From positions 23,418 to 87,417 of IMG/VR virus record IMGVR_UViG_3300035670_000112: a DNA stretch of 64,000 nt. The stretch is one strand, 5' to 3'. How positions within the stretch are numbered: the stretch's first letter is position 1; each line of letters starts with the position of its first letter. The DNA comes from a virus. The notes under the pieces are model-generated. The model was not told the DNA's origin, made no database searches, and worked only from the letters and a program-made list of their open reading frames with translations. The position numbers and the translations under genes were made by a program. Below are positions 1 through 64,000 of this stretch, in pieces.

Positions 1-41
1 GAACATGCCGTATCAATGGCAAGGCATGTACTCAATATCTG

Positions 42-407
42 ATGGCATCAAGGAACAGAAATGCAGGTCACGGCTGGGAAAGGGAATGCAGGGAACTGCT
101 TCTCAGATATTTTCCCAATGTGAAGACCTCAAGGGCAGAATCCAAAAGCAGGGATGATGAGAAGGTGGACCTGTGCAATACTGGACATCTGAACATCCAG
201 TGCAAGAATGTCTGTACAAGGGTGAACTATGTGGATCTACTCAATGAGATGCCTGATGAGGAAGGTCAGATCAATATGATCTTCGAGAAGAAGACCCGCA
301 AGACCCCTTCAGGGAGATTCCTCATGGAAGGCAAATATGTGCATCTCAGACTGGAGGACATGTTGAAACTGATGGACATCATTCATCTGGACACGGATAG
401 AAAGTAG
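42..407 (+). CDS. Holliday junction resolvase-like PD-(D/E)XK nuclease
   Basis: N-terminal RNAGHGWERE helix followed by D...IQCK (PD-(D/E)XK variant), 121 aa; pattern typical of phage Hjc-like resolvases. Confidence 0.7.
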   Translation: MASRNRNAGHGWERECRELLLRYFPNVKTSRAESKSRDDEKVDLCNTGHLNIQCKNVCTRVNYVDLLNEMPDEEGQINMIFEKKTRKTPSGRFLMEGKYVHLRLEDMLKLMDIIHLDTDRK

Positions 408-410
408 AAC

Positions 411-677
411 ATGTTCGGCAACTCATTATCCAGCGGAACTGTCGAGGAGCTTGCGAAGCTTCTCAAAATGGATATCGACAATGTGATGAATTCCAACATC
501 GATACATTGCGATACAATGTGGAGGAACTCTATGATATTGCAGAGGAGAATGTGATGGCATCTGCAATGAACGGGGACTCAATAAGACCAGAGACGGAAC
601 GTTTCACTCACGTTAAAGGGGTATATTCCCTGCTGATGGGTGATATCGAGAACCTTCTCAACAGAACAATAGTATAG
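411..677 (+). CDS. hypothetical protein
   Basis: 88-aa ORF packed between neighbours; no recognised motif. Confidence 0.6.
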   Translation: MFGNSLSSGTVEELAKLLKMDIDNVMNSNIDTLRYNVEELYDIAEENVMASAMNGDSIRPETERFTHVKGVYSLLMGDIENLLNRTIV

Positions 678-690
678 AATCAATAGAAAA

Positions 691-1293
691 ATGACAATTT
701 ACATCAAACACGCAGGAAATTCAAAACCATTGGAGGTTGATTTCACAGGCACGACATTCGGTGAACTCAAGGCAGCAGCCCCTCAGGTCAACTGGGAGAA
801 CACGAATGTCATCATCCATTCGACACGTACACAGTTGATCAATGACAGTTCATTGATCCCGAATCAGGACAATCTGATCCTGTTGGTGGTACCTGCACGT
901 AACAAGGCAGGTGCACTGCCATATGCCTCACTGAAGCGGAATGATCTCCTTTCAGAGGTCAGAACGATCATCTCACAGGATCCCAATGCCTCCTCATACT
1001 TCGGGAACTACCCTCAGATGAAGACGGCTGCGATCCTTTCCCTTCTGAACGGTTACTCGTCAACTGCTTCCACTTCAAGTGCAGATGAACCTCTCATCTC
1101 ATCGATCGATGAGTTCAAGGTCCTTGAGCAGAAGTACGTTCAGTTGGTCAATGCAGTGAGCGATCTCAACGCATCGTTGGGAGCACTCGGCAATGTGATC
1201 TTTTCAGAGCAGCCTGAGGAGAGTGTCGGAGGAGTGAAGCTCAGTGAGCTTGATGCCGACTTCAGTTTCTTTGAGGCATCCCTCAGAGGTTGA
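691..1293 (+). CDS. ubiquitin-like (beta-grasp) protein precursor with C-terminal extension
   Basis: aa 1-74 follow a beta-beta-alpha-beta pattern (TIYIK, LEVDF, TTFGELK, LILLVVP) ending ARNKAG74; followed by a helical extension of about 125 aa; directly upstream of E2, JAB and E1 genes. Confidence 0.65.
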   Translation: MTIYIKHAGNSKPLEVDFTGTTFGELKAAAPQVNWENTNVIIHSTRTQLINDSSLIPNQDNLILLVVPARNKAGALPYASLKRNDLLSEVRTIISQDPNASSYFGNYPQMKTAAILSLLNGYSSTASTSSADEPLISSIDEFKVLEQKYVQLVNAVSDLNASLGALGNVIFSEQPEESVGGVKLSELDADFSFFEASLRG

Positions 1294-1308
1294 TGGTATA
1301 CCGATATG

Positions 1309-1351
1309 ATGGAAGGGGAGGCACAGGTTGCCTTCCTTTCCATTTTTTTTT
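1309..1351 (+). terminator. intrinsic terminator after the Ubl gene
   Basis: ATGGAAGGGGAGGCA-cagg-TTGCCTTCCTTTCCAT stem followed by a run of T. Confidence 0.8.
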
Positions 1352-1377
1352 ATCATTCACAGAAAAATCCATTGACA

Positions 1378-2439
1378 ATGAAAGTATTCAGAATATATTC
1401 AGAGAGGTATCAGCAGCATTTCCATTTCAAGGGGGATGGCTTCACTGCAATGCAGACGGATCTGCAGGATTTCGGGAATGACGCGGAGTTCATTGACCTT
1501 TGGAGACAGGACGACACGGACATCATGATCTTACATGCCCCCTATCAAAGGTTATTGAAGACGGTCCATGACATTCTGGAGACCGCTGATGATCAGAAGG
1601 ATCTTTCCATAATGATCAGGTCATATCCCCAACAGGAACTGTATATAACCATACGGATAGGTGATGTGATCACAGACAATTCCCTTGAGATAGGCAATCT
1701 CATAAAGGATGTGTACATCATACAGCAGATGACTCTCTCCAGAACGGGATACAGATTGAATAAACCTCTGATGAGAAGAGGTACTTACAATGACCTTGAG
1801 ATCATGAATGAGTTCATACATCCCCATTCATCGAGGGAAGGCGTAATGTGTCTTGGGAACTCTGAGTTCAGTAGAGCCTATTTTAACAGAGTGATATTCA
1901 GGTTCGACATGTTCGAATATCTGATGTACCTCAAGGCATATCTGTCATGGGAAAGTCTTGAAGGGGGTCCTTACAGAAGGACGCATGAGTATTATGACAA
2001 CAGTATCGGTGTAAGGCCTAAGGTTCTCAGTGAGGGAACCATCGACAGTATCCTTAAAAGGATCGATCCCACAGGGTTCAGACCAAGGGTGGATATCTCA
2101 TCCTCATCGATGGAGATCAGGATAGAGGAGAGTGCCGTAAGGGAAATGTTCATTGCAGAAGGCGTACCGATGGCATCGCTTCATGGTAAGATCCCATCCA
2201 CGGAAAGCTTGAGTGATATCCCAAGACATGAGGTGTTCTCCAAACATCTTCTCCTAAAGATAAGATTCAGGGACGTTGAGATCGTTCCCCAGAGTGAAAG
2301 GTTCGATCCAGAGGTGTACAGGGAATATCTTGACAGCGTGTTCTCCTATGTTCCCAGTATCTACATAAAACAGTTGGAACACAGACTTCAGAGTGAACTT
2401 ATAGCAACATCACCAGAATTCAAATATGAATTGATATGA
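1378..2439 (+). CDS. E2/UBC-like conjugating enzyme domain protein
   Basis: FIHPHSSREGVMCLG resembles the E2 HPN...C active-site signature, followed by YLSWESLEGGPY; start moved from 1306 to ATG 1378 because 1306-1351 overlaps the terminator. Confidence 0.65.
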   Translation: MKVFRIYSERYQQHFHFKGDGFTAMQTDLQDFGNDAEFIDLWRQDDTDIMILHAPYQRLLKTVHDILETADDQKDLSIMIRSYPQQELYITIRIGDVITDNSLEIGNLIKDVYIIQQMTLSRTGYRLNKPLMRRGTYNDLEIMNEFIHPHSSREGVMCLGNSEFSRAYFNRVIFRFDMFEYLMYLKAYLSWESLEGGPYRRTHEYYDNSIGVRPKVLSEGTIDSILKRIDPTGFRPRVDISSSSMEIRIEESAVREMFIAEGVPMASLHGKIPSTESLSDIPRHEVFSKHLLLKIRFRDVEIVPQSERFDPEVYREYLDSVFSYVPSIYIKQLEHRLQSELIATSPEFKYELI

Positions 2440-3524
2440 AAGACACAGTAAAGACAAAGAAATACCCAGTGATAACAACCCCTTTGAGAGGGAGGATACT
2501 GATACCTGGTGGAGTGAAAAGAAAGATCGATCAACTCCATAGGAGCATCGGTAATGTGGAGTGGGCAGGATTCATAACCTATGAGAAGACAGCAGGATCG
2601 ATGTCAGTACCCAATGAACTTGTTCTCAAGGTACTGGACATATATCCCATGTCAATAGGCACACATTCCTATGTGGAGGCTGATAATCATGCCGATGACA
2701 TGTTGGACCTGTGTGACCGTGTACCGAGTTTCATGGGGTCCAGATACGGACTTGTGCATACACACCATACGATGAACACCTTCTTCAGTGGAACGGACAT
2801 CGATGAACTGCATGACAACGTGGACAAGTATTCCTCATACCTGTCACTCATAGTGAACATGAAGGATGAGTATACCGCAAAGATCGTCAGTCTTGTGGAC
2901 GTATCACCTAGAATGGTATCCATAAAGGAGGAGGATGAGGAGACACGGAGTGTACAGATAGGTGACGACACGGTACAGATGCTCATGGTCGACCTTGATG
3001 TGTCCATTGAGAAGGAACATGAGGACGATCCTGTGATATCACTCAGGATAGAGGAGCTCAGAAAGAGGAACAGAGAGAAGGAGACGGACTCTCAGAGATC
3101 CGTATCACCTACCTCAGGGACTGTGAGGACATCTTCTCCCCCTGTTCAGACAAGGTTCCCTTTCGACACATTCGACATGCCTATGACACATCATTATTCC
3201 GTGAACAGGTTCAATGCTGAGGTATATCTGAAAAGACTTCTCAGTCTTGACGATACGGTAGGCAATGTGGATCTCTACTCACTCCTGTTGGAAGAAGCAA
3301 GGGATGCCAATGACTACCCTGACTATATCGATATCTACTACGGGGAGATCGCAGAGGAATGCTATAACATGGCAATAAAGATGGTCGGAGGTGAGAAGGC
3401 CGATGAACTCATAAAGCTTGCAGTGGAAAGACTTTCCGACTATGAGAAGGACCCCAATGTCAGCCCTGTGGTCGCCAATGTGAAGCTGATAATGTCGTCC
3501 ATACTCAATGTACCCTCACTATGA
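2436..3524 (+). CDS. JAB/MPN+ (JAMM) metalloprotease
   Basis: VEWAG glutamate plus HTHHTMNTFFSGTD, an exact H-x-H-x7-S-x2-D JAMM motif; ATGA overlap with the E2 gene. Confidence 0.85.
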   Translation: MKDTVKTKKYPVITTPLRGRILIPGGVKRKIDQLHRSIGNVEWAGFITYEKTAGSMSVPNELVLKVLDIYPMSIGTHSYVEADNHADDMLDLCDRVPSFMGSRYGLVHTHHTMNTFFSGTDIDELHDNVDKYSSYLSLIVNMKDEYTAKIVSLVDVSPRMVSIKEEDEETRSVQIGDDTVQMLMVDLDVSIEKEHEDDPVISLRIEELRKRNREKETDSQRSVSPTSGTVRTSSPPVQTRFPFDTFDMPMTHHYSVNRFNAEVYLKRLLSLDDTVGNVDLYSLLLEEARDANDYPDYIDIYYGEIAEECYNMAIKMVGGEKADELIKLAVERLSDYEKDPNVSPVVANVKLIMSSILNVPSL

Positions 3525-4195
3525 AGACAGCACACATAAGATTCAACAGTGTCGACTGGTACGGTATACCCAAGGAGATGACCGTAGGAGGTGCAGGTAC
3601 CATAGGAAGTTGGCTTACCCTTCTGTTGGCAAGGTCTGGTGACCACGACATCATACTCTATGATGACGATACTGTCAGTGAGGAGAACATGGCAGGACAA
3701 CTGTACGGCAGGTCGCATGTAGGCATGCCGAAGGTGGAAGCGATGAAGGATATTCTGAACGGACTTGTGGACATGTCTGGCAACATAAGGCTGGACATAT
3801 ACGGCAAGAGGATACAGGAGGGCACTTACGTGTCCCCTGTATGTTTCTCGTGCTTCGATAACATGAAGGCAAGGAAGGACATGTTCAACAACTGGATGAA
3901 GAGGGATGACAGGGAACTCTTCATAGACGGTAGGATGAGCATTGAGACCTATGAGGTCTACACCGTAAGGAAAGGACAGGAGAAGGAGTATATGGAGACA
4001 CTGTTCGATGACTCCGAGATACCTGATCAGATATGTTCGCTGAAGGCAACATCACATACAGGGGCACTCATTGCTGGTAGGATGATGAGCATGTTCACCA
4101 ATCATCTGGCGAACAGTGTCTCAGGAATGGACATCAGATCGGTACCATTCAGCTTCAGAGAGGATATGGAATATCACATGATAACAACAGTATAA
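3521..4195 (+). CDS. ThiF/MoeB/E1-family adenylyltransferase
   Basis: GGAGTIGS nucleotide-binding loop, YDDDTVSEENMAGQ, GMPKVEA, CFDNMKAR, IDGRM; candidate catalytic Cys in DQICSLKAT; ATGA overlap with JAB. Confidence 0.9.
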   Translation: MKTAHIRFNSVDWYGIPKEMTVGGAGTIGSWLTLLLARSGDHDIILYDDDTVSEENMAGQLYGRSHVGMPKVEAMKDILNGLVDMSGNIRLDIYGKRIQEGTYVSPVCFSCFDNMKARKDMFNNWMKRDDRELFIDGRMSIETYEVYTVRKGQEKEYMETLFDDSEIPDQICSLKATSHTGALIAGRMMSMFTNHLANSVSGMDIRSVPFSFREDMEYHMITTV

Positions 4196-4554
4196 TGGAA
4201 ATAGTGGAATATGTTCCCAACAGGGAAAGATGGTCTGATGCTCCGAGGGTCAATGATGTTCAGATAGAGGGTGCAACATGTGTATCCCCGCTGTTCAAAA
4301 GTTACACGGTCAATTACAACTATGACAATGGACTGTTCGTAAAGGACCCTCATGTGGAAAATGTGATGCGTAACGTGGTACTCGCAGTATCGACAGGAAG
4401 GACGTTCAAACAGCTTCTGTATGAGGTGAGCATGCGACTCGACAGGTCATTGGATGACAGAGTAGGGAGAGAGACCTTTGCAAAGGTCATAGTGGAAGAG
4501 AGGATATCAGGGATATTGAACAGAATAAGGACAGAGAATGAAGGACAGGAATGA
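4195..4554 (+). CDS. hypothetical protein, translationally coupled to E1
   Basis: TAATG stop/start overlap with the ThiF gene. Confidence 0.6.
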   Translation: MEIVEYVPNRERWSDAPRVNDVQIEGATCVSPLFKSYTVNYNYDNGLFVKDPHVENVMRNVVLAVSTGRTFKQLLYEVSMRLDRSLDDRVGRETFAKVIVEERISGILNRIRTENEGQE

Positions 4555-5596
4555 TTATTTCAATTCAAGCGGTGTATCAAGGAGTCTCCTTGTAAAGCTA
4601 CTGGATCACCCCAGAAAGGTGAAGATGATGATGGACGGAGTCTATGCGGATCAGACCTCAGATGCACTTGAGAAGGGATCTGCATTCGATTCGCTCATGT
4701 TCGACACGCGACAGGAGTTCAACTCAAAATACCGTATAGCGGCAACAGCGAATCCGTTCCCTCAACGCAACACCAACAAGGGGAAGTTCGCATGTGAGTG
4801 TGAATCCATAGTGAAACAGATGATAGAGGCCGATGAGTTCTTTGACATCGATAATGTCTACGTGAAGGCCTATGCGGACTCTGGTATAAAGAATCCAGAT
4901 ATCAGAACCTCCATAAAGGAGTTCGAGGAAGCTGGAGGGAGAGCATATCTTGAGGAACTCTACGCCAATGCGAAATTCATCACGCTCTCTCAGGAGGAAT
5001 TCAACGGTCTGTCGGCCATGAAGGAGTCTCTGATGTCCCATGAGAACATCTCACATTTCTTCTGTGACAGTGTACCAGAGGATCATAGGGTGCTCAAAGG
5101 GAATGATGAGATGCTGTATCAGGTGGATGTAAGATGGCAGCAGGAGGATCTTGAGTGCAAGGCACTTCTGGACATAGTGTCGATAGACCATGAGAGAAGG
5201 GTCATAACAGGGATAGACCTCAAGACGACATCCTTCACATCTGCGGATACCACAGGCTCGATATTGAAGTTCAACTATCACTATCAGGCAGCATGGTACC
5301 GTCTTGCGTTGGAGGCATTCGCTGCTCAAAGATTCGAAGGATTGGACTATACCGTAAGTGATCAGTTCCATTTCATATTCGTCTATACGGACACTCTGTA
5401 CCCTCCCACGATATTCACCATGTCATCACATGACATGAAGTGTGCACGTGATGGGGGTCATAGATATGGAAGACCTGTCAAGGGTATCTGTCAACTGTTG
5501 AGCGATCTGAAATGGCATATTGACCATGATGCGTGGGACTATTCAAGGGACACCTATGAGAACGGTACCCTGATCTCCACCATCTATGACCGTTGA
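4538..5596 (+). CDS. PD-(D/E)XK exonuclease (RecE/ExoVIII, DUF3799-like)
   Basis: SRSLL, GSAFD, KALLD...IDLKTT, YHYQAAWY motifs. Confidence 0.8.
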   Translation: MKDRNDYFNSSGVSRSLLVKLLDHPRKVKMMMDGVYADQTSDALEKGSAFDSLMFDTRQEFNSKYRIAATANPFPQRNTNKGKFACECESIVKQMIEADEFFDIDNVYVKAYADSGIKNPDIRTSIKEFEEAGGRAYLEELYANAKFITLSQEEFNGLSAMKESLMSHENISHFFCDSVPEDHRVLKGNDEMLYQVDVRWQQEDLECKALLDIVSIDHERRVITGIDLKTTSFTSADTTGSILKFNYHYQAAWYRLALEAFAAQRFEGLDYTVSDQFHFIFVYTDTLYPPTIFTMSSHDMKCARDGGHRYGRPVKGICQLLSDLKWHIDHDAWDYSRDTYENGTLISTIYDR

Positions 5597-5598
5597 GC

Positions 5599-6444
5599 AT
5601 GGAAGGCATCATAAAGGCGACACAGGTATTCGCATCCATACACGTTCAGTTCGCTGTGAACTGCAATGTGACCGATGTGAAGGATGACAGGGGCTCTGTG
5701 ATCACTGTACTTGACAGTAATGGAAGAAGGCTGATCACTCTTGGTGATCTTCTGTACGTGAAGGACCATGGTTGGTATCAATGTAACCGTATGGACCGTT
5801 TACGTGTAAGTGACGGACATGCCATCTACAGGGTGATAACCGCTGAAAGGTCGGACACGTCACTTCTACTTCTTCCTATGTACGGAGGTGACAGAGAGAG
5901 CTTCAGGTTCTCAGACCTTCTGGTGAATGCCTATTGTTTCAGGGAGGGGTTCTCTCCAGGTAGAATATGGCTGCTGTACAGGATACCTCACAGTGATGAG
6001 GATGTCCTTACAGATACATTGGACAGTATATCGAAGAATCCATGGTATCTCACACATGAGAGTTTCGGTACTGAGCATATCGTGGTCACGATGTCCATCC
6101 CTGATGGGCATATCGACACTGTCCATAGGTTCTTCAGCGGAAAGTTCTCAAAGTTCACTCAGGAGTACAAGGAGTCGATATACAGATTCCATAATATCAA
6201 TGACAGATACAACAGACTCAGACTCGAGCTGGAAAGACATCCTGTTCTCAAACAGAGAATGGAGACGGATCTTTCCATCACGCTCGGTGATGAGGATGAA
6301 CTGAGGTCTGCAATAGTGGAGGATAGGGAGACACTTAAGGTATCCATGCTGATAGATGAGCAGAGAACTGGTATTGAGAAGCATCGTAGGGGAACAATGG
6401 TTCAAGGCACTCTACGGTCACATGATGTCAAAGGAATTCGATGA
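5599..6444 (+). CDS. conserved phage hypothetical protein
   Basis: Long ORF with FFSGKFSKF motif that I recall from crAss-like replication regions; ATG at 5599 preferred over TTG 5593. Confidence 0.55.
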   Translation: MEGIIKATQVFASIHVQFAVNCNVTDVKDDRGSVITVLDSNGRRLITLGDLLYVKDHGWYQCNRMDRLRVSDGHAIYRVITAERSDTSLLLLPMYGGDRESFRFSDLLVNAYCFREGFSPGRIWLLYRIPHSDEDVLTDTLDSISKNPWYLTHESFGTEHIVVTMSIPDGHIDTVHRFFSGKFSKFTQEYKESIYRFHNINDRYNRLRLELERHPVLKQRMETDLSITLGDEDELRSAIVEDRETLKVSMLIDEQRTGIEKHRRGTMVQGTLRSHDVKGIR

Positions 6445-7060
6445 CCTTGGGCATTTCATAATTGAGGAAAGGAAGAGATACAGGGTATTCCCTGCTCAGA
6501 AGGATGTGTTCAATGCATTCAGATCCACACCTTTCCATGATGTGAAGGTGGTATTCCTGGGGCTTGATCCTTACATACGTGAGGGTCAGGCCACAGGGTA
6601 CTCATTCGGTGTCGACATCGATACTGCGATCACAGTACCTCCATCATTGAGGAACATCATCAGAGAAGTGGAGAGTGACCTTGATGTCCTGTGTCTTGAG
6701 TTCGACCATTCATTGAAAGGTTGGGCACAGCAGGGGGTACTGCTGTTGAATACCGCACTCACGGTCAGAGAGGGACAGACAGGTTCACATCTTCTCCAAT
6801 GGAGCGGATTCACTCAGAGTGTACTGAAGGCATTGAACGATAAAGGGGACAATGTGATCTTCATACTGTTGGGAAAGGATGCCCAGTCGTATGCAAAGTA
6901 TCTTGACCCGTCAGTGACGAAGGTGATAATGGCACCCCATCCTGCAGCGGAATCGTATGCAGGGGGGAAAGCAGGATTCTTCGGTAGCAGGATATTCAGT
7001 AAGTGCAACAGCATGCTGTACATGCTCGGAAAAGAAGAGATAAATTGGAATATAAAATAA
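6356..7060 (+). CDS. ung: uracil-DNA glycosylase (family 1)
   Basis: VKVVFLGLDPY, PPSLRNI, WAQQGVLLLNTALTV and HP motifs. Confidence 0.92.
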   Translation: MSRELVLRSIVGEQWFKALYGHMMSKEFDDLGHFIIEERKRYRVFPAQKDVFNAFRSTPFHDVKVVFLGLDPYIREGQATGYSFGVDIDTAITVPPSLRNIIREVESDLDVLCLEFDHSLKGWAQQGVLLLNTALTVREGQTGSHLLQWSGFTQSVLKALNDKGDNVIFILLGKDAQSYAKYLDPSVTKVIMAPHPAAESYAGGKAGFFGSRIFSKCNSMLYMLGKEEINWNIK

Positions 7061-7063
7061 ACC

Positions 7064-7300
7064 ATGTATTTAGATTACAAGTGTACAGTTTGGATGAGGA
7101 TACGTATACCCGATGAAAGGAATGATAGGGAATACATCCTCAGGATGTTGAAGCAGGGGATGGAGCCTCTGTTCACAGATGAAGAATATGAGACCCTTTA
7201 CGATACCTCAGAGGATATGACAGTGGAGGATAACGATGGACAGTCCACAGTAGAGCTGTTCGATGACAATGGTAATGCAATATTCAGTAATGGAAAGTGA
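7064..7300 (+). CDS. hypothetical protein
   Basis: 78-aa acidic ORF in tight tandem array. Confidence 0.6.
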   Translation: MYLDYKCTVWMRIRIPDERNDREYILRMLKQGMEPLFTDEEYETLYDTSEDMTVEDNDGQSTVELFDDNGNAIFSNGK

Positions 7301-7505
7301 AAAAGCGATAATAAACAGATTGGAGCTTGCTTCAGAGCTTGCCCATAGAATGCTTGTGATGGAATGGAAGGACCGTTCTGAGAGCATGTTCAACGATCCG
7401 AAAGCGGGTATTACAGAATATTCTGATGATGCTCAGGAGATATTCAACCATCACTATGACACGATACTTGAAATAATAGAGGACATACGGTATGACGCAG
7501 CATGA
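7290..7505 (+). CDS. hypothetical protein
   Basis: ORF overlapping the preceding stop; ATG 7290 likely start. Confidence 0.55.
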   Translation: MESEKAIINRLELASELAHRMLVMEWKDRSESMFNDPKAGITEYSDDAQEIFNHHYDTILEIIEDIRYDAA

Positions 7506-7740
7506 TAGAGTAGTGGCCCATATAGAGAGCAGATCGTGGTTCACCTATGACGGTATCAGTGCAGGAGTATTGAGCTTCAGTACCCGTGAACACGGTAACG
7601 TGGGAGATGAGGAGCCAGGTGAGGAGGATATACGGAAGGCACATCAGGTGGCAGGGGAGATACGTGAACGTTTCCCTGTAAGGAACATCGAGATATCCTC
7701 AGTGGATGAATGGACGTATATCCAATTCGAGATGATATGA
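7492..7740 (+). CDS. hypothetical protein
   Basis: 82-aa ORF overlapping neighbours. Confidence 0.55.
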   Translation: MTQHDRVVAHIESRSWFTYDGISAGVLSFSTREHGNVGDEEPGEEDIRKAHQVAGEIRERFPVRNIEISSVDEWTYIQFEMI

Positions 7741-7907
7741 ATGGAACATACGTGTATATCGTAACCCTTACCAAGGACGATGGGGTCACACGGTTCAAGG
7801 TTGCCATTACGGCCGCTGATGATAACGGACTGAGGGACAGGATAGCTGAAGCGTATCCTGATCACGATTGGTATTCACCAGTGGGTGAAAGATATCAATT
7901 GGTATAG
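7737..7907 (+). CDS. hypothetical protein
   Basis: ATGA-coupled small ORF. Confidence 0.5.
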   Translation: MNGTYVYIVTLTKDDGVTRFKVAITAADDNGLRDRIAEAYPDHDWYSPVGERYQLV

Positions 7908-7924
7908 TATCGATAGATATTATA

Positions 7925-7957
7925 TTTGGATAACATGTGAGGGAAGCTGTATATTTG
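7925..7957 (+). promoter_or_regulatory. Bacteroidota-type promoter overlapping the terminator
   Basis: TTTG(7925-28)-N21-TATATTTG(7950-57) matches the -33/-7 consensus. Confidence 0.45.
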
Positions 7958-7972
7958 CAGCTTCCCTTTTTT
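7941..7972 (+). terminator. intrinsic terminator
   Basis: GGGAAGCTG(T)-loop-(G)CAGCTTCCC followed by TTTTTT. Confidence 0.8.
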
Positions 7973-7983
7973 ACATTTCGAGT

Positions 7984-8229
7984 ATGGCGAATTTCTATAA
8001 CATACAGGGTCAATGTGCAGCTTTTGTGGCTGGTAGACTCAGTGACCTTCAATGGAGGAACATATCTCATGTGGAGAGAGATGGAAAGCAGTGTATACTG
8101 CATATGAAGAATGGGGATGTATATGAACTTTCAATTAAAAGAAGAGAAGATGAAAGAACCGATGCCTATGCACTCTTGCATAAGAGTGTGGTTGGAGAAG
8201 ACATCGACCCGAAAACCATCAGTTCCTGA
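7984..8229 (+). CDS. hypothetical protein
   Basis: ATG 7984 just after the terminator/promoter. Confidence 0.55.
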   Translation: MANFYNIQGQCAAFVAGRLSDLQWRNISHVERDGKQCILHMKNGDVYELSIKRREDERTDAYALLHKSVVGEDIDPKTISS

Positions 8230-8665
8230 ACTGATGACAAGGGAGGATGCCGACTTCAACACGATGTTGATAAGAGAGGAAGTGAATGAGCTTCTGTCCG
8301 CACTGTCAACGAATAATGACCTTACAGAACTGTGCGATGCATATTTCGATGTGCTCTGGGTGGTCACCCAATCAGCAATGCTGAACGGGCTCAATATAAA
8401 CGACCTCTGCAGAGCGGGCTTTTACAGCAACATGTCAAAGTTCTGCAACACATACGAGGAGGCACTTGATACTGTGGAAGCCTACGCCAAGGGAGAACAT
8501 CCTGCAAAGTATGGTACACAGATCGAATGTAGGATAGACGAGAACAGGGATGGGAGTTTCACTGTAAAGAGAGCATCCGATTCCAAGATACTCAAGTCGA
8601 TCAATTTCAAAGAACCTGATTTTTCATTCATAGTACAGAGAGCAAAGGAACATGGGACAGTGTGA
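8111..8665 (+). CDS. MazG-like all-alpha NTP pyrophosphohydrolase
   Basis: LIREEVNEL...ELCDAYFD...SNMSK pattern; true start may be slightly downstream. Confidence 0.75.
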   Translation: MGMYMNFQLKEEKMKEPMPMHSCIRVWLEKTSTRKPSVPELMTREDADFNTMLIREEVNELLSALSTNNDLTELCDAYFDVLWVVTQSAMLNGLNINDLCRAGFYSNMSKFCNTYEEALDTVEAYAKGEHPAKYGTQIECRIDENRDGSFTVKRASDSKILKSINFKEPDFSFIVQRAKEHGTV

Positions 8666-9212
8666 AGAGTACTTCAAAGGTGATGAGCTTGCAGTTTCAG
8701 TATGGCAGGGTAAATATGCTGCAGATGGGGAGATCACCCCTGATGACATGCATAGACGCATGGCAAAAGAGTTTGCAAGGATTGAAAAACAGTATTCTGA
8801 TTCTTCAGAACCCTGGGAAATAAGAGTTGTAAAGACTGAGAATCTGAGCAGATACGGAAAAGATAGAAAACCTCTTGTAGAAAGTGTGATATACGATCTG
8901 TTCAAGGATTTCAAGTACATAGTACCTCAGGGTTCCATTATGTACGGGCTTGGAAGGAATGATAAGTACATCTCATTGAGCAATTGCTTTGTCATTGATT
9001 CAGCAAAGGACAGTTATGGAGGCATCTTCAAGACCGAACAGGAGCAGATCCAATTGATGAAACGCAGAGGAGGTGTAGGTCATGATATCTCAAACTTACG
9101 TCCTGAAGGTACTGCAGTGAGCAATTCAGCGGGAACATCAACAGGAGTGGTCTCTTTCATGGAAAGATTCTCCAACGCTACAAGAGAGGTTGCTCAAGCA
9201 GGAAGAAGAGGT
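8652..9212 (+). CDS. nrdJ: class II (B12-dependent) ribonucleotide reductase, exon 1
   Basis: SLSNCFV, KRRGGVG, GVVSFM, AQAGRRG; frame continues into exon 2 after splicing. Confidence 0.88.
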
Positions 9213-9578
9213 AAATAAAAATGTGCCTCAAAACTATGTGAACCTATAAATATAGGGTGTCTGAGGAGATTCAGGCTAACGGTGGAAACTATAATTTTGC
9301 CAAAAAATTATAATAATACCGTGCTAAGCATTTGTATATTTATGTTTTTGTTAGAAGGAAGAAGAAATAATCCTATTCCAAAAGGTAAAAGAAAGGGATT
9401 GTTCTTTGAGTATACAAATGAAAGTGTAACGACTATCGAACGGGTAACTGTCACAGTTGACAGTGAGTAACCAAGTAGAGTACATTTAAGGTGAAATTCC
9501 TTAAGTGGAAGCGCATAGGTGAGTAGAAACGTAGTTCTACTTGAAGATATAGTCTAAACGTGAAGAAATTCACTTTTG
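9213..9578 (+). mobile_element. group I intron (IA-like), 366 nt, in nrdJ
   Basis: 5' exon ends in U; P1 GAGGT(9208-12)/GCCTC(9225-29) with U.G at the splice site; P3 CTATGTG/CGCATAG; P7 GACTAT(9431-36)/ATAGTC(9549-54); P9 GTGAA-gaaa-TTCAC; terminal G 9578; splicing restores GRRG|ALML. Confidence 0.9.
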
Positions 9579-11612
9579 GCATTAATGTTAAGTATTGATA
9601 TCAATCATCCTGATGTTGCCAAGTTCGCAACGATCAAATCGGATCTTACAAAAGTTACAGGAGCAAATATATCAATAAGGGTCAATGATGAGTTCATGAA
9701 AGCTGTTGAGAATGATGAAGATTATATTCTCAGATGGCCCTGTGATAAAGAAATAGATGAGGAAATTGCTTTTAGACACCCATATAATGAAAGTATAATA
9801 GGCGAGTGGGGAAGTGTCACAAAGAAAATTAAAGCAAAAGAACTTTGGGATACTATCATTGAACAGGCAAGAAATAATGCTGAACCAGGTGTAATGTTCT
9901 GGGATAATGTGATGAAAGGCTCTCCTGACAGTGTATATGAGGAATACAGACCTGTCAGCAGTAATCCCTGTGGTGAACAGTTCCTTCAACCGTACGATAG
10001 TTGTAGACTGATGTGTCTGAATCTGTTCTCGTTTGTAAATGATCCATTCACTGATGATGCAGAGATCGATTATGATAAACTGTATCAGGTGGCCTATGAG
10101 CAACAGAGACTGATGGACGATCTTGTTGATCTTGAGATAGAGCATGTCGACCGTATCATTGAGAAGATAGAGAATGACCCACAGGATGACCTTATCAAGG
10201 GTACTGAACTTCAGCTTTGGAAGAACATCAGACAGACTGCACAGAGTGGTAGACGTACAGGCAGTGGTATAACTGCTCTTGGAGACATGCTTGCTGCAAT
10301 AGGAGTAAAATATGATTCTGATGAAGGTCTTGAGGTAGTTGAGAAAGTGATGTCGACCAAGATGAGAGGTGAGTTGGACTGTACGATCGATCTTGCCATT
10401 CTGAGAGGAAAGATTGAGGGATGGGATCCTAAAAAGGAATTCGGTACAGTAGTGGGTTATAAGGACACGAGATCAGTGGATATAAAGACTATAGGGAATG
10501 ATTTCTACCTTTCATTGATCAGAACCTTCCCTGAACAGGCTTCCCGTATGATCGATCACGGACGGAGGAACATCTCCTGGAGTACGATTGCTCCGACAGG
10601 CAGTGTAAGTATCCTTACAGGAACTTCAAGTGGTTGTGAGCCATTGTTCATGCCTTTCTATATGAGAAGGAAGAAGGTCAATCCTGACAATACTGATGTA
10701 CGGGTGGATTTCGTTGATCAGAATGGGGACTCATGGCAGGAATTTGCAGTATTGCATCCTAAATTCAAGGATTGGTGCATCACAGCATTCGGATTGAATG
10801 AGACTGCACAGGAAAGATTGAATGATAAGGATACTTTACAGAATCTTTTCACGAAGTCTCCATGGTACGGTGCAACTGCAAATGATATCGATTGGAAAAA
10901 ACGAGTGGAGATGCAAGCTGTGTTGCAAAAATATACTACCAATGCGATCAGTACTACACTTAACTTGCCTGAGGATACTACTACAGAGACCGTGAGTGAG
11001 ATATATCTGCACTCTTGGAAACAAGGTCTCAAAGGACAGACGGTTTATAGAGAAGGGTCACGTAGCGGAGTACTGGTGAATATAGATAACAAGCAGCAAA
11101 AGACATCATTTGAGTATCATGATGCTCCTAAACGTCCTTTATGTCTGCCTGTGGACATTCACACAACGGTTTCCAAAGGAGTCAAATGGAATGTCATTGT
11201 CGGACTGTTCGATGGTAGACCATATGAAGTGTTCGCAGTACCTTACTTCACCAATGAGACATCTCTGGAACTATGTAAGGTCAAAAAAGGAAGATACGAC
11301 CTGCTCAGGAACGGTGAAACATACAGTGAGGACATAACCTCTCAGATCACTGATGAGCAGGATGTACTGACGCGAATGGTAAGTACAGCATTGCGACACG
11401 GAGCTGATATCACATTCATCGTAGAACAGTTGAACAAGTCCCATGGTGATATCACCAGCTTCAGTAAAGCTATTGCAAGAACTCTAAAGAAATACATAGA
11501 TGAGAGGAAGATGGTATCAAGAGCAACCTGCACTGAATGTGGAAGTAATAACCTGGTTTTTGAAGAGGGTTGCCTTTCATGTAAGGACTGCGGTTCGTCC
11601 AAATGTGGGTAG
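9579..11612 (+). CDS. nrdJ: class II ribonucleotide reductase, exon 2 (spliced product 864 aa)
   Basis: TGANIS, AEPG, SNPCGEQ, IAPTGSVS, SGCEP, TSCPD-like domain and C-terminal EEGCLSCKDCGSSKC. Confidence 0.9.
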   Translation, partial: ALMLSIDINHPDVAKFATIKSDLTKVTGANISIRVNDEFMKAVENDEDYILRWPCDKEIDEEIAFRHPYNESIIGEWGSVTKKIKAKELWDTIIEQARNNAEPGVMFWDNVMKGSPDSVYEEYRPVSSNPCGEQFLQPYDSCRLMCLNLFSFVNDPFTDDAEIDYDKLYQVAYEQQRLMDDLVDLEIEHVDRIIEKIENDPQDDLIKGTELQLWKNIRQTAQSGRRTGSGITALGDMLAAIGVKYDSDEGLEVVEKVMSTKMRGELDCTIDLAILRGKIEGWDPKKEFGTVVGYKDTRSVDIKTIGNDFYLSLIRTFPEQASRMIDHGRRNISWSTIAPTGSVSILTGTSSGCEPLFMPFYMRRKKVNPDNTDVRVDFVDQNGDSWQEFAVLHPKFKDWCITAFGLNETAQERLNDKDTLQNLFTKSPWYGATANDIDWKKRVEMQAVLQKYTTNAISTTLNLPEDTTTETVSEIYLHSWKQGLKGQTVYREGSRSGVLVNIDNKQQKTSFEYHDAPKRPLCLPVDIHTTVSKGVKWNVIVGLFDGRPYEVFAVPYFTNETSLELCKVKKGRYDLLRNGETYSEDITSQITDEQDVLTRMVSTALRHGADITFIVEQLNKSHGDITSFSKAIARTLKKYIDERKMVSRATCTECGSNNLVFEEGCLSCKDCGSSKCG

Positions 11613-11621
11613 ATAATCAGT

Positions 11622-11725
11622 AAAGTAATAGAGCGAAACTCTTGATCAGAGTAGAAACAGCCGTAAATTCCATGGATCAGCTCGGTGATAATGGTGGTAA
11701 CATATACCCACCCGCTCTTAACTTT
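11622..11725 (+). ncRNA. candidate structured RNA (multi-stem intergenic element)
   Basis: Closing stem AGAGCG/CGCTCT enclosing ACTCT/AGAGT and GGTGG/CCACC hairpins; no family recognised. Confidence 0.3.
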
Positions 11726-11739
11726 TAATCAAAACAAAG

Positions 11740-12153
11740 ATGAGTAAATGTGAAATATGCGGCAAGGAAGGTTTTCATAAACTGAGCTGCCCAACGCAGA
11801 AGGTAACTGTGTTCCTATCGGATGAAAAAACGGATAACTTCTTTGAAGAACAAGATAAAAAGTACCTGAACGGTATAAGAGATCAAATAGAGAAACTGAC
11901 TCCATCTGATTACGAGCCTATGCCTAAAGAAACAGTGTCAATATTCAACGCTCTTATCCCTACACTTGAAGGAGACGAAGTAGAGGAGTTCATCCGTAAG
12001 TCAGAATCAGCAGAACGGGCAACAATTGACTGGAGCAGACAGATGAAACAGATGGAGTTGATTCTTGAAAAGTCACGGGTATCCAGAAGGATATCCAAAT
12101 ACAGCAAGGGCAACGTTCCTGTGGTCAAACGAAGTAAAGACGTAGAAGAATGA
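11740..12153 (+). CDS. hypothetical protein with N-terminal Zn-knuckle-like motif
   Basis: CEICGKEGFHKLSC (CxxC-x5-H-x3-C). Confidence 0.55.
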   Translation: MSKCEICGKEGFHKLSCPTQKVTVFLSDEKTDNFFEEQDKKYLNGIRDQIEKLTPSDYEPMPKETVSIFNALIPTLEGDEVEEFIRKSESAERATIDWSRQMKQMELILEKSRVSRRISKYSKGNVPVVKRSKDVEE

Positions 12154-12485
12154 AAGCAGAAGAACTACGCATCGGGAATTGGGTCGAAATAAAAGACCAA
12201 GAAGTTAAGACATACGCACAGGTTGAAGGGTTAGGAAATCTCCAACACGTTGCTGGACAATTATGGTCAATTGAAGAACTTGAACCGATACCACTAACAG
12301 AGGAATGGTTGACGCGGTTCGGGTGGAATCCGCCTAAAGACATAAGCGTATCTTTTTCATTAACCACGAACGATATTCATTTTGTAGCGGGTAACTACTA
12401 CAAGAAAATTCAACACGTCCACCAACTTCAAAACCTTTTTTACTGTCTTTGTGGACAAGAATTAACACTAAAACAAATAGCATGA
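12150..12485 (+). CDS. conserved Bacteroidota-phage hypothetical protein
   Basis: MKAEELRIGNWV...LEPIPLTEEWL...HVHQLQNLF pattern. Confidence 0.7.
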   Translation: MKAEELRIGNWVEIKDQEVKTYAQVEGLGNLQHVAGQLWSIEELEPIPLTEEWLTRFGWNPPKDISVSFSLTTNDIHFVAGNYYKKIQHVHQLQNLFYCLCGQELTLKQIA

Positions 12486-12664
12486 GAAAAGAATCTGCAC
12501 TTACGGTTGTAATTGCATTAATTGGAATGGCTGTATATTTTTGGCTTGGATATTATAACGGAATCAAGACACCAATGGAATCAGAAAATGAAATAATACC
12601 GATACTTAGAATTGAGCAAACAGAAAACAGAATAGACACAATTTACATATACAAAAGACCATGA
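12482..12664 (+). CDS. small membrane protein
   Basis: N-terminal hydrophobic helix; ends DTIYIYK. Confidence 0.6.
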   Translation: MRKESALTVVIALIGMAVYFWLGYYNGIKTPMESENEIIPILRIEQTENRIDTIYIYKRP

Positions 12665-12707
12665 GCAAAGAAAAAGTGAAAAGAAGTAAAGACGTAGAAG
12701 AATAGCC

Positions 12708-12938
12708 ATGCCAGACATTACGATGTGTACGGGTGAGAAATGCCCACTTAAGCAGATATGCTACAGACATACTGCAAAGCCAGATCGTTATCAAACATAC
12801 TTTGCAAAAGCTCCTGTACTTGGAGGAACGTGTGAGTATTTTTGGAGGACAGAACCAAAGAAGTGCAAGTATGTAAAAAGGGAAGGTGAAAGCTGTACCC
12901 TGAATGATAACTGTACATACCCTAACTGTAAAGAATGA
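12708..12938 (+). CDS. small Cys-rich protein
   Basis: MPDITMC...CPLKQICYR...CEYF and second Cys cluster. Confidence 0.65.
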   Translation: MPDITMCTGEKCPLKQICYRHTAKPDRYQTYFAKAPVLGGTCEYFWRTEPKKCKYVKREGESCTLNDNCTYPNCKE

Positions 12939-13711
12939 AAAAAAAAATGATAATATCGATTAGCGGAAAAGCAGGTTCTGGAAAGGACACTGTAGGAAAG
13001 ATCATTCAGCATTTGACATCTGAGTGGGCGGAAGATGAATATAAGGATTCCGACATGCTTGCTTTTAGAAGCGATTGGCAGATCAAAAAGTACTCTGACA
13101 AACTCAAGGACATAGTGTGTATTCTTATAGGATGTACCAGAGAGCAATTGGAAGATCAAGAGTTCAAAGAAACTCCATTGGGAGAAGAATGGACAAAATG
13201 GGGAATATTACGTCCCAACGGATCCAGAGTTATTGATATGCAGGCCACTTACGAAGAGGCTTTTGCAAGAAAGGAGAATGTCTGGCAGGATGGTTCCACA
13301 ATAGAGGAAGTTAAGTTGACTCCAAGAATGGTCCTTCAGTATCTGGGAACTGACTTTGCAAGGAATGTGCTTCATCCTGATGCTTGGGTGAATGCCTTGT
13401 ATTCTGAATACAGCCCGTTGTTTTACGAAAAAGATTCAGAAGGAAGAATTGAGATAGTTGAGGAAAAATGGATCATCACAGATTCAAGATTTCCCAATGA
13501 TGTCAAACGTACCCGTGAAATGGGAGGTATTCTTATAAGAGTGAACAGATCTGAATGTGAAGGTCGCAAGAATGAACACATTTCAGAAACAGCTTTGGAT
13601 GATTTTGATGAATGGGATTATGTCATTGAGAACAACGGAACCATTGAAGAATTGATAGAACAGGTAAGAACGATCCTTGAAGAAGAAGGAATCATAAAAG
13701 AGAAAGAATGA
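12935..13711 (+). CDS. deoxynucleoside monophosphate kinase
   Basis: ISGKAGSGKDT P-loop, TPRMVLQYLGTD, ITDSRFPND, HISE motifs of T4 gp1-like kinases. Confidence 0.88.
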   Translation: MKKKMIISISGKAGSGKDTVGKIIQHLTSEWAEDEYKDSDMLAFRSDWQIKKYSDKLKDIVCILIGCTREQLEDQEFKETPLGEEWTKWGILRPNGSRVIDMQATYEEAFARKENVWQDGSTIEEVKLTPRMVLQYLGTDFARNVLHPDAWVNALYSEYSPLFYEKDSEGRIEIVEEKWIITDSRFPNDVKRTREMGGILIRVNRSECEGRKNEHISETALDDFDEWDYVIENNGTIEELIEQVRTILEEEGIIKEKE

Positions 13712-14142
13712 AAATAGATTGGAATGAGATACTTGGACCTATTAAGATAGCTGAGTTGACATATGGAAAGGATGCATCAAGATTCAATGGTCTGAACATC
13801 ATCATCAAGGAGATAAATGACGTATCTGACAGATGGTTGGATTTCATCAAAGAGAACTGTATCCCAAAAAATGCAGTCTCTGACAGAGGGAGTAAGGATA
13901 TACTTGATGCACTTAACTGTGTAATGACCGATATCGAAATGCTCAGGGACAATAAATGGCAACCTGATGAGGAGTCATGCAGATGTACACTTGAGAATCT
14001 TGAACTGATAAGGGATCATATCATGACACATGGGTCATATACTGACAATGAAAAGGTCATGTTTGAACGTAAAAGCAGTCCCTTAAAGGAAGGGGATATG
14101 AGTTATCCAGAATTGACAAAGCCTGAAGATGTCGAAAGTTAG
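13708..14142 (+). CDS. hypothetical protein
   Basis: ATGA-coupled 144-aa ORF. Confidence 0.55.
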   Translation: MKIDWNEILGPIKIAELTYGKDASRFNGLNIIIKEINDVSDRWLDFIKENCIPKNAVSDRGSKDILDALNCVMTDIEMLRDNKWQPDEESCRCTLENLELIRDHIMTHGSYTDNEKVMFERKSSPLKEGDMSYPELTKPEDVES

Positions 14143-14151
14143 GGGTATCTT

Positions 14152-14249
14152 TGGTAACGTTTTGCAGCTAACATAAGTGGCTGCTTGTAAGAACTTCTGA
14201 ATTAAAAACAAATGCTTGTAGCAGCCATTTTTGTTAGGTGCTGTTATAA
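14152..14249 (+). repeat. attC-like imperfect palindrome 1
   Basis: TAAC...CTAACA...AAGTGGCTGCT / AGCAGCCATTT...TGTTAG...GTTA; AAC and GTT termini. Confidence 0.65.
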
Positions 14250-14267
14250 GTTGTAAAAATTACGGTA

Positions 14268-14459
14268 ATGGAAAACGAAACAAAAAAATTAACACAAAAA
14301 GAATTAGAAGCAAGAGCATTAATTGCAGGTGATTTGCTACGAGAAGGTGAAGTAACAAGAGTTGAAACGTTCAGAGTTGAAATTGATGCTGCTCTTGGTG
14401 AAAATACTGGCGATTTGAAGTTTGAAAAGAACACAGACTTTGAAGATGGTACGATGTAG
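14268..14459 (+). CDS. hypothetical protein carried in a gene cassette
   Basis: 63-aa AT-rich ORF between two attC-like sites. Confidence 0.6.
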   Translation: MENETKKLTQKELEARALIAGDLLREGEVTRVETFRVEIDAALGENTGDLKFEKNTDFEDGTM

Positions 14460-14472
14460 TAATTTTTATTGC

Positions 14473-14523
14473 TTATAACGATTTGCTAAACAACGTTTCA
14501 ATGTTGTTTAGGTACTGTTAAAC
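14473..14523 (+). repeat. attC-like imperfect palindrome 2
   Basis: TTATAAC-gatttg-CTAAACAAC...GTTGTTTAG-gtact-GTTAAAC. Confidence 0.65.
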
Positions 14524-14530
14524 CGATAAA

Positions 14531-14767
14531 ATGAACGACATGGAAAAGATTTTAATAGCACTAAAGGTTATTCAAGTTGTTTCAAATATTGATAGAAAAA
14601 AGAACGGACTTGAGTATTTGGGTAGAGGGTTTTCTAAAGCATACAGACTAAATCCATTTAACCCGTTAAGTTACATAATTGTAATTGTGGCGATACCTAT
14701 GACGATAATTCTCTATGGATTTATAGGTTTTTTCAAGCAGGTAACAAATCCATTTGAATGGGACTGA
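14531..14767 (+). CDS. small membrane protein
   Basis: RLNPFNPLSY followed by a hydrophobic helix. Confidence 0.6.
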   Translation: MNDMEKILIALKVIQVVSNIDRKKNGLEYLGRGFSKAYRLNPFNPLSYIIVIVAIPMTIILYGFIGFFKQVTNPFEWD

Positions 14768-14777
14768 ATTAATTAAG

Positions 14778-14867
14778 ATGAACGACATCACTAAGCACCT
14801 GCTGAAAGAATACCTACCGATTGTAATTGCCTTTATCTTGGGAGTGATAATGGGTTTATATCTCTGA
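14778..14867 (+). CDS. 29-aa membrane peptide
   Basis: MNDITKHLLKEYLPIVIAFILGVIMGLYL read by eye; below the ORF-track cutoff. Confidence 0.45.
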   Translation: MNDITKHLLKEYLPIVIAFILGVIMGLYL

Positions 14868-14877
14868 TGCATTATTT

Positions 14878-14912
14878 AAAAGGGGGAAGGGTTATTCCTT
14901 TCCCCCCTTTTT
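14878..14912. terminator. bidirectional terminator at the convergence of the two gene blocks
   Basis: AAAAGGGGGAAGGG-ttat-TCCTTTCCCCCCTTTTT; A-tract before and T-tract after the stem. Confidence 0.8.
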
Positions 14913-14923
14913 GCAGTCATTGG

Positions 14924-15079
14924 TCACTTTACCTTCTTGAGTCTCGGATTAGCTTTTTTTGCAGCAGGTGATGCTTTTCTGGTAGATGATGCAAGGATTG
15001 CTCCTGCACTCTTCATACTCACTCCCTGTTGCTTTGCTATCTTAGACTGTACTGCTTTGAATCCTGGGTGCTTTTTCAT
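14924..15079 (-). CDS. small basic protein (51 aa)
   Basis: MKKHPGFKAVQSKIAKQQGVSMKSAGAILASSTRKASPAAKKANPRLKKVK read by eye. Confidence 0.65.
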   Translation of the reverse strand: MKKHPGFKAVQSKIAKQQGVSMKSAGAILASSTRKASPAAKKANPRLKKVK

Positions 15080-15171
15080 TTTTTTACAGTTTTTGTTTTA
15101 CTGCCCTTCATCTTAATTGCTCCTCCACATTTCATCTTGGAGGGTTTTGTTGTGGTCATTGTTTTCTTCAT
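15076..15171 (-). CDS. small basic peptide (31 aa) with MKCGG motif
   Basis: MKKTMTTTKPSKMKCGGAIKMKGSKTKTVKK; ATGA-coupled to the next gene. Confidence 0.5.
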   Translation of the reverse strand: MKKTMTTTKPSKMKCGGAIKMKGSKTKTVKK

Positions 15172-15172
15172 T

Positions 15173-15460
15173 TCAGCATTTCCATCTTTTACGTGCCTGT
15201 CTCAATCTACTGTTAGGGTCCTTGGCAGCATCAGGATACATCTTCATCTGTCCTGCTGAACGGGCACAGAACGATTTTCTTCTTGCAGCTCTTGGACCAC
15301 TTGGGTCATCCTCTGTGACCGCTGTCTTCAATTTTGATCCTGGATTGGCCTTTCTATAGGCATTCACTCCTTTCTGTGTCATTCCTGCACCTGAGGAGGT
15401 GGATCTGTAATTCCCCCCTTTTCCTGTCGTCCTTTTTATCGGATTCTCTTTCTTTGCCAT
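15173..15460 (-). CDS. small basic phage protein (DUF6321-like)
   Basis: GMTQKGV...NPGSKLK...RRKSFCARS...ARKRWKC pattern. Confidence 0.7.
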   Translation of the reverse strand: MAKKENPIKRTTGKGGNYRSTSSGAGMTQKGVNAYRKANPGSKLKTAVTEDDPSGPRAARRKSFCARSAGQMKMYPDAAKDPNSRLRQARKRWKC

Positions 15461-15461
15461 G

Positions 15462-18400
15462 TTAAAGTGATATGAAGTATTTCAATCTTTCCTCTGGATA
15501 GAACCAGTCTGTGACAGTCTCATACAATGGTATCTGTCTGTTTGCCCATACCTGTAGTTTGAGTGTTCCCTTGTTCCTTCCAGCCTTGTATTCCTTGAAG
15601 AAGTCATCATCGCTGAATATTGCAGAAGGATCGATCGTTTTGGTTATGCTCAGTATGGAGTCCAACTGATCCAATGCTGCAGAGGGTGACTGTACGATGG
15701 CAGTGATCTCAGTGGCATTCCATACAGGAATGAATATACCGAGGTCCGTGGAGAATCTCTGTGCCTGATATGCTGCCATATTGAGGAACCAGTTGTCATC
15801 ATCGTCCCCTGCAAGTCCTGTGAGTATACCTGCAAACACGGTTGCTGCAAGGAAATATCCCACTTCGATCATACTGCGTCTCATATTGGCCTGTTGCATA
15901 GGGGTCATCCTGTCATATATTTCCTTGGATGTAGCAAGACTGAACTGTCCAGCCTTTATCTCATTCCAGAGTGCAGTCATGAACCTTGCTCCCAGAGTAT
16001 AGTACATTCCTTCGATCTCCTCATTCAGAGTGTAGCTTTTGTAAGGTGATTCGAACCTTCTGTTTATGCCTGAGGGTATCCATTTTCTGAAGAGCATTGC
16101 TGCCCTTCCCAGCGCATATCTCTGTATCGCAGATCGGTCATTCGTATTGTAGATACCGTGCAGTTTCTGATTGACCGCCTGTATCTTCAGTGAGAAGTTG
16201 TCCATGTCTATATCGGTCACTTCCGATCCGTCAAGGTTCTTCACACCATCTATGAGCTCAAGTCTGCCGTTCTCCACAACAAGTGCATCATACAGTGATA
16301 TCTCATTGCCGTCTGGTCCCATGAGTTTTCTATTGTATGCAAGTGCAAGTGCCATACGGCTCTGCATCTGATGTTCCCCAAGATGGTTGAGAAGGAAGAA
16401 TGATGACTCTTTGAACATCCTTCCCCATTTTCCCCTGTCAGCATTCACGGATGACACCCTTGATTCGAAATCCTGAAGTGCATCGAACCTTTCAAGGAAC
16501 AGTCTCAGTTTGTTCGATGAGGTCAGATTGCCTGAATCTCCCATGAGTCCTGCGATACCTTCCCTTCCTGCCTGCCAGTATGCCTTACGTGCCTTTGAAA
16601 GGTCCTCGTGGGTCACATACTGTTTTGCAAATGCCTCCTCACGTACAAGGGCATTTCCCAAGGTGACGTTGGAAAGACCTGCGAATATGTTGAGTCCCAG
16701 TTTATTGATGGCAGTATACTTGGTGAGGGCATCTATTGCCTTCGATGAGGGGACATGACGGTCATTCTTGGTCTCACCATAATAGATCATGTCGATATAG
16801 GATCTGTATCTATCGTATATGTTGCCTCCTTCCCTACTCTCTGGTGTCCCTTTGAGTGATGCGAACTTGCTGAGAAGACCTGCATCCGCCACCTTTCTGC
16901 TTCTCATCACATGGTCACCTATCTCTATCACACTCTGAATATGTGTCAGATTCCTGTGTCTGTTCATCATGTTGGCATACAGTACCAGTGATGATGTCGC
17001 ATCCAAGGAAAGATCATTGGTATCCTTCAGTCGTGTAGAGTAGTATATCGGAACACTCTTTATCACCTTACCAGTCACATCGAAATGCTTGAGACCGTAG
17101 GCGGTATCGTCCTCAACCTTTGTGAGTGTCTCAACAAGTGATTCCTTTACAGCCTTCAATCCTCCCTCTGAAAGGGTCCTTTCCACAAGATCCTTCCGTA
17201 TCTGAGGGGCCAACGGACTGTTCCTGTAAGTATCATTCATATGGGAGTTCATCCTTGACCTTCTGTCCATGTAACCCTCATAGTAACGTTTCTTTGCAGC
17301 ACTGTTCATTATATCATCGAACTGTGGATTCGAATATATGGAGGCCTTCGGTACCGCAAATTCCTTTCTGAATCTGACATTACCGTTCATATCCTCCCAT
17401 ATACGGTCGTTCTTCCATCTGTTCAAAGAGTTCATGGCACGTTTGACCCCCTTTGCAATGTGCAGATCGTTCTTTATAAGATATGTCTGCCATGTGGTAG
17501 GGTGTGCAGATCTCACCTCATAGTACCTGTCGATGTCCTTCTGGAATTTAAGCTCCTGTTCGATGAATCTGCGCTCCTTGTCGGCAATGATGTTCTTGAA
17601 ATCAGGATTGAGATCATTGTTCCTCTCATACCATTCATTCTCTGATTCAATGTACTCCTGATCGATGTTTATGTCACGTTTCCTTATTCTGAGACGTTCA
17701 ATAGGATCCTCTGGAAGACCCAGTCGTCTGTGAAGCTCCTCATAGAACAGCTTTTTGCTCTCGTTGTACTGTGACATGTTGTAACGGGTCACAAGATTGC
17801 CTGTAGGCTTTCCTGTTGAATCCCTTTCGTACATCCATGCGGTATCTGCCACTCCTGATGCCTTCAGTTCATCATCAAGACGGAAGAGGTATTGCATATC
17901 ATCGTATGTCTGTCTCTGTGCGGCCAGTATCCTGTCCTTTACAAGTCTGTCAGTCAGTGCAAGCAGTTGATCTGGACTCTCTGCGAGAGATACAAGCTCC
18001 TTGTTGTACCAGTTGATGTCAGCAGATATGAAGGAGGGATCGGTGATCTTCATCAGTTCCTCAAGTTCCCTCTCAACTGCAGCATCCCTCTCTTCAGGGG
18101 TCATACGCTTATCCTTGTAATATGCCTCCAGAAAAGGTTTCATGGTGTACACATAAATGCTCCTTGAATAGTAGGAATAGTCATTGTCCATCTGTGTTAT
18201 ACCTGAATTGATGTTCTCCAGTGCCTCGATAAGGGCAACATGATGTTGAAGGTCTGCCTCCTGTGCACCAGATCTCTTCTGTGTCCTCATGTCGGAACGG
18301 GTCTCAACGAGAAGTGAGGATACCAGTGGTCTGTAGATGTGAAGATATTTGTACATGTCATTCACCACATCGGCAAATTGAGCAAGCTCATCATCGTACA

Positions 18401-20879
18401 TCCCATTCGCAAATGCACCTCTCATATGGTCAAGTCTGTTCAATATGCCCTCCGCTTCATCCTCAGCATGTGCAATGAACTTGATGATGCCCTGAGTGAC
18501 CCTTCCCTGCTTGAGTTTGGGATCCTTCTCAGTAAGGTCCTTTTCAATGGCCCTTATGAGTTCCTTCTCCTTGACATAGTATGGACCAGTACCTTTTATC
18601 TTCATTGCCTGAACCCTTGTCTTGAGTCCGTTCAATGCTGTCTCGAGTTCCTTGGTCATACCATCGAGCATCCTTGAGTTCCTGAACATCTTTCTGTCTA
18701 TCTGAAAGAACTGCTGGTCCTCTCCAGCCTGTATACGTTCCTTTATGGCAGCAGGATTCTCCATCACACTCTTTGATATGGCATCCAAACTTTCACGGAT
18801 CCTCCTTTCCTTCAATGCACTTCCCACTGAGAACATTCCGATGAAGGCATTCAATATCCTTTTCAGCAATGTCTTCCATTTAGGGGTCGCATCTATGTTG
18901 AACTCTGAGATCATGGAGTCCGTGAGCATCTTGCCTACGATCTCCATTCTCACTCTTTTCCTGTCATTGCCATAGGCCTCCATATATTGTTCGGAGTACT
19001 TTTTCCAGTAATTGGTCTCCTCGATCAATGATAACGCCTCCACTATACGTGGATCATCCTTCATCGCATATACTATGAAGTGGCTGACCTCCTCTGTAAG
19101 GGTGTCATATCTCTGGGAACCTTCTTTCACCGCTATCACCTTTCTCATCATGTCGGCAACTGCTGATGCGGTCAATTCCTTTCCATACTTCTTCTCATAC
19201 CATTTTCTGTACTCCTCATAGTTGACCAATGATATTCCGAGTTCTGACATTATGGAAAGCATCCTATTGTCAAGTGCAGTGTCCACAGGACGTGATCCCT
19301 CCTCCTGCTGGAACAATGTTGAACGGGGATCTATCTTTATGTAGAATATCTCCCTTCCCTTCTCCCCGAACTTGTTGGCCCTATGTACAGTGACAGCATT
19401 GTACCCCAGTTGACGGTTCACTCTGCCCACCTTGTTGACAGCATCCACATAACCGTTCTTTGTGATCATCAACCCTTCATTGTATCTCTTTATACCGTAT
19501 GATCTCAGAAGCTCATTCTCGATATCTGCCACTGTATTGAGAGAAGGTTCTTGAAAGAATACAGGAGTTTGACCTCTTTCAGTAAATCTTTTAAATCCTT
19601 CTATGTCTTGTTTACTTCCTAATATGTGAATATTATCAGCATCTAAAATAACTAATTGAGCATTATCATTTATAAATAATTCTTTACCTTGAAAAAAAGA
19701 ATCTATTTTTGTTTCTTCAATAAAGTCTTTTATAAAATTAGTATTATAGTTTGAAGCTAAAAATAATCTTTGATAAATACTATTTACTGTATTTTTACCA
19801 TATATATTAGGTTTAATTTCTTTCTTTTCAATTTCTTTAATTATGTCATTATAACTTTCTTCGTCAATATATTTTTTAAACTTATCAACTATACTCAAAG
19901 ATTTTTCTTCAGAAATGGTTTCTGCAAATGTTTGTGAAATTGTATTTTTAACATTTACAATTGCAGATATTACTGTTGGAGAAGTACCTTGTTTAAATTC
20001 CCCTTTTAAATACCTTTCTACTTTTTGTCTGTTATTTAAAAAATAATGACCTATACTAATTCTATCACCTGTAAAAATGTTACTAAAATTAAATTTATCA
20101 AACTTGCCATGTGGAGTACCATGATAAACAATATCCTTTACTTTACTATCAGGAAATATAGTATCTAAATATTGAGAATAAGCTTGTAGTGCTTGTTGTT
20201 TTTGTTGTGGAGTTATTTGAGTAGCTGTCGTTAATTCTTGTTGTGCTAATTTTAATCCTTCTAAAAATGCCTTATCTATTAATTCATTAGTATTATGAGT
20301 AAAGTTTTCGTATTGTAAAAGTTTTTTAGTTGCTTCTGAATTAGGATTTTGTTTAAAACTTTCTACTACAAGTTTTTTCATTAAACCTAAGCTATCAGCA
20401 GCTTTCATTTCTGCAACAGTTCCTTTACCTCTTATTTTGCTACCATGTCCACCTATTTTATTATAAGCATCATAAGTAGCCTTATCAAAACTTCCAGATT
20501 TATTAGATTGATAAGCATGTTCCACGCTACCATATTCTTTGCCTTCCCAATTAAATTTTCTTGGCGCTAAGTTAGACAATATACGAGTTGAAGAATTAGA
20601 CTCAGCTTGCCCCCAATAAACATTTATAGTTCCTTTAGTCTGTACTGTATTATCAAACCCTAAAGCTTCATATACTTGATTAGCTAATTCAGGATTAGAA
20701 TCAAATAGTTCTTGTACTCCTTCCTTTACTCCCATTAACTCACTTGCTGATGGAAATTGATCGGAATTGTTTCTTTGTTGCCATAATGCAACTTCGGCCC
20801 TCAATATTGCAGGGTTTATTCCAGTTGATCTCTGAAGTGCTATGAATTCAGGATGTGAAGTGTTGATACAGATCGACAT
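15462..20879 (-). CDS. large virion cargo/polyvalent protein with NADAR-like, ART-like and zincin-like domains
   Basis: 1805 aa; LSNLA...SVEHAYQS (NADAR-like), KVKDIVYHGT (ART-like), TLTEEVSHF (zincin-like), long helical C-terminal region. Confidence 0.75.
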   Translation of the reverse strand: MSICINTSHPEFIALQRSTGINPAILRAEVALWQQRNNSDQFPSASELMGVKEGVQELFDSNPELANQVYEALGFDNTVQTKGTINVYWGQAESNSSTRILSNLAPRKFNWEGKEYGSVEHAYQSNKSGSFDKATYDAYNKIGGHGSKIRGKGTVAEMKAADSLGLMKKLVVESFKQNPNSEATKKLLQYENFTHNTNELIDKAFLEGLKLAQQELTTATQITPQQKQQALQAYSQYLDTIFPDSKVKDIVYHGTPHGKFDKFNFSNIFTGDRISIGHYFLNNRQKVERYLKGEFKQGTSPTVISAIVNVKNTISQTFAETISEEKSLSIVDKFKKYIDEESYNDIIKEIEKKEIKPNIYGKNTVNSIYQRLFLASNYNTNFIKDFIEETKIDSFFQGKELFINDNAQLVILDADNIHILGSKQDIEGFKRFTERGQTPVFFQEPSLNTVADIENELLRSYGIKRYNEGLMITKNGYVDAVNKVGRVNRQLGYNAVTVHRANKFGEKGREIFYIKIDPRSTLFQQEEGSRPVDTALDNRMLSIMSELGISLVNYEEYRKWYEKKYGKELTASAVADMMRKVIAVKEGSQRYDTLTEEVSHFIVYAMKDDPRIVEALSLIEETNYWKKYSEQYMEAYGNDRKRVRMEIVGKMLTDSMISEFNIDATPKWKTLLKRILNAFIGMFSVGSALKERRIRESLDAISKSVMENPAAIKERIQAGEDQQFFQIDRKMFRNSRMLDGMTKELETALNGLKTRVQAMKIKGTGPYYVKEKELIRAIEKDLTEKDPKLKQGRVTQGIIKFIAHAEDEAEGILNRLDHMRGAFANGMYDDELAQFADVVNDMYKYLHIYRPLVSSLLVETRSDMRTQKRSGAQEADLQHHVALIEALENINSGITQMDNDYSYYSRSIYVYTMKPFLEAYYKDKRMTPEERDAAVERELEELMKITDPSFISADINWYNKELVSLAESPDQLLALTDRLVKDRILAAQRQTYDDMQYLFRLDDELKASGVADTAWMYERDSTGKPTGNLVTRYNMSQYNESKKLFYEELHRRLGLPEDPIERLRIRKRDINIDQEYIESENEWYERNNDLNPDFKNIIADKERRFIEQELKFQKDIDRYYEVRSAHPTTWQTYLIKNDLHIAKGVKRAMNSLNRWKNDRIWEDMNGNVRFRKEFAVPKASIYSNPQFDDIMNSAAKKRYYEGYMDRRSRMNSHMNDTYRNSPLAPQIRKDLVERTLSEGGLKAVKESLVETLTKVEDDTAYGLKHFDVTGKVIKSVPIYYSTRLKDTNDLSLDATSSLVLYANMMNRHRNLTHIQSVIEIGDHVMRSRKVADAGLLSKFASLKGTPESREGGNIYDRYRSYIDMIYYGETKNDRHVPSSKAIDALTKYTAINKLGLNIFAGLSNVTLGNALVREEAFAKQYVTHEDLSKARKAYWQAGREGIAGLMGDSGNLTSSNKLRLFLERFDALQDFESRVSSVNADRGKWGRMFKESSFFLLNHLGEHQMQSRMALALAYNRKLMGPDGNEISLYDALVVENGRLELIDGVKNLDGSEVTDIDMDNFSLKIQAVNQKLHGIYNTNDRSAIQRYALGRAAMLFRKWIPSGINRRFESPYKSYTLNEEIEGMYYTLGARFMTALWNEIKAGQFSLATSKEIYDRMTPMQQANMRRSMIEVGYFLAATVFAGILTGLAGDDDDNWFLNMAAYQAQRFSTDLGIFIPVWNATEITAIVQSPSAALDQLDSILSITKTIDPSAIFSDDDFFKEYKAGRNKGTLKLQVWANRQIPLYETVTDWFYPEERLKYFISL

Positions 20880-23800
20880 TACTGACAGGTTCTTTTCTGG
20901 TTACGCATCATTTCCTTGGTCTCATCTGGAAGAGCATTGAACTCCTCCTGAGTTATGTTGTTCTCTTCCATTATCATCATATCGATGTCTTCATTGGATA
21001 CAGAAGTGAGGGTCACATCTGCACTGACCTTCTTTGTTGTTACAGGAACCTTACTCTCCTTCAGTTCCATGATCTTTTCGAACATGCTCTTCACGTTCTT
21101 CCCTGAACCTATACGTTCCCTCAACTGTTGAAGTTGTTCTGGACTCAATCCCTGTATGCTCTTGAACAGAGGATGTGATATCATCGCTCCTTCCAAAGGT
21201 GCTATACTGTCAATGTCGAATCCTGGAAGTATATCGGATATTGTCAATACCGCCTCTGCCGCATCTACAGGTTTCACTGCTCTATCCTTTATCCTTGTAG
21301 GGGTGGCAGAGGGTTTTCTGGTGGAAACTATCTGAGTATATGTCATGGTATCGGACATTGCATTGTCATAATTGAACTCAAGGAACTCATTGTTTGAACC
21401 CAACAGAGGTACTTCCCTGTATATGGCATCATCCCTTTCGATAGAGTGGAACACCATCAGTGCCGACCTCATCTGTCCTTTCGTCTTCAATACCGTCCTT
21501 ATGAACTCCAACGGTTGCTTCTCAGTGTTATTGACCTTGTTCAGAGGTACCTTCACATATGTCACTCCCTCACTTACCATGAAGATACTGTCCGCATTAC
21601 TGGTATCGAAGTACTTGATGAATGGAAGACTGCGGTACATGTTCCTTATTATCTGAGAGGATATCTCCTTGGATATATTCACGGATCTCTCATCATCGAA
21701 CATGTTCCTATTGAACTGATTCTCCATATACTGTGTGAAGTATATGCCGTTATCGTCCTTCAATTCTGCCCAGTACATGGTAGGCAGAATGTCACTCAGC
21801 TTGCTCGGAGAGGTCACGAACCCTGTTGCAAATATGGAATATGCTGCAATGTCGTTCGCAAGTGATGATACTTTGGGATCCACATCACGCAACATTGAAA
21901 GGAACTCCATCTTGATAGACTGCATCTGTGTCGCATCGATACCTGTACGGTTCATCCTTATCACCTTCATACCTGATACATTCTCTGAGGGGATGACGTT
22001 CAGATACTTCAACAGTGGGATATAGGGGCTTTCAGGGTTCTCATTCATGAAAGTTGTAATGGCAGTCGGGGTATCATTGATCACCCGTTGGAACTCAGAT
22101 GCTCTGAAAGGTCCGAATGATGATGCCAGTGCTGATGATATCGCATAGTGCATAAGGTTGACCGTCTCTGGCTGTATCCTCTGTCCCAATGGAAGGGAGG
22201 CCTTCATAGCATTCTTGACCGTATGATAGATGGATTCACCATATCTGTCGGTGTAAGGTATGCCAGTTGAATTGTATATGTCTGCCAAGGATGCCTCAAG
22301 TCCTCTCTCTCTGAATGCTGCAGACCATCTGATAGGGTTGGACTCCACCATTGAAAGGAGTTCTCTCACCCCGTAAACGATGCCTAACTCCTCAGCATTG
22401 AGTATGGTATCGACATCATCGAGTTTACTGAGCGTATGTGCAACTGTCGGACCAGCGGCATTCTTGATGGAATCGTATCTCATTGCACGTGTCATAGGTG
22501 CAACAACACCTGTCGACACCTCTGCAACCCTTTTGAGCAACCTGTAGACGGCAAGTGAATTGACAAGTTCCAGATCGGTCATTGCCGATACATCCTTTTC
22601 ACCCATCTTCACAAGGTCCATTATGCTTCCTGTGCGTGTAGTAGGATCGAACTTCAATGCCTTTGTGCTCAAGTAGTTCACCATTTCATCATATGCAGCA
22701 CGTCCCCGTCTTCTGATATACTCATCAGTGATATCATCCATACCTGAAAGGTCGAGTCTGTCCACGGAACGGGCTCCTTTGGTAGCTCTGATGACCTGTG
22801 GAGTATTGAAGAACAGTACAGATGCCTCAAGGCCGAAACCCATTCTGACAAGGGTGGCTATCATATCAGCGGTCACCATGGTTATATTGAGGAATGATGC
22901 CACAGGATCCTTTCCGTTATCTACCGCAGCCGCAAGGAACTCCTTCAGCTTCACAAGGTCATCGAATGTGGTACCTTCGTCCTTTCCACTCAGACTTATC
23001 TTCTCCATCCCGTTGAATTTCAAAGGATATTTGAGTGTTACGTTACCTTGCATGACAAGTGCCTGATTGGACACATGGTTTGCAAATATACCGATAAGTC
23101 CGTTACCCGTCATATTCCTTTCAAATACTTCCCTTGAGGTTGAGTTCAACAGAGGGTTCAGAGTGTCGGTACCCATGGAATCCTTCTCGGTCTTTTTCGG
23201 GGAAACCTCCTTTACAAGTGCCTTGAGCGTCTCAAAGCCTCCAGGAGTGGTTATCTCCTTTGCAGTCCTTGCATCTGAGAGTACAGAGAATGCAATGTCC
23301 AATTTCAGATTGTCCCTTGATGCCTTTGTTTCCATCCCTGATGGTACCTTTCTGAGACTGTACTTTCTGAATGTACCCGTATCCTCATCAAAGGCAATTC
23401 CTTCCTTATTGGCAAATTCCCTACGTGAACGGAGTTCATCGAAGTCTGGGATCTCCTTCCTTACGATATCCCTCTTGAGTTTGGAAGACCATTGCATGGT
23501 CGATATGTATGACTGGAATCTCTCCTCAGCACCTTCCACCTCTGAACTGTACTCCTCTATGTTGTAAAGGATACCGTACAGTTTATCGATGTCAAAGTCA
23601 AGACCTGCTATCTTGGTGGCCTCCTCTGGAAGGATGATCTGCCCCCCTACACCCTGTGGAAGGAAACCTATGATCTTGATATGGAACATCGAATACTTGT
23701 GCTCTGTAGGTATACGGTAGAAGACTGCTTTCAGTATATCAGGGTCCACTCCCTCTATCTTCGATATGTCTATGATACCATTCTTGTCGGCATAACGTTC

Positions 23801-26800
23801 CAACGAACTCAATGTGACTGGAAGGATCGCTTCAAAATACTCTATGGATCTACCGTCCTCGCTCCATTTTATCTCAGGCTTCCTATAACCTTTCTCGGAG
23901 CCCTTTTCAAAACCGTATGAGGTGGCATTGTACAATGATGCACCTGCTCCCTTGTTGGTCTTCTGTTTGGTGACCCTGTTCTTGAAGAAGGAATTCATCA
24001 TGGTCTCCACATCATAGGCTATGCTCGGATGCCACAATGGAAGTACCGTAGTGTTCTCAGATCTTACGAGTTCACCATCCTTCTCCACATAGTATCCCTG
24101 ATGGGCGGTTGCCCAATCGAGTGCCGTGAGAAGATCATCAGGCTTCTCATTCTCTATGGCCTGCTGTCTCAATGCCTCGACTATCTTCGTATTGTCTGGA
24201 TTACCGTCAGCATCAGTGAACAATTTCTTCAGTTCATCGTATGATTCCTGTACGTTACGGTACAGTGCCTCATTGTAAAGTCTGAGTATCTCCGCACCCT
24301 CTGTAGGGACCCCGTTCAACATATAGGTATGAAAAGGATCGACATTCTCCACGACAAGTTTACGGTACTGTGTACCTTCCAGTATGTTGGTATCAAGATG
24401 GTGTTCAGGGGTAAGTTGCTGTCTACGGTAATCTGCATTCCTGAATCTATGGACATCCTCTTTTACAGCAGCTTCTATTGAATCCACTGCCTTGAACTTT
24501 CCTACCTTGACTGCAGAGGTGAACATGATTGAGTCTGTGATCCTCTTACTGGGATCGTATGTCCATGTTCCGTCAGCTTTGAACACGTATCCGAACTTTG
24601 ACATCATCGCCTCGAGTTTCGGACTTCCTACTGCCATTGCAGGGGTGATCAGCGTTTCTGAGTTCTTATGCTGTACAGGATTTATTCTTACGTGACCAGT
24701 CACTGGATCTATTGTCCTTGAATGGAGGAACTGGAACGGTTTTATAGGTTGATGTATGTGTCTGCTACCTATGTGTCGCATAGGATCACCGTTCACAAGT
24801 CCTGTATAGAATTCATATTTCTCCTCATTGAGTCCGTTGAATCCCAATTCCAACTGCATTGCACGTATGGGATCTATGATGGTGGCAGCATCGGTCTCAT
24901 TGAGTTCAGAGAATGCCTTTACAATACTTTCCCTGTCAGGATTGTCCCTGTGTATCCTTTCAATGTTCCTTATACCGTCAGACACCACATCTGAAATGTC
25001 AGCAGGGTCGTTCACATACAGTACACTGTACTCAGGGGCTATCCTTACGATATTCCCGTCCCTTGATGTGAACATGTTGGACTGATGGGCATTCATGTAA
25101 TCACCAGGTGACCAGATCTCCTTGATACGTTTGAATACATCGGTATAGTCCACCCTGCTGTCCCTGCTCTTATAGAATGCAGGGTCACCTCCGAAGGTGA
25201 ACAGGGTCTGAAGGTTCATAGCCAATGAATTGTGGAGGTATGACGATATGTTACGGTCGAATGATTCAGGGTCCATGAACCTTGAATCTATCAGACCAGT
25301 GTTGTCGAAGATGGTACCGTTCTCCTCTGCAAGGATCCTCTCAGTGTACAGGGACTTCAGTTCACTCTCTATGATCTTCGGTATCTCAGCCCCGACCGCA
25401 TCTATCACCTGTTGGTCATCCTTCAGGTCCTTGATATTCTCATTGAGCGATCTGAAAACCTGAAAGTAGAGTCCATTGAGAAGCATGTTGACTGGAATGT
25501 CATTCAACTGCTCAGGTATGCGTGCCTTCTCACTGTATGATTTTTTGCTGTCCTTCTGATCCTTCAACCATGTGTTATACTCCTGCTTGACGGGTTGTAT
25601 CCTCGATCTCAACCATTTTATCCTGTTCCACTCCTGAAGTGCAGAATCGATTATCGCCTGTCTGGACTCATCGATGTCCATCTTTTTGATCTTGATGAGT
25701 GCAGCAGATGTGGAATCCGATAGTATGGGCATAAGGAATATGCCGTTCGATTTAGGCGAAGTGGCATCATCGGCAATATTGAAATATGCGTTGATCCTGA
25801 ATGCCTCGAGTTCCTGTCCTGTGAGTTCTGAGTATTCCGTTCCCTTCCTCCTCTTCTCAGATTTGAGAGAATCCATCACACCCAGCTCCATCGACATTGC
25901 AACATCTCTGTCCATCATCATTCTGAAGAACGGAGAGGTTGAATAGAACGGATCCTCCATGTATGAATCTATGGTGGCCATTCTTGTGGCATTGTCAACT
26001 GTGGAGATGTTGCCTCTGAGATTCTGCATGAACCTTGATTGCAGGAGTGAGTATATCATCTCACCTGCACCGCTTCTGAAAGAGTGCTGATATGCCTGAG
26101 GAAAGACCTCCTGATAGACCTTGAGAATGGAATTGAGTGCCTTATCATTGTCAATGGTGCTTACGAACGGATTGTTACCCGTCTGTATCCTCTTCATATA
26201 GTATATGATGTTGGGAGCGAATGATTCAACGAATCTTCTCTTACCCCCAGGAATGGCATCCTGATCGTCAGGTATGGAGAACATCATGTTTATCTCCCTT
26301 TTGGTCAGAGGTAGATTCAGGAGTTTCATAAGATTGTATACCTTCTGAGCGTCCTCCCTTGATATGGGACCTTCCTTCTCCAATGGATCCCTGTTGATGT
26401 TCCTCTTGTAATCATCCCTCAATCTCTCAAATTCAGATATGCGTTCACTCAGATCCCCTGATACCTTCTCAGTGGATGGATCGTAGAACTTTGAATCATA
26501 GAAGGACTGCAACCATTGTTTCCTCATGTCACGTGTCATGTCACGATGGTTCGCATAGAATATCTTTGACCTTCCCTTCTCATTGCTCACTATGAAGAAT
26601 GGAGTGAAGGTACGTTGGGCAACATTGACCCAGAACTCTGTTATCACATGAGGGTCCTGCGTCATTGCGGTCGTTATGACCTTGTAACCTGGATTGAGCT
26701 TCACAAGCTCATCCAGTCTTGACAGCATGGTATCGACATTGGGAGAACCAGATATCTTCGATGCTATCGTATTGTAAACATTTGACGGATTCTCGAAAAC

Positions 26801-28555
26801 GGTCATCCCTCCGAACTTGACACCTTTCAACGGTATCATGGAGAACATCGCCTTCGCCTTCTGAGAGAATTTCTCCCTGCCTGAAAGGAACTTGTCCTTT
26901 ACAGCCCATGATTCCACCTGTTCCTCATCTTCCTCCATTATGCCCACCTCATCGATGGCATCAGAGGTCTTTGAGGCATCAGACATGTCATAGGTCATGT
27001 TTATACCGTAGTACTTGAGGTATCTTGCCGCCTTTACGGACAGTTTCCTCATTGTAAGGGTACCGTCCGCATTGACAGTCCCTATGGAGTTGAGTGTGCG
27101 TTCAAGTACCTTTCTGTCACTCTCATTCCTCTTGAGTGCCATGGAGTTCTGAATGACCCTGTGAACATTGGCATACAGTCCATTCAATGACAATGCAGGG
27201 TTTCTGGTCCTCTTCCCTCTCTTTATGATCTCCTTTATCAGATCCGCATCTGAAAGGCTCTCCATACCGTAAAGACTTCTGTACTTGGGAAGTACGGTAT
27301 TTATGAGGATACCGTTCATCAGACGTTTCGCATACTCCTCCTCCCTTATGTTGAGATACGTGGTACTGTCCACAGACCTGAATCTTGTGACATCCCTTTT
27401 GAACTTCACTCCTCCGAATCTCTTCACGATGCCCTTATTGTACAGACCTCTGCTCACTCTGTACATGTAATCGTTCATGGACGCAGCACCTTTGATACCA
27501 GTGCGTTCAGCAAGGATGCTTATGATATGCCACAGTCTTCTGAAAAGATCGAGGACATTCTCTGGAAGACCCCTCTCTTCCTTTGCCTGTGACAGTTGAT
27601 ATTCCATGAAACGGTCTGCCCAGTATTCCTCAATACCTATGGCACCTTTTGCAAATCTCTCACCTGCATCTATTATGGAAGCACGTTCCACATCATTCAA
27701 GAGTGTATGGAATACAACGTGAAACGCCTCGTGATAGAGTGTACCGGTCTTTGCCTGCTGTGATATGAATACCGCTGAGTTCCTGAAAAGTCCCCATAGT
27801 TCTGGACTTGCCTTACCTGCAATGGATCTCAGATCAGCAAGTACTGTCAATGGTACACCTGGATAATTCTCCTTGAACCACTGTGTCTCCTTCTGTTCAT
27901 CCCACAGTTCATAGCTTCCGTCAGTATCAATCACCTCACGTGAACGTTCATCGATGTCCTCATCGAACTCCGATATCGTATCATTGAAATCAGGTATGTC
28001 ATCCGATGGAGTGGTCACATCGATGGTCGGACCAGTTTGTTCAAACGGTATCTCAGGTTCACCCTTTCTCTTCAATATGGCTCTCCCTACAGGACCTTCT
28101 GAGGATACCTCCTTTCCGTTGGATGCACCTTCAGGTGTTATGTTTATGATCCTTCCGTCCTCTGTAAGTGCATACACCTCACCATTGAATTCGAATTTCT
28201 CATAGCTCACATACTTTGATTTCAGATGTGCCTTGTTGATGAGTCTGATGTCCTTTACAGGGTCGAGTACTCTGCCGTTGTTGGTGAAGGACACCTCACC
28301 GTTCTCCATATTGACAGTGACATTGAACTTCTGTGTACCATCCTTGTCAATGGTCAGTCTCTTCACATTCTTTGAAGGTGCTGCCAGAGGAACGTTCACT
28401 GCAACAGGCTTGATCTGCCTTGCAGGCATGTCCTTTATAAGGGACCTCTTTATCCTTCCTGAGGATGCAAGTGTTTCCAATTCACCATCAAGAAGGAGTT
28501 TTGCAAACTCCTCAAAACTGTATCTTCTACCTCCGTAACTTATTACACAGCTCAT
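20879..28555 (-). CDS. virion RNA polymerase (crAss-like) with N-terminal zincin domain
   Basis: 2558 aa; YRIPTE and GLDFDIDKL metal-binding motif as in phi14:2 gp66-type RNAPs; LYHEAFH HExxH. Confidence 0.88.
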   Translation of the reverse strand: MSCVISYGGRRYSFEEFAKLLLDGELETLASSGRIKRSLIKDMPARQIKPVAVNVPLAAPSKNVKRLTIDKDGTQKFNVTVNMENGEVSFTNNGRVLDPVKDIRLINKAHLKSKYVSYEKFEFNGEVYALTEDGRIINITPEGASNGKEVSSEGPVGRAILKRKGEPEIPFEQTGPTIDVTTPSDDIPDFNDTISEFDEDIDERSREVIDTDGSYELWDEQKETQWFKENYPGVPLTVLADLRSIAGKASPELWGLFRNSAVFISQQAKTGTLYHEAFHVVFHTLLNDVERASIIDAGERFAKGAIGIEEYWADRFMEYQLSQAKEERGLPENVLDLFRRLWHIISILAERTGIKGAASMNDYMYRVSRGLYNKGIVKRFGGVKFKRDVTRFRSVDSTTYLNIREEEYAKRLMNGILINTVLPKYRSLYGMESLSDADLIKEIIKRGKRTRNPALSLNGLYANVHRVIQNSMALKRNESDRKVLERTLNSIGTVNADGTLTMRKLSVKAARYLKYYGINMTYDMSDASKTSDAIDEVGIMEEDEEQVESWAVKDKFLSGREKFSQKAKAMFSMIPLKGVKFGGMTVFENPSNVYNTIASKISGSPNVDTMLSRLDELVKLNPGYKVITTAMTQDPHVITEFWVNVAQRTFTPFFIVSNEKGRSKIFYANHRDMTRDMRKQWLQSFYDSKFYDPSTEKVSGDLSERISEFERLRDDYKRNINRDPLEKEGPISREDAQKVYNLMKLLNLPLTKREINMMFSIPDDQDAIPGGKRRFVESFAPNIIYYMKRIQTGNNPFVSTIDNDKALNSILKVYQEVFPQAYQHSFRSGAGEMIYSLLQSRFMQNLRGNISTVDNATRMATIDSYMEDPFYSTSPFFRMMMDRDVAMSMELGVMDSLKSEKRRKGTEYSELTGQELEAFRINAYFNIADDATSPKSNGIFLMPILSDSTSAALIKIKKMDIDESRQAIIDSALQEWNRIKWLRSRIQPVKQEYNTWLKDQKDSKKSYSEKARIPEQLNDIPVNMLLNGLYFQVFRSLNENIKDLKDDQQVIDAVGAEIPKIIESELKSLYTERILAEENGTIFDNTGLIDSRFMDPESFDRNISSYLHNSLAMNLQTLFTFGGDPAFYKSRDSRVDYTDVFKRIKEIWSPGDYMNAHQSNMFTSRDGNIVRIAPEYSVLYVNDPADISDVVSDGIRNIERIHRDNPDRESIVKAFSELNETDAATIIDPIRAMQLELGFNGLNEEKYEFYTGLVNGDPMRHIGSRHIHQPIKPFQFLHSRTIDPVTGHVRINPVQHKNSETLITPAMAVGSPKLEAMMSKFGYVFKADGTWTYDPSKRITDSIMFTSAVKVGKFKAVDSIEAAVKEDVHRFRNADYRRQQLTPEHHLDTNILEGTQYRKLVVENVDPFHTYMLNGVPTEGAEILRLYNEALYRNVQESYDELKKLFTDADGNPDNTKIVEALRQQAIENEKPDDLLTALDWATAHQGYYVEKDGELVRSENTTVLPLWHPSIAYDVETMMNSFFKNRVTKQKTNKGAGASLYNATSYGFEKGSEKGYRKPEIKWSEDGRSIEYFEAILPVTLSSLERYADKNGIIDISKIEGVDPDILKAVFYRIPTEHKYSMFHIKIIGFLPQGVGGQIILPEEATKIAGLDFDIDKLYGILYNIEEYSSEVEGAEERFQSYISTMQWSSKLKRDIVRKEIPDFDELRSRREFANKEGIAFDEDTGTFRKYSLRKVPSGMETKASRDNLKLDIAFSVLSDARTAKEITTPGGFETLKALVKEVSPKKTEKDSMGTDTLNPLLNSTSREVFERNMTGNGLIGIFANHVSNQALVMQGNVTLKYPLKFNGMEKISLSGKDEGTTFDDLVKLKEFLAAAVDNGKDPVASFLNITMVTADMIATLVRMGFGLEASVLFFNTPQVIRATKGARSVDRLDLSGMDDITDEYIRRRGRAAYDEMVNYLSTKALKFDPTTRTGSIMDLVKMGEKDVSAMTDLELVNSLAVYRLLKRVAEVSTGVVAPMTRAMRYDSIKNAAGPTVAHTLSKLDDVDTILNAEELGIVYGVRELLSMVESNPIRWSAAFRERGLEASLADIYNSTGIPYTDRYGESIYHTVKNAMKASLPLGQRIQPETVNLMHYAISSALASSFGPFRASEFQRVINDTPTAITTFMNENPESPYIPLLKYLNVIPSENVSGMKVIRMNRTGIDATQMQSIKMEFLSMLRDVDPKVSSLANDIAAYSIFATGFVTSPSKLSDILPTMYWAELKDDNGIYFTQYMENQFNRNMFDDERSVNISKEISSQIIRNMYRSLPFIKYFDTSNADSIFMVSEGVTYVKVPLNKVNNTEKQPLEFIRTVLKTKGQMRSALMVFHSIERDDAIYREVPLLGSNNEFLEFNYDNAMSDTMTYTQIVSTRKPSATPTRIKDRAVKPVDAAEAVLTISDILPGFDIDSIAPLEGAMISHPLFKSIQGLSPEQLQQLRERIGSGKNVKSMFEKIMELKESKVPVTTKKVSADVTLTSVSNEDIDMMIMEENNITQEEFNALPDETKEMMRNQKRTCQ

Positions 28556-29052
28556 GCGAACAACTTTTTCTCAAGCAATAGTAGATTCGTCTTTGTAGGT
28601 TCCACCCCCTCCAACATATTCAACATGTCCGAGTATTCTGCAACCGACTCTCTCTGAATGGTTCTGAAATGCTGTAAGAAATCGAATGTGCACAGATCTG
28701 GGAACTCGAATATCTTCATACTGATATCCTCATACTTCTCATACAGATCGTATTCAAGGTCATATGATTTCTCTATCACATCGATGAGAGAGGAGAACAT
28801 CGGAGGAGCAGGGATGATACTGAGATCAGGAAGTACGTTCCAATCGACCACATAGTCCTGTAACTTCTTTGCATGTTCGGTCTCTGCCACTGCCTCATTC
28901 TCGAAGAACTCAGCAGCCTTGAAGAATGCCTTATCTCTGCACCAGTTGGCTGCTGCTCTGTAAAAATAGAATGCAGTATATTCATCCTTTATACGTGGTA
29001 CGATCAGTTCTACCACTGCTTTCGGTAATTGTATCGGTTTTTTCATGGACAT
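28552..29052 (-). CDS. ftnA: ferritin
   Basis: DEYTAFYFY...AEFF...ETEHAKKL...LE...FLQHF...QRE ferroxidase pattern, 166 aa. Confidence 0.85.
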   Translation of the reverse strand: MSMKKPIQLPKAVVELIVPRIKDEYTAFYFYRAAANWCRDKAFFKAAEFFENEAVAETEHAKKLQDYVVDWNVLPDLSIIPAPPMFSSLIDVIEKSYDLEYDLYEKYEDISMKIFEFPDLCTFDFLQHFRTIQRESVAEYSDMLNMLEGVEPTKTNLLLLEKKLFA

Positions 29053-32000
29053 GTTCCTTCAAGGGTCACATCAAGTGCCTTGTATATCTTTTTCGTGTTA
29101 TTGATGATGAATGCTATGGAAGGGTCTGTACCCATTATCTCAGCTATCCTGTTGTTCAATTCCTGTTTCCTTGTTCTGTCCGATGTCTTCTTCATCTGTG
29201 CGTAAAGATCAGATATCTCTTTGAAAGATGCAAGTAACGGATCTTCAGTTGTAATTAGATCTGTAGCAACTTCTGCTTTAGCATCTGTAGTAACAGACGG
29301 TTGAGACCTCTGTCTCTCAAACTCAGCGGATTCATCATATTCTATATAAGGGACCGAGTCTATCTTCATTATGACAGACGTGTTAAGAAAAGGAGTGGAT
29401 GGATCCATATTGACAGTGAACCATCCTTTGGTGGACAATGTCCTGTTGTATCCCTGTCTGTTGATCTTGTTCACATCGGATCTCATAACCTTATCAGCTG
29501 CCCTGTTCTTCGCAGTTTCCCTTGTAAGTGGGGGAGATATCACTTCAACCCCTCCCTCCTTTGAGTCCTTCACTTCAACCATGGTATTCGAATTGAGGTC
29601 GAGTCTCAATTTGAAATGCACGTATGACATCAGCAATGTATTGGCCCTTCTCATCTCCTCAAAGAACTCTGATACATCGGATCTGTCGGTCTTCTCGAAC
29701 AGATCGAATATCCTGTCTATCTCCCTGTTCACCTTCATCATCTCATCAGGATGTGATGACAGTGTGGAGTTTCCCATTCTTATAGGCACATAGACACCAT
29801 TAGTGGAACGTATGAACATTATTGTTGCACCAAGATGGTTCAGAAGATGAGAGGCGGCCTGTCTGTCATAGGTGAAGTTCTCATCGATGTTCTCTGCACC
29901 GTCAGTAAGTATCTTGACCTGTCCGTCAATGTCCTTGTCTACAACTCCCATTATAAAGTCTTTGCTCACAAGATGTGGAGGTACGCTGGGATGACTGAAC
30001 GATGAATTGTATTTCGGTGCAGTCCTGTTGGATATCCTTACGGTATCTATGGATGATACGAATACTCCTTCCTTCATACCTGAGTTCCTCATCTCATTGT
30101 AGATGGATTCCCTCAATCTTCTTACGCTGTCATTGACAGATGCCTTTGAAGTGTCCTTCAACCTTCCCAATTTGACCTCTCGCTTTACCCCATCGACCTC
30201 TATCTCAGTACTTACTATGATCTGAAGGTTGTTCTTTCCTGTGGTCTCCCTGCGATTCCAGTCCTCATTGGTTATCACTGAGAATCTCAATGGTGCTCCC
30301 ACCATATTGATGTTCGGATCATTGAGTATACGGATCTCCTCTTCGGACTGAAGAGGGAATTTCACTCCGTCCATGCTGACAGTATTATAGTCATTGGGTA
30401 CAGGCAGTCCGTCCTTTGTGAACAACACCCTGTTATTGCCTTTTATCGGAGAGGCGAACCTTTCCTTGAACTCCTGTAAAGTGAGTGAACGTACTCCGCT
30501 CAGACCCTTTATGGTGACAGTATCATCAGGCTGAATCGTATACATGGCATACTGATTGCTCTGAACTATGGTATTCACCTCATCATGTTCCAATGGAGAG
30601 GTTGTCTGTGATTCCTGTGCATCCACACTGCTCTCACTCTCAATGGGGTCCTGTGTCTGAAACTGTCCATTCCTAAGATCCGTCTCCTGTGTCTCTGACA
30701 GTTTTGTCTTGTCCTTCATAAGACCTATGAAGGCATCCCTTACTTCACGATTATTAGTGTACAGATTGTAGAACTCCTCTACATCCTTTACAGCATCGAC
30801 CTTCTTACGGGCATTGTCCTTTCCAGTCAATGCCTTCTTGAGTTCCTGAAGCTCTGAATAGAACAGTACGGTGTTCGAGTATCTGCGTTTCATGGTATTC
30901 TCAAGATCGGCAGCACCGTATACTGGTACAGGCAATGTCTTCTCTCCCTGCTCCCTTATCGAACGCAGCTTCTCCTTCAATGGGGAATCCTTATCACCCC
31001 ATGTGGGAAGTCTGTCCATGGACATCATATTCTTCAGGGCACTCAGTGACATGTCTGGAGTGATCGCGTTGAGATATTCCTCAACCTCCCTGTTCTTTGC
31101 AGTCTCCTCTATCTCCTTCATGCCCTCCTCAGAGTATACTGCTGACAGATTCCTCTGATTCTCCTTCTGCTTCACCTCATTGTGTGTAGCAGCCTCTACG
31201 GCCATCGCTATGTTCGGATCGTGAGACGTTATAGGGTCTATGATGTCCCTGTTCTGTGCCTTTGCATTCTGCTCCATCTCTCCGATACGCTTGGATATTT
31301 CCGAGATGTCACTGTCAATACTGTCAAGTACCTTCTTCTTTCCAGTCTTCTCTGTGACCTGAGCATCATACATCGCTCTGTAACGTTGCAGTGATGCCAG
31401 TTTGAGCTTTGCCTTCTTGTATTCCAACTGCTCTGGTGTAAGTATGGAAAGAGCATTCTGATCTATGGCAGATGTCTTTTCCGCAATGTCCTTTGCAGCC
31501 TGTGCATTCAATCTCTGTTGATAGAGTGATGCAAGTTCCCTATGTTTGACGGCAGATGATTTTGAGGAATCGTTCATTATACGGGAATACTCCTCCCCTA
31601 TGAAATCGATGTCTGAAAGTATCTCCCTGTCACGTTTTCTCTTGTCTGCGATATCACCTTCGGACATTCCAGCGGCAGCAAGCTGTTCATCCGTCATATT
31701 GGAATGTGACTCGTAGAAGTCCCTAAGGTCCATCAACCTTCCTTCCCTTGCATACATGAGCGATTGATCCAACAGCAATGCACCGTCTATGGTATGTGCA
31801 GTGGTCATATCGAACTTGTCAAGACTTGCCCGTTTTGCAAGGTCAGCGGATCTCATATCATCCTGTCCCCTCAATCTGCTGTAAAGGGAAGGCAGATTAC
31901 CTACAGCCTGGAATACACCTCCACCGACAGCTCCGAGGAATGTTGCAGCATGCATCTCAGGATCACGGATGTAATCCTCCATTCGGTCACCGAACTCTGA

Positions 32001-33089
32001 AAGTTCCATGAAGTCCTTGCCTGAACGTGCTGCCTGCTGTGATTCCTTGGATATAACATATTGCAGACTCTCCTCAAGTCCTTCACTGGCGATACCTTTG
32101 ACATAATCCATCCCTATCTTTGCAAGGGATTCCCTGTTCGCTCTGGATGCAGCGGATGCTATGTTCGGACCCTTTGAGAGTATGCTGTATTGGAATATGT
32201 CCTGAGCAAGGTTGATCCAGTTGGCCTTCCATGTGTCAGCAGCAGCCTTTCCAGCACGTTGTTTCGCCTCCTCATCATTGATCCCCCTTGAGAGAAGATC
32301 CTGATAGGTGGAGTCATAGGTCTCCCTTGCCTCCATGGTACTCTCAATATGTCTTGATATGACACCTGAGGACACTACGGACATTGCCTGTGCAGCCTTT
32401 TCACCGTAAACGATCCTGTTGGCAGCCTGCAATGCAAGTGATGATCTTCTCGTGGCATTCGCAACCTTTGTCGTCTGAAGAAGTCCCCTTGCGGCACCTC
32501 CTGCCATCGATAGTCCCTTGCCTATTGCACCTACAGGTATCATTATGGAGAGAGTACTTGCAATGGATTCAGCATTGCTTGCCCACCATGTACCGTCACC
32601 TGGTGAGAATCCCTGCTGTCCCTCCTCCGTACGGTATATCGGTGTAGCCTCCGCTATGGATTCCTTACCTTTCTCCATGAGGTCTGCGAACCAGTTACCG
32701 TAATCCTTCTCTCCCTGATCTACAAGGATACCAGCATTCTCAAGGTCTGCAAAGTATGACAGTCCCTGAGCACCTCCTAAAATGACCTCCCCTGCACCTC
32801 TTGCAATGGTGTTCTTGAAAAGATCGAATGCAGATTGACTCTTCTCAAGCTGTGCCTCTATAGGCTTTGATGCATATATCGGTCGGTTGAGCTCAGCAGG
32901 ATCGATGTCGAACCCTGTCTCCACAGGTGTTCCTATCAACGATGTGTCAGGTGAAGGTGCAGTAGGTCTTGCAACCCTTCTTATGCGTGTATCTGGCTGT
33001 ACATCAGCCTCAGGAAGATTGTTCCTATCAAGCTGTACCTGAGTATCCAGTCGTGGAGTACCAGGTCTTGTGATCCTCATTCCTCTCAT
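29043..33089 (-). CDS. large virion cargo (injected) protein
   Basis: 1348 aa with Gly/Ala-rich hydrophobic segments (EGLEESLQ, FLGAVGGGVF); position in the RNAP cluster. Confidence 0.65.
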   Translation of the reverse strand: MRGMRITRPGTPRLDTQVQLDRNNLPEADVQPDTRIRRVARPTAPSPDTSLIGTPVETGFDIDPAELNRPIYASKPIEAQLEKSQSAFDLFKNTIARGAGEVILGGAQGLSYFADLENAGILVDQGEKDYGNWFADLMEKGKESIAEATPIYRTEEGQQGFSPGDGTWWASNAESIASTLSIMIPVGAIGKGLSMAGGAARGLLQTTKVANATRRSSLALQAANRIVYGEKAAQAMSVVSSGVISRHIESTMEARETYDSTYQDLLSRGINDEEAKQRAGKAAADTWKANWINLAQDIFQYSILSKGPNIASAASRANRESLAKIGMDYVKGIASEGLEESLQYVISKESQQAARSGKDFMELSEFGDRMEDYIRDPEMHAATFLGAVGGGVFQAVGNLPSLYSRLRGQDDMRSADLAKRASLDKFDMTTAHTIDGALLLDQSLMYAREGRLMDLRDFYESHSNMTDEQLAAAGMSEGDIADKRKRDREILSDIDFIGEEYSRIMNDSSKSSAVKHRELASLYQQRLNAQAAKDIAEKTSAIDQNALSILTPEQLEYKKAKLKLASLQRYRAMYDAQVTEKTGKKKVLDSIDSDISEISKRIGEMEQNAKAQNRDIIDPITSHDPNIAMAVEAATHNEVKQKENQRNLSAVYSEEGMKEIEETAKNREVEEYLNAITPDMSLSALKNMMSMDRLPTWGDKDSPLKEKLRSIREQGEKTLPVPVYGAADLENTMKRRYSNTVLFYSELQELKKALTGKDNARKKVDAVKDVEEFYNLYTNNREVRDAFIGLMKDKTKLSETQETDLRNGQFQTQDPIESESSVDAQESQTTSPLEHDEVNTIVQSNQYAMYTIQPDDTVTIKGLSGVRSLTLQEFKERFASPIKGNNRVLFTKDGLPVPNDYNTVSMDGVKFPLQSEEEIRILNDPNINMVGAPLRFSVITNEDWNRRETTGKNNLQIIVSTEIEVDGVKREVKLGRLKDTSKASVNDSVRRLRESIYNEMRNSGMKEGVFVSSIDTVRISNRTAPKYNSSFSHPSVPPHLVSKDFIMGVVDKDIDGQVKILTDGAENIDENFTYDRQAASHLLNHLGATIMFIRSTNGVYVPIRMGNSTLSSHPDEMMKVNREIDRIFDLFEKTDRSDVSEFFEEMRRANTLLMSYVHFKLRLDLNSNTMVEVKDSKEGGVEVISPPLTRETAKNRAADKVMRSDVNKINRQGYNRTLSTKGWFTVNMDPSTPFLNTSVIMKIDSVPYIEYDESAEFERQRSQPSVTTDAKAEVATDLITTEDPLLASFKEISDLYAQMKKTSDRTRKQELNNRIAEIMGTDPSIAFIINNTKKIYKALDVTLEGTCP

Positions 33090-36000
33090 TTATTGAGATT
33101 TGCATTCATGTAACTAGGGTCACCTCCAGAGGTTGCCTTCATTACAGCTATGGCGTACATCCAATCCTTGAGACCGCTTGCATTGTAGTCGGATCTTGGT
33201 GCCTGCAATCCCTTGGACAGTCTATAACCCTTCATTGTGGCATCATTGAACATGTTGAATGTATTCTCCACCACTGACAGATCAAGGTCGAGTGTATCTG
33301 CAATACTTCTCATGACATCCCTGTTCTTCTGTGAAAGCAGTGAAGGACTGTAATTGGCCGCTATGGCCTTCAGTTTGCTCACATTGCTCTTCAGTTCAGG
33401 ATCATCCGATCTTACAACTCCCCAGTTGTTCCACGATTCCTTGGTATTTGCAACCACACGTGCTGCAAGCTGCATGTTCTCCTCAGGTGACATCGCTGAA
33501 GGATGTTTAGGTGACTCTCCAGAGGAGATGAAACCTACTGCCTGCTGTATGTTCCCACCGTTGTTCTGATAGAACTTCCTGTCATTGAGTCCGAACAGTC
33601 CGTTGTCAAAACTCTCTATGTCCTTCTTTGAACCTATCTGCCCTGAGGATATCATGGCATTCACAGTATTGTCGTATGCAGGAGGAATGAACAGTTCGTT
33701 ACTCTGTTCTGTCAACCTTGTCTGTGAGTGGAAATACTCAAGGTCTGGAAGAGCGTTCGCAATGATCTCCTTTGCAGTTGACATCGGAATGTTCTTGAAC
33801 TGCATCTGTTGATCGGAAGGAAGTTCACTGATATTCTTGACCTCCCCGTACTCCACACCGTCACTGTCAGCCTTCCATACTACCACAGGTCCTGACAATG
33901 AGATGGTACCATTCGGATTCTTATGGGCTTCAAATGAGCCTCCGAGATCTGTGGCCTTCTCCTTATCAAGGAACTGCACATATTCTGCTGCATCGAGTGT
34001 CACCAGTTTATCAGCAATGCCGTCCATGAATGACAGTCTTGCCCTCTCATCGGCAGAGAACATCCTGTTCTGTGAAACAAGGTCCGTCACATCTATGTTG
34101 AAGGGTTTGAGGGTACTGTAGGTTGCCCCATTCTCCGTCATCTCATAGTTACCTCTCACATATGCCTTGTATCCCTCACCGCTGAAATCGAACCAGAGTG
34201 TCTTAGGATTGAATGTACTTCCAGCCATGAACTGCTTCTTCATATCATCAGTCATCGATGATGGTAGATTGTTCTCAATGGATTCCTCAAGATTCTCAAC
34301 ACTTCTACCATCGATGGAAACGAATGCAGACTCGGAATCCCTTGAACGGTCCACTGATATGTCTGCAAGTTCCTGATGCAATGGGTTTGCAGTTATGTCC
34401 GTCTTCTCAGTACCTTTCAGTTTAAGATTGATGCCCCTTGATGCGAATGTCCTTGAACCGTATGCATTCTTCAGATCCTGATCGAGTTGATCGAACAGTC
34501 TGCCTCTGGACGTATCCTTTATTCTTGCCTTGTTCTCCTTTTTCATATACTGATCAGCATAGTGATCTGCAGACATGGGCAGATTCTTTGACAATAACAG
34601 TTCCTGAGGGTTAAACACTCCGCTCATTGAAGGGTCTGAGTTCAAAGTGACCTTCTTGAGTTCTTCCTGTACCTTGGCTATATTGTTGCTCAGTTTCATA
34701 TTGTCCACACTTCCATCCTCATTCAATACTGAGGCGATATTGGGAAGATACTGTTTCATCCACTTGTCTCGGGTCTCCGCAGATGATAACAGTATGGAAG
34801 GAGGGGATACCTGACCTACCTTGAATCCTGTGGTGGACAACATGTTTGAGATGATATACCCATAGGATTCCGCCATGTTGGCCTGTCCAGCCTGTTCCTC
34901 AGGGGTCATCACTGGAAGCCCGTCATCCCCTATCTCAACATTCTTAGGCAGAGTGTTCAGTGATTTTGCATAGATGGCTCTGAAGTTGTCAAGTGCATCC
35001 ATCTTTGCATCAACCTCTCTGGAAGCAAGTGCCTCAAGTTCGGTAGGTGAATATACAGGTTCCACCACACGGACACCGTTCACTATCTTATACTTTCCAG
35101 TATTGGCACTCGGTTGCAACTTCTTCTTTGCAGCCTCCATGAGTTCCTGACGTACTGTCGCTCTTGACTGTGCATCCCAATCGGACTTCAATACTCCACG
35201 CTGTGATGCCCATGATACGAATGCATCATTACTGGTATTCCCTGTAATGAAGTCTGCAAATCCCCCTTCACCGCTGATACCCTTCTCGGCTATCTTGGAT
35301 GACAGTTCATTGTCCTTGATGTCTATCTCCGTAGTGGAATAATGTCCCTGTTGATCACCGAATATACTGTATCTTGAAGGTTGTGCTGGAGGAGCTACGG
35401 ACTGCTGTCCCCCCGACAGTGCCGCTGAATCCACATTTCCTTGAAAGTACGTGTATCTCTGAGCATCCGTATAGAAGTCATTGATAAGGTCTGGAAGGAA
35501 ATAGTTCCCTCCGTTCTCAGCCTTCTTGAACTCTATGTGCTTTGCAAGTGTGGGATCCGTCTGTCTATATTGATCGAGATTATACCCGTCCGAACTCAGC
35601 TGCTGCAATGAGGGTAACAGTTTCTCTGAGATGAGATCCATTGTGACCGCCTTACCCTTATAGGTGTAGTACGAACCTTTACCGTCAGGCCTCGTTTCCA
35701 ACTCTCTGCTATTGTTTATCTCTGCCTCAAGGGGTTCATGTAACCATTTGAATGATTCATGCTGTCCAGGTGTGGACAGTAGATTGTAATCCTCAGGATT
35801 CACCGCTATTCCCGCAGATATCTGTTCAGGGGTCAGTCCGAGAACGAACTCCCTTGAATTGGGATCGTATTTCTGATAGAGAGTACTTGTACCGTAATCT
35901 GGTTCAGCCATATTCTTGAGAATGAGTTCAGACAGTGCCCTGTCACTCTCAACGAATCTCACCCTCGGGTCGGATGCCCATTCAGACTGCAGTTTTGAGA

Positions 36001-36283
36001 TGCTGTACATCGCATTGCGCGTGTCACCCTCTCTGACCTTCATGGCTATCTCATCAAGCTGCTGTTTCCTTTCCTTGTTTATCTGTGCAGCGGTCTCCCT
36101 GCTCTCCCTTGAGAGTCCTGGTGATACTGTAAGTCCTGCCTCTGCCTTTCCGAGAAGTGCCTGCATCTGATCAGTACGCTGTTGCTTGTACTGTGCAAGT
36201 TGGAACATCTTCTCGAACGGATAGGGGTCATACACCTGAGCAAACTCTGCTGGAGTGTACTGTACGAATCTTCCTACTGGCAT
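33086..36283 (-). CDS. virion cargo protein with C-terminal lysozyme/SLT-like region
   Basis: N-terminal YDPYPFE motif; C-terminal DNGLFGLN...PEENMQLA...WNNW. Confidence 0.6.
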   Translation of the reverse strand: MPVGRFVQYTPAEFAQVYDPYPFEKMFQLAQYKQQRTDQMQALLGKAEAGLTVSPGLSRESRETAAQINKERKQQLDEIAMKVREGDTRNAMYSISKLQSEWASDPRVRFVESDRALSELILKNMAEPDYGTSTLYQKYDPNSREFVLGLTPEQISAGIAVNPEDYNLLSTPGQHESFKWLHEPLEAEINNSRELETRPDGKGSYYTYKGKAVTMDLISEKLLPSLQQLSSDGYNLDQYRQTDPTLAKHIEFKKAENGGNYFLPDLINDFYTDAQRYTYFQGNVDSAALSGGQQSVAPPAQPSRYSIFGDQQGHYSTTEIDIKDNELSSKIAEKGISGEGGFADFITGNTSNDAFVSWASQRGVLKSDWDAQSRATVRQELMEAAKKKLQPSANTGKYKIVNGVRVVEPVYSPTELEALASREVDAKMDALDNFRAIYAKSLNTLPKNVEIGDDGLPVMTPEEQAGQANMAESYGYIISNMLSTTGFKVGQVSPPSILLSSAETRDKWMKQYLPNIASVLNEDGSVDNMKLSNNIAKVQEELKKVTLNSDPSMSGVFNPQELLLSKNLPMSADHYADQYMKKENKARIKDTSRGRLFDQLDQDLKNAYGSRTFASRGINLKLKGTEKTDITANPLHQELADISVDRSRDSESAFVSIDGRSVENLEESIENNLPSSMTDDMKKQFMAGSTFNPKTLWFDFSGEGYKAYVRGNYEMTENGATYSTLKPFNIDVTDLVSQNRMFSADERARLSFMDGIADKLVTLDAAEYVQFLDKEKATDLGGSFEAHKNPNGTISLSGPVVVWKADSDGVEYGEVKNISELPSDQQMQFKNIPMSTAKEIIANALPDLEYFHSQTRLTEQSNELFIPPAYDNTVNAMISSGQIGSKKDIESFDNGLFGLNDRKFYQNNGGNIQQAVGFISSGESPKHPSAMSPEENMQLAARVVANTKESWNNWGVVRSDDPELKSNVSKLKAIAANYSPSLLSQKNRDVMRSIADTLDLDLSVVENTFNMFNDATMKGYRLSKGLQAPRSDYNASGLKDWMYAIAVMKATSGGDPSYMNANLNK

Positions 36284-36285
36284 CT

Positions 36286-37839
36286 TTAAACGTCTCCGAA
36301 AATGTTATTGTACATCTGTTCAACTATCTTGTCGTTCCTTCTCATGTTCATCTCCCTCATAGTTGTCTGTGAAGCGAGTCCCATGTCTTTCAACACCTGT
36401 ATTCTCATAGATGTGGCAGCATCCTTGTTGGCCTGATTGTCAGCCATCTCCTGCATGACCACCTGATTGTTTATCTGCTGTGCCTGATTCAACAGTCCTG
36501 TCCTTTCATTCGCAATGCTCTCCTCCACACGTGCAGTCTCCTTTGCCTGTTGTGTGGCAAGCAGTGCCAGTGTACCGAGATCGAGTCTCCCCTGCTGTGC
36601 AGCGGACTGCTGTGCAGTGGCAAATGCATCCCTCACATCACGTTTAGGCATTGTTGCAGTAGGCAGCATCGGAGAGAATCTCGGATATCTGACCTTATCA
36701 TAGGATGATGATTCCCTCAATGCACTCAACAGTGGTCCCATACGTGCCGCATATGAACCGAGATCCGACAGGATTCCCATATAATCTGGACTGTTCAGTC
36801 CATTGGTACGTCTACGGTCGGATGTTCCTCCATCAGGGGATACCGTATATTCGGGTTCCACTGGTGCAGCAGGACGTTGCTCAGGACTGTTGAGACTCTG
36901 CATCGACTGTGCTGAAGGTGTCGCATAATATCTACTGGCATTCAGAAGTGCAGCAGGATCGAACTCCTTTGGAAGTTCCTCATCTACAGGTTCATCGATG
37001 TAGTTCCCTGACTGCTGTGCATACTGGTCTGCAAGATAATTGGCTATTGCATTTGAATCTATGCCTGCCCTTTTGTAGTCTTCCACAGACATTCCTGAAC
37101 CGTCAGGAGTAATGGTAGCCTGCTGCTGATCTCCACCATATTGGTCTGCAAGATACCTTGCTATTCCAACTGTGTTTATCTTGGCCTTTCTGTAGTCCTC
37201 TATCGCCTGCAGTTGTTCAGCAGAGGTCGGAAGTCCCAATGCTGCTGCTGTCTGATCAAGGGTGGGATCGATATAACCCTGTTGTGCAGGGATCCCCTGC
37301 ATATCATCCGTTATCTCGGTGGGAAGTCCTCCGTATCTTCTGTCGAACAGCTCCTGTTTCTGAGTTCTCACATCCTCAGGTATGGAATCCCATGATGACC
37401 TGGGATCATACACTGCAGTGTTGCTGAGTTCAGAATATGTCTCCATCCAGTCATCAGGACGCTTGCCTGTCAATCTGGATACATTACTACCGTGGAATGC
37501 CTCCCATCTTCCCTTGGAAAGTGGGGAGAAGTCCCCGTTCTCAACACTTGAGAGTACTCCATCCTTGTCAAGAAGGGCAAGTACGGCAAGTTTCTGTTCG
37601 TCTATGTTAGGACTCCATGCATCTATTCCGTAGGTATCGAGTACCTCCTTACGTGTACTTCCTATGAACTGTCCCATACCGAATGCTGTCGAATTGCCTG
37701 CACTGGTATTGAACCCTCCTATGTTTATACGTCCATTGAGCTTATCCGCCTCATGTTCCATTATCTTGTAAAGGAACCACTGGACGTTCGGATTCTCAAG
37801 TTTCTTCTGTAGCAATGCTACGTTGGTGTTGTTAGGCAT
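36286..37839 (-). CDS. virion cargo protein with N-terminal lambda-type lysozyme domain
   Basis: NVQWFL...HEA...STAFGMGQFI...WSP...EQ...RWEAF resembles lambda R muramidases. Confidence 0.65.
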   Translation of the reverse strand: MPNNTNVALLQKKLENPNVQWFLYKIMEHEADKLNGRINIGGFNTSAGNSTAFGMGQFIGSTRKEVLDTYGIDAWSPNIDEQKLAVLALLDKDGVLSSVENGDFSPLSKGRWEAFHGSNVSRLTGKRPDDWMETYSELSNTAVYDPRSSWDSIPEDVRTQKQELFDRRYGGLPTEITDDMQGIPAQQGYIDPTLDQTAAALGLPTSAEQLQAIEDYRKAKINTVGIARYLADQYGGDQQQATITPDGSGMSVEDYKRAGIDSNAIANYLADQYAQQSGNYIDEPVDEELPKEFDPAALLNASRYYATPSAQSMQSLNSPEQRPAAPVEPEYTVSPDGGTSDRRRTNGLNSPDYMGILSDLGSYAARMGPLLSALRESSSYDKVRYPRFSPMLPTATMPKRDVRDAFATAQQSAAQQGRLDLGTLALLATQQAKETARVEESIANERTGLLNQAQQINNQVVMQEMADNQANKDAATSMRIQVLKDMGLASQTTMREMNMRRNDKIVEQMYNNIFGDV

Positions 37840-37858
37840 CTCTGAATGTCTTTAGGGA

Positions 37859-39739
37859 TCAGAATCCTGCCATCGGATAGGATGACAGACCACGATAGGA
37901 ATTGTTAGGGTTTTTCACCTGTATATAACCTTCAGGGGATTCGTTCCCGAAAAGAGGTCTCACGACATCCTTCTGAGAGCGTTGTCCCTCCATAGCAGCC
38001 TGAAGCACTTTATTTCTGGCTTCCTCATTCTTGAGTCTATAGTATGCCTTGAGGTCGATTGTACCCTCTGGTAGGAATGATGCCGAAGAGAGCAATGGAT
38101 TGCCTGTGACATTTCCCAACATGCTTATGTAAGTGTTAGGGTCAACAGTACTTTTCGCTCTGTATGTGTTGTTGTGTACAGGCTCCTCGTAACTTCCGTC
38201 ACCTACATACTGATCATTGCCTGTGATCACTCCTATGTGTCCCCAATAAGGATACGCGTTACCACTCGGAAATTGAACATAGTCACCAGGAGCTGCCTGA
38301 TCCGATGGTATCTGTTCAAAAAGTGCCTTTCCCTCGTCACTGGTCATGAAATTCCTTACACCAGTATTGTTGTAATTGCTGTCAGGTATCCCTCTTACTC
38401 CAGCAATGTCCTCAAAACAATTGACTCCTGCAACACAGGTATTGTTCTTTGCATAGGGTACGAACAGGTCATCACCTCCAAGACTTACAGGAGTCTGTGC
38501 TCTGAGTGTCTTTTCGGTATCCTTTGACATTATGATATTCTCTGGTATCTTCAATTCATTGCCTCCTCCGTTGCCGTATAACTGTTTTCCCCCTCCGTGT
38601 GCATAGTGACCATAAATGTTCTTTGCACCTCCTTTTTTAAACATAGGGATATCCACTCCATCTGTGGTAATGACAGCATCTTCAGGAAAAGGTCCCATTG
38701 TACTAGGGGCATAGGATGAATTGCCGTAAGTGATCGTCCCTTCAGGAGCTGCATAAGGATATTTATCTGAAGAAGTATCGTCACTTCCTTGAAGTGCTCC
38801 GAAATTACCTCCTCCCATTACCTGCCTCTGTCCTCCTATCTTATCAGTGATGTAACTTTCCCCAAGGTTCTTTGCTATGGTATCGTCCATTGCTGACCCT
38901 GCTATGACGGCAGAGGAGTCCTTGACCGTCTTGAGTCCTTTTATGAGCTCTATTACGCCTCCTCCCATATATTTGTCTTTGGACAGTACACCTCCGTTAC
39001 CCATGCTCTGAAGGACTTGTCCTCCCATATTGCTTATGACATTCTGAGATTGCATCTGACCGTAACCGAAAGCAGTACCTGTCATGGTATCGTCCCCCAC
39101 TGCACGTTTTGTAGCCTCAGAGGATGAAAGTCCCATATCTGCCATCACTGTCTCACTGAAGGATTTACCAGTAAAGGATGCCATGGGGAATCCAAGGAAT
39201 ATGTCACCTATGAGCATCCCTGCCTCCTGTGCCTCTCCTATCTCACGGAGGGATCTTTCAGTAGGGGCATTCCTCATCTCCTGAACATTCCCCTGAGAGT
39301 ATCTCATCCTCGGATTGATCTCAGCGGGGTCATTCATGAATGTACCCTTGGCATTCGGTGTACTGTCAGGCATGAACGTACCTCCAGAGGCATATCTCAC
39401 ACCACCGTTGGCACCCATCTGAGTATTGTACATGTTGCGGAACGGATCGATCCCCTTCTCGTTGACCGATCTTTTCGCATGTTTGAGGGATTCCTCCCTT
39501 GCTATCTGTTCAATGGTGGCAAGAGAGATCGGGTCATCCTCTGTCAGACGACCGTTCCTATCAAGCTGTTTGAATCTCTTTGAAAGGGTCTCCCCTTCAG
39601 GAGAGCCCTTATCAAAGATGTATTCATTGCCGAGCTTTCCTATCTTTATACCGAATTCGCCTCCTTCGAGTTCCGAATTCTCCGTATAATCGATCCCCCC
39701 AAGCTCATGGGGCATACCTTTAAAGGACTTCAATTCCAT
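37859..39739 (-). CDS. virion cargo protein with xxGG repeats and NlpC/P60/CHAP-like amidase domain
   Basis: GMPHELGG...ELEGGE N-terminus; NTCVAGV...APGDYVQF...GHIGV Cys-His dyad. Confidence 0.65.
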   Translation of the reverse strand: MELKSFKGMPHELGGIDYTENSELEGGEFGIKIGKLGNEYIFDKGSPEGETLSKRFKQLDRNGRLTEDDPISLATIEQIAREESLKHAKRSVNEKGIDPFRNMYNTQMGANGGVRYASGGTFMPDSTPNAKGTFMNDPAEINPRMRYSQGNVQEMRNAPTERSLREIGEAQEAGMLIGDIFLGFPMASFTGKSFSETVMADMGLSSSEATKRAVGDDTMTGTAFGYGQMQSQNVISNMGGQVLQSMGNGGVLSKDKYMGGGVIELIKGLKTVKDSSAVIAGSAMDDTIAKNLGESYITDKIGGQRQVMGGGNFGALQGSDDTSSDKYPYAAPEGTITYGNSSYAPSTMGPFPEDAVITTDGVDIPMFKKGGAKNIYGHYAHGGGKQLYGNGGGNELKIPENIIMSKDTEKTLRAQTPVSLGGDDLFVPYAKNNTCVAGVNCFEDIAGVRGIPDSNYNNTGVRNFMTSDEGKALFEQIPSDQAAPGDYVQFPSGNAYPYWGHIGVITGNDQYVGDGSYEEPVHNNTYRAKSTVDPNTYISMLGNVTGNPLLSSASFLPEGTIDLKAYYRLKNEEARNKVLQAAMEGQRSQKDVVRPLFGNESPEGYIQVKNPNNSYRGLSSYPMAGF

Positions 39740-39745
39740 GATTTA

Positions 39746-39776
39746 CAAATATACTTTATTACAGTTCATTTGTCAA
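39746..39776 (-). promoter_or_regulatory. Bacteroidota-type promoter for the cargo/RNAP genes
   Basis: On the minus strand: cTTGACA-N17-TATATTTGtaaat, just upstream of ATG 39739. Confidence 0.75.
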
Positions 39777-39792
39777 GTAGATTTTTTTAATA

Positions 39793-42700
39793 TTATCTCA
39801 GAATCTTTCTAAAAAGATTCATTACATAGTGTAATCTTATCTCTTTATTATTGTTGTTCAGAAACTTGAACTTCTGCTTGACATAATGACTTCTTATTCT
39901 ATCCTTGGTGGATGCCGCATATATTATGGCATGTTTCCATTCTCTCATCAGTCTGCTGAATACCGTACGGTTACCTGTGGTCTGATAGGTGTTTGCAACC
40001 TCGAGTCCGCTGAAAGTCTCTGATGATATCTCGACCCCATTGGTGTCGAATACTTCAGTGAACCATCTGATGTTGTCAAAGATCTTGACAATGAACGGAT
40101 CCTTGTTCACCGTTATGGTGACATGTGATGTTGACGGAGGATCATCATAGAATACCCCCCTGTCACCCGTATCATGCATGTACAGTTTTGAAGGTGATGA
40201 ATTCCTATCAGGACTTATCAATGACCTTCTATCATTGATGTACATGATCGGAGTGTGACTTCTGAATGATACCCATATGTCCTTGGTATCATCATAGGCA
40301 AGTGTATATACCACAGGATCCCTACCTATCCTTTCAAATACCGTTATGAGAAACTCCCCGTTCACACTGTCATAGGTACAGGTCATGCCTACATATTCGG
40401 AACCCAGAAGTACAGGGGAATCGTTATTCTGCAACTGTCCTCTTGTATTGGCGAACAGCCATGAGCCTATCTTACCAGAACTTATGTCGGAAAGACCTTC
40501 TCCAGTATGCCTGTAGAAAGTAGATGTGTTGGCATCAAAGAAGATGATACCTGTCGGGGATACTGCAAAACTGAACTGATGTCTTGACCCTACATTCCTT
40601 GATATGTAGTCATATCTTGGAAGTACCCCTGATTTTCCGATTATGATGCCTGAACCTGAATTGTCGTTGAGTATGGAACGCTCGTTGACGGATGCTACCC
40701 CTACACCGTTTCTCTGGAACGCAAGTATCTGATTGCTTCTGTTTATGATCTGACGTATCTCCCCAAGGTCTCCCTGAATATCTATGTAGGTATCATTGTC
40801 GAACTGTCTCCAACTGTCACTTCTCTCTCCGTATACCTTTATTTTCGATGCCCATATTCTGAACGGATGCTCATACACTTCTGTAATAGATGCAGGCAGC
40901 GGATAAGATCTCTGTGTATCCATATGTTCAGAGAACAGATAGTTGTACTTGAAGTCCTCCCCGTAATCCAAAGGATAATCGTCAGGTGAAGGTATAAAGG
41001 TGGCATCCCCATACAGGTATCCTAAAGGACCGTGATTCCCATTTATGGTGTAACCTTCTCTGAGATCCGTATTCACAAAATTCTCACATGGATACCATAA
41101 TGCAGTGGCATGCTGGTTCAGTACATCAGAGGTGTTCGCGCTTATTGCAAAGTTCCTCAATGTCTTGAGTGTATCGAATATGTTGATGAAGGTATCCCCA
41201 CCGAATACCCGTATATTAGTGAATGTGGTCTGTCCCTCTGTAACTATGTTACACCCTGTTGAGATGTACACATTCCGTGATCTTGCAGAATATCCTCTAC
41301 CTCCATACTGAGCAAGATTGGGTCTTACATAGTTTGCAAGTATCTTATCAGGGCAGTCATTGGTGGCTCCGAGATAGTTCAGATAGGATCCCTGTCTTGA
41401 ACGTGTAAGACTGAACGGTAACTGTCCCCCATAGACAGAATTGGTCTGTACCTTGTAGAAACCGCTGTTGAGTTTGAGTACCATCGTATCTGTACCGTAG
41501 CATAGAGGGGCATTATAGTTTGGATCCTCCTTTGCCTCATTCTTATAGGTAAGGGAAGCGATGTTCACCTGACCTCCCATCGGACAGAATGCTGTCTCCT
41601 CAATGTTTATCAACGTATTGGGAGAGAATGAACTGTTAGGATTATGATTGCCATACCACGCAAGATGCCAGTTCAATGGGGCTTGTCTATAAAGTTTGAT
41701 ACCCATCATCAATGGGGTATTGCTACCTCCTCCCTGTACTATGGGACCGTTGTTACCATTTGTTATTGCTGCAGGAAGAAGTCCTGCCACTACTCTCAAT
41801 TTATCCCCTGATCGGTAATCTGTGACCTGTCTGAACAGCATGTCAGGTGAATGAAAGGTGACAAGATCGAATGACTTCTCAGTAGTGGACTGCTGATTCC
41901 CAAAAGGGAATGTTATTGAAGGGTTACCTGTCAACCATATGTCGCTACCGTTACCGTTGAGTCCGAATGTCTTCCCTGAAGGGCCTGATGAACTGTCGTA
42001 ATGTGTCACAGGATGATAGGTTGTAACACCGCCTATCGTGGAACTCCTTACAAGATGTACGATACCCTGACCGAGTATCGTTCTGTCCTCCTCATTGACC
42101 TTCACTCTCTTTATTCTGAACCCGTCTATCTTGGATGCAACGGATGGAGGGAGTGTGACATCGAATTTCACTCCCAATACGTTCATCTGCCATACTCCGT
42201 TTATATCCTCGAGTATCTTGAATATCTGATTGGGATCCGTAGGATGTTCATAGATGTCAGGCATCTTTATGTCAGCTATCCATTTGGCATAACCTTCAAC
42301 TCCGTCCTTTACAGGAACCCATGAGAACCTGTACGTCTCCCCTCTACGGTATCCCATGAAAAGATGTTTTGTATAGGGGGACTTGTAATCACTGTAAAAT
42401 CCTCCTACATTGTAGGTCACCCCGTCATTGAGTCCAAGATAGTTCTGTCCTCCGTTGTTCCATGGTAGTTTCCAAGGGAATGTATGATGGGAGATATCAT
42501 ATGGAGTTGTCTTTGAATCCGCAACGATGGATTCCATTGTGAATCCATATCTTATATGAGGTCCCTCCCCTCCAATGGTGACCCCATCCGATTGGAATTT
42601 CCAGTTGCTCTGATCGGGATTGATGGCATCATCGGTCTCTGGGATACCGAACGACTGAAGCAGTTGTGATGCATTGTATGTGGTGGAGACCCCCTGTTCA

Positions 42701-44082
42701 TTCTGCAGTTCACAGAACTGATTCTGATCGAATCTGTAGGCACGGGCATCGAACTCCACATCGAACTTTCTCTCCACCGTATTGGCAGCAAATAGTATGT
42801 TGTCCTTCTGTGCAAGTGCATGACACTTCTCAAAGAATACGAGTATGGCATTGAAATCACTTTCGGTGATCACCACCTGAGGTTCATTGCCAGTGACAGT
42901 GAATGTAATGGTATCCTGTGTCACAGGTATGTCGACTATCTTCCCTATGAGTGCAGTGGTGTTCGGGGATTCCTTCCGTAGTACCACCAGATCGAGATAC
43001 TGATACGTGGTATCTATATCATCTATGAAGACAGTGAACGACTTGCCTGTTATGATACTGTTGTCATTCCCTGTATATTTGGTGTACCCTCCGAAGATAC
43101 TGTCCTCAAGGATATCTATACTGTTCGAAGTATGTGAATACGAGGTCATTGCACCCTGTGAATTCCTCAGACAGTATGCAACCTGATATACTCCTGTCAC
43201 CAACTGTCCCCCGTTCTGAATACTCTTCAGTGCAGGCTTCTTCAGTGAGGATGTCAATCTCAGATCAAGGTCCTCTGGTCTTGTTGCCATCACCTGAGGA
43301 TCCTTGACATTGATGGATCTCAGAGGATTGAGACGGTCTGTCCAATAGAGTCTCTCAATGATCGAATTCTCCCTTATGCCCTCTATCCCTCCAGGGTTCG
43401 CTATGAGATTCCTCTGGGTCAGATTCAACATGTCGGAGTAGATCAATGTGACCGTAGGTACCATCACAAAAGGATCGTATGACAGTTTCCATATGCTACC
43501 GTAGGAACCTGTTGATGAATTGTCGTTGGTAGTGAAAAGGTAGATGATATCATCTATGAGATGCCAGCCTATGACCTTCTGCATTCCCTGAAAGGGCTGT
43601 ATGCTCAACACAAGGTCAGTATTCTGTACGAGTGTAGATGTATCTATATCGACAATATCGGACGTAGGGGACCATATTCTCAATCGCGAGCCTATCCTTG
43701 CAGTACGCAGATCGAGTGATTGGAACTGAGGCGAGTTCTGAAAACACTCCTCCAACTGATCGAAGAATGCATTGACAGAGCCTGAACCTATGATGGTATT
43801 CCCATATATGATCTGTCCGTTGGACAGTTCTATACCTGGGGAGTACGTCCATGATGGAATGAACGATGTACCCTCCATCTCGAAGGTGAAGATGGCGGGT
43901 ACATCTGGAATGGTAGTAAAATGACTGTTCCCTCTCACATTGGTTATTATGTGATCCGTAGCACCTTCATAGGCGTTGAGTCTCACATCAAGTGCATCCT
44001 CATAGGTTGAACTCTCCTTGAGTGAGTCACTTACATCCTTCACCATCCCCTTATTGAAGGTATTCAAGTGAGTTTCGGTCAT
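39793..44082 (-). CDS. tail stabilisation/muzzle protein
   Basis: 1429 aa; FNKGMVKD N-terminus, LYWTDRLNP, GYRRGETYRF, GGDTFI, KIFDN motifs of the crAss-like P22 gp10-like protein. Confidence 0.8.
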   Translation of the reverse strand: MTETHLNTFNKGMVKDVSDSLKESSTYEDALDVRLNAYEGATDHIITNVRGNSHFTTIPDVPAIFTFEMEGTSFIPSWTYSPGIELSNGQIIYGNTIIGSGSVNAFFDQLEECFQNSPQFQSLDLRTARIGSRLRIWSPTSDIVDIDTSTLVQNTDLVLSIQPFQGMQKVIGWHLIDDIIYLFTTNDNSSTGSYGSIWKLSYDPFVMVPTVTLIYSDMLNLTQRNLIANPGGIEGIRENSIIERLYWTDRLNPLRSINVKDPQVMATRPEDLDLRLTSSLKKPALKSIQNGGQLVTGVYQVAYCLRNSQGAMTSYSHTSNSIDILEDSIFGGYTKYTGNDNSIITGKSFTVFIDDIDTTYQYLDLVVLRKESPNTTALIGKIVDIPVTQDTITFTVTGNEPQVVITESDFNAILVFFEKCHALAQKDNILFAANTVERKFDVEFDARAYRFDQNQFCELQNEQGVSTTYNASQLLQSFGIPETDDAINPDQSNWKFQSDGVTIGGEGPHIRYGFTMESIVADSKTTPYDISHHTFPWKLPWNNGGQNYLGLNDGVTYNVGGFYSDYKSPYTKHLFMGYRRGETYRFSWVPVKDGVEGYAKWIADIKMPDIYEHPTDPNQIFKILEDINGVWQMNVLGVKFDVTLPPSVASKIDGFRIKRVKVNEEDRTILGQGIVHLVRSSTIGGVTTYHPVTHYDSSSGPSGKTFGLNGNGSDIWLTGNPSITFPFGNQQSTTEKSFDLVTFHSPDMLFRQVTDYRSGDKLRVVAGLLPAAITNGNNGPIVQGGGSNTPLMMGIKLYRQAPLNWHLAWYGNHNPNSSFSPNTLINIEETAFCPMGGQVNIASLTYKNEAKEDPNYNAPLCYGTDTMVLKLNSGFYKVQTNSVYGGQLPFSLTRSRQGSYLNYLGATNDCPDKILANYVRPNLAQYGGRGYSARSRNVYISTGCNIVTEGQTTFTNIRVFGGDTFINIFDTLKTLRNFAISANTSDVLNQHATALWYPCENFVNTDLREGYTINGNHGPLGYLYGDATFIPSPDDYPLDYGEDFKYNYLFSEHMDTQRSYPLPASITEVYEHPFRIWASKIKVYGERSDSWRQFDNDTYIDIQGDLGEIRQIINRSNQILAFQRNGVGVASVNERSILNDNSGSGIIIGKSGVLPRYDYISRNVGSRHQFSFAVSPTGIIFFDANTSTFYRHTGEGLSDISSGKIGSWLFANTRGQLQNNDSPVLLGSEYVGMTCTYDSVNGEFLITVFERIGRDPVVYTLAYDDTKDIWVSFRSHTPIMYINDRRSLISPDRNSSPSKLYMHDTGDRGVFYDDPPSTSHVTITVNKDPFIVKIFDNIRWFTEVFDTNGVEISSETFSGLEVANTYQTTGNRTVFSRLMREWKHAIIYAASTKDRIRSHYVKQKFKFLNNNNKEIRLHYVMNLFRKILR

Positions 44083-44816
44083 CTTCTGTATCTACTGTGA
44101 TTTTTTATTACCTGCATTTCACTGGTACTTCTGTACCCTCCAGTGTGATCATCCTCGAATGATACCAGTCTTCTGAACTGATTCGCTATACTTCTTGTCT
44201 TATCCCTGTTGGGAACAAGTGGTTTCGTCTGTGCCTTTCCTACATACCAGTCTCTCTCCTGTTTGAGAAGTTGATATGCCCCTCCCTGTATCTGTCCTCT
44301 CAACAGGAGTCGCATACCTATCCTTTCAGCTACATATGCGGTCGCTGCCTGTTTGAACACCTCGTCATCAGGTACCATCGGATAGCCTCTCTCATCGGTA
44401 GGGAATGCAAGATATGCCATCTCTACCTTCCCTGTTCTGAAATTGGTATATATGTGATCGTCACTCAACTTGTAAGTGAGATCTGCACTGCATGTCATGT
44501 CACGACAACCGTCCACATGTCTTCCGAAATGGAAACTGTCCGTTGAATATCTCATCGGAAGTCCCTCGCAGGTGCGTGTCTGTATTATCCTTACAAGATC
44601 ACATGGCAGTTCCCCTCTGCCGTCCACTATCTCTATATGGGGGCGGTCATTACCGTCCGTTATCCTATCAATGTACTGCATAGGGGCGTTTATAAGGTCA
44701 ATGACACTTCCCACCCATTCTGCAACATCTGTCCAGTCGACCTCAAGTGTGAATCCAGTGTCCCTGTATACACGTTCAACAATGGTCTCCAGACTCACAT
44801 ACTTTCCGTTCAACAT
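44079..44816 (-). CDS. tail ring / tubular protein
   Basis: ELPCDL...Y.AFPTDERGYPMVPD pattern; position next to the muzzle gene. Confidence 0.7.
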   Translation of the reverse strand: MLNGKYVSLETIVERVYRDTGFTLEVDWTDVAEWVGSVIDLINAPMQYIDRITDGNDRPHIEIVDGRGELPCDLVRIIQTRTCEGLPMRYSTDSFHFGRHVDGCRDMTCSADLTYKLSDDHIYTNFRTGKVEMAYLAFPTDERGYPMVPDDEVFKQAATAYVAERIGMRLLLRGQIQGGAYQLLKQERDWYVGKAQTKPLVPNRDKTRSIANQFRRLVSFEDDHTGGYRSTSEMQVIKNHSRYRR

Positions 44817-44817
44817 C

Positions 44818-45090
44818 TTACATCATGTCTATAAGTGAGAATATATCCTCCCTACTCATCTCTTCCTGACGCTCCTCCTTGCTTTCCTCCTTCATGTTCT
44901 CCAGAGGATTGGTCTTAGAGAAGAATCTCCTGACCTCATCTATCCATTCCTCACTGCAATCCTTGCAGTCCCCTTTGGTCTTTGAACCGTACTTGTGTAT
45001 GTTCACAATGAAACCGTTCTCTATCTTCTCCACACTGACCTCTCTTGTGATACCGTCATATGTCTCACTTGTCCTTGTAAGCCCTTCCAT
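44818..45090 (-). CDS. hypothetical protein
   Basis: 90 aa; VEKIENGFIV motif. Confidence 0.6.
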   Translation of the reverse strand: MEGLTRTSETYDGITREVSVEKIENGFIVNIHKYGSKTKGDCKDCSEEWIDEVRRFFSKTNPLENMKEESKEERQEEMSREDIFSLIDMM

Positions 45091-45092
45091 TC

Positions 45093-45599
45093 TTATCCTT
45101 CAAAAAAATCAACCCTTATCAATGGATCCTTCAATATCCTTGCAAGATCCCTTTTCAACTGTTTGACAGGTACGAACTTGTATCCCCATATGTTATGTGT
45201 ACGTGCCGCACCTTTCAACCATTTGAATTTGAACACGTATCCTCCAGAATGAATGTTCCTGTGGTATACATATCTCTTATTCTCCTTTGCTATAGGGTCC
45301 TCCTTCCAAAGATCGTTGGTGGCCTTATAGTCTATGGCAAGGTTCAACCTACCAGATGCCTTCCTTTTCGGTGAAGGAAGATTCTTCATCACTGCTATCC
45401 TTCCGAGATTGTAAGGTAGTTCCATGAATCTGTTATGCAGTATCATCTCCTCTGCCAATGCACGGTTAAGCTCCGCCACAGCACCGTTCAACACATGCTT
45501 CTTTACAACGAACCCAGAGGATTCCTCTACGGTATCGAGACTTTTCAGGTAGGCCCTGTATAGATCATCCGATCCTATGTCTATGATATTCTTAGCCAT
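45093..45599 (-). CDS. IHF/HU-like DNA-binding protein (crAss-type)
   Basis: FMELPYNLGRIAV...IDYKAT...YKFVPVKQLKR; start at ATG 45599. Confidence 0.7.
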   Translation of the reverse strand: MAKNIIDIGSDDLYRAYLKSLDTVEESSGFVVKKHVLNGAVAELNRALAEEMILHNRFMELPYNLGRIAVMKNLPSPKRKASGRLNLAIDYKATNDLWKEDPIAKENKRYVYHRNIHSGGYVFKFKWLKGAARTHNIWGYKFVPVKQLKRDLARILKDPLIRVDFFEG

Positions 45600-46302
45600 T
45601 GTCAGAAGGTCTTGCTGAAGGCATTGCAGGGGGTGTATGTGTGGAATCATTGGTAGTATCGGTACCTATCTGATACTTCATCAATACCTGTTTCACCACA
45701 TATTCCTTCATGTACCCCCACATCCAGTCGGTCAATGGATATTGCATGTCATCCGAATAGCATGCCTGTCCTGTGCATAGATTGAATGCTGCCGCCTCAG
45801 TGGGGTCTGCAGCAACCATCCTTATGTTCACGGTGGTCATCATGTTCAACAGAGGATCCTTGGTGACTATGTAGATGTAACCGTTACGGAAGAAGGCTGC
45901 TGCCATCTTTCTGTTGAATCTTCCATTGCCGAAGAACAATGCCTCCCTATATGTCTTGAAACTGAAAGGCTTTCCCAATACATTGATAGGGGATACCCTT
46001 TCTATGGCCTCCCTGTGATGCAGAGCTATCGGTGTAGGTATCCTGTTCTGTGTTCTGAGTATTGTGCATGCGGATGAGAAGTCACAGCACTCCTCCACAG
46101 GTGCCTTTACAAGAGGGACACATCCGAGATCCTGAATGACCTCCTCTGGCACATATCTGTGCTTGTTCATCTCTGCTCTCAACCATATGGATCTCTGATT
46201 GTGTATCAGATCCTTGATAAGTCGCATATCAAGGACATCATCATCATGGATCTCAGGTCTTACAGCCTCTATGATCTGGTATGTCAATTCGTTAAGCGTC
46301 AT
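45592..46302 (-). CDS. tail ring/structural protein
   Basis: MTLNELTY...QDLGCVPL...YPL pattern; structural gene context. Confidence 0.65.
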   Translation of the reverse strand: MTLNELTYQIIEAVRPEIHDDDVLDMRLIKDLIHNQRSIWLRAEMNKHRYVPEEVIQDLGCVPLVKAPVEECCDFSSACTILRTQNRIPTPIALHHREAIERVSPINVLGKPFSFKTYREALFFGNGRFNRKMAAAFFRNGYIYIVTKDPLLNMMTTVNIRMVAADPTEAAAFNLCTGQACYSDDMQYPLTDWMWGYMKEYVVKQVLMKYQIGTDTTNDSTHTPPAMPSARPSDNG

Positions 46303-47473
46303 GTCCGTATGTCAGTCTTGATCTGTAGATCTCCTCTCCGTAGAGTTCTGTTATCTCGTAGTCCACTCCTGCAGTACCGCTGCCGAAGTTACTGTGTATC
46401 CATTTTGACGATCCGTACATGCTAAGGTTGTTGACGTAACGGAATCTCTTGGCATATCCAACGGAGGTCTGATGAAGGTCACCCTTCACCACATGGATAT
46501 ATTTTGACCGTATCTGTTTACGGTCTATGTAGTCATTTATGAAGTTCTCTGTCCTTGCATCGAGGAACAAAGGCAGTCCTGCCTTCATATCACTGTCATC
46601 CTTACCGTGACCGAATATGTAGGTGTGATCCCCCATGGTTATATGATCGAGCATCTTTGAGGTCACAAAGGTGTTTACATGGGGATATCTGGTCTGCAGA
46701 TATATCTGAACTGCTCTCAGGGCACCGTGACCCACTGCTCCAGAGTGGTTGTCGTTACTGGTGGCAATGAACCATATGTCCTTTGCAATATCATTCTCTA
46801 TCAGATACTCCATGGTACGCAGTGTGACCTCTATGTAGCAGTCGATCTGCTCCCTTCCAGACATGTTCTGAGGAAGAGTATGCCCTCCACGTACGGTCTG
46901 GCCGTTATTGCCATCAAGGGCATCACCGAGATCATAGAACACGAACTTCTCGAATTTTCCGAACTTCTTCTTCTGATCGAGTATTCTGTCCATCAGACGG
47001 TCATGTCTGTTGAAGATCTCCTCCCTGTCATATATGTTACTGTATATGCTGTTCATGGGATTGGATGCCCCTATATGCTTGTCCGTACTGAATATTGATA
47101 GCATGAGTGAGTTGTGTCCAGAGGATGCCTTCGCAGGTGTATAGCTCGGAACCCCTTTCTCCACTATCTGTCTGATGGAATCCAACAGATCGTTGGATGT
47201 TTCCGTATCCTCATCGCTTATATACGATACACCCATCTTTCCCTCAGGGGTGAACCATACCTTCTTTATTCTCATGTTCTCAGTGAGTGAGTCGGTATCA
47301 TTGGGGTGCATGTACTTGATCTTCTGACGTGCCTCTGCCTGTATCTCCTTCACCTGTTGTTCAGTGGACTCCATTCCGAGCCTTTTCAGTCGGGCACACA
47401 GATCACTTGATGATTTCTTTATCCAACCCTTATGTTCCAAAAGGAACGATAGTATCTCTTCTCTGTATCTCAT
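46292..47473 (-). CDS. calcineurin-like metallophosphoesterase
   Basis: TDKHIG, GDALDG, NDNH, GHG, GDLHQ motifs. Confidence 0.8.
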   Translation of the reverse strand: MRYREEILSFLLEHKGWIKKSSSDLCARLKRLGMESTEQQVKEIQAEARQKIKYMHPNDTDSLTENMRIKKVWFTPEGKMGVSYISDEDTETSNDLLDSIRQIVEKGVPSYTPAKASSGHNSLMLSIFSTDKHIGASNPMNSIYSNIYDREEIFNRHDRLMDRILDQKKKFGKFEKFVFYDLGDALDGNNGQTVRGGHTLPQNMSGREQIDCYIEVTLRTMEYLIENDIAKDIWFIATSNDNHSGAVGHGALRAVQIYLQTRYPHVNTFVTSKMLDHITMGDHTYIFGHGKDDSDMKAGLPLFLDARTENFINDYIDRKQIRSKYIHVVKGDLHQTSVGYAKRFRYVNNLSMYGSSKWIHSNFGSGTAGVDYEITELYGEEIYRSRLTYGHDA

Positions 47474-47477
47474 ACGG

Positions 47478-47966
47478 TCATTTTAAAAACACATAGAGTA
47501 TGGTCGCAAAACCCACTCCAACGCAAATACTCCCTCCTATCAGCATCACTTTTCCGTCCGCTGCCTTCTTCCTCAGATCCTTTATCATGAGATCTGCATC
47601 CCTATTCCTCTGAATCTCATTCTTCAGCATGTTCTCCTTTATATCAAGCTGATCCTGAAAGGAAAGTGCATTACGTTGCAGTAGGTCCAATTGTCGGTCA
47701 CAGTCAAGTATGTCGCTACTGTACAGCAGATTGAGGGCTACCAATGAGTCCCTTTCCTCCTGGAGATGCATCCTGTTCTGATGGATCTCCCTTATTATCT
47801 TCATACCTACCTGATCGGTACGCATGAGATACTGTTGTATCAGTGGATCATAGACCAGATCGAGATGATATGTCCTACCATCTTCTGTGGTCCCTGAAAA
47901 TTCCTGACACTCCGCTGATATCCCCTTGAACATCAGCACCAGCAATATCCAAAATAGCCTCCTCAT
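47478..47966 (-). CDS. spanin-like envelope protein (signal peptide, coiled coil, C-terminal TM)
   Basis: Hydrophobic termini; overlaps the upstream TM/coiled-coil gene; downstream of the endolysin. Confidence 0.5.
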   Translation of the reverse strand: MRRLFWILLVLMFKGISAECQEFSGTTEDGRTYHLDLVYDPLIQQYLMRTDQVGMKIIREIHQNRMHLQEERDSLVALNLLYSSDILDCDRQLDLLQRNALSFQDQLDIKENMLKNEIQRNRDADLMIKDLRKKAADGKVMLIGGSICVGVGFATILYVFLK

Positions 47967-48270
47967 TCTTCTTTTTTAGGTCTTCAATATCCTTCAGGAT
48001 CCTATTCATCTCCCCTTTTCTACCATCTCTGTCCTTCTGAATACGCACTATCTCAATATCCCTCTGTGCAAGAGTGTCCTTGAGAGAATTGAAGTCCTTC
48101 TGAAGGACCCTGTTCTCCTGTGACAGTACGTCTCTCTGAGATTGCAGATGATCGATGTAATTCCATCCTCCGAGCAAAGATACTGCATTTGTCATCAACA
48201 ATCCAAATATGACCATCCAGGCAATGATCTCCCTGTATGTCACAGGCTGTTTGAATACTCCGTTGCTCAT
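47875..48270 (-). CDS. i-spanin-like protein
   Basis: N-terminal TM followed by a coiled coil, immediately after the endolysin. Confidence 0.55.
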   Translation of the reverse strand: MSNGVFKQPVTYREIIAWMVIFGLLMTNAVSLLGGWNYIDHLQSQRDVLSQENRVLQKDFNSLKDTLAQRDIEIVRIQKDRDGRKGEMNRILKDIEDLKKKNEEAILDIAGADVQGDISGVSGIFRDHRRW

Positions 48271-48890
48271 GATCTTATAAGTGTCTTGAATCTTTCAGTG
48301 AGTTCGATCCTGTGCTGCAGTCCATTCGTTCCCCCATTTATTCTCTTAGTGAGTTCAGTTACAGTGTTCTGGTCAATTCCTCTGTTACAGATACTCCATA
48401 GTCCATTCATCTTGAAGAAATGTCTTGCGCTCTGAAATGCATACTCATCTGCCACTACATCAGGAGTATCGATAAGATCAGGTCTACTGATCCTATCAAA
48501 GAATTCTTGATAATTGTTCCTTCCAGTAAGTTGCAGAGCACCTCTTCCTCTGTATCTCCAACCGTCTCCGCTCAATTCGTCACCGTTCCCCATTCTGTTG
48601 GCGTATACACGGTTTGCGATACGTTCAGGTTGACGCTGATACGCTAAGGCAATGAGCTTGTCCGGAAAGTACTTTTTGAATACGGTCATAAGGCCATCTG
48701 CACTGTAGTTAAGGTTTTCCGTGAAGGTGATGAAGTTGCCTGTCTCATGACAGCATTGCGCGAAGAAGTGTACGGCCTCTGCATCTGTCATTTTCCAGTG
48801 ATCACGTGCTGCTTTCAGTGTATCCTTCCCGAATACCCCGTCATCATTCACTCCTATCTGTCCCTGTAGACAGGCTATTGCTTTGCTCAT
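48267..48890 (-). CDS. endolysin, glycoside hydrolase family 19
   Basis: HETGNF, ENLNYS, YRGRGALQLTGRNNY, INGGTNG; short N-terminal DGVFG peptidoglycan-binding motif. Confidence 0.92.
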   Translation of the reverse strand: MSKAIACLQGQIGVNDDGVFGKDTLKAARDHWKMTDAEAVHFFAQCCHETGNFITFTENLNYSADGLMTVFKKYFPDKLIALAYQRQPERIANRVYANRMGNGDELSGDGWRYRGRGALQLTGRNNYQEFFDRISRPDLIDTPDVVADEYAFQSARHFFKMNGLWSICNRGIDQNTVTELTKRINGGTNGLQHRIELTERFKTLIRS

Positions 48891-49006
48891 CTTCCCTGAC
48901 CTGCGTAAGGTTTCTTTCTTCTATGCTTGTTTTCGCTTTTGCGATGCCTTCCGAGTTTTATCCTCGTCTTTGGTCTGAAAGTATTTGCAGTCTCTTTCCG
49001 TTTCAC
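48887..49006 (-). CDS. small basic peptide ending KKPYAGQGR
   Basis: GTG start, 39 aa, ATGA-coupled to the endolysin. Confidence 0.5.
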   Translation of the reverse strand: MKRKETANTFRPKTRIKLGRHRKSENKHRRKKPYAGQGR

Positions 49007-49064
49007 AGTCACATTGTATCGGGGCGATCATACACCATCTCACATTTTTGGATCTCTCCATTCA

Positions 49065-49745
49065 TCAACATGATCTACAGTACCTGTCAAGATATTCCTT
49101 CATGTTGCACATCTGTTGTTCTGAAAGACAACCCGCCCTTGTCACTGAACTGTCCTCTGCGTATGACAGGGTGGTCAGAGTACTGTCGAGAGGTATGTCC
49201 GAAGATGTTATATCAGGTATGACAGGAATGTGATCGACATCGCCCCATGATGAATCATGGTAGATCGTGACAAGTACGCAGGTCGGATCATCACTGTCCA
49301 CCACGGCATTTCCGAACAGTGTACTTGAACCAGTATCCTGTAAAAAATCGTTCATAACGATAGCCAGTTGTTCAACTACTGCCTCCATATCATCCAATAT
49401 ACCATAATTTCCAGAGAAACTTATAGGATCTGTGGACTGATTGCCGTCAAACGATACGAATGGCAGACCAGCATCCACTATGATCAAAGGGACATCATAC
49501 TCATACTCCAGAGGTTCTGGTTCACTGTACTGCAATTTAAGTACAGCCTTGTACCATGTAAGGGAAGAGCTTATCGGAGAACATTGAAGCATCTCAAGGA
49601 ACGATTGAGCCACAAAATCCTTTGTAAGACAGCACAATGCACTCTCATTACCATACTTCAACAGTCTGTCCGTTCTGAGGACACTGGTCGTAAGGCAGCA
49701 TATCCTGTTCGTAGTGTATGCCTTTACTGCTTTCTCTGAACTCAT
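49065..49745 (-). CDS. hypothetical (possibly structural) protein
   Basis: 226 aa with Cys pairs at both ends. Confidence 0.55.
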   Translation of the reverse strand: MSSEKAVKAYTTNRICCLTTSVLRTDRLLKYGNESALCCLTKDFVAQSFLEMLQCSPISSSLTWYKAVLKLQYSEPEPLEYEYDVPLIIVDAGLPFVSFDGNQSTDPISFSGNYGILDDMEAVVEQLAIVMNDFLQDTGSSTLFGNAVVDSDDPTCVLVTIYHDSSWGDVDHIPVIPDITSSDIPLDSTLTTLSYAEDSSVTRAGCLSEQQMCNMKEYLDRYCRSC

Positions 49746-49984
49746 TCTTCCCTTCTTTTAGGTCTTTTCAATTCAAGGAACAGTTCCTCGTTCAACTTTG
49801 TCTTCTTCTCCCAATCATAGCTTTCATTGATACGCAGTACATCATAGATGCACATGGTATCCTTTCTGAAAGCCTGAGATACCACTACTGTATCATGGCT
49901 GATCCTCTCGTAGGTCTGAGCAGCAGCTCTCATACTTGGCGCGATAGATGATAGCATCACGCAAAGCCTCATTATATGTTTCAT
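49742..49984 (-). CDS. hypothetical exported protein
   Basis: Signal-peptide-like N-terminus; overlaps the upstream gene. Confidence 0.45.
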   Translation of the reverse strand: MKHIMRLCVMLSSIAPSMRAAAQTYERISHDTVVVSQAFRKDTMCIYDVLRINESYDWEKKTKLNEELFLELKRPKRREE

Positions 49985-50120
49985 TGATCTCCTGTTTAGC
50001 TTTCAATTCACCCTTGTAAACCGCTCCATCATATATGGAATTGCCTATCCATCCGAGAGCGGGAGCAACCACTCCTATGACCCCGAGTATCTTTGGCCAA
50101 TGTTTTTCCAGCAGTTCCAT
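49893..50120 (-). CDS. small TM/coiled-coil protein
   Basis: N-terminal TM helix, follows the holin. Confidence 0.55.
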   Translation of the reverse strand: MELLEKHWPKILGVIGVVAPALGWIGNSIYDGAVYKGELKAKQEINETYNEALRDAIIYRAKYESCCSDLREDQP

Positions 50121-50614
50121 TATGCATCCTTCTTGAACTGCTTCATGATCCTCTCAATGAATGACGCGATGTCAAACCTGTCGTCTATGGCCACAATGTT
50201 CTCAAGTATCGACTTTCCTTCAACAGCCATTAGGAATGAGTAGGCTCCAGTGACTATCCATCCGAATATGTCTACCGACTCACCTTTCACCTGGAAAGAA
50301 TCGAGTCCGTGTACAACGATCAGAAATACACCGTACTGCATAGCCTTTACAACAGTTCTTCTCAATCCGTAAGAAGTGACTGCCTCTTTTTTCTTCAATG
50401 CCTTTGCTACACCAGTGATAAGATCGAGTGCCATGAACACTGTAAGAAACTTTAGAAATTCCCAATCTGCGAACAGGTACTTTTCGGTGAAAGTAAATAA
50501 TGGAGCCACAACGAATGTGACTGCCCATATCTTTATATCAACAAAGTTTGATGCAAACTTTACCGCACAGTCTCTGAAGACCTCCCAATCGTCTATGTTA
50601 TGACCTCTGTTCAT
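50120..50614 (-). CDS. holin (phage holin 4_1-like)
   Basis: MALDLITGVAKA...TSYGLRRTVVK...EGKSILEN; three to four TM segments. Confidence 0.85.
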   Translation of the reverse strand: MNRGHNIDDWEVFRDCAVKFASNFVDIKIWAVTFVVAPLFTFTEKYLFADWEFLKFLTVFMALDLITGVAKALKKKEAVTSYGLRRTVVKAMQYGVFLIVVHGLDSFQVKGESVDIFGWIVTGAYSFLMAVEGKSILENIVAIDDRFDIASFIERIMKQFKKDA

Positions 50615-50622
50615 TTACCGTA

Positions 50623-50775
50623 TCAGCTTTCCTCAACGTAAAAACCATTTTCGTCTTCACCGTATGGCCACCAAAATATGGTTGTCACCATGTCGCAACC
50701 ACGCGTTCTCGCTGCCTCACGATTGTATTCATCGCGTTCCTCCTCGGTATCGAAGTATAGTCTTTTAGATTCCAT
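50623..50775 (-). CDS. small acidic protein (50 aa), possible fibre chaperone
   Basis: MESKRLYFDTEEERDEY...FWWPYGEDENGFYVEES read by eye. Confidence 0.5.
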   Translation of the reverse strand: MESKRLYFDTEEERDEYNREAARTRGCDMVTTIFWWPYGEDENGFYVEES

Positions 50776-51847
50776 AGTACGTCATTAACTCGGTTTCAAA
50801 TGTCGCCCGTTCGGCGTTGTCAAAGTCATTGAACGCAACGAAAGCCAAGAACTTGCTTGAGGTATTGCAGAATAATCCTATAACGGCTGAATCATTGAAT
50901 CGCCAGTTCTGCGTCTGATTGAAGTTGATGCCCGTGATAGCCACCACACATCGGTTGCCGATGATAGCACTGCCTAACGCCCCGCGTGTATTGGCTATCG
51001 CCACCCCATTGACGTAGTAACTTGGAGTGCCTGAGGTAGCTGTTGGACTTGATGCGTCCAAAGGGTTATTTGAAAATATACCCACGCCTGGATTGCTCCC
51101 GTTTGTAAATAACCACGCCTGACTGCCTGAGTGTATTCCGTTTATCTCACATACGATGAACAATGCGCCATTGGTTCCGCAAAGCGAAGACCGTGTGCGC
51201 ATGGCCTGTGTTCCGATCTGGTTTCGCCACGCTGAATAACCATCAGAATCGACCACCCTTGCGCTACTTTCAACTATCACGCCCTGATAGCTCGCGGTTG
51301 GTTGGAATACATCTCTATTATTATCGGTTTGGTCATACAATGTTGTAAGATATCCAGTATTCCCAGCACCTACCCATGTTACGGCAGTCCCATCGGTCAA
51401 TTCCTCTTCCGTGAAGTCGGCTGTGGCATTGTCGCTGCTTCTTCGGATGTTGACAACTGCCGTGGTATAGGACTGATAAAGTGAATATAAAGAACAAGCC
51501 ATATCGGGCTTGGACGTTACATAATCAAGAGCCTTGCCAATACTGTACACGTTCAAATCATTCGTTGTTGCCGAACCTCCGACACCGATTGCAGTTCCAT
51601 TCGCAGTTCCGCTGATTATCGCAGTCACTGTATGCGCATAAGTGTTTGATGCCTGTTCGATAACCTCATAAGTGTCAACAGCTATCGGAATGACGAACTT
51701 ATATGATGTAGCCGTGAAGCCGCTTTCGGTTATGGTGTATTCGATAGTGTCACCTATAACAGGATTTGCATTATCGACAGATAGTGTTGCAGTCCCAGAA
51801 AAACCACCAGAACCTCCTATTTTGGTCAATCCTACACCTATTGCCAT
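50765..51847 (-). CDS. fibre/adhesin with Ig-like and ConA/LamG-like domain
   Basis: CSLYSL...NIRRSSDNATADF...LYDQTDN pattern; composition differs from flanks. Confidence 0.6.
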   Translation of the reverse strand: MAIGVGLTKIGGSGGFSGTATLSVDNANPVIGDTIEYTITESGFTATSYKFVIPIAVDTYEVIEQASNTYAHTVTAIISGTANGTAIGVGGSATTNDLNVYSIGKALDYVTSKPDMACSLYSLYQSYTTAVVNIRRSSDNATADFTEEELTDGTAVTWVGAGNTGYLTTLYDQTDNNRDVFQPTASYQGVIVESSARVVDSDGYSAWRNQIGTQAMRTRSSLCGTNGALFIVCEINGIHSGSQAWLFTNGSNPGVGIFSNNPLDASSPTATSGTPSYYVNGVAIANTRGALGSAIIGNRCVVAITGINFNQTQNWRFNDSAVIGLFCNTSSKFLAFVAFNDFDNAERATFETELMTYYGI

Positions 51848-51848
51848 G

Positions 51849-52163
51849 TTACAGATTGTAAATGATGCAGGTTCCTGATGTAAGTTCTATATCGGTTATT
51901 GCAGAGCCTTCAGGAACAGGAAGGTATGCACCTGCCTTTACAGTAGCTCCAGTCAGACCATAATCGGAAAGTCTATCGATCCCGTTCACATCAAATGTGG
52001 TGAACTCACAGTCTTCCTGACATACTATGGAATAACCATTGAGTCCAGAATATGCAATACCGCTTTCAAGGAGTTTGAATCCCTTATTGCCTGTTATCCT
52101 GTCAAGTTGGAGAAGTCTTTTCACAGCCTGTGCTATCTGTGACAATAATGATGTTGTTGCCAT
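51849..52163 (-). CDS. small structural protein
   Basis: Ends ITDIELTSGTCIIY; fibre-gene context. Confidence 0.55.
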   Translation of the reverse strand: MATTSLLSQIAQAVKRLLQLDRITGNKGFKLLESGIAYSGLNGYSIVCQEDCEFTTFDVNGIDRLSDYGLTGATVKAGAYLPVPEGSAITDIELTSGTCIIYNL

Positions 52164-52167
52164 TTCT

Positions 52168-52899
52168 TTAAATTCCTTTAAGTATTGCTCTTATATACCA
52201 TCCATTTACCACGACAGTACAATTTGAATCTGCCGTTATTTTGAACTGCCCCCCGTTATTCAGCGTGTTTGAGTCACCCATGTAAATAGAATTGAATCTC
52301 GTTATCTGATGTGTTCCAGATGTTTTGAAGTTATGCTCCTGAATAAATGGTATAGTATATGCACCGCCTCCAGTTCCTAAATGAAGCAGAACATCAATAC
52401 TTGTATTTGATGATGCCGTAGTTACTGATATATCAAGTCTGATATCAACCATATCACCTACTTTCAGGTCTGTCCACACGAATTTATTTGTGGAAGAATT
52501 CCATAATGATGTAACTCCATCTGGAAGGTTTGACACGTTAGTGTAAGCACCTAGAGTATCATTTGTCAGGACTACTGCCGAGCCTCCACCAGTTACACTC
52601 AATGGTGTTCCTGACGTAGCATTATCATTGTAGTCAGCCCATCCTCCTGAGAAGTTGTCACCACCATCACTCTGTAGATATGCCTTTATTGTTGTAACAA
52701 GTTCATACAGACCATTCACAGACGGGTCATTTATCTTTGAGGGTTCTGAATTAAGGATCACAGTTCCAGTACTGTAAATGATAAGATTTCCATCCTTTAC
52801 AGCAACTGTAAGATCGGATTTAGGATAATAGGTGATGTTCTTCCCATCCGTATCATAGATGAGAAGTTCTGTCGCCTTATTTTCTATCCTGTAGCCCAT
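52168..52899 (-). CDS. fibre/structural protein
   Basis: GWADYND...LTND beta-rich C-terminal domain. Confidence 0.55.
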   Translation of the reverse strand: MGYRIENKATELLIYDTDGKNITYYPKSDLTVAVKDGNLIIYSTGTVILNSEPSKINDPSVNGLYELVTTIKAYLQSDGGDNFSGGWADYNDNATSGTPLSVTGGGSAVVLTNDTLGAYTNVSNLPDGVTSLWNSSTNKFVWTDLKVGDMVDIRLDISVTTASSNTSIDVLLHLGTGGGAYTIPFIQEHNFKTSGTHQITRFNSIYMGDSNTLNNGGQFKITADSNCTVVVNGWYIRAILKGI

Positions 52900-53900
52900 C
52901 AGTCACGAGTCAGGCACAATATCACTGTGCAGTCACCGCTACCCGCAGTTGATTTACTTGTTTCGAATGTTATCTGCTCACCAGCACTGAACGTATTGTT
53001 CGCTGATGGGGTTGTTGACACGATGTTCCCAAGCACAAGACTTGTGGTTATATCGACCTGAGAACCAGTAAGAACAGTACCTCCGTGATCCTTGAATACG
53101 ATAGTGGCTGTATCTGAAGTGGCAGGCTTTGTCACAGTTGCATGAATTGCGTCAACAGTACAATCGTAGCACATAGTATACTTCAATACACCTATCTCTC
53201 CAGCGGTTGCAAATGAAACAGGTATCGCAACCATTTCCTTTCTTGAGGACGCGCTCAGTTTACCAGGGGTCACGGCAGCATCTTCGATCTTTGCTGTTGT
53301 AACTGCCTCATCGACAAGTTCAGCAGTATCAACTACCGAGCTACCAAGCGATACCACCCCTGCGGGTGTCATTGTCACATCACCACTCAGGGCTGCCGCA
53401 TTGAATCCAGCACCGTTCCCTATGAGTATCTGAGCGGATGTCAGTGCCTTTGCGCTCAGTACACCATTTGTACCAGCATCTCTTACAGGGATCGAATTAG
53501 CTGCAACGTCCTGAAACTTAGCGTAGGTTATCGACTGGTCAGCCAACTGCTTTCCAGCTATCGTGCCTATTGATGATGAATCTGATAGGACATCAACAGA
53601 CCATGAGGATCCATTGTATATGCATTCAACCACGAACGACCCTGTAAGGGCTTCATCATTGATGGTCTTTCCGAATACGGTAACAGTACTGCCAGATGGC
53701 GTTACTGCTGCATCCCATATCACATTCACTCTCTGTCCTGATGTAGGTGTCCCGCTCGGAGATACTACCAGATTACCCACAAGTGTTACTGTACCTGTGA
53801 TGAGATTGTCCTGACGCGGAAAATCAGGGTATGACGTGGTGTAATCAACAGGTATGCTTATAGTACCTGATGTGAGTGCCGCATATTGTTTTATCGCCAT
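52899..53900 (-). CDS. tail fibre protein
   Basis: LADQSITYAK / LVDEAVTTAKIEDAAVT repeats, LSGDVT motif. Confidence 0.7.
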   Translation of the reverse strand: MAIKQYAALTSGTISIPVDYTTSYPDFPRQDNLITGTVTLVGNLVVSPSGTPTSGQRVNVIWDAAVTPSGSTVTVFGKTINDEALTGSFVVECIYNGSSWSVDVLSDSSSIGTIAGKQLADQSITYAKFQDVAANSIPVRDAGTNGVLSAKALTSAQILIGNGAGFNAAALSGDVTMTPAGVVSLGSSVVDTAELVDEAVTTAKIEDAAVTPGKLSASSRKEMVAIPVSFATAGEIGVLKYTMCYDCTVDAIHATVTKPATSDTATIVFKDHGGTVLTGSQVDITTSLVLGNIVSTTPSANNTFSAGEQITFETSKSTAGSGDCTVILCLTRD

Positions 53901-54577
53901 TATACAAGTTTTTTCATGAAGTACATCTTACCAACAGTCGTTTTCACAGGATACGAAGCACTTGACACCTCTACCTGAAAATCAGCATACATCAATGCTT
54001 CCACATCAGCCACTGTTATGGTCTGTGAGGATCTGTGAAAATGACCTATCTGGCCAAGTCCTCCTACGTAAAGATACAGAGGATCTGAGTACCCGCTTGC
54101 CCCTTGATACACGGTATAACTTGTCTCAACCTTCAGTGTTGTAGCCGATGTTCTTATGATATCTGTGACTATGGATGTCATGAACTCACTTTTTATTTGA
54201 AGTGAAGAGGCTGAAAGAAATCCCAGATCTATCAGTTGACCGCCCACATACAACTTCATTGAGTATGTGTTCGTGTCATGAGGTGTAGGTACGACTGTGA
54301 ACTCGAATCTTACAGTGTCCTTATTGTCTATGAAAGTATCAGCAGGGATGGTCCATGCTCCTCCTGTTGCGTTTGAATAACTGGTGGCAGAAACCGCAAC
54401 GGGAGCAGTTATCGTATCTATGAGAACAAATCCTGCAGGGCCTTCTGGTCCTGCTGGCCCTTCGTCTCCTTCAGGCCCTTGAGGACCTGTTGCTCCAGTA
54501 GGTCCCGCTGGACCCTGTGCAAGTTGAACACTTTCATCGAAGCATCCGTCATTGCATCCTGAACATCCTGTTGACAT
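53900..54577 (-). CDS. collagen-like repeat fibre protein
   Basis: (G-X-Y)n from GPAGPTGATG to GPEGPAG after a Cys-rich N-terminus. Confidence 0.75.
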   Translation of the reverse strand: MSTGCSGCNDGCFDESVQLAQGPAGPTGATGPQGPEGDEGPAGPEGPAGFVLIDTITAPVAVSATSYSNATGGAWTIPADTFIDNKDTVRFEFTVVPTPHDTNTYSMKLYVGGQLIDLGFLSASSLQIKSEFMTSIVTDIIRTSATTLKVETSYTVYQGASGYSDPLYLYVGGLGQIGHFHRSSQTITVADVEALMYADFQVEVSSASYPVKTTVGKMYFMKKLV

Positions 54578-54583
54578 ATCGTA

Positions 54584-55150
54584 TCATTTACAGCCACAGT
54601 CTGGAGAGGTGGATACCTCGCAGAGTGACTTCAATCGTGAAAGAATATCAGATGCCGCTGAGTCGTTGCAACCGTTAGCTGCAAACTGCAATGCCTTGTA
54701 AAGCATCCACATGTGCATGTACGCTGCAATCTTCTCCTTCTCCTCACAGAGGTCGAAGGTTCTCATATCAAGCATCTTATTGAATACACAGCACTGTATC
54801 TTACAGTAAGTGAATATCTTTATGGTAGTACTTACTGACGTGGAATCAGTGGCAACCGTGTATTCTATGGTGGTCCACCCGTCAGGTAGATCCACCTCAA
54901 TATCATTATAGGTGAAAGCACCAGTTACGGTGGATGTCACCTGATCCTCAAGATCGTTTATCTGTGTTACCGTTCCGTCAGATGCAGTGATCTCCATGGA
55001 TATCACAAGACCTGATGAATCGTAATCAGGATTAGGGGACCCCCATCCTCCAGGATTTGTCGCTACATCATAGACACCTGTGGCATCTGTCACACGCAGT
55101 CCTGTGCAACTGTTCAAAGAGCATGCTTTTATTATCGGTCTAAGTCCCAT
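54584..55150 (-). CDS. tail hub/structural protein
   Basis: DATGVYDVATNPGGWG, LPDG.., Cys-rich C-terminus. Confidence 0.6.
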   Translation of the reverse strand: MGLRPIIKACSLNSCTGLRVTDATGVYDVATNPGGWGSPNPDYDSSGLVISMEITASDGTVTQINDLEDQVTSTVTGAFTYNDIEVDLPDGWTTIEYTVATDSTSVSTTIKIFTYCKIQCCVFNKMLDMRTFDLCEEKEKIAAYMHMWMLYKALQFAANGCNDSAASDILSRLKSLCEVSTSPDCGCK

Positions 55151-55165
55151 TGGCAGATATGATTC

Positions 55166-55206
55166 GATCTTCGGGGAAGGGCAATATGATACCCTTCCCC
55201 CAGATC
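55166..55206. terminator. GC-rich hairpin downstream of a structural gene
   Basis: GATCT..GGGGAAGGG-loop-CCCTTCCCC.AGATC; no clear U-tract, so it may be a stabilising or processing stem. Confidence 0.5.
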
Positions 55207-55217
55207 ATTATCAATTA

Positions 55218-56603
55218 TCAGATGGCAAGGTCACCATCAACCTGAGCAGCTACTGGAATGATATCCTCCAGGACATCAGTGATGTCATCGGCAGATGCTC
55301 CAGCATACCCAGGGGTAGTTGCAGGCACTGCAATGATCAGCTCTTTAGGAGATACTTCACCTTGGAAGTTGAATACAGTGTTCGAGAAGATCAAAGAGAT
55401 TTGATTGTACCCTGAACCCGTAACTGCAGGATCTGCAAGAAGATCCTGATCTGAATTGAACAGGAACGGTTCTCCCATCTCATACTGCTCTGCACGGAAC
55501 CCGTTAAGGAATTTCTCCAATTGGGCAACCTGTTGATATGTACCATTACCTTCAGATGCACTTGTGATGGTAGTGACAGCGGTTGAACCGAAGTTCTCGT
55601 TCAATGTCACATCGAAACGCACCTTTGCGTAACGCTTCTTCTTCACATCGAAAGGAAGTGCAGTACCTGAAGAGATGATACCCCAGTTTGCAGCCTCACC
55701 TACAGATGCAGGGATGACAGTGATATTACCAGAGTTGTCAACGTATGTACCTGATGCAGCCCAAACCTCACGGTCAAGTGTGATCACAGTACCTACGATA
55801 CTGACCACCTTGTAAACATCTGAAAGAAGGGCTACCGTACCTACAGCACCAGCAGCGGTTCCTATACGTAGGAAGTCACCTACTGCAAGCAACGTACCTG
55901 TGTTATAGGTAGGACCAGTATTCTCAGCAAGAATCTGTTTTGCCCCTTTGGTGACTGTCATATTGAAGTTGGAGTTATCAAAAACAAAGTCATTTGCCAA
56001 TGGTGTATTCACCACTGCTTTGAACTCCACAGGCTTCTGTCCGTTGGCATTGCTCACCTCACGGCTGAAATTCTGCACGAGTGACTTTACAAGTCCCAAT
56101 GCGATGTCTGCCTGACTGTCAGTAAGTTGAGACTGGTAGTAACCTGCCTTGATCTTCTCACTGTCGGTACCTGAAAGGAACTGATGTACAAGTACACCTA
56201 CCTTGTAAAGTCCGCCTGCGTATGTGGCAACATCAGCGATAAGACCGCTTGTACCATTGTAACCGATAGCTGTAGACTGTTCGGTTGCTGCCGCATATGC
56301 CTTCTTCTTTGCAACGGTGACGGTAGATCCTTTGATCACGTCCGATACAAGAGGGGCCTCATTTGCTCCCCGACTTACTGCAAGTACGAAATCCATGCCT
56401 GGAGTGGCTACCAAAGATACTCCTAGTACAGCAGAGGGAGATGCAGTTTCAAGGATACGTAGTCCCTGAGGGGTGAAGATTCCCACCTCACCAGCGTTTG
56501 CCAGAAATGTGGCATTCTTGATTGTGGTGGTGGTGATAGCAGACGAAGGGGTTCCACCCACAAGGATCTGCTTTGAATTGTTAATTGCACTTGGTGCGCT
56601 CAT
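55218..56603 (-). CDS. virion structural protein (auxiliary capsid-like)
   Basis: 461 aa, Ala/Gly/Thr-rich; EGNGTYQQVAQLE motif; conserved crAss capsid-module position. Confidence 0.6.
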   Translation of the reverse strand: MSAPSAINNSKQILVGGTPSSAITTTTIKNATFLANAGEVGIFTPQGLRILETASPSAVLGVSLVATPGMDFVLAVSRGANEAPLVSDVIKGSTVTVAKKKAYAAATEQSTAIGYNGTSGLIADVATYAGGLYKVGVLVHQFLSGTDSEKIKAGYYQSQLTDSQADIALGLVKSLVQNFSREVSNANGQKPVEFKAVVNTPLANDFVFDNSNFNMTVTKGAKQILAENTGPTYNTGTLLAVGDFLRIGTAAGAVGTVALLSDVYKVVSIVGTVITLDREVWAASGTYVDNSGNITVIPASVGEAANWGIISSGTALPFDVKKKRYAKVRFDVTLNENFGSTAVTTITSASEGNGTYQQVAQLEKFLNGFRAEQYEMGEPFLFNSDQDLLADPAVTGSGYNQISLIFSNTVFNFQGEVSPKELIIAVPATTPGYAGASADDITDVLEDIIPVAAQVDGDLAI

Positions 56604-56654
56604 TTCAATTGAGTTTTAAGTTAAGAATTGATCTATTGTCCGACCTTTTAAAGG

Positions 56655-57005
56655 TTAGGATGGGGTAATATCGGACGCTCCGTCTGAAGCTGCCCATACA
56701 CTTGTGGCAGAGGTACCGAGTGCACTGTAGATGAGACCATCGTCACCTACCACTATCTTGCCTATCACTTTCCCTGCGGTGTTGACAGCATCTGCGGCAT
56801 CCCCAAGGTCTGCAACAGGCACTACTGTAAGGTTCACACCTCCAGTGACATCACCTACAAGATCAGCGGTGAGTACGCCTTCAGAGGTGAAGAGTGAGTT
56901 CAGTTTGCTGACCAGTGCATTGAACTGCTTGGAGTATACCTTCAATCTGCCCTCCTCCAATGCAGGAAGATGGTTAGAGTTGGTCACTTTTGCAAATACG
57001 CTCAT
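56655..57005 (-). CDS. small structural protein
   Basis: 116 aa; VNTAGK motif; capsid module. Confidence 0.55.
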   Translation of the reverse strand: MSVFAKVTNSNHLPALEEGRLKVYSKQFNALVSKLNSLFTSEGVLTADLVGDVTGGVNLTVVPVADLGDAADAVNTAGKVIGKIVVGDDGLIYSALGTSATSVWAASDGASDITPS

Positions 57006-57730
57006 TATTCAATGATTTTTGAATTTTCAATTATCTTGGTCTGCAAAGATGCCTTTTCGGTAGTCTGCATTCCCAATTCGACAGCCATGTCAGCTATCCT
57101 TTCGTGATGTATGGGATCGAACTCACAGTAATCGGTATTGTCAGTAAGATCCACATCCTTTGCTCTCCTATAGTATGATATCCTGTAGTTGACCAGTTGG
57201 GCACCTTGGAACAATACTATCTCATGTCTTTTCCTATTACTGACGCTGAGAGGTGCCGTAGTGTTGCCTCTCTCTCTGTCAATTCTCCATACAAGTTCCT
57301 CGTAAGGACGCTTGTATGGATTCTTGACATTGACGTTATAATAGTCTTCCTTCACAGGTTTCACCTGAATACGTGCAGTCACCTGATTGTTGCAACTGTC
57401 CGTATAGGTGACATCACATTCCTCCTTGAGTGCCACCCAGAAAAGATCTGGAAGGTTGACAAAGAAGGAGTTCGGATGGTCACCAGAAGAAAAGGGAGCT
57501 GTGATGACCGCATGATCCTTCAACTCTGACAGATCCTTGGAACGCTTCTCGGTCTCCTCTGCACCTTTACGTGATATGTTGCCATATTCGTTGTACAGCG
57601 ATTTCTCAAAGATCTTCTGAGCACTGTTGAACAGTGTGGAATAATCCTGATCATCGTAACCTGGAGCGTCCTGAGATGCGAATGCATCGTATCGGAGCTT
57701 CATATATGAAAGAATCTCTGCGTTCGTCAT
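57005..57730 (-). CDS. head-tail ring protein
   Basis: APGY...LFNSAQ...EETEKR..DL...NPYKRP...YYRR...HERIADMAV pattern. Confidence 0.7.
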   Translation of the reverse strand: MTNAEILSYMKLRYDAFASQDAPGYDDQDYSTLFNSAQKIFEKSLYNEYGNISRKGAEETEKRSKDLSELKDHAVITAPFSSGDHPNSFFVNLPDLFWVALKEECDVTYTDSCNNQVTARIQVKPVKEDYYNVNVKNPYKRPYEELVWRIDRERGNTTAPLSVSNRKRHEIVLFQGAQLVNYRISYYRRAKDVDLTDNTDYCEFDPIHHERIADMAVELGMQTTEKASLQTKIIENSKIIE

Positions 57731-58629
57731 TACTTCCCTTCAGATCTTGCGACCATCGCCTCAATGAGGATCCTGTGGTCACTGTTCTGCTTGTTGTTCA
57801 GGAATGCTATCGTAGCTGAAAGGTCTACACCCATAAGGTCACCACCTATCGTACGGTATGCTGTTCCGTCCTTCTGTATCGCATTGTACGTCAGTCCCTT
57901 GGTTATCAACAGACGTGTCTGCAGATTCGGGTCTCTGACCACTTTGAGGAATTTCCCTGGATCGACAGAGATGAAGTCTCCCACCTGTCCCTGCAACCAT
58001 GTGAGTGAAGCACTCAAAGGTACACGTTGACTCTTGAGTAGGAACAGTACATCTGAAAGTGTCTGTCTGTCCTCACGGAACTTGGAATACTCCACATAGG
58101 CATCTGTCATCAGATTTGCCGTGTTCGATCTCTTGTTGTCCTCATAGTCAAGCTCAACGATGGCATACTTGTAGGATGCCTTGTTGTTGATGCTCTCAGC
58201 ATCTGGAGCGATCGAATCCTTGTTCAACAGCAGAACCTTGTATGTGATGTAGTCCATGGGATCCGAAAGGTCCAATGTACGTTCATCCTTGGAAAGTCTG
58301 ATCGGTTTGAATATCGATCTCCAGAAATTGTTGTCCTTCTTGTGCACGGAAAGATCCCCTGCATTGACAGACAGTCCAGGATGTGACTCAAGGAACTCTA
58401 CCTCCTCCACACTCAACGGATTGATGTATACACCTGTCAATGATGATTTGGGTACCGTGTACGTGTTCACCGAATGTTTATAAAGGAATTCGGCCTCATG
58501 TCCTTTCGGCAGCCATCCCTTCTTCATTACAGGGATGACCTTCACCTTCTTACGTGGAAGCGAGAAGGAAGGAGTTGCTGTTGCAACCCCTTCTTCCGCC
58601 TCTACACTGCTTTTACTCTTACCTGCCAT
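57730..58629 (-). CDS. conserved crAss-like capsid-module protein
   Basis: NFW...LDLSDPMDYITYKVL..N...IAP motif; immediately downstream of MCP. Confidence 0.7.
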   Translation of the reverse strand: MAGKSKSSVEAEEGVATATPSFSLPRKKVKVIPVMKKGWLPKGHEAEFLYKHSVNTYTVPKSSLTGVYINPLSVEEVEFLESHPGLSVNAGDLSVHKKDNNFWRSIFKPIRLSKDERTLDLSDPMDYITYKVLLLNKDSIAPDAESINNKASYKYAIVELDYEDNKRSNTANLMTDAYVEYSKFREDRQTLSDVLFLLKSQRVPLSASLTWLQGQVGDFISVDPGKFLKVVRDPNLQTRLLITKGLTYNAIQKDGTAYRTIGGDLMGVDLSATIAFLNNKQNSDHRILIEAMVARSEGK

Positions 58630-58657
58630 TTTCTCTCTTCTCTAAAGTAGGTCATTA

Positions 58658-60166
58658 TCAATACAGGATGTTCGGGATGATAGACTTCGTACGGCTCGGG
58701 TCGTACACTGCCACACCTACCTGACATCCACGGTGAACGGTATATCCATCGGTAGCATGGGCCATTACGCTCATCTTACCTGTAGGAGAGTACGGATCAC
58801 GGAATCCTGGCTCATAACCCCAGATGTTGTCAGAACCCTTCACATAGAACTTCTGGATGTTCGGCTCACCGTTGGTGGTACCGATGTCCATGATGTCATA
58901 GCGGTAGGATTCAGCAACACCACCGTTCGGGTGAAGGATCTTGTTACGCTCGCGGTCATCATACATGCTGTCCACAGAGATGGAGAAACGGATACCGTTA
59001 GGTCCCATGTAATCAAGGAACTGACCTCCGTAACCGTAGGCCATCGATACACCTGACATGCCTCCGTTGTTGCTCGTCTTGAACATACGGTCAGTATTGA
59101 ACAGAGGTTGGAACAACTGTGCATGGTTCTCAAGTGCAAGGTGGAACTGAGTCGCACCACGCTCACCTGTACGTGCAACGAAGTGACGCTGGTCGGTAGG
59201 CAGTTTTCCTTCGGAAAGATCTGTAAGGACGTTCAACAACCACTCGATCGAGAAGTCACTGTAGTACTCGGTACCAGAACTCTCCATCTGCTGACGGATA
59301 CCTGCACCCTGCTTCTTCACGTGACCTGACTTACCGATGTTGTAGTACTGACCATTGACACCACGGTTTGAACGTGCGAACATCAACAGACGGTTCTTTT
59401 CCAGACGGTACTGCTGATCGAAGACATAGTCCTCGTACTGCATCCATGTAAGGAATGTCTCCAGTTTACCGTTCTTCTGATCCTTGATCTTGAATCCAGT
59501 TGCGAACGGACGGTTCACCATGTTACCAGGAAGAGTATGCTGCATACGGATCATTGAGAACGTGTTACGCATACCGAAAGGTGACTCGAAGTTGATACCT
59601 CCGCCCTTCTTGGACAGTGTGTCCTCCACAAGTGACCAATCGCGTGACCAACGTGTACCAGGGGCAAGTTCCTCAACAGGTACGAAAAGATCGAGGTCAC
59701 CTGTGATCAGCTTCACTGGGTACAACCAGTTGCTGCCATCAGGGATCGGATCGGCCTGTATCTGCAAAGGATAGAGTTCATTCTTATGACCCACGATGAT
59801 GTGCTCATCCGTGAACCATTTCTCTGGGAATACCAGATAGAACTCGGTAACGACCTTACCAGGCTCGTCACCTACTGCCACCGCATTGCCACCAGGGGTC
59901 AGACGGGCCTCGATCAGAGGAACGTTCTTCTTACCGCTACCGATAAGTTCCCAAGTGAAGTCATCATCGGTCTCAAGGTATTTCACCTTGTACTGTGAGA
60001 GCTGTGAATCGAGGTCCACTCCGAAATTGGTCGTGTGGATCCTACGCATGATCTCGGTCGCCTTCTGAGGACGGCCCTGATAGATGCTGTGCAGGTGATT
60101 GGCAGATGTCAATCCTGACCAATGCTGTGCATCATACATCTGAAATTCTGAAAATTGAAGTGCCAT
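58658..60166 (-). CDS. major capsid protein
   Basis: 502 aa; GLTSANHL, FTWEL, GAGIRQQ, TGERG, HPNGGVAESYR features of crAss-like MCP; position after scaffold and portal. Confidence 0.88.
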   Translation of the reverse strand: MALQFSEFQMYDAQHWSGLTSANHLHSIYQGRPQKATEIMRRIHTTNFGVDLDSQLSQYKVKYLETDDDFTWELIGSGKKNVPLIEARLTPGGNAVAVGDEPGKVVTEFYLVFPEKWFTDEHIIVGHKNELYPLQIQADPIPDGSNWLYPVKLITGDLDLFVPVEELAPGTRWSRDWSLVEDTLSKKGGGINFESPFGMRNTFSMIRMQHTLPGNMVNRPFATGFKIKDQKNGKLETFLTWMQYEDYVFDQQYRLEKNRLLMFARSNRGVNGQYYNIGKSGHVKKQGAGIRQQMESSGTEYYSDFSIEWLLNVLTDLSEGKLPTDQRHFVARTGERGATQFHLALENHAQLFQPLFNTDRMFKTSNNGGMSGVSMAYGYGGQFLDYMGPNGIRFSISVDSMYDDRERNKILHPNGGVAESYRYDIMDIGTTNGEPNIQKFYVKGSDNIWGYEPGFRDPYSPTGKMSVMAHATDGYTVHRGCQVGVAVYDPSRTKSIIPNILY

Positions 60167-60190
60167 TTAAATTGGTTTGAATTTCAATTA

Positions 60191-61369
60191 TTAGATATCA
60201 ACACCGTCAAGAAGATTGAACATCCTGTTCTTCATCTCCCTTTCAGTGATACTTTCGAGAGAGGCTCCCCTCCCTCCATCATAAACCCCTTCGTTGGAAA
60301 GGTTCTTTTCAAGTTCCTGTATCGCGCTGCTCATGTTGCGTTTCGCAAGGAACGACATGTCAGGCTTCTCATCGAACAGTCCCATCTTTATGAAATAATG
60401 CAGACGTGTGTCGAATTTGAACGGATCCTCGGACCTCTTGTCGGAGACCACTGTACGCAGTCTTCCATCCTGTGTCCTACCTGTAGGACTGGTCATAGCC
60501 TCCGCCATCCATTTGGAAACCTCCTGAGACACTGGCAGACCAGGTATGACCTCCTTCATCCCTGCAACATTGGTGAAAAGCTGCTGACGGGTGTCCTCCT
60601 GACGCTTCTGCTCACTCTTAGCCTGCTGGATCTCCTCCTGTCTGCGGACCTCTGCGATCCTCTTCAGACTCTGAAGTGCAAGACGGGCATCTGCAACGTC
60701 ATCACCAGCCTTGAACGACTGTGCCGTACGTCTCTCAGCATCACGCTGATCGAAACCACGTGCAATGAGATCATTGTATATCAGACTCTTCCTCACGGCA
60801 AGTTTCTCCTCGGACGATTCATCAGTATCAAGATCGTTCTCAACGAACCTGTCCTCTGTGAACTCAGCGAGTTTGATCCCAGTGTTGTGATGCTTTATCA
60901 CGTTCTCAACTGGAACCCCTGCACGTATCGCCTCAAGTGCCTGCTTTGCCCTCTCATCGAGTCCTGAGAACTCGTTGTGAGAGATGGTCTTCTTGATGAG
61001 ATCCGCGAGTTTGGGAACATCGACATCCTTGATGTCCTGTTCATCCACTCCAGAGAGTACACCGTCCTTATAAAGTGCCGAGGCGAGTCTCGTTAAGAGA
61101 GGAGAAGAGGGAGCACTCTCTGGGGACGGCTTATCATTGACCTCGAACACAGGTGCCTCCTCCCTCTTCGTTTCTTCCACGGCAGGCAACTTCGGAGCGG
61201 CAAGCTCCACTTCAAAGGTCTCTTTGACAACTTCATCTCCCTTCACATCTGCAGCAATGGGGGCAGCGTTGTCCGTACTGGTCATATCATCAAGTGTGAA
61301 TACACCATCATTCTCAATACCATCGATATTGAAATCGAATATGTCAACTGTTGACAGATTATCTTCCAT
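60191..61369 (-). CDS. putative scaffold protein
   Basis: Acidic, helical 392 aa between portal and MCP. Confidence 0.65.
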   Translation of the reverse strand: MEDNLSTVDIFDFNIDGIENDGVFTLDDMTSTDNAAPIAADVKGDEVVKETFEVELAAPKLPAVEETKREEAPVFEVNDKPSPESAPSSPLLTRLASALYKDGVLSGVDEQDIKDVDVPKLADLIKKTISHNEFSGLDERAKQALEAIRAGVPVENVIKHHNTGIKLAEFTEDRFVENDLDTDESSEEKLAVRKSLIYNDLIARGFDQRDAERRTAQSFKAGDDVADARLALQSLKRIAEVRRQEEIQQAKSEQKRQEDTRQQLFTNVAGMKEVIPGLPVSQEVSKWMAEAMTSPTGRTQDGRLRTVVSDKRSEDPFKFDTRLHYFIKMGLFDEKPDMSFLAKRNMSSAIQELEKNLSNEGVYDGGRGASLESITEREMKNRMFNLLDGVDI

Positions 61370-61379
61370 TTCTAATTTA

Positions 61380-61410
61380 CAAAATTAATTCAATTAACAC
61401 CGTATGTCAA
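61380..61410 (-). promoter_or_regulatory. Bacteroidota-type promoter for scaffold/MCP
   Basis: On the minus strand: cTTGACA-N17-TAATTTTGtaaat, same architecture as the site at 39746-39776. Confidence 0.75.
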
Positions 61411-61433
61411 GTCCCTCTTCTCCTTTTAAGGGA

Positions 61434-63806
61434 TCACTTTATAGACTTTTTGGCCTCTTTCCTGTCTTCTATGGCCTCTTTTGTACGTCTATCGAGTTCC
61501 CCCTCCTTTGCCTCATGCTTCAATTGCATATCGAGTTTCCTGACCTCATTCTGTTCGCTCAGAACATTGTCGGCACTTGGAGTGCCCTTGAGACGGAGTT
61601 CAAACTCCATCTTCGCCTTCTCAAGATCGATCTTCCCATCGGTCCTTATCTTCTCCAACTGGAGTGCCAGTTCAGCCTTGAACTGTTCTGCCTGCTGTGC
61701 GGCCTCATTCCTCATCTGCTGTATCTGCTGAACGGACTCCTGCTGTGACTGTGCATCCTGTTTCAACTGATCGAGCTTCTGACGTTCCGCATTCTCTATC
61801 TTACGTCTCACTGAACTGATGCTCGGATCACTGAGTATGTCCATTATCTGAGAGAAGTTCACCTTATCGTTCTGAAGACCTGCTTGAGCAAGCTGGATCA
61901 TCGTCTGATACAACTGCTGATACTCCATGTTCGTGTTGATCGTCAGACCGAAGTCTATCTCCCTGAAACTGTCACCGTCTGTCTCGGACATGACCTGTGA
62001 CATGTCATCAGAGACGTACTGCACATGCAGCTTCCTTCCCCTGTATGCATGTTTCGCAACCTCAAGGGTAGCTTTCAATGTGGCCAGTTTTATCCTGTCA
62101 TGGAAATGAAAGTACATCTCCGTCACGTGTGACGACTGCATTACCGCACGTTGCGTATTCCCTACAAGCTCACTGCTCGATATGGATCCCTCACGCTGTC
62201 TTGTGACACCTGAGATGTTGGCTATCTCCTCCTTGAGGAAGTTCAATATGTAAAGGTTCTGTTGCATGTATGAGCCCAGATCGAAGTTCATAGGGGATCT
62301 GTTGGTGTTCATGTTCCCTGCTATGCTACCTGTTGAGGACCCCTTCCTGCTCTCCTTGAAACTGTCTATCGGCAACCATCCCATCCTATCTGCAAAATAG
62401 AGTGCATCCTCCATCTCCATACCTTCAGGTATCATTGCAAGATCGAGATAGCCTATCACTCCCTTGTGCTTGCTGATGGTCTCCCACAGCTTGTACATCA
62501 TGAAATCATAATAGTATGAGTACGGTTTGAGTCTGCCCATCAGAGAGGTGGTAGGCTCTCCCTCCATCGTATAGTCACCTCCCACATATGGACACATCGT
62601 ACCCGTAGGGTTGGTCATACTGTATGCCTTTACAGGCCAGGGTCTCATCTTCACATATATGTTACGTGCGATACGTGTACCTTCCCACCAGTCGGTCACC
62701 CAGATGTACTTCTCTATCTCCTCACCCCTTTTGACATTGGGAACATAGAACTCGTCAACGAACCTGTAAAGCTGTTCACCCGTATTCCTGTCATAGTACT
62801 TCAGCTTACCTATCTTACGGTACGATCTCCATACCACCCTTGTGACAAGTACGGAACCGTCCTCCTTTATGGGTGACAGCATGTTCTCCGCAGGATATGC
62901 ATATGATGGCACCATGTTGCCATTGGCATCCTGCACCATACTGAAACTCCCTGCAAGCAGATCAGGCTGCTTCTCAACAGCTACCGCCTCATCGTTGGAA
63001 CTGTTCAGCGAGATCGTCATCCGTTCGATCTCCGTGACCTCCTCAGGTCTGAGATATTCATGGAACATGTCTATAACCGACCCCCTTGAATGGTACCCCC
63101 ACTCAACGATGATGTCGGCATCCTGTACATCTGCAGAATATCCCTTGCGTATCACCCTGACATTCGCAGGGTTGCATTTGCGTACCCTCGGATCCCCTCC
63201 GACTATATCGAACGAGTATATCTCCCTTCCAGCCACAAGACCGTCAAGGAACCCCATGTTCCACTTGTATTTCAGATTCTCCTTCTCGATCATGTGATTC
63301 AGGAGATGTGTTCCCCTACGCTCCCTTGCATCCTGATAGTCGAATGCAAGATAGTTCTTCAGATCATCCAGTTTCCTCTGCATCATCTCAGGTGGAAGAT
63401 CGGAGGATATCGCCTTTGTCAGTTCCTGACGTATGATGTCCATGATCTCCTTCTCCTTCTCTGTCACCGCATCGGGATTGATCACCTTCAACTTCCAATC
63501 GAACCTTCTCTTGGTCTCCTCACCCATCAGAAGGTTTATCTTCGTATTGGCTATCGGATAATGCTGAGGTTTGAAGGGGAAGTCATCGTTATTGATACCG
63601 AACGGATCGCACATGTCGAGCATGTCATCCACATCGAGTATGTTGTTGTAAAGGTCCATGTTGGTCCTCACCTCACGGTATTCCGTGTAGAAACTGTCTG
63701 AATACAGTCCCATATCAGTTGCGAGTCTTACGCACTCACGTGCCCATTTCTCATTCTTCTCCTTCTCACTCTTCTTCTGTGAGGGAAAACTCTCATTGCT
63801 TACCAT
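61434..63806 (-). CDS. portal protein
   Basis: 790 aa; FPSQK, HYPIANTKINLLMGEE, WWEGTRI, SGVTRQREG motifs of crAss-like portals. Confidence 0.88.
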   Translation of the reverse strand: MVSNESFPSQKKSEKEKNEKWARECVRLATDMGLYSDSFYTEYREVRTNMDLYNNILDVDDMLDMCDPFGINNDDFPFKPQHYPIANTKINLLMGEETKRRFDWKLKVINPDAVTEKEKEIMDIIRQELTKAISSDLPPEMMQRKLDDLKNYLAFDYQDARERRGTHLLNHMIEKENLKYKWNMGFLDGLVAGREIYSFDIVGGDPRVRKCNPANVRVIRKGYSADVQDADIIVEWGYHSRGSVIDMFHEYLRPEEVTEIERMTISLNSSNDEAVAVEKQPDLLAGSFSMVQDANGNMVPSYAYPAENMLSPIKEDGSVLVTRVVWRSYRKIGKLKYYDRNTGEQLYRFVDEFYVPNVKRGEEIEKYIWVTDWWEGTRIARNIYVKMRPWPVKAYSMTNPTGTMCPYVGGDYTMEGEPTTSLMGRLKPYSYYYDFMMYKLWETISKHKGVIGYLDLAMIPEGMEMEDALYFADRMGWLPIDSFKESRKGSSTGSIAGNMNTNRSPMNFDLGSYMQQNLYILNFLKEEIANISGVTRQREGSISSSELVGNTQRAVMQSSHVTEMYFHFHDRIKLATLKATLEVAKHAYRGRKLHVQYVSDDMSQVMSETDGDSFREIDFGLTINTNMEYQQLYQTMIQLAQAGLQNDKVNFSQIMDILSDPSISSVRRKIENAERQKLDQLKQDAQSQQESVQQIQQMRNEAAQQAEQFKAELALQLEKIRTDGKIDLEKAKMEFELRLKGTPSADNVLSEQNEVRKLDMQLKHEAKEGELDRRTKEAIEDRKEAKKSIK

Positions 63807-64000
63807 CTTTTCCTATAAGTACGTTTAAAAACAGCTTCCTCCTTCTCCTTGGGTACGAATCTTGATGACATGCTCGGTCTTGCCTTGAGGAAGAACGGAT
63901 CTATGGGACGTTTGAAACTGTCCGTGACCTCATAGAGGTCATCCTCCACTCCGTACTTCTCAAGGTCTGCCCTGTATATCAGTACCATCCCTAACGCTGA
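63800..64000 (-). CDS. terL: terminase large subunit, C-terminal end (partial, runs off the window)
   Basis: ...SALGMVLIY resembles the end of the TerL nuclease domain; directly upstream of portal. Confidence 0.6.
   Translation of the reverse strand, partial: SALGMVLIYRADLEKYGVEDDLYEVTDSFKRPIDPFFLKARPSMSSRFVPKEKEEAVFKRTYRKRW

Follow-up and report, generated by a model that had tools for sequence, protein, structure and literature searches.

The analyzed window, 64,000 nucleotides of an IMG/VR virus record, originates from a phage of Bacteroidota related to the gut phages of the crAss-like group. Close to its beginning, the plus strand carries a putative ubiquitin-like (Ubl) precursor gene followed by genes for an E2-like protein, a JAB/JAMM peptidase, and a minimal E1-like adenylating enzyme. 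The first of these (ORF200, positions 691–1293, stop codon included) was recognized in the ORF list and in the sequence itself, and it encodes a 200-aa protein with a calculated mass of 21.6 kDa and a pI of 4.7. The first-pass annotation of this DNA had described it as a Ubl precursor with an internal putative reactive glycine; the frame proved to be open over its 200 codons, the GGT codon of this residue (G74) occupying positions 910–912. Directly 3' of the precursor stop codon, a consensus scan indicated a terminator-like hairpin (1308–1351, plus strand; 16 pairs and a T-run), which should be treated as a lead only, as the number of terminator-like sites across the region is not above that in shuffled sequences.

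Searches of Pfam, PHROGs, NCBIfam, and PADLOC with ORF200 gave nothing significant. The Pfam families ubiquitin, ThiS, MoaD, and Lambda tail I gave no match to ORF200 at E ≤ 1 and none to any of the 55 family members at E ≤ 0.01, and the Pfam scan of all 55 members brought four single-member chance matches only. A full HMMER scan resulted in 57 matches, one of which was spurious; this was P0014 (3183 aa, 13 matched stretches), which was considered as a possible poly-Ubl and rejected as unrelated, since it is a surface protein with Ig repeats, on which weak matches accumulated. The tblastn search with ORF200 against the phage collection gave nothing at E ≤ 1e-3, and the homologs in Flavobacterium phage FpV4, Bacteroides phage DAC15, and crAss001 were reached via the E1 gene and synteny. 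Copies of ORF200 are found in synteny in related phages and, judging from these together with the HMMER matches, the gene is real.

The AlphaFold2 (AF2) model of ORF200, based on the 55-sequence alignment, has a mean pLDDT of 91 and a pTM of 0.68. Its N-terminal part (aa 1–74, positions 691–912, plus strand), identified with the use of AF2, Foldseek, and VIA-align, is predicted to constitute a mature modifier of 8.1 kDa ending with N-K-A-G. The beta-grasp occupies residues 1–68 of the model (pLDDT 95–98 over residues 1–70) and has the topology of a mixed sheet gripping one helix that is superposable on ubiquitin. Foldseek related this domain to ubiquitin, NEDD8, and ISG15 (TM by target 0.65–0.73, rmsd 2.1–2.6 Å, about 78 columns), and VIA-align of residues 1–70 gave Z scores of 6–7.6, with 64–70 residues aligned at an rmsd of 1.8–2.6 Å; in the latter alignments, residue 74 of the model falls at the end of the ubiquitin chains. 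G74 is located six residues past strand 61–68, within a dip of model confidence at residues 71–80, between two well-modeled domains, which was read as a flexible hinge. Thus, as in conjugatable Ubl proteins, a conserved glycine terminates a flexible tail following the last strand.

The remaining part, referred to here as the passenger (aa 75–200, positions 913–1290, plus strand; 13.5 kDa, pI 4.3), has no family in Pfam, PHROGs, NCBIfam, or PADLOC. It starts with a small helical domain (aa 81–128, 931–1074, plus strand), in which AF2 placed helices at 83–96, 100–104, and 112–128 (pLDDT 94–97) and whose family consensus reads ..M.R.EL...VK......AK.HFGNY..LST..L..LL..Y; these residues give the impression of a helix-extended-helix (SAP-like) motif. 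It is followed by a Ser/Thr-rich linker visible in the sequence (aa 123–136, 1057–1098, plus strand), where pLDDT drops to 63–76, a second confidence dip being located at 129–140, and by a long helix (aa 139–171, 1105–1203, plus strand, according to DSSP on the AF2 model), which packs inside a monomer model; the first-pass annotation had proposed a coiled coil in this part of an oligomeric protein. A second Gly-Gly, G179-G180 (1225–1230, plus strand), lies in a small hairpin (178–183); its invariance is confined to the closest subfamily (13-sequence alignment A4) and does not extend to the whole family. The protein ends with a C-terminal amphipathic helix (184–199 in the model) and an acidic-aromatic tail (aa 184–200, 1240–1290, plus strand), of which the motif [T/S]-x-x-[E/D]-L-[D/N]-x-[E/D]-[Y/F] recurs in many family tails; related tails are those of crAss001 gp79 (..EINKMFDFVD) and DAC15 gp048 (..EIDDMFSFVGR). 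All the segments named in the first-pass annotation, i.e., the helical stretch YASLKRNDLLSEVRTII...YPQMKTAAILSLL, the Ser/Thr linker, and the tail ELDADFSFFEASLRG, were found in the sequence. The ESM Atlas search with residues 75–200 returned no usable match, and when the whole precursor model was used in VIA-align and Foldseek, the rows were filled by the Ubl domain and the passenger was barely covered.

The alignment of homologs was used to tell G74 from the terminal glycine, G200, as the relevant residue, and it pointed clearly to the former. All 55 homologs have G74, the glycine at which cleavage and activation are predicted, and no other column of the alignment is invariant, the mean column identity being 17%, while glycine is the last residue of the protein in six of the 55 only. 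The motif surrounding it can be written as K-[S/A/G]-G, with Ser, Ala, or Gly at position −1 in 53 and Lys at position −2 in 47 of the 55 sequences, and position +1 is Ala, Ser, or Gly in 39 of them. No family member stops at the glycine, and the part past G74 is between 7 and 237 aa long. The shortest one, P0056 (82 aa, encoded on a 103.6-kb contig), has only seven residues past K-A-G; searches of viral and metagenome contigs did not recover its genomic context. The small helical domain is missing from the 144-aa forms (L002–L004 and P0004/P0008). Moreover, in 94% of the pairs of sequences, conservation is higher in the Ubl than in the passenger (median identity 29% versus 18%).

The second gene is an ORF of 377 codons (1306–2439, plus strand), the real start of which is probably M25 at position 1378. 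In 20 sequences, N125, H174, C182, G184, E216, S217, G220, and P222 of its product are invariant, and C182 (codon 1849–1851) lies within the motif H-S-H..C-L-G..W-E-S-L-x-G-G-P-Y. No match was obtained by the Pfam scan, the PDB profile search, or the Prok-E2_D HMM (five phage records), a single-sequence homolog search recovered only the protein itself, and a lead from the Atlas to Prok-E2_D covers 14% of one cluster only. The AF2 model has a mean pLDDT of 53.5, with the core (residues 82–234) at 65–80. Among the 50 best VIA-align matches, about two thirds are E2, UEV, or RWD proteins by title, with Z scores of 5–7.6 obtained on this low-confidence model; they include Cap2 (Z 7.0), UFC1 (6.8), UBE2E1 (6.7), and BubB (6.0). 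The E2 matches in Foldseek were weak (E 0.04–0.2). The core, for which no sequence family was matched, may adopt a UBC/RWD-type fold with the invariant C182.

The third gene (2436–3524, plus strand) encodes a 362-aa JAB/JAMM peptidase, in which the JAMM motif is complete; E42 (2559–2561) and the H108-x-H110-x7-S118-x2-D121 segment (2757–2798) provide five residues, E42, H108, H110, S118, and D121, that are invariant in the homologs covering them. Its match to Pfam Prok-JAB is weak and sub-threshold (17.8 bits versus a cut-off of 25, E 0.0032), and its C-terminal extension of approximately 190 aa has no family match. The product of the fourth gene (3521–4195, plus strand; 224 aa) matched ThiF (PF00899; 57.6 bits versus a cut-off of 28.1) as a single domain comprising residues 21–190. 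It contains the Gly loop (3590–3610) and an invariant C172 (4034–4036), the other residues invariant in seven sequences, those of the adenylation site among them, being R7, G24, G26, D48, D50, N56, Q60, K71, D113, N114, R118, D136, and R138. The NLxRQ motif reads NMAGQ, i.e., Arg is replaced by Gly, and there is neither a separate Cys domain nor a rhodanese domain. In PADLOC, Cap2-type 'E1-E2' models alone matched, and they covered just the nucleotide-binding stretch of the E1.

The same order of genes (Ubl, E2-like, JAB, E1) is kept in eight further records, i.e., L002, L003, L004, L006, and L007 of IMG/VR, FpV4 (gp53–gp50), DAC15 (gp048–gp051), and crAss001 (gp79–gp76), and the first gene of each encodes K-[S/A]-G. 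The cassette lies in the phage replication module and its neighbors are genes of nucleotide and DNA metabolism, encoding UDG and an exonuclease, as well as a MazG-like gene and ribonucleotide reductase. The small gene located after the E1 gene (4195–4554) shows no detectable conservation with its positional counterparts in L003 and L006, and therefore it was not counted in the cassette. An E1 homolog from a Xanthomonas jumbo phage (L011) was not counted as the same cassette either, since it has a different neighborhood, in which Pfam was empty for the three adjacent proteins scanned. A literature search, incomplete in its coverage, yielded no paper on the cassette in these phages.

Since the glycine is internal in the precursor and the adjoining genes encode a protease as well as activating and carrier-like enzymes, the tag must almost certainly be freed before use. 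We consider it likely that ORF200 is an obligate precursor, from which cleavage by the JAB behind G74 yields a modifier of 8.1 kDa and a passenger of 13.5 kDa. The main proposal of the first-pass annotation, that the JAB matures the Ubl with the release of a second polypeptide, is supported by the invariant G74, the intact JAMM motif, and the precedents of Bub and Bil systems discussed below. According to the proposed mechanism, the uncut fusion would hold the modifier inert until the JAB cleaves the G74-A75 bond in the flexible hinge, giving the Ubl ending with ..NKAG and the acidic helical passenger starting with ALPYASL. The E1 would then adenylate the newly exposed glycine carboxylate, and the Ubl would be relayed via C172 of the E1 and C182 of the E2-like protein to lysines of phage or host proteins in the replication phase; the JAB may reverse the conjugation too. 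In principle, an invariant glycine following a beta-grasp could also have a structural role. As the passenger has conserved motifs of its own, it is probably a working protein supplied 1:1 with the tag and not mere packing. The more specific idea that it is a second working protein of the replication module, an acidic helical adaptor with a conserved C-terminal docking helix produced 1:1 with the phage-made Ubl tag, is tentative and we hold it to be rather doubtful.

Several observations might also be accommodated if no cleavage took place and the beta-grasp were an integral Ubl domain of a multidomain protein, like that of BAG1 or Rad23. The Ubl would then dock non-covalently on the E1, the E2-like protein, or the JAB, and the enzymes would act on the C-terminus of another substrate, as CBASS Cap2/Cap3 do on CD-NTases. 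All 55 family members indeed have residues past the glycine, the passenger with its conserved motifs was modeled confidently together with the Ubl (see the pTM value given above), and AtBAG1 (4hwi), in which a UBL is followed by a helical domain, is among the Foldseek rows. Nevertheless, we find this unlikely. Integral UBL domains are not known to keep a terminal glycine, whereas here the glycine, with its small flanking residues, is the only invariant residue of the family. The passenger can shrink to seven residues or lose an entire domain, yet the Ubl and the genes of the three enzymes are retained, and the cassette contains no further conserved gene that could encode a substrate.

A cut at G74 could also be followed by a different fate of the Ubl, namely its use as a ThiS/MoaD-type sulfur carrier, adenylated and thiocarboxylated by the ThiF-like E1 and serving the thio-modification of nucleotides, DNA, or tRNA. 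The conserved gene for an E2-like protein with an invariant Cys, which separates the Ubl gene from that of the JAB just as it does in Bil operons, argues against such a role, and neither a rhodanese, nor a PP-loop ATPase, nor a cysteine desulfurase was found at E ≤ 1 in the 87-kb record (which is 86% complete, and the host could supply these proteins); the E1 itself, as mentioned, is devoid of a rhodanese domain. In spite of the sequence of the E1, which is closest to single-domain adenylating enzymes of the ThiF, MoeB, TcdA, and MccB type, the position of the cassette among nucleotide and DNA metabolism genes, and the existence of JAB-associated ThiS/MoaD operons (PMC1779556), we regard the sulfur-carrier function as quite improbable. 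Finally, the first-pass annotation had offered the terminal L-R-G200 as the activated end, in which case the whole, possibly oligomeric 200-aa protein would be conjugated. Besides ORF200, five other family members end in glycine, one of them, P0030, also with ..SLRG, but the closest relatives (48–51% identical) end in Leu and the syntenic homologs in Lys or Arg. With so few terminal glycines and the termini of close relatives reading ..VRL, ..INL, ..LGK, and ..LNR, this alternative was therefore rejected; in the model, moreover, the C-terminus closes a helix instead of forming a free tail behind the beta-grasp, and activation at G200 seems hardly credible.

Studies of bacterial Ubl conjugation have so far treated it as anti-phage defense of the host (Bil, Bub, and CBASS Cap2/Cap3), and a similar kit is here borne by phages. 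Few viruses of the human gut are as abundant as those of the crAss-like group, and the carriers of the cassette include cultured phages, i.e., crAss001, DAC15, and FpV4, the last being a phage of a fish pathogen. Provided that the tag is released and conjugated, protein modification takes place in cells infected by these phages, with replication control, host takeover, or counter-defense as possible purposes. The invariant K-[S/A]-G tail is a handle that makes the question testable with the existing culture systems: the trypsin remnant on modified lysines would be Ala-Gly (+128.06 Da) in the phage studied here and Ser-Gly (+144.05 Da) in crAss001. If, in addition, the reading of the passenger as a second working protein were true, the crAss-like and FpV4-like phages would have independently reached the logic of ubiquitin-ribosomal protein fusions, and would possess a protein-tagging pathway of their own acting on host or phage targets in infection.

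Eukaryotic ubiquitin is not known to be translated with a free glycine, being made as polyubiquitin or as ubiquitin-ribosomal protein fusions, and a dedicated peptidase exposes the glycine; in the latter fusions the passenger is a working protein. In the archaeon Caldiarchaeum subterraneum, the ubiquitin precursor is reported to be cut by CsRpn11, a JAMM enzyme (PMC6043591). No sequence relationship of ORF200 to the eukaryotic or Caldiarchaeum precursors is detectable and its passenger is unrelated to ribosomal proteins. The PRTRC systems (operon class 6d) resemble the phage cassette in combining a stand-alone JAB (with JAB-N), a ThiF-like E1, and a small Ub-like protein on mobile elements. 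Their Ubl is, however, described as small, with the glycine at its end, whereas that of ORF200 is internal; furthermore, the E1 scored 31.2 bits against TIGR03736, below the cut-off of 144.75, and the PRTRC models of NCBIfam gave no match to ORF200, the E2-like protein, or the JAB. Among phage proteins, TAPI (lambda gpI), encoded next to the JAB protein TAPK in lambdoid and T1-like phages, was predicted to be cut at a glycine (Iyer, Burroughs and Aravind 2006, PMC1779556). It shares with ORF200 a Ub-like domain at the N-terminus that has a conserved glycine at its end, a linker, a small C-terminal domain, and the adjoining JAB gene. In contrast to the cassette described here, TAPI is located in tail-assembly clusters without an E1 or E2 partner, and no Pfam match ties ORF200 to it.

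The Bil operons have the same gene order, Ubl-E2-DUB(JAB)-E1, and their E2 is so divergent that conserved Cys, His, and Glu were all by which it was first recognized (PMC10557695). BilC cuts BilA at G97|A98 and also processes Ubl-GFP fusions (Chambers et al. 2023, PMC10557695), and the small residues around G74 resemble, by analogy, this G|A site. On the other hand, the extension of BilA is a single residue, in comparison to the 126 aa of the ORF200 passenger, the phage E1 is a 224-aa single adenylation domain, unlike BilD, a large E1 of the IAD-AAD-CYS type, and Bil is a host defense system, while the phage cassette sits in a replication module. In Type I Bub (formerly 6E.1), Edman sequencing revealed that the JAB domain of BubCD cuts the BubAB Ubl-E2 protein right after the conserved glycine (Ye et al. 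2024, PMC11601596). There, too, the Ubl is made with a large C-terminal passenger and a JAB encoded in the operon exposes the glycine, as predicted for ORF200. The differences are that the Bub passenger is an E2, while that of ORF200 is helical, of no known family, and without a Cys motif; that the Bub JAB is fused to the E1, while the E2-like protein, JAB, and E1 considered here are separate, phage-borne genes; that Bub catalysis proceeds via oxyesters, whereas conserved Cys residues are present in the phage E2-like protein and E1; and that the Bub operon contains a DUF6527 serine protease (BubE), for which there was no Pfam match among the eight neighboring proteins scanned. The likeness to ubiquitin-ribosomal protein fusions is an analogy only, and the bacterial Bub and Bil precursors are closer in kind to the predicted ORF200 precursor.

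The 200-aa protein quoted in the first-pass annotation was confirmed as the product of the ORF spanning 691-1293 on the + strand (hereafter ORF200) of the window, which derives from an IMG/VR virus record of 87.4 kb; the codon of its residue G74 is GGT (910-912). A word-indexed search gave three relatives of ORF200, and HMMER, run in full over 1.84 billion representatives, matched 57 proteins at E <= 1e-3, mostly of 145-310 aa. The HMMER match to P0014 (3183 aa), an Ig-repeat protein, was rejected as spurious. The family is covered by no Pfam, PHROG, NCBIfam or PADLOC model; judged from its sequence relatives, ORF200 is a genuine gene with a family of its own.

The first-pass annotation had proposed G74 as an internal reactive residue within the precursor, with the terminal LRG (G200) as the alternative activated end, and the alignment of homologs suggested there was decisive. 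In 55 aligned sequences, with a mean column identity of 17%, G74 is the sole invariant column. It is preceded by Ser (25), Ala (22), Gly (6) or Asn (2), with Lys at position -2 in 47 of the 55 proteins, and is followed by Ala (22), Ser (11) or Gly (6) in 39 of them. The terminal LRG was rejected as the activated end because the glycine conservation lies at G74 and not at the C-terminus: the last residue is Gly in just 6 of the 55 proteins, and other C-termini include ..AVRL and ..AINL in the closest relatives and ..FLGK and ..FLNR in the 144-aa forms found in synteny. A second Gly-Gly pair, G179-G180, is invariant in the nearest subfamily only.

The AlphaFold2 model of ORF200, built with the 55-sequence alignment as input, has a mean pLDDT of 91 and a pTM of 0.68. 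It presents a beta-grasp fold (residues 1-68), a small domain of the passenger composed of helices 83-96, 100-104 and 112-128, and a C-terminal part in which a helix of 33 residues (139-171) leads through a short hairpin (178-183) to a final helix (184-199); the confidence drops at residues 71-80 and again over the Ser/Thr linker. Foldseek searches against the PDB matched the N-terminal part with ubiquitin (TM by target about 0.7, rmsd 2.2-2.6 A), NEDD8, ISG15, the DWNN domain and DIX domains. In VIA-align, a comparison independent of Foldseek, residues 1-70 gave Z values of 6-7.6 and residue 74 of the model was aligned with the last residues of ubiquitin-type chains. On the strength of these Foldseek matches and of the VIA-align placement of residue 74, the assignment of the modeled N-terminal domain as a Ubl is upheld, as is the placing of G74 at the "ubiquitin C-terminus". 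Structural matches to the whole precursor in BFVD were crAss-like phage proteins and Fpv3.

The passenger is more variable than the Ubl. The Ubl is better conserved than the passenger in 94% of sequence pairs (median identity 29% vs 18%), and 7-237 residues (median 118) follow the conserved Gly, no homolog ending at it. The 144-aa forms of three related marine or viral contigs (L002:5992-6426, L003:5992-6426 and L004:5989-6423) lack the whole small helical domain, their Ubl being 64% identical to that of the window, and in one member, encoded on a contig of 103.6 kb, just K-V-A-E-L-L-A follows K-A-G. The 144-aa forms retain the long helix and tail, and a family member of 211 aa (P0006) has the helical domain together with the tail sequence of the short form. 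Recurring passenger elements include the consensus ..M.R.EL...VK......AK.HFGNY..LST..L..LL..Y and, in many tails, [T/S]-x-x-[E/D]-L-[D/N]-x-[E/D]-[Y/F]; the tail of crAss001 gp79 (..MFDFVD) resembles that of DAC15 gp048 (..MFSFVGR).

Downstream of ORF200 lies a 377-aa ORF (1306-2439), for which no sequence family was found. In 20 homologs, N125, H174, C182, G184, E216, S217, G220 and P222 are invariant. Its AlphaFold2 model is of low overall quality (mean pLDDT 53.5; 65-80 for residues 82-234, below 50 for 1-57) and Foldseek retrieved E2s at weak E-values only; about two thirds of the best 50 VIA-align rows were, by title, E2, UEV or RWD domains, including Cap2 (Z 7.0), UFC1 (6.8), UBE2E1 (6.7), the Tsg101 UEV (6.5) and Citrobacter BubB (Z 6.0, rmsd 3.0 A, 103 residues). 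With moderate confidence, the modeled product may be considered E2-like. Directly 3' of the precursor stop codon, a G+C-rich hairpin of 16 pairs with a trailing TTTTTTT (1308-1351) overlaps the first 24 codons of this ORF, so that translation probably begins at M25 (1378) instead. Read-through into the genes for the enzymes might be attenuated by this hairpin.

The JAB-like ORF (2436-3524) scores under the Pfam threshold, and all homologs that cover E42 and H108-x-H110-x7-S118-x2-D121 keep these residues. Its C-terminal extension of ~190 aa (aa 176-362, window 2961-3521) has no family match, differs in length and sequence between homologs, and could be a candidate substrate- or passenger-binding domain. 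The ThiF-like E1 (3521-4195) is a 224-aa protein with a single ThiF domain (57.6 bits against a Pfam cut-off of 28.1), in which the invariant positions include an N-terminal Arg (R7), Cys172, the Gly loop and the Asp, Lys and D-N residues. Its NLxRQ motif reads N-M-A-G-Q (aa 56-60), the Gly replacing Arg being invariant in seven phage homologs; together with the invariant R7, this sequence pattern suggests an altered ATP-binding arrangement.

Two other readings of ORF200 were weighed against the preferred one, a probable JAB cleavage between G74 and A75 that would free the Ubl for conjugation. That it is a UBL-domain protein which stays uncut seems unlikely, as this would leave both the single invariant Gly and the dispensable passenger unexplained. 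The Ubl might instead serve, after cleavage, as a sulfur carrier, which would fit the ThiF-like E1 and the nucleotide-metabolism neighborhood; this role is, however, very improbable, since it does not account for the conserved E2-like Cys protein, and rhodanese, PP-loop ATPase and desulfurase domains were looked for at E <= 1 in the phage record, which is 86% complete, and none was found, although the host could provide them.

ORF200 sits within a same-strand gene run (42-7060) that also comprises a RusA-like resolvase (42-407), a small ORF (411-677), the three enzyme genes, a small ORF (4195-4554), a PD-(D/E)XK exonuclease of the exonuclease VIII PHROG (4538-5596), an ORF assigned to no family (5593-6444) and a uracil-DNA glycosylase (6356-7060). 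With a MazG-like ORF (8111-8665), the resolvase, exonuclease and glycosylase form the module of recombination, repair and nucleotide metabolism in which the cassette is embedded; in crAss001 and FpV4, largely the same gene set surrounds the cassette, arranged differently. In the region of 8652-9218 and about 9213-9578, a class II ribonucleotide reductase ORF stops abruptly after ..GRRGK.

The order Ubl precursor, E2-like, JAB, E1 is retained in eight further records, i.e., IMG/VR loci L002, L003, L004, L006 and L007, Flavobacterium phage FpV4 (gp53-gp50), Bacteroides phage DAC15 (gp048-gp051) and Bacteroides phage crAss001 (gp79-gp76, with gp77 annotated as "metalloprotease" and gp76 as "ThiF"), and in all of them K-[S/A]-G occurs near residue 75-95 of the first gene. 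The gene slot after the E1 is conserved and its sequence is not: the small gene there, which overlaps the stop codon of the E1, has no detectable similarity to the same-position genes of L003 and L006. E1 relatives were found in 79 phage records: 29 of Flavobacterium, 29 of Bacteroides, 12 uncultured (those inspected being crAss-like) and a few of Xanthomonas and Erwinia, the last two with a differing gene context. In Xanthomonas phage PhiXhv-15, a jumbo-phage homolog of the minimal E1 (L011:4929-5612, 30% identity) lies between genes for an 892-aa protein and topoisomerase, and the three adjoining proteins have no Pfam match; with the context judged by Pfam, this would be the same E1 type in a different use.

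Within our incomplete literature coverage, no paper describing the cassette in crAss-like or Flavobacterium phages was found. Precursors in which a Ubl carries a sizeable passenger and is matured by the JAB of the same operon are already known in kind, as a comparison with three systems indicates. Bil operons have the gene order Ubl-E2-DUB-E1, which the phage cassette matches, and BilC cleaves BilA between G97 and A98, as well as Ubl-GFP fusions (PMC10557695). In Type I Bub, the Ubl is translated as a fusion to its E2 and the BubCD JAB domain cleaves directly after a conserved Gly (PMC11601596), while in lambda-type TAPI a phage Ubl that carries a C-terminal domain adjoins a JAB and processing was predicted (PMC1779556). 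The phage cassette differs from these systems in that its passenger, rather than being the E2, is helical and belongs to no known family, its E1 is minimal, its E2-like protein is separate and divergent, and it is carried in a phage replication module and not in a host defence island.

Follow-up and report, generated by a model that had tools for sequence, protein, structure and literature searches.

We analyzed a 64,000-nucleotide stretch of viral DNA (positions 23,418 to 87,417 of IMG/VR record IMGVR_UViG_3300035670_000112, here called the window and numbered from its first letter) and found in it a small variable locus that is probably a recombinase-less, CALIN-like array of one or two integron-like cassettes in a crAss-like phage, operating through the mechanism proposed below. 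The whole record is 87,417 bp long, which CheckV estimates to be 86% complete, and the phage is assigned as crAss-like through a 2558-aa ORF that matches the virion RNA polymerase of the crAss-like phage phi14:2 (6vr4, 5e-14). The initial annotation of this DNA had proposed an integron-style cassette with attC-like folded sites inside a lytic-type phage. This core idea holds, and cassette turnover does exist, although that first reading, right in kind, was wrong in register and probably also in enzyme.

The variable locus extends from the stop codon of a 144-aa ORF (14142) to a convergent terminator-like hairpin (14878-14910), and all of its small ORFs lie on the + strand. Its features are as follows.

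14155..14246, + strand: site S1, a 92-nt imperfect hairpin, the "type I" allele of a conserved site family.
14158..14478, + strand: predicted mobile unit C-G-hairpin S1-GTTA-arm-ORF-arm'-TAA, delimited from block boundaries, breakpoints and the fold of the circular junction.
14206..14221, + strand: conserved loop motif AAACAAATGCTTGTAG, with an ATG at 14212-14 preceded by an A-rich leader.
14212..14256, + strand: short upstream ORF (uORF) of 14 codons, read from the sequence.
14243..14263, + strand: start arm GTTA-TAAGTT-GT-AAAAATTAC, complementary to the end arm and fitting the rule GTTA-N6-GT.
14268..14459, + strand: cassette ORF w1, 63 aa, no Pfam domain, 84 homolog clusters.
14459..14479, + strand: end arm GTAATTTTT-AT-TGCTTA-TAAC, complementary to the start arm.
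14476..14520, + strand: site S2, a short hairpin of 45 nt.
14531..14767, + strand: ORF w2, 78 aa, with a hydrophobic C-terminal half and no Pfam domain.
14754..14867, + strand: 37-aa ORF whose first codons are the same as those of w2 (ATGAACGACAT).
14878..14910, no strand assigned: G+C-rich hairpin with T-runs on both sides, terminator-like; a relative found in metagenome run X5 rejoins the window at 14903.

Two imperfect TAAC...GTTA palindromes with asymmetric spacers had been described around one ORF, and all of these elements are present, at measured lengths of 92 and 45 nt rather than the ∼98 and 51 bp first given. S1 consists of TAAC (14155-58), GTTTT, a first stem arm (14164-85), a 36-nt loop, the second stem arm (14220-41), T and GTTA (14243-46), the two 22-nt arms showing 86% complementarity. 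S2 consists of TAAC, GATTTG, a stem arm (14486-97), TC, the opposite arm (14500-11), GTACT and GTTA, with arms of 12 nt. Both sites start with TAACG and finish with CTGTTA, and their 3' ends form the 13-mer TTAGGTRCTGTTA, which has no other mismatch-free copy in the window. The spacers measure 5 to 6 nt after TAAC against 1 to 2 nt (5 in S2) before GTTA, and this asymmetry is accompanied by fixed G.T wobbles and a recurrent G-G mismatch. With 92 nt, S1 falls inside the 57- to 141-nt length range of attC sites, and S2, at 45 nt, lies below the usual range. The RYYYAAC and GTTRRRY boxes of such sites can be read in the unit c5 of the same genome (GCCTAAC/GTTAGGC), but w1 has CTTATAAC/GTTATAAG and many units carry GTTAGCR or GTTATRN, the invariant part being TAAC/GTTA only.

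The arms bracket w1. The start arm (14243-63) matches the end arm (14459-79) at 18 of 21 positions, as was already noticed when one was described as the near reverse complement of the other, and a G.T wobble is found at the fixed position 11. Equally in line with that description, the flanks across a single hairpin match over TAAC/GTTA only. The end arm starts with the G of the w1 stop codon, and its TAAC doubles as the first four bases of S2. The 14-codon uORF, which may be translated, begins in the S1 loop, crosses the right stem with its GTTA and ends 11 nt short of the w1 ATG; S2 contains a 6-codon loop uORF that ends in GT-TAA. The loop motif AAACAAATGCTTGTAG is common to the type I, type II and site E hairpins, the stems of which differ. 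S2 and w2 probably form a second unit. The ORF at 14531 had been considered a possible second cassette that had lost its site, which it has not: its site is S2, upstream, and what it lacks is a closing arm, none being recognisable for w2. The region 14778-14849 of the 37-aa ORF is common to the other, more abundant genome that carries S2 and the start of w2, and the hairpin at 14878-14910 sits where the + and - strand gene blocks converge, at the downstream end of the variable locus.

The whole record was scanned for brackets, that is, GTTA plus 10 nt against 10 nt plus TAAC placed 80 to 1500 nt apart. Four pairs match at 13 or more of 14 positions, all of them at genome 8.6-10.8 kb, outside the window, and GTTA ranks first of the 256 tetramer cores (4 brackets, against a mean over cores of 0.195 and a value of 0.065 in 200 shuffles). 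A tandem array of eight units is found at genome 7932-10816, also outside the window, with hairpins of 77-134 nt that start with (T/C)AACG and finish with TGTTA. In the 10 nt beyond the cores, the arms match their own partner at 7.0 of 10 positions compared to 3.1 of 10 for any other pairing, be it with the partner across the same hairpin or with any other unit (nine units; permutation p = 2e-5). The single mismatch that recurs pairs the G of a starting GTTA-N6-G with the T of a closing T-N6'-TAAC, a G.T wobble that exists on the coding strand alone. The observed palindromes and brackets are real and far from chance. A further bracket at 12787/14158, matching at 12 of 14 positions, was rejected as a unit and is probably due to chance since its start lies within an ORF and the fixed wobble is missing, and a permissive fold-based site scan (YAAC...GTTR) was too noisy for use.

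Among the cassette proteins, only c4 has a Pfam domain, that of a dATP/dGTP diphosphohydrolase, starting from residue 22. Several ORFs of the array (c1, c5 and c6) begin at the ATG of the upstream loop and read in frame through GTTA, and in c1 a lipoprotein signal peptide starts at this hairpin-loop ATG.

Neither the window nor the whole 87,417-bp record contains a match to PF00589, PF00239 or PF01797 at E<=1, and tblastn of the recombinases of related phages against the whole record gave only hits with E>0.3 and no recombinase remnant; the absence of an integrase first noted for the window thus extends to the entire record. Since the 87-kb record has no recombinase, we call both of its arrays, the window locus and the one at genome 7.9-10.8 kb, orphan and CALIN-like. 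Cury et al. (2016) are said to define a CALIN as two or more attC sites close together with an integron integrase not nearby. If S1 and S2 are counted as attC sites, they lie 230 nt apart with no PF00589 in 87 kb, and eight or nine further sites are present at genome 7.9-10.6 kb.

Judged from its sequence, S1 belongs to a conserved, widespread and barely described site family of Bacteroidota-type phages. A search of IMG/VR with the pattern AAACAAATGNTTGTAG-N10-40-TGTTA, which covers the loop and the right end, gave about 80-85 matches, about 65 of which are true type I or type II hairpins. The type I hairpin is nearly identical to S1, with near-identical copies in ∼20 IMG/VR contigs, and type II has a wholly different 20-bp stem. 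Both types share the plan of a 36-nt loop; in each, stem positions 11 and 14 are G.T wobbles, and the site is bordered by AT-N6'-TAACG on one side and CTGTTA-N6-GT on the other. The downstream unit (170-560 nt) is closed by its own complementary arm in 49 of the 65 (at least 9.5 of 12 positions), and at least 15 different N6 sequences co-vary between GTTA-N6-GT and AT-N6'-TAAC, with G.T at position 11. The same arm pair (TAAGCT.../...TGCTTA) is found with ORFs of different lengths, and the arms are therefore not unique labels. Across these IMG/VR loci the GTTA core gives 367 brackets versus 24-109 for control tetramers, and the largest arrays reach 15 units.

The homologs of the 63-aa w1 protein share 67-98% identity across their clusters, with variable N termini and a fixed C terminus. 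Their surroundings range from intact to decayed: in locus L004 a perfectly matching 14-nt pair, different in sequence, brackets the homolog, in L016 the arms differ from those of the window through compensating changes, further arm pairs surround it in L021/L024 and L023, and decayed arm remnants are left in L017, L018, L020 and L022. Homologs at 59-72% identity occupy ordinary contexts. Searching genome contigs with the cassette protein returned two phage-like MAG contigs with decayed arms and no bacterial integron context. Among isolate phages, the 63-aa protein, S1, the type II hairpin and the recombinase described below were all not found, and in phi10:1 and phi14:2 the homologs of c5 and c4 sit in ordinary packed contexts without sites. 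In a complete 94-kb relative (G002) the system is absent and brackets are not enriched. Single-protein scans of IMG/VR with the DNA polymerase and with the 144-aa upstream gene gave no relatives, and a search with a 258-aa gene matched only L002 and L003, neither of which is syntenic downstream.

Cassettes are reordered in relatives, and the content of the window locus differs between close relatives. Loci L055 and L078 are 98.8% identical in the recombinase region and share three blocks of 98-100% identity, arranged as A-B-...-C in one and C-B-A-... in the other, the edges of every block being the TAAC at a hairpin's 5' foot and the TAAC that closes the corresponding ORF. For the window locus itself, we compared assembled contigs, not reads, from four metagenome runs. 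The X5 relative (6.1 kb, ∼95% identical flanks) has ∼295 nt between 14161 and 14903, compared to the 741 nt of the window, so that the comparison of cassette content proposed in the initial annotation revealed differences both here and in the order of the L055/L078 blocks. S1 is common to other genomes from 14155 onward (runs X1 and X5), S2 and the start of w2 are common to other genomes from 14475/6 onward (runs X1, X3 and X4), and in one X5 contig the w1 end arm is present as far as 14479, where another hairpin follows. The stretch 14475-14551, with S2 and the w2 start, is shared with a second genome that is more abundant in these samples and has a different sequence upstream of it. The similarity breakpoints at this locus are thus 14155, 14475/6 and 14479. 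One X1 contig has S1 and 17 nt of the start arm followed by a different ORF, an arrangement that neither crossover register predicts, and the X5 joints 14258>14464 and 14264>14458 are represented by 22-nt sides only, with unknown letters between them. No circle, excision joint or empty site was directly seen in the assembled contigs.

The block edges and the TAAC breakpoints argue that S1 travels with w1 and S2 with the next ORF, and the loop-ATG starts of ORFs, taken together with these data, assign the hairpin to the gene behind it. The unit would then be a hairpin with its downstream ORF (about 14158-14478) and the crossover would fall at TAA|C. A G|TT crossover with a circle of 14244-14517 had been suggested at first; with blocks running from TAAC to TAAC and breakpoints at the positions given above, we instead predict a w1 circle of about 14158-14478.

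The commonest neighbour gene in 80 loci of the family encodes a tyrosine recombinase of 267-277 aa, present as three sequence types and two truncated copies, with a PF00589 domain (1e-33 to 1e-39) and a SAM-like N-terminal domain. At all five loci examined, which include the three recombinase types, the gene points in the same direction as the cassettes, its start lying 55-65 nt beyond the last N6'-TAAC, and this 55-65-nt spacer is conserved between phages with different last cassettes. The search for the same repeat family and a linked recombinase that had been called for thus yielded the ∼65 IMG/VR hairpins together with this Xer-like gene at the five loci. The best model for the enzyme is XerA NF040815 (173-207 bits, cut-off 220), with PDB 4a8e matched at 3.7e-40; it also scores well with "integron integrase" and XerC/D models, below every cut-off. 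With the integron integrase model TIGR02249 the enzyme reaches 155-168 bits where the cut-off is 265, the match being split into two stretches, and the match to IntI4/VchIntIA (2a3v) likewise comes in two stretches only. The enzyme is most similar to XerA and XerC/D (archaeal XerA: PDB 4a8e and 5hxy), and these profiles point to an Xer-like member of the Xer/IntI clade rather than a classical IntI, apparently lacking the additional domain specific to IntI. Its position suggests that it acts on the cassettes, and it could alternatively be a lysogeny integrase. A host or trans-acting tyrosine recombinase had been invoked for the window; the phage indeed has no enzyme of its own, but relatives encode this small Xer-like enzyme right after the array. 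A single-strand transposon of the IS200/IS605 type, or a non-autonomous derivative of one, was considered and rejected: PF01797 for the Y1 HUH transposase is absent, the units contain a single hairpin each instead of different left and right subterminal ones, and the gene linked to the arrays codes for a tyrosine recombinase.

A relationship of the system to elements in Bacteroidota chromosomes is partly borne out. A recombinase homolog with 40-51% identity, mostly longer, is found in 123 of 301 sampled genomes, and at 5 of 20 loci its stop codon is followed 100-130 nt later by a bracketed unit of opposite polarity. Xer enzymes can act on a hairpin formed by one DNA strand, as in the case of the CTX-phi attP with XerCD. 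These Xer systems insert entire phage genomes at dif or resolve dimeric chromosomes, and are not known to build cassette arrays.

Folding of the bottom strands had been suggested as a check. In our models the coding (sense) strand folds better at 14 of 14 sites (DNA parameters; Wilcoxon p = 0.001), and the sites have 32 G.T pairs on the coding strand compared to 6 on the other, indicating that the folding strand would be the coding strand. Joining the end arm in silico to its own upstream hairpin lowers the energy by a mean of 6.0 kcal/mol relative to the genomic context, and at the circular junction a unit's own end arm gives 6.25 kcal/mol lower energy than the arms of other units. For w1, the circular junction reaches -29.3 kcal/mol versus -19.7 kcal/mol for the linear form and folds as one continuous stem.

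We propose that a cassette consists of a folded site and a small ORF, C-G-[hairpin]-GTTA-N6-GT...ORF...AT-N6'-TAA, and that an Xer/IntI-clade recombinase would act on the coding strand, cutting and joining at TAA|C, where the folded site has its 5' foot. The cassette would be excised as a circle and re-inserted at the TAAC adjoining the recombinase gene. In the circle the two cassette arms would pair and extend the hairpin by 14-21 bp, which could explain why the ends of a cassette match each other and not those of its neighbours. With an A-rich leader and a start codon in its loop, the site is probably also where translation of the following gene begins. In the phage studied here, the cassettes would have arrived, or may still move, by means of a recombinase that acts in trans or has been lost.

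The strand bias also bears on a different explanation, in which the hairpins and closing stems are mRNA structures only, presenting the start codon in an open loop, insulating or stabilizing cistrons or marking a processing site at UAAC|G, and turnover is due to ordinary recombination. Better folding of the sense strand at all 14 sites and the 32 versus 6 G.T (G.U) pairs are in agreement with this, as are the conserved loop motif with its A-rich leader and ATG, the fact that the loop ATG either enters the ORF or opens a frame that stops near the ORF start, and the lack of a recombinase in this genome. The N6 co-variation with fixed flanking bases is, moreover, a classic signature of a protein-recognised RNA helix. 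We nevertheless consider this explanation unlikely: it does not account for the reordered identical cassettes with edges exactly at TAAC, for the fixed distance of the recombinase gene after the last TAAC in three lineages or for the TAAC breakpoints at the window locus, and no Rfam family matches the sites. A role in RNA could add to the role in DNA rather than replace it.

Cassettes of T4-type phages are delimited by stem-loops termed PeSLs, which undergo shuffling and form mini-circles (Arbiol et al. 2010, PMC2839356; Comeau et al. 2014, PMC4122927), and they resemble the locus described here in having small accessory ORFs in variable regions of lytic phages with conserved stem-loops between them. 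By analogy, the hairpins could be repeated regulatory islands resembling terminators or promoters, with homologous recombination between copies shuffling the genes. The high conservation of the hairpins (types I and II in ∼65 contigs), their location between small accessory ORFs in early or hyperplastic regions and the mini-circles and modular shuffling of the T4-type elements (PMC2839356) would fit such an origin. PeSLs, the second cassette system known from lytic phages, nevertheless depart from these sites in all defining features: they combine an early sigma-70 promoter with a terminator and recombine through direct-repeat homology, and neither a sigma-70-type promoter nor a T-tract terminator was called in S1 or S2. 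They also lack AAC/GTT cores, own-end inverted repeats and a dedicated recombinase. Adjacent hairpins in one array have unrelated stems with little homology, the block edges fall at TAAC, outside the conserved hairpin body, and recombination between direct repeats produces neither own-end complementarity nor N6 co-variation and leaves the recombinase linkage unexplained. A PeSL-like origin is for these loci quite improbable.

Classical integrons share many elements with the recombinase-driven cassettes proposed here. Their array, with imperfect palindromes and AAC/GTT cores, is adjoined by a recombinase of the Xer/IntI clade and its cassettes are reordered; insertion as circles makes the two ends of each cassette complementary, folding favours one strand, and cleavage takes place at AA|C, on the side of the folded strand that is 5' and beside the recombinase gene. 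Sedentary chromosomal integrons also have sequence-conserved attC families, such as the Vibrio cholerae repeats. Read along its recombining (bottom) strand, a classical integron has the layout of the phage arrays, [C-site-GTTRRRY-gene-RYYYAA]n followed by C-attI-intI, except that the phage genes are sense on that strand. As the phage genes are coded on the predicted folding strand, each site precedes its gene and supplies the start codon, whereas the classical site lies downstream of its gene. The paired outer box is 14-21 bp long with a fixed G.T in the phages compared to 7 bp in classical sites, and the phage recombinase differs from classical IntI in lacking the hallmark insert and in being co-directional with the genes and downstream of the array (for the general integron mechanism, see PMC3458562 and PMC8618304).

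The closest published case is the CALIN of Polaribacter phage P12002L (Qi et al. 2023, Front Microbiol, PMC9892861), described in a study that reported 17 CALINs in phages and recombination of 5 of 6 sites by IntI1. As in the window, single genes lie between folded AAC...GTT sites in a lytic phage without an integrase. Read in gene sense, the intergenic sites of P12002L (NC_028924) have the structure AT-N6'-TAAC-G-[hairpin]-TGTTA-N6-GT, that of the S1/S2 family. P12002L_attC1, the sole site of the six not recombined by IntI1, and called only by HattCI (PMC9892861), is a hairpin of this family according to the primer table of that paper, and the same table identifies attC2, which IntI1 did recombine, as the GCCTAA|C junction at the end of the array, read on the opposite strand. 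In that paper the sites are taken for classical attC sites disseminated by bacterial integrons, and there is no description of own-end arms, the TAA|C register, the reversed polarity, conserved alleles or a linked Xer-like recombinase. In the literature we found no description of a phage Xer-linked cassette system.

These data also bear on whether the sites could be bona fide attC sites of classical bacterial integrons, acquired from a host array and served by a host IntI. TAAC/GTTA ends are the commonest R''/R' box cores, some units such as c5 carry GCCTAAC/GTTAGGC, HattCI called P12002L_attC1, and IntI1 did recombine attC sites from Pseudoalteromonas phage PH101, which share the TAACG...TGTTA ends (PMC9892861). 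We find this origin very improbable, given that the enzyme of the relatives is Xer-like, with its 267-277 aa and 155-168 versus 265 bits in two stretches, that IntI1 failed on P12002L_attC1 (PMC9892861), that the orientation of gene to site is opposite to the classical one and that genome searches with the cassette protein gave no bacterial integron context.

For the family as a whole, we regard the case as evenly balanced that these phages harbor a distinct integron-like system, with an Xer-like enzyme without the IntI insert, a folded coding strand, a TAA|C crossover and an upstream attC equivalent that serves as translation start. If so, phages would run their own accessory-gene cassette exchange, independent of classical integrons.

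Integrons are regarded as a bacterial device run by IntI, and clusters of attC sites in phages have been interpreted as stray fragments of the bacterial elements. Our data point to a phage-resident version, with an Xer-like enzyme, its own site alleles, reversed polarity and reshuffling, in dozens of uncultured phages, crAss-like ones included. Such a system, if confirmed, would explain how small accessory genes move between unrelated phages, among them early genes, possible counter-defence genes, nucleotide-pool enzymes and methyltransferases, and would provide a direct way to study how phage genomes turn over their "ORFan" genes. It would also be a second natural recombinase-site pair working on folded single strands, and a useful tool. 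For annotation, the sites mark cassette boundaries and the likely true start codons of the genes that follow them.

The following features, given in window positions or in whole-record positions (G000:C1), are referred to below:
G000:C1:7742-7884 (L005 2743-2885), tRNA-like element with an Rfam tRNA match, 15.5 kb before the window
G000:C1:7932-10816, main cassette array of eight units, outside the window in the same genome
G000:C1:18919-19692, 257-aa ORF starting MVGIYKITSPNGRVYIGQS, inside the replication module
Window 12935-13711, 258-aa gene, P-loop-like N-terminus
Window 20879-28555, minus strand, 2558-aa ORF, RNA polymerase homolog

The tRNA-like element precedes the first unit of the main array by 48 nt. 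It scored 32 bits against the Rfam tRNA model (gathering threshold, 29), and since this match spans 143 nt, the element carries an insert of ∼72 nt; ARAGORN called no tRNA in it. At its other end, the array closes with ...GGCTTATAAC, and ATCTGATATGTACATAAAG comes next. A similar sequence (TATTATATGTAAAC) opens the conserved spacer preceding the recombinase, an Xer/IntI-like tyrosine recombinase, in the related phage loci L055 and L078. In the present genome, a 74-aa ORF follows in place of the recombinase. Within the array, the Zn-ribbon part of cassette c5 (L005 5299-5407) has 81% DNA identity to the C-terminal part of gp059 of Cellulophaga phage phi10:1, a 127-aa membrane protein encoded by an unrelated siphovirus, the two having the domain in common and unlike N-termini.

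In the window, w2, the 78-aa ORF after hairpin site S2, and the next, 37-aa ORF have the same first 11 bases (ATGAACGACAT; 14527-14541 and 14774-14788). One genome of much higher abundance in the same samples contains both segment 14475-14551 and segment 14778-14849, separated by 118 nt there versus 226 nt in the window; it also carries a pair of S2-like sites at a distance of 17.8 kb from each other.

Elsewhere in the window, the 258-aa gene is replaced in an ∼95% identical relative from metagenome run X5, with 559 other letters standing for 12938-13707; the replacement is gene sized, and its edges are sharp and fall at the gene borders. The 2558-aa ORF is a homolog of the RNA polymerase that crAss-like phage phi14:2 packages in its virion (PDB 6vr4; E = 5e-14; residues 1101 to 1919). 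The 257-aa ORF looks like a putative GIY-YIG homing endonuclease.

Bacteroidota chromosomal homologs of the phage recombinase (loci L129 to L148) mostly carry an N-terminal extension of ∼100 aa with a recurrent motif, ...W(S)...WHLPDT..., and many copies lie at contig ends. At 5 of these 20 loci, a bracketed GTTA/TAAC unit of 700 to 1,100 nt begins 100 to 130 nt past the stop codon of the homolog, with a polarity opposite to that of the phage arrays. In loci L107 and L109, the recombinase gene is truncated (147 and 93 aa, respectively). The truncated copies adjoin type II hairpins, whose stem is unlike that of site S1. These loci suggest that the recombinase decays and that the arrays outlast the enzyme.
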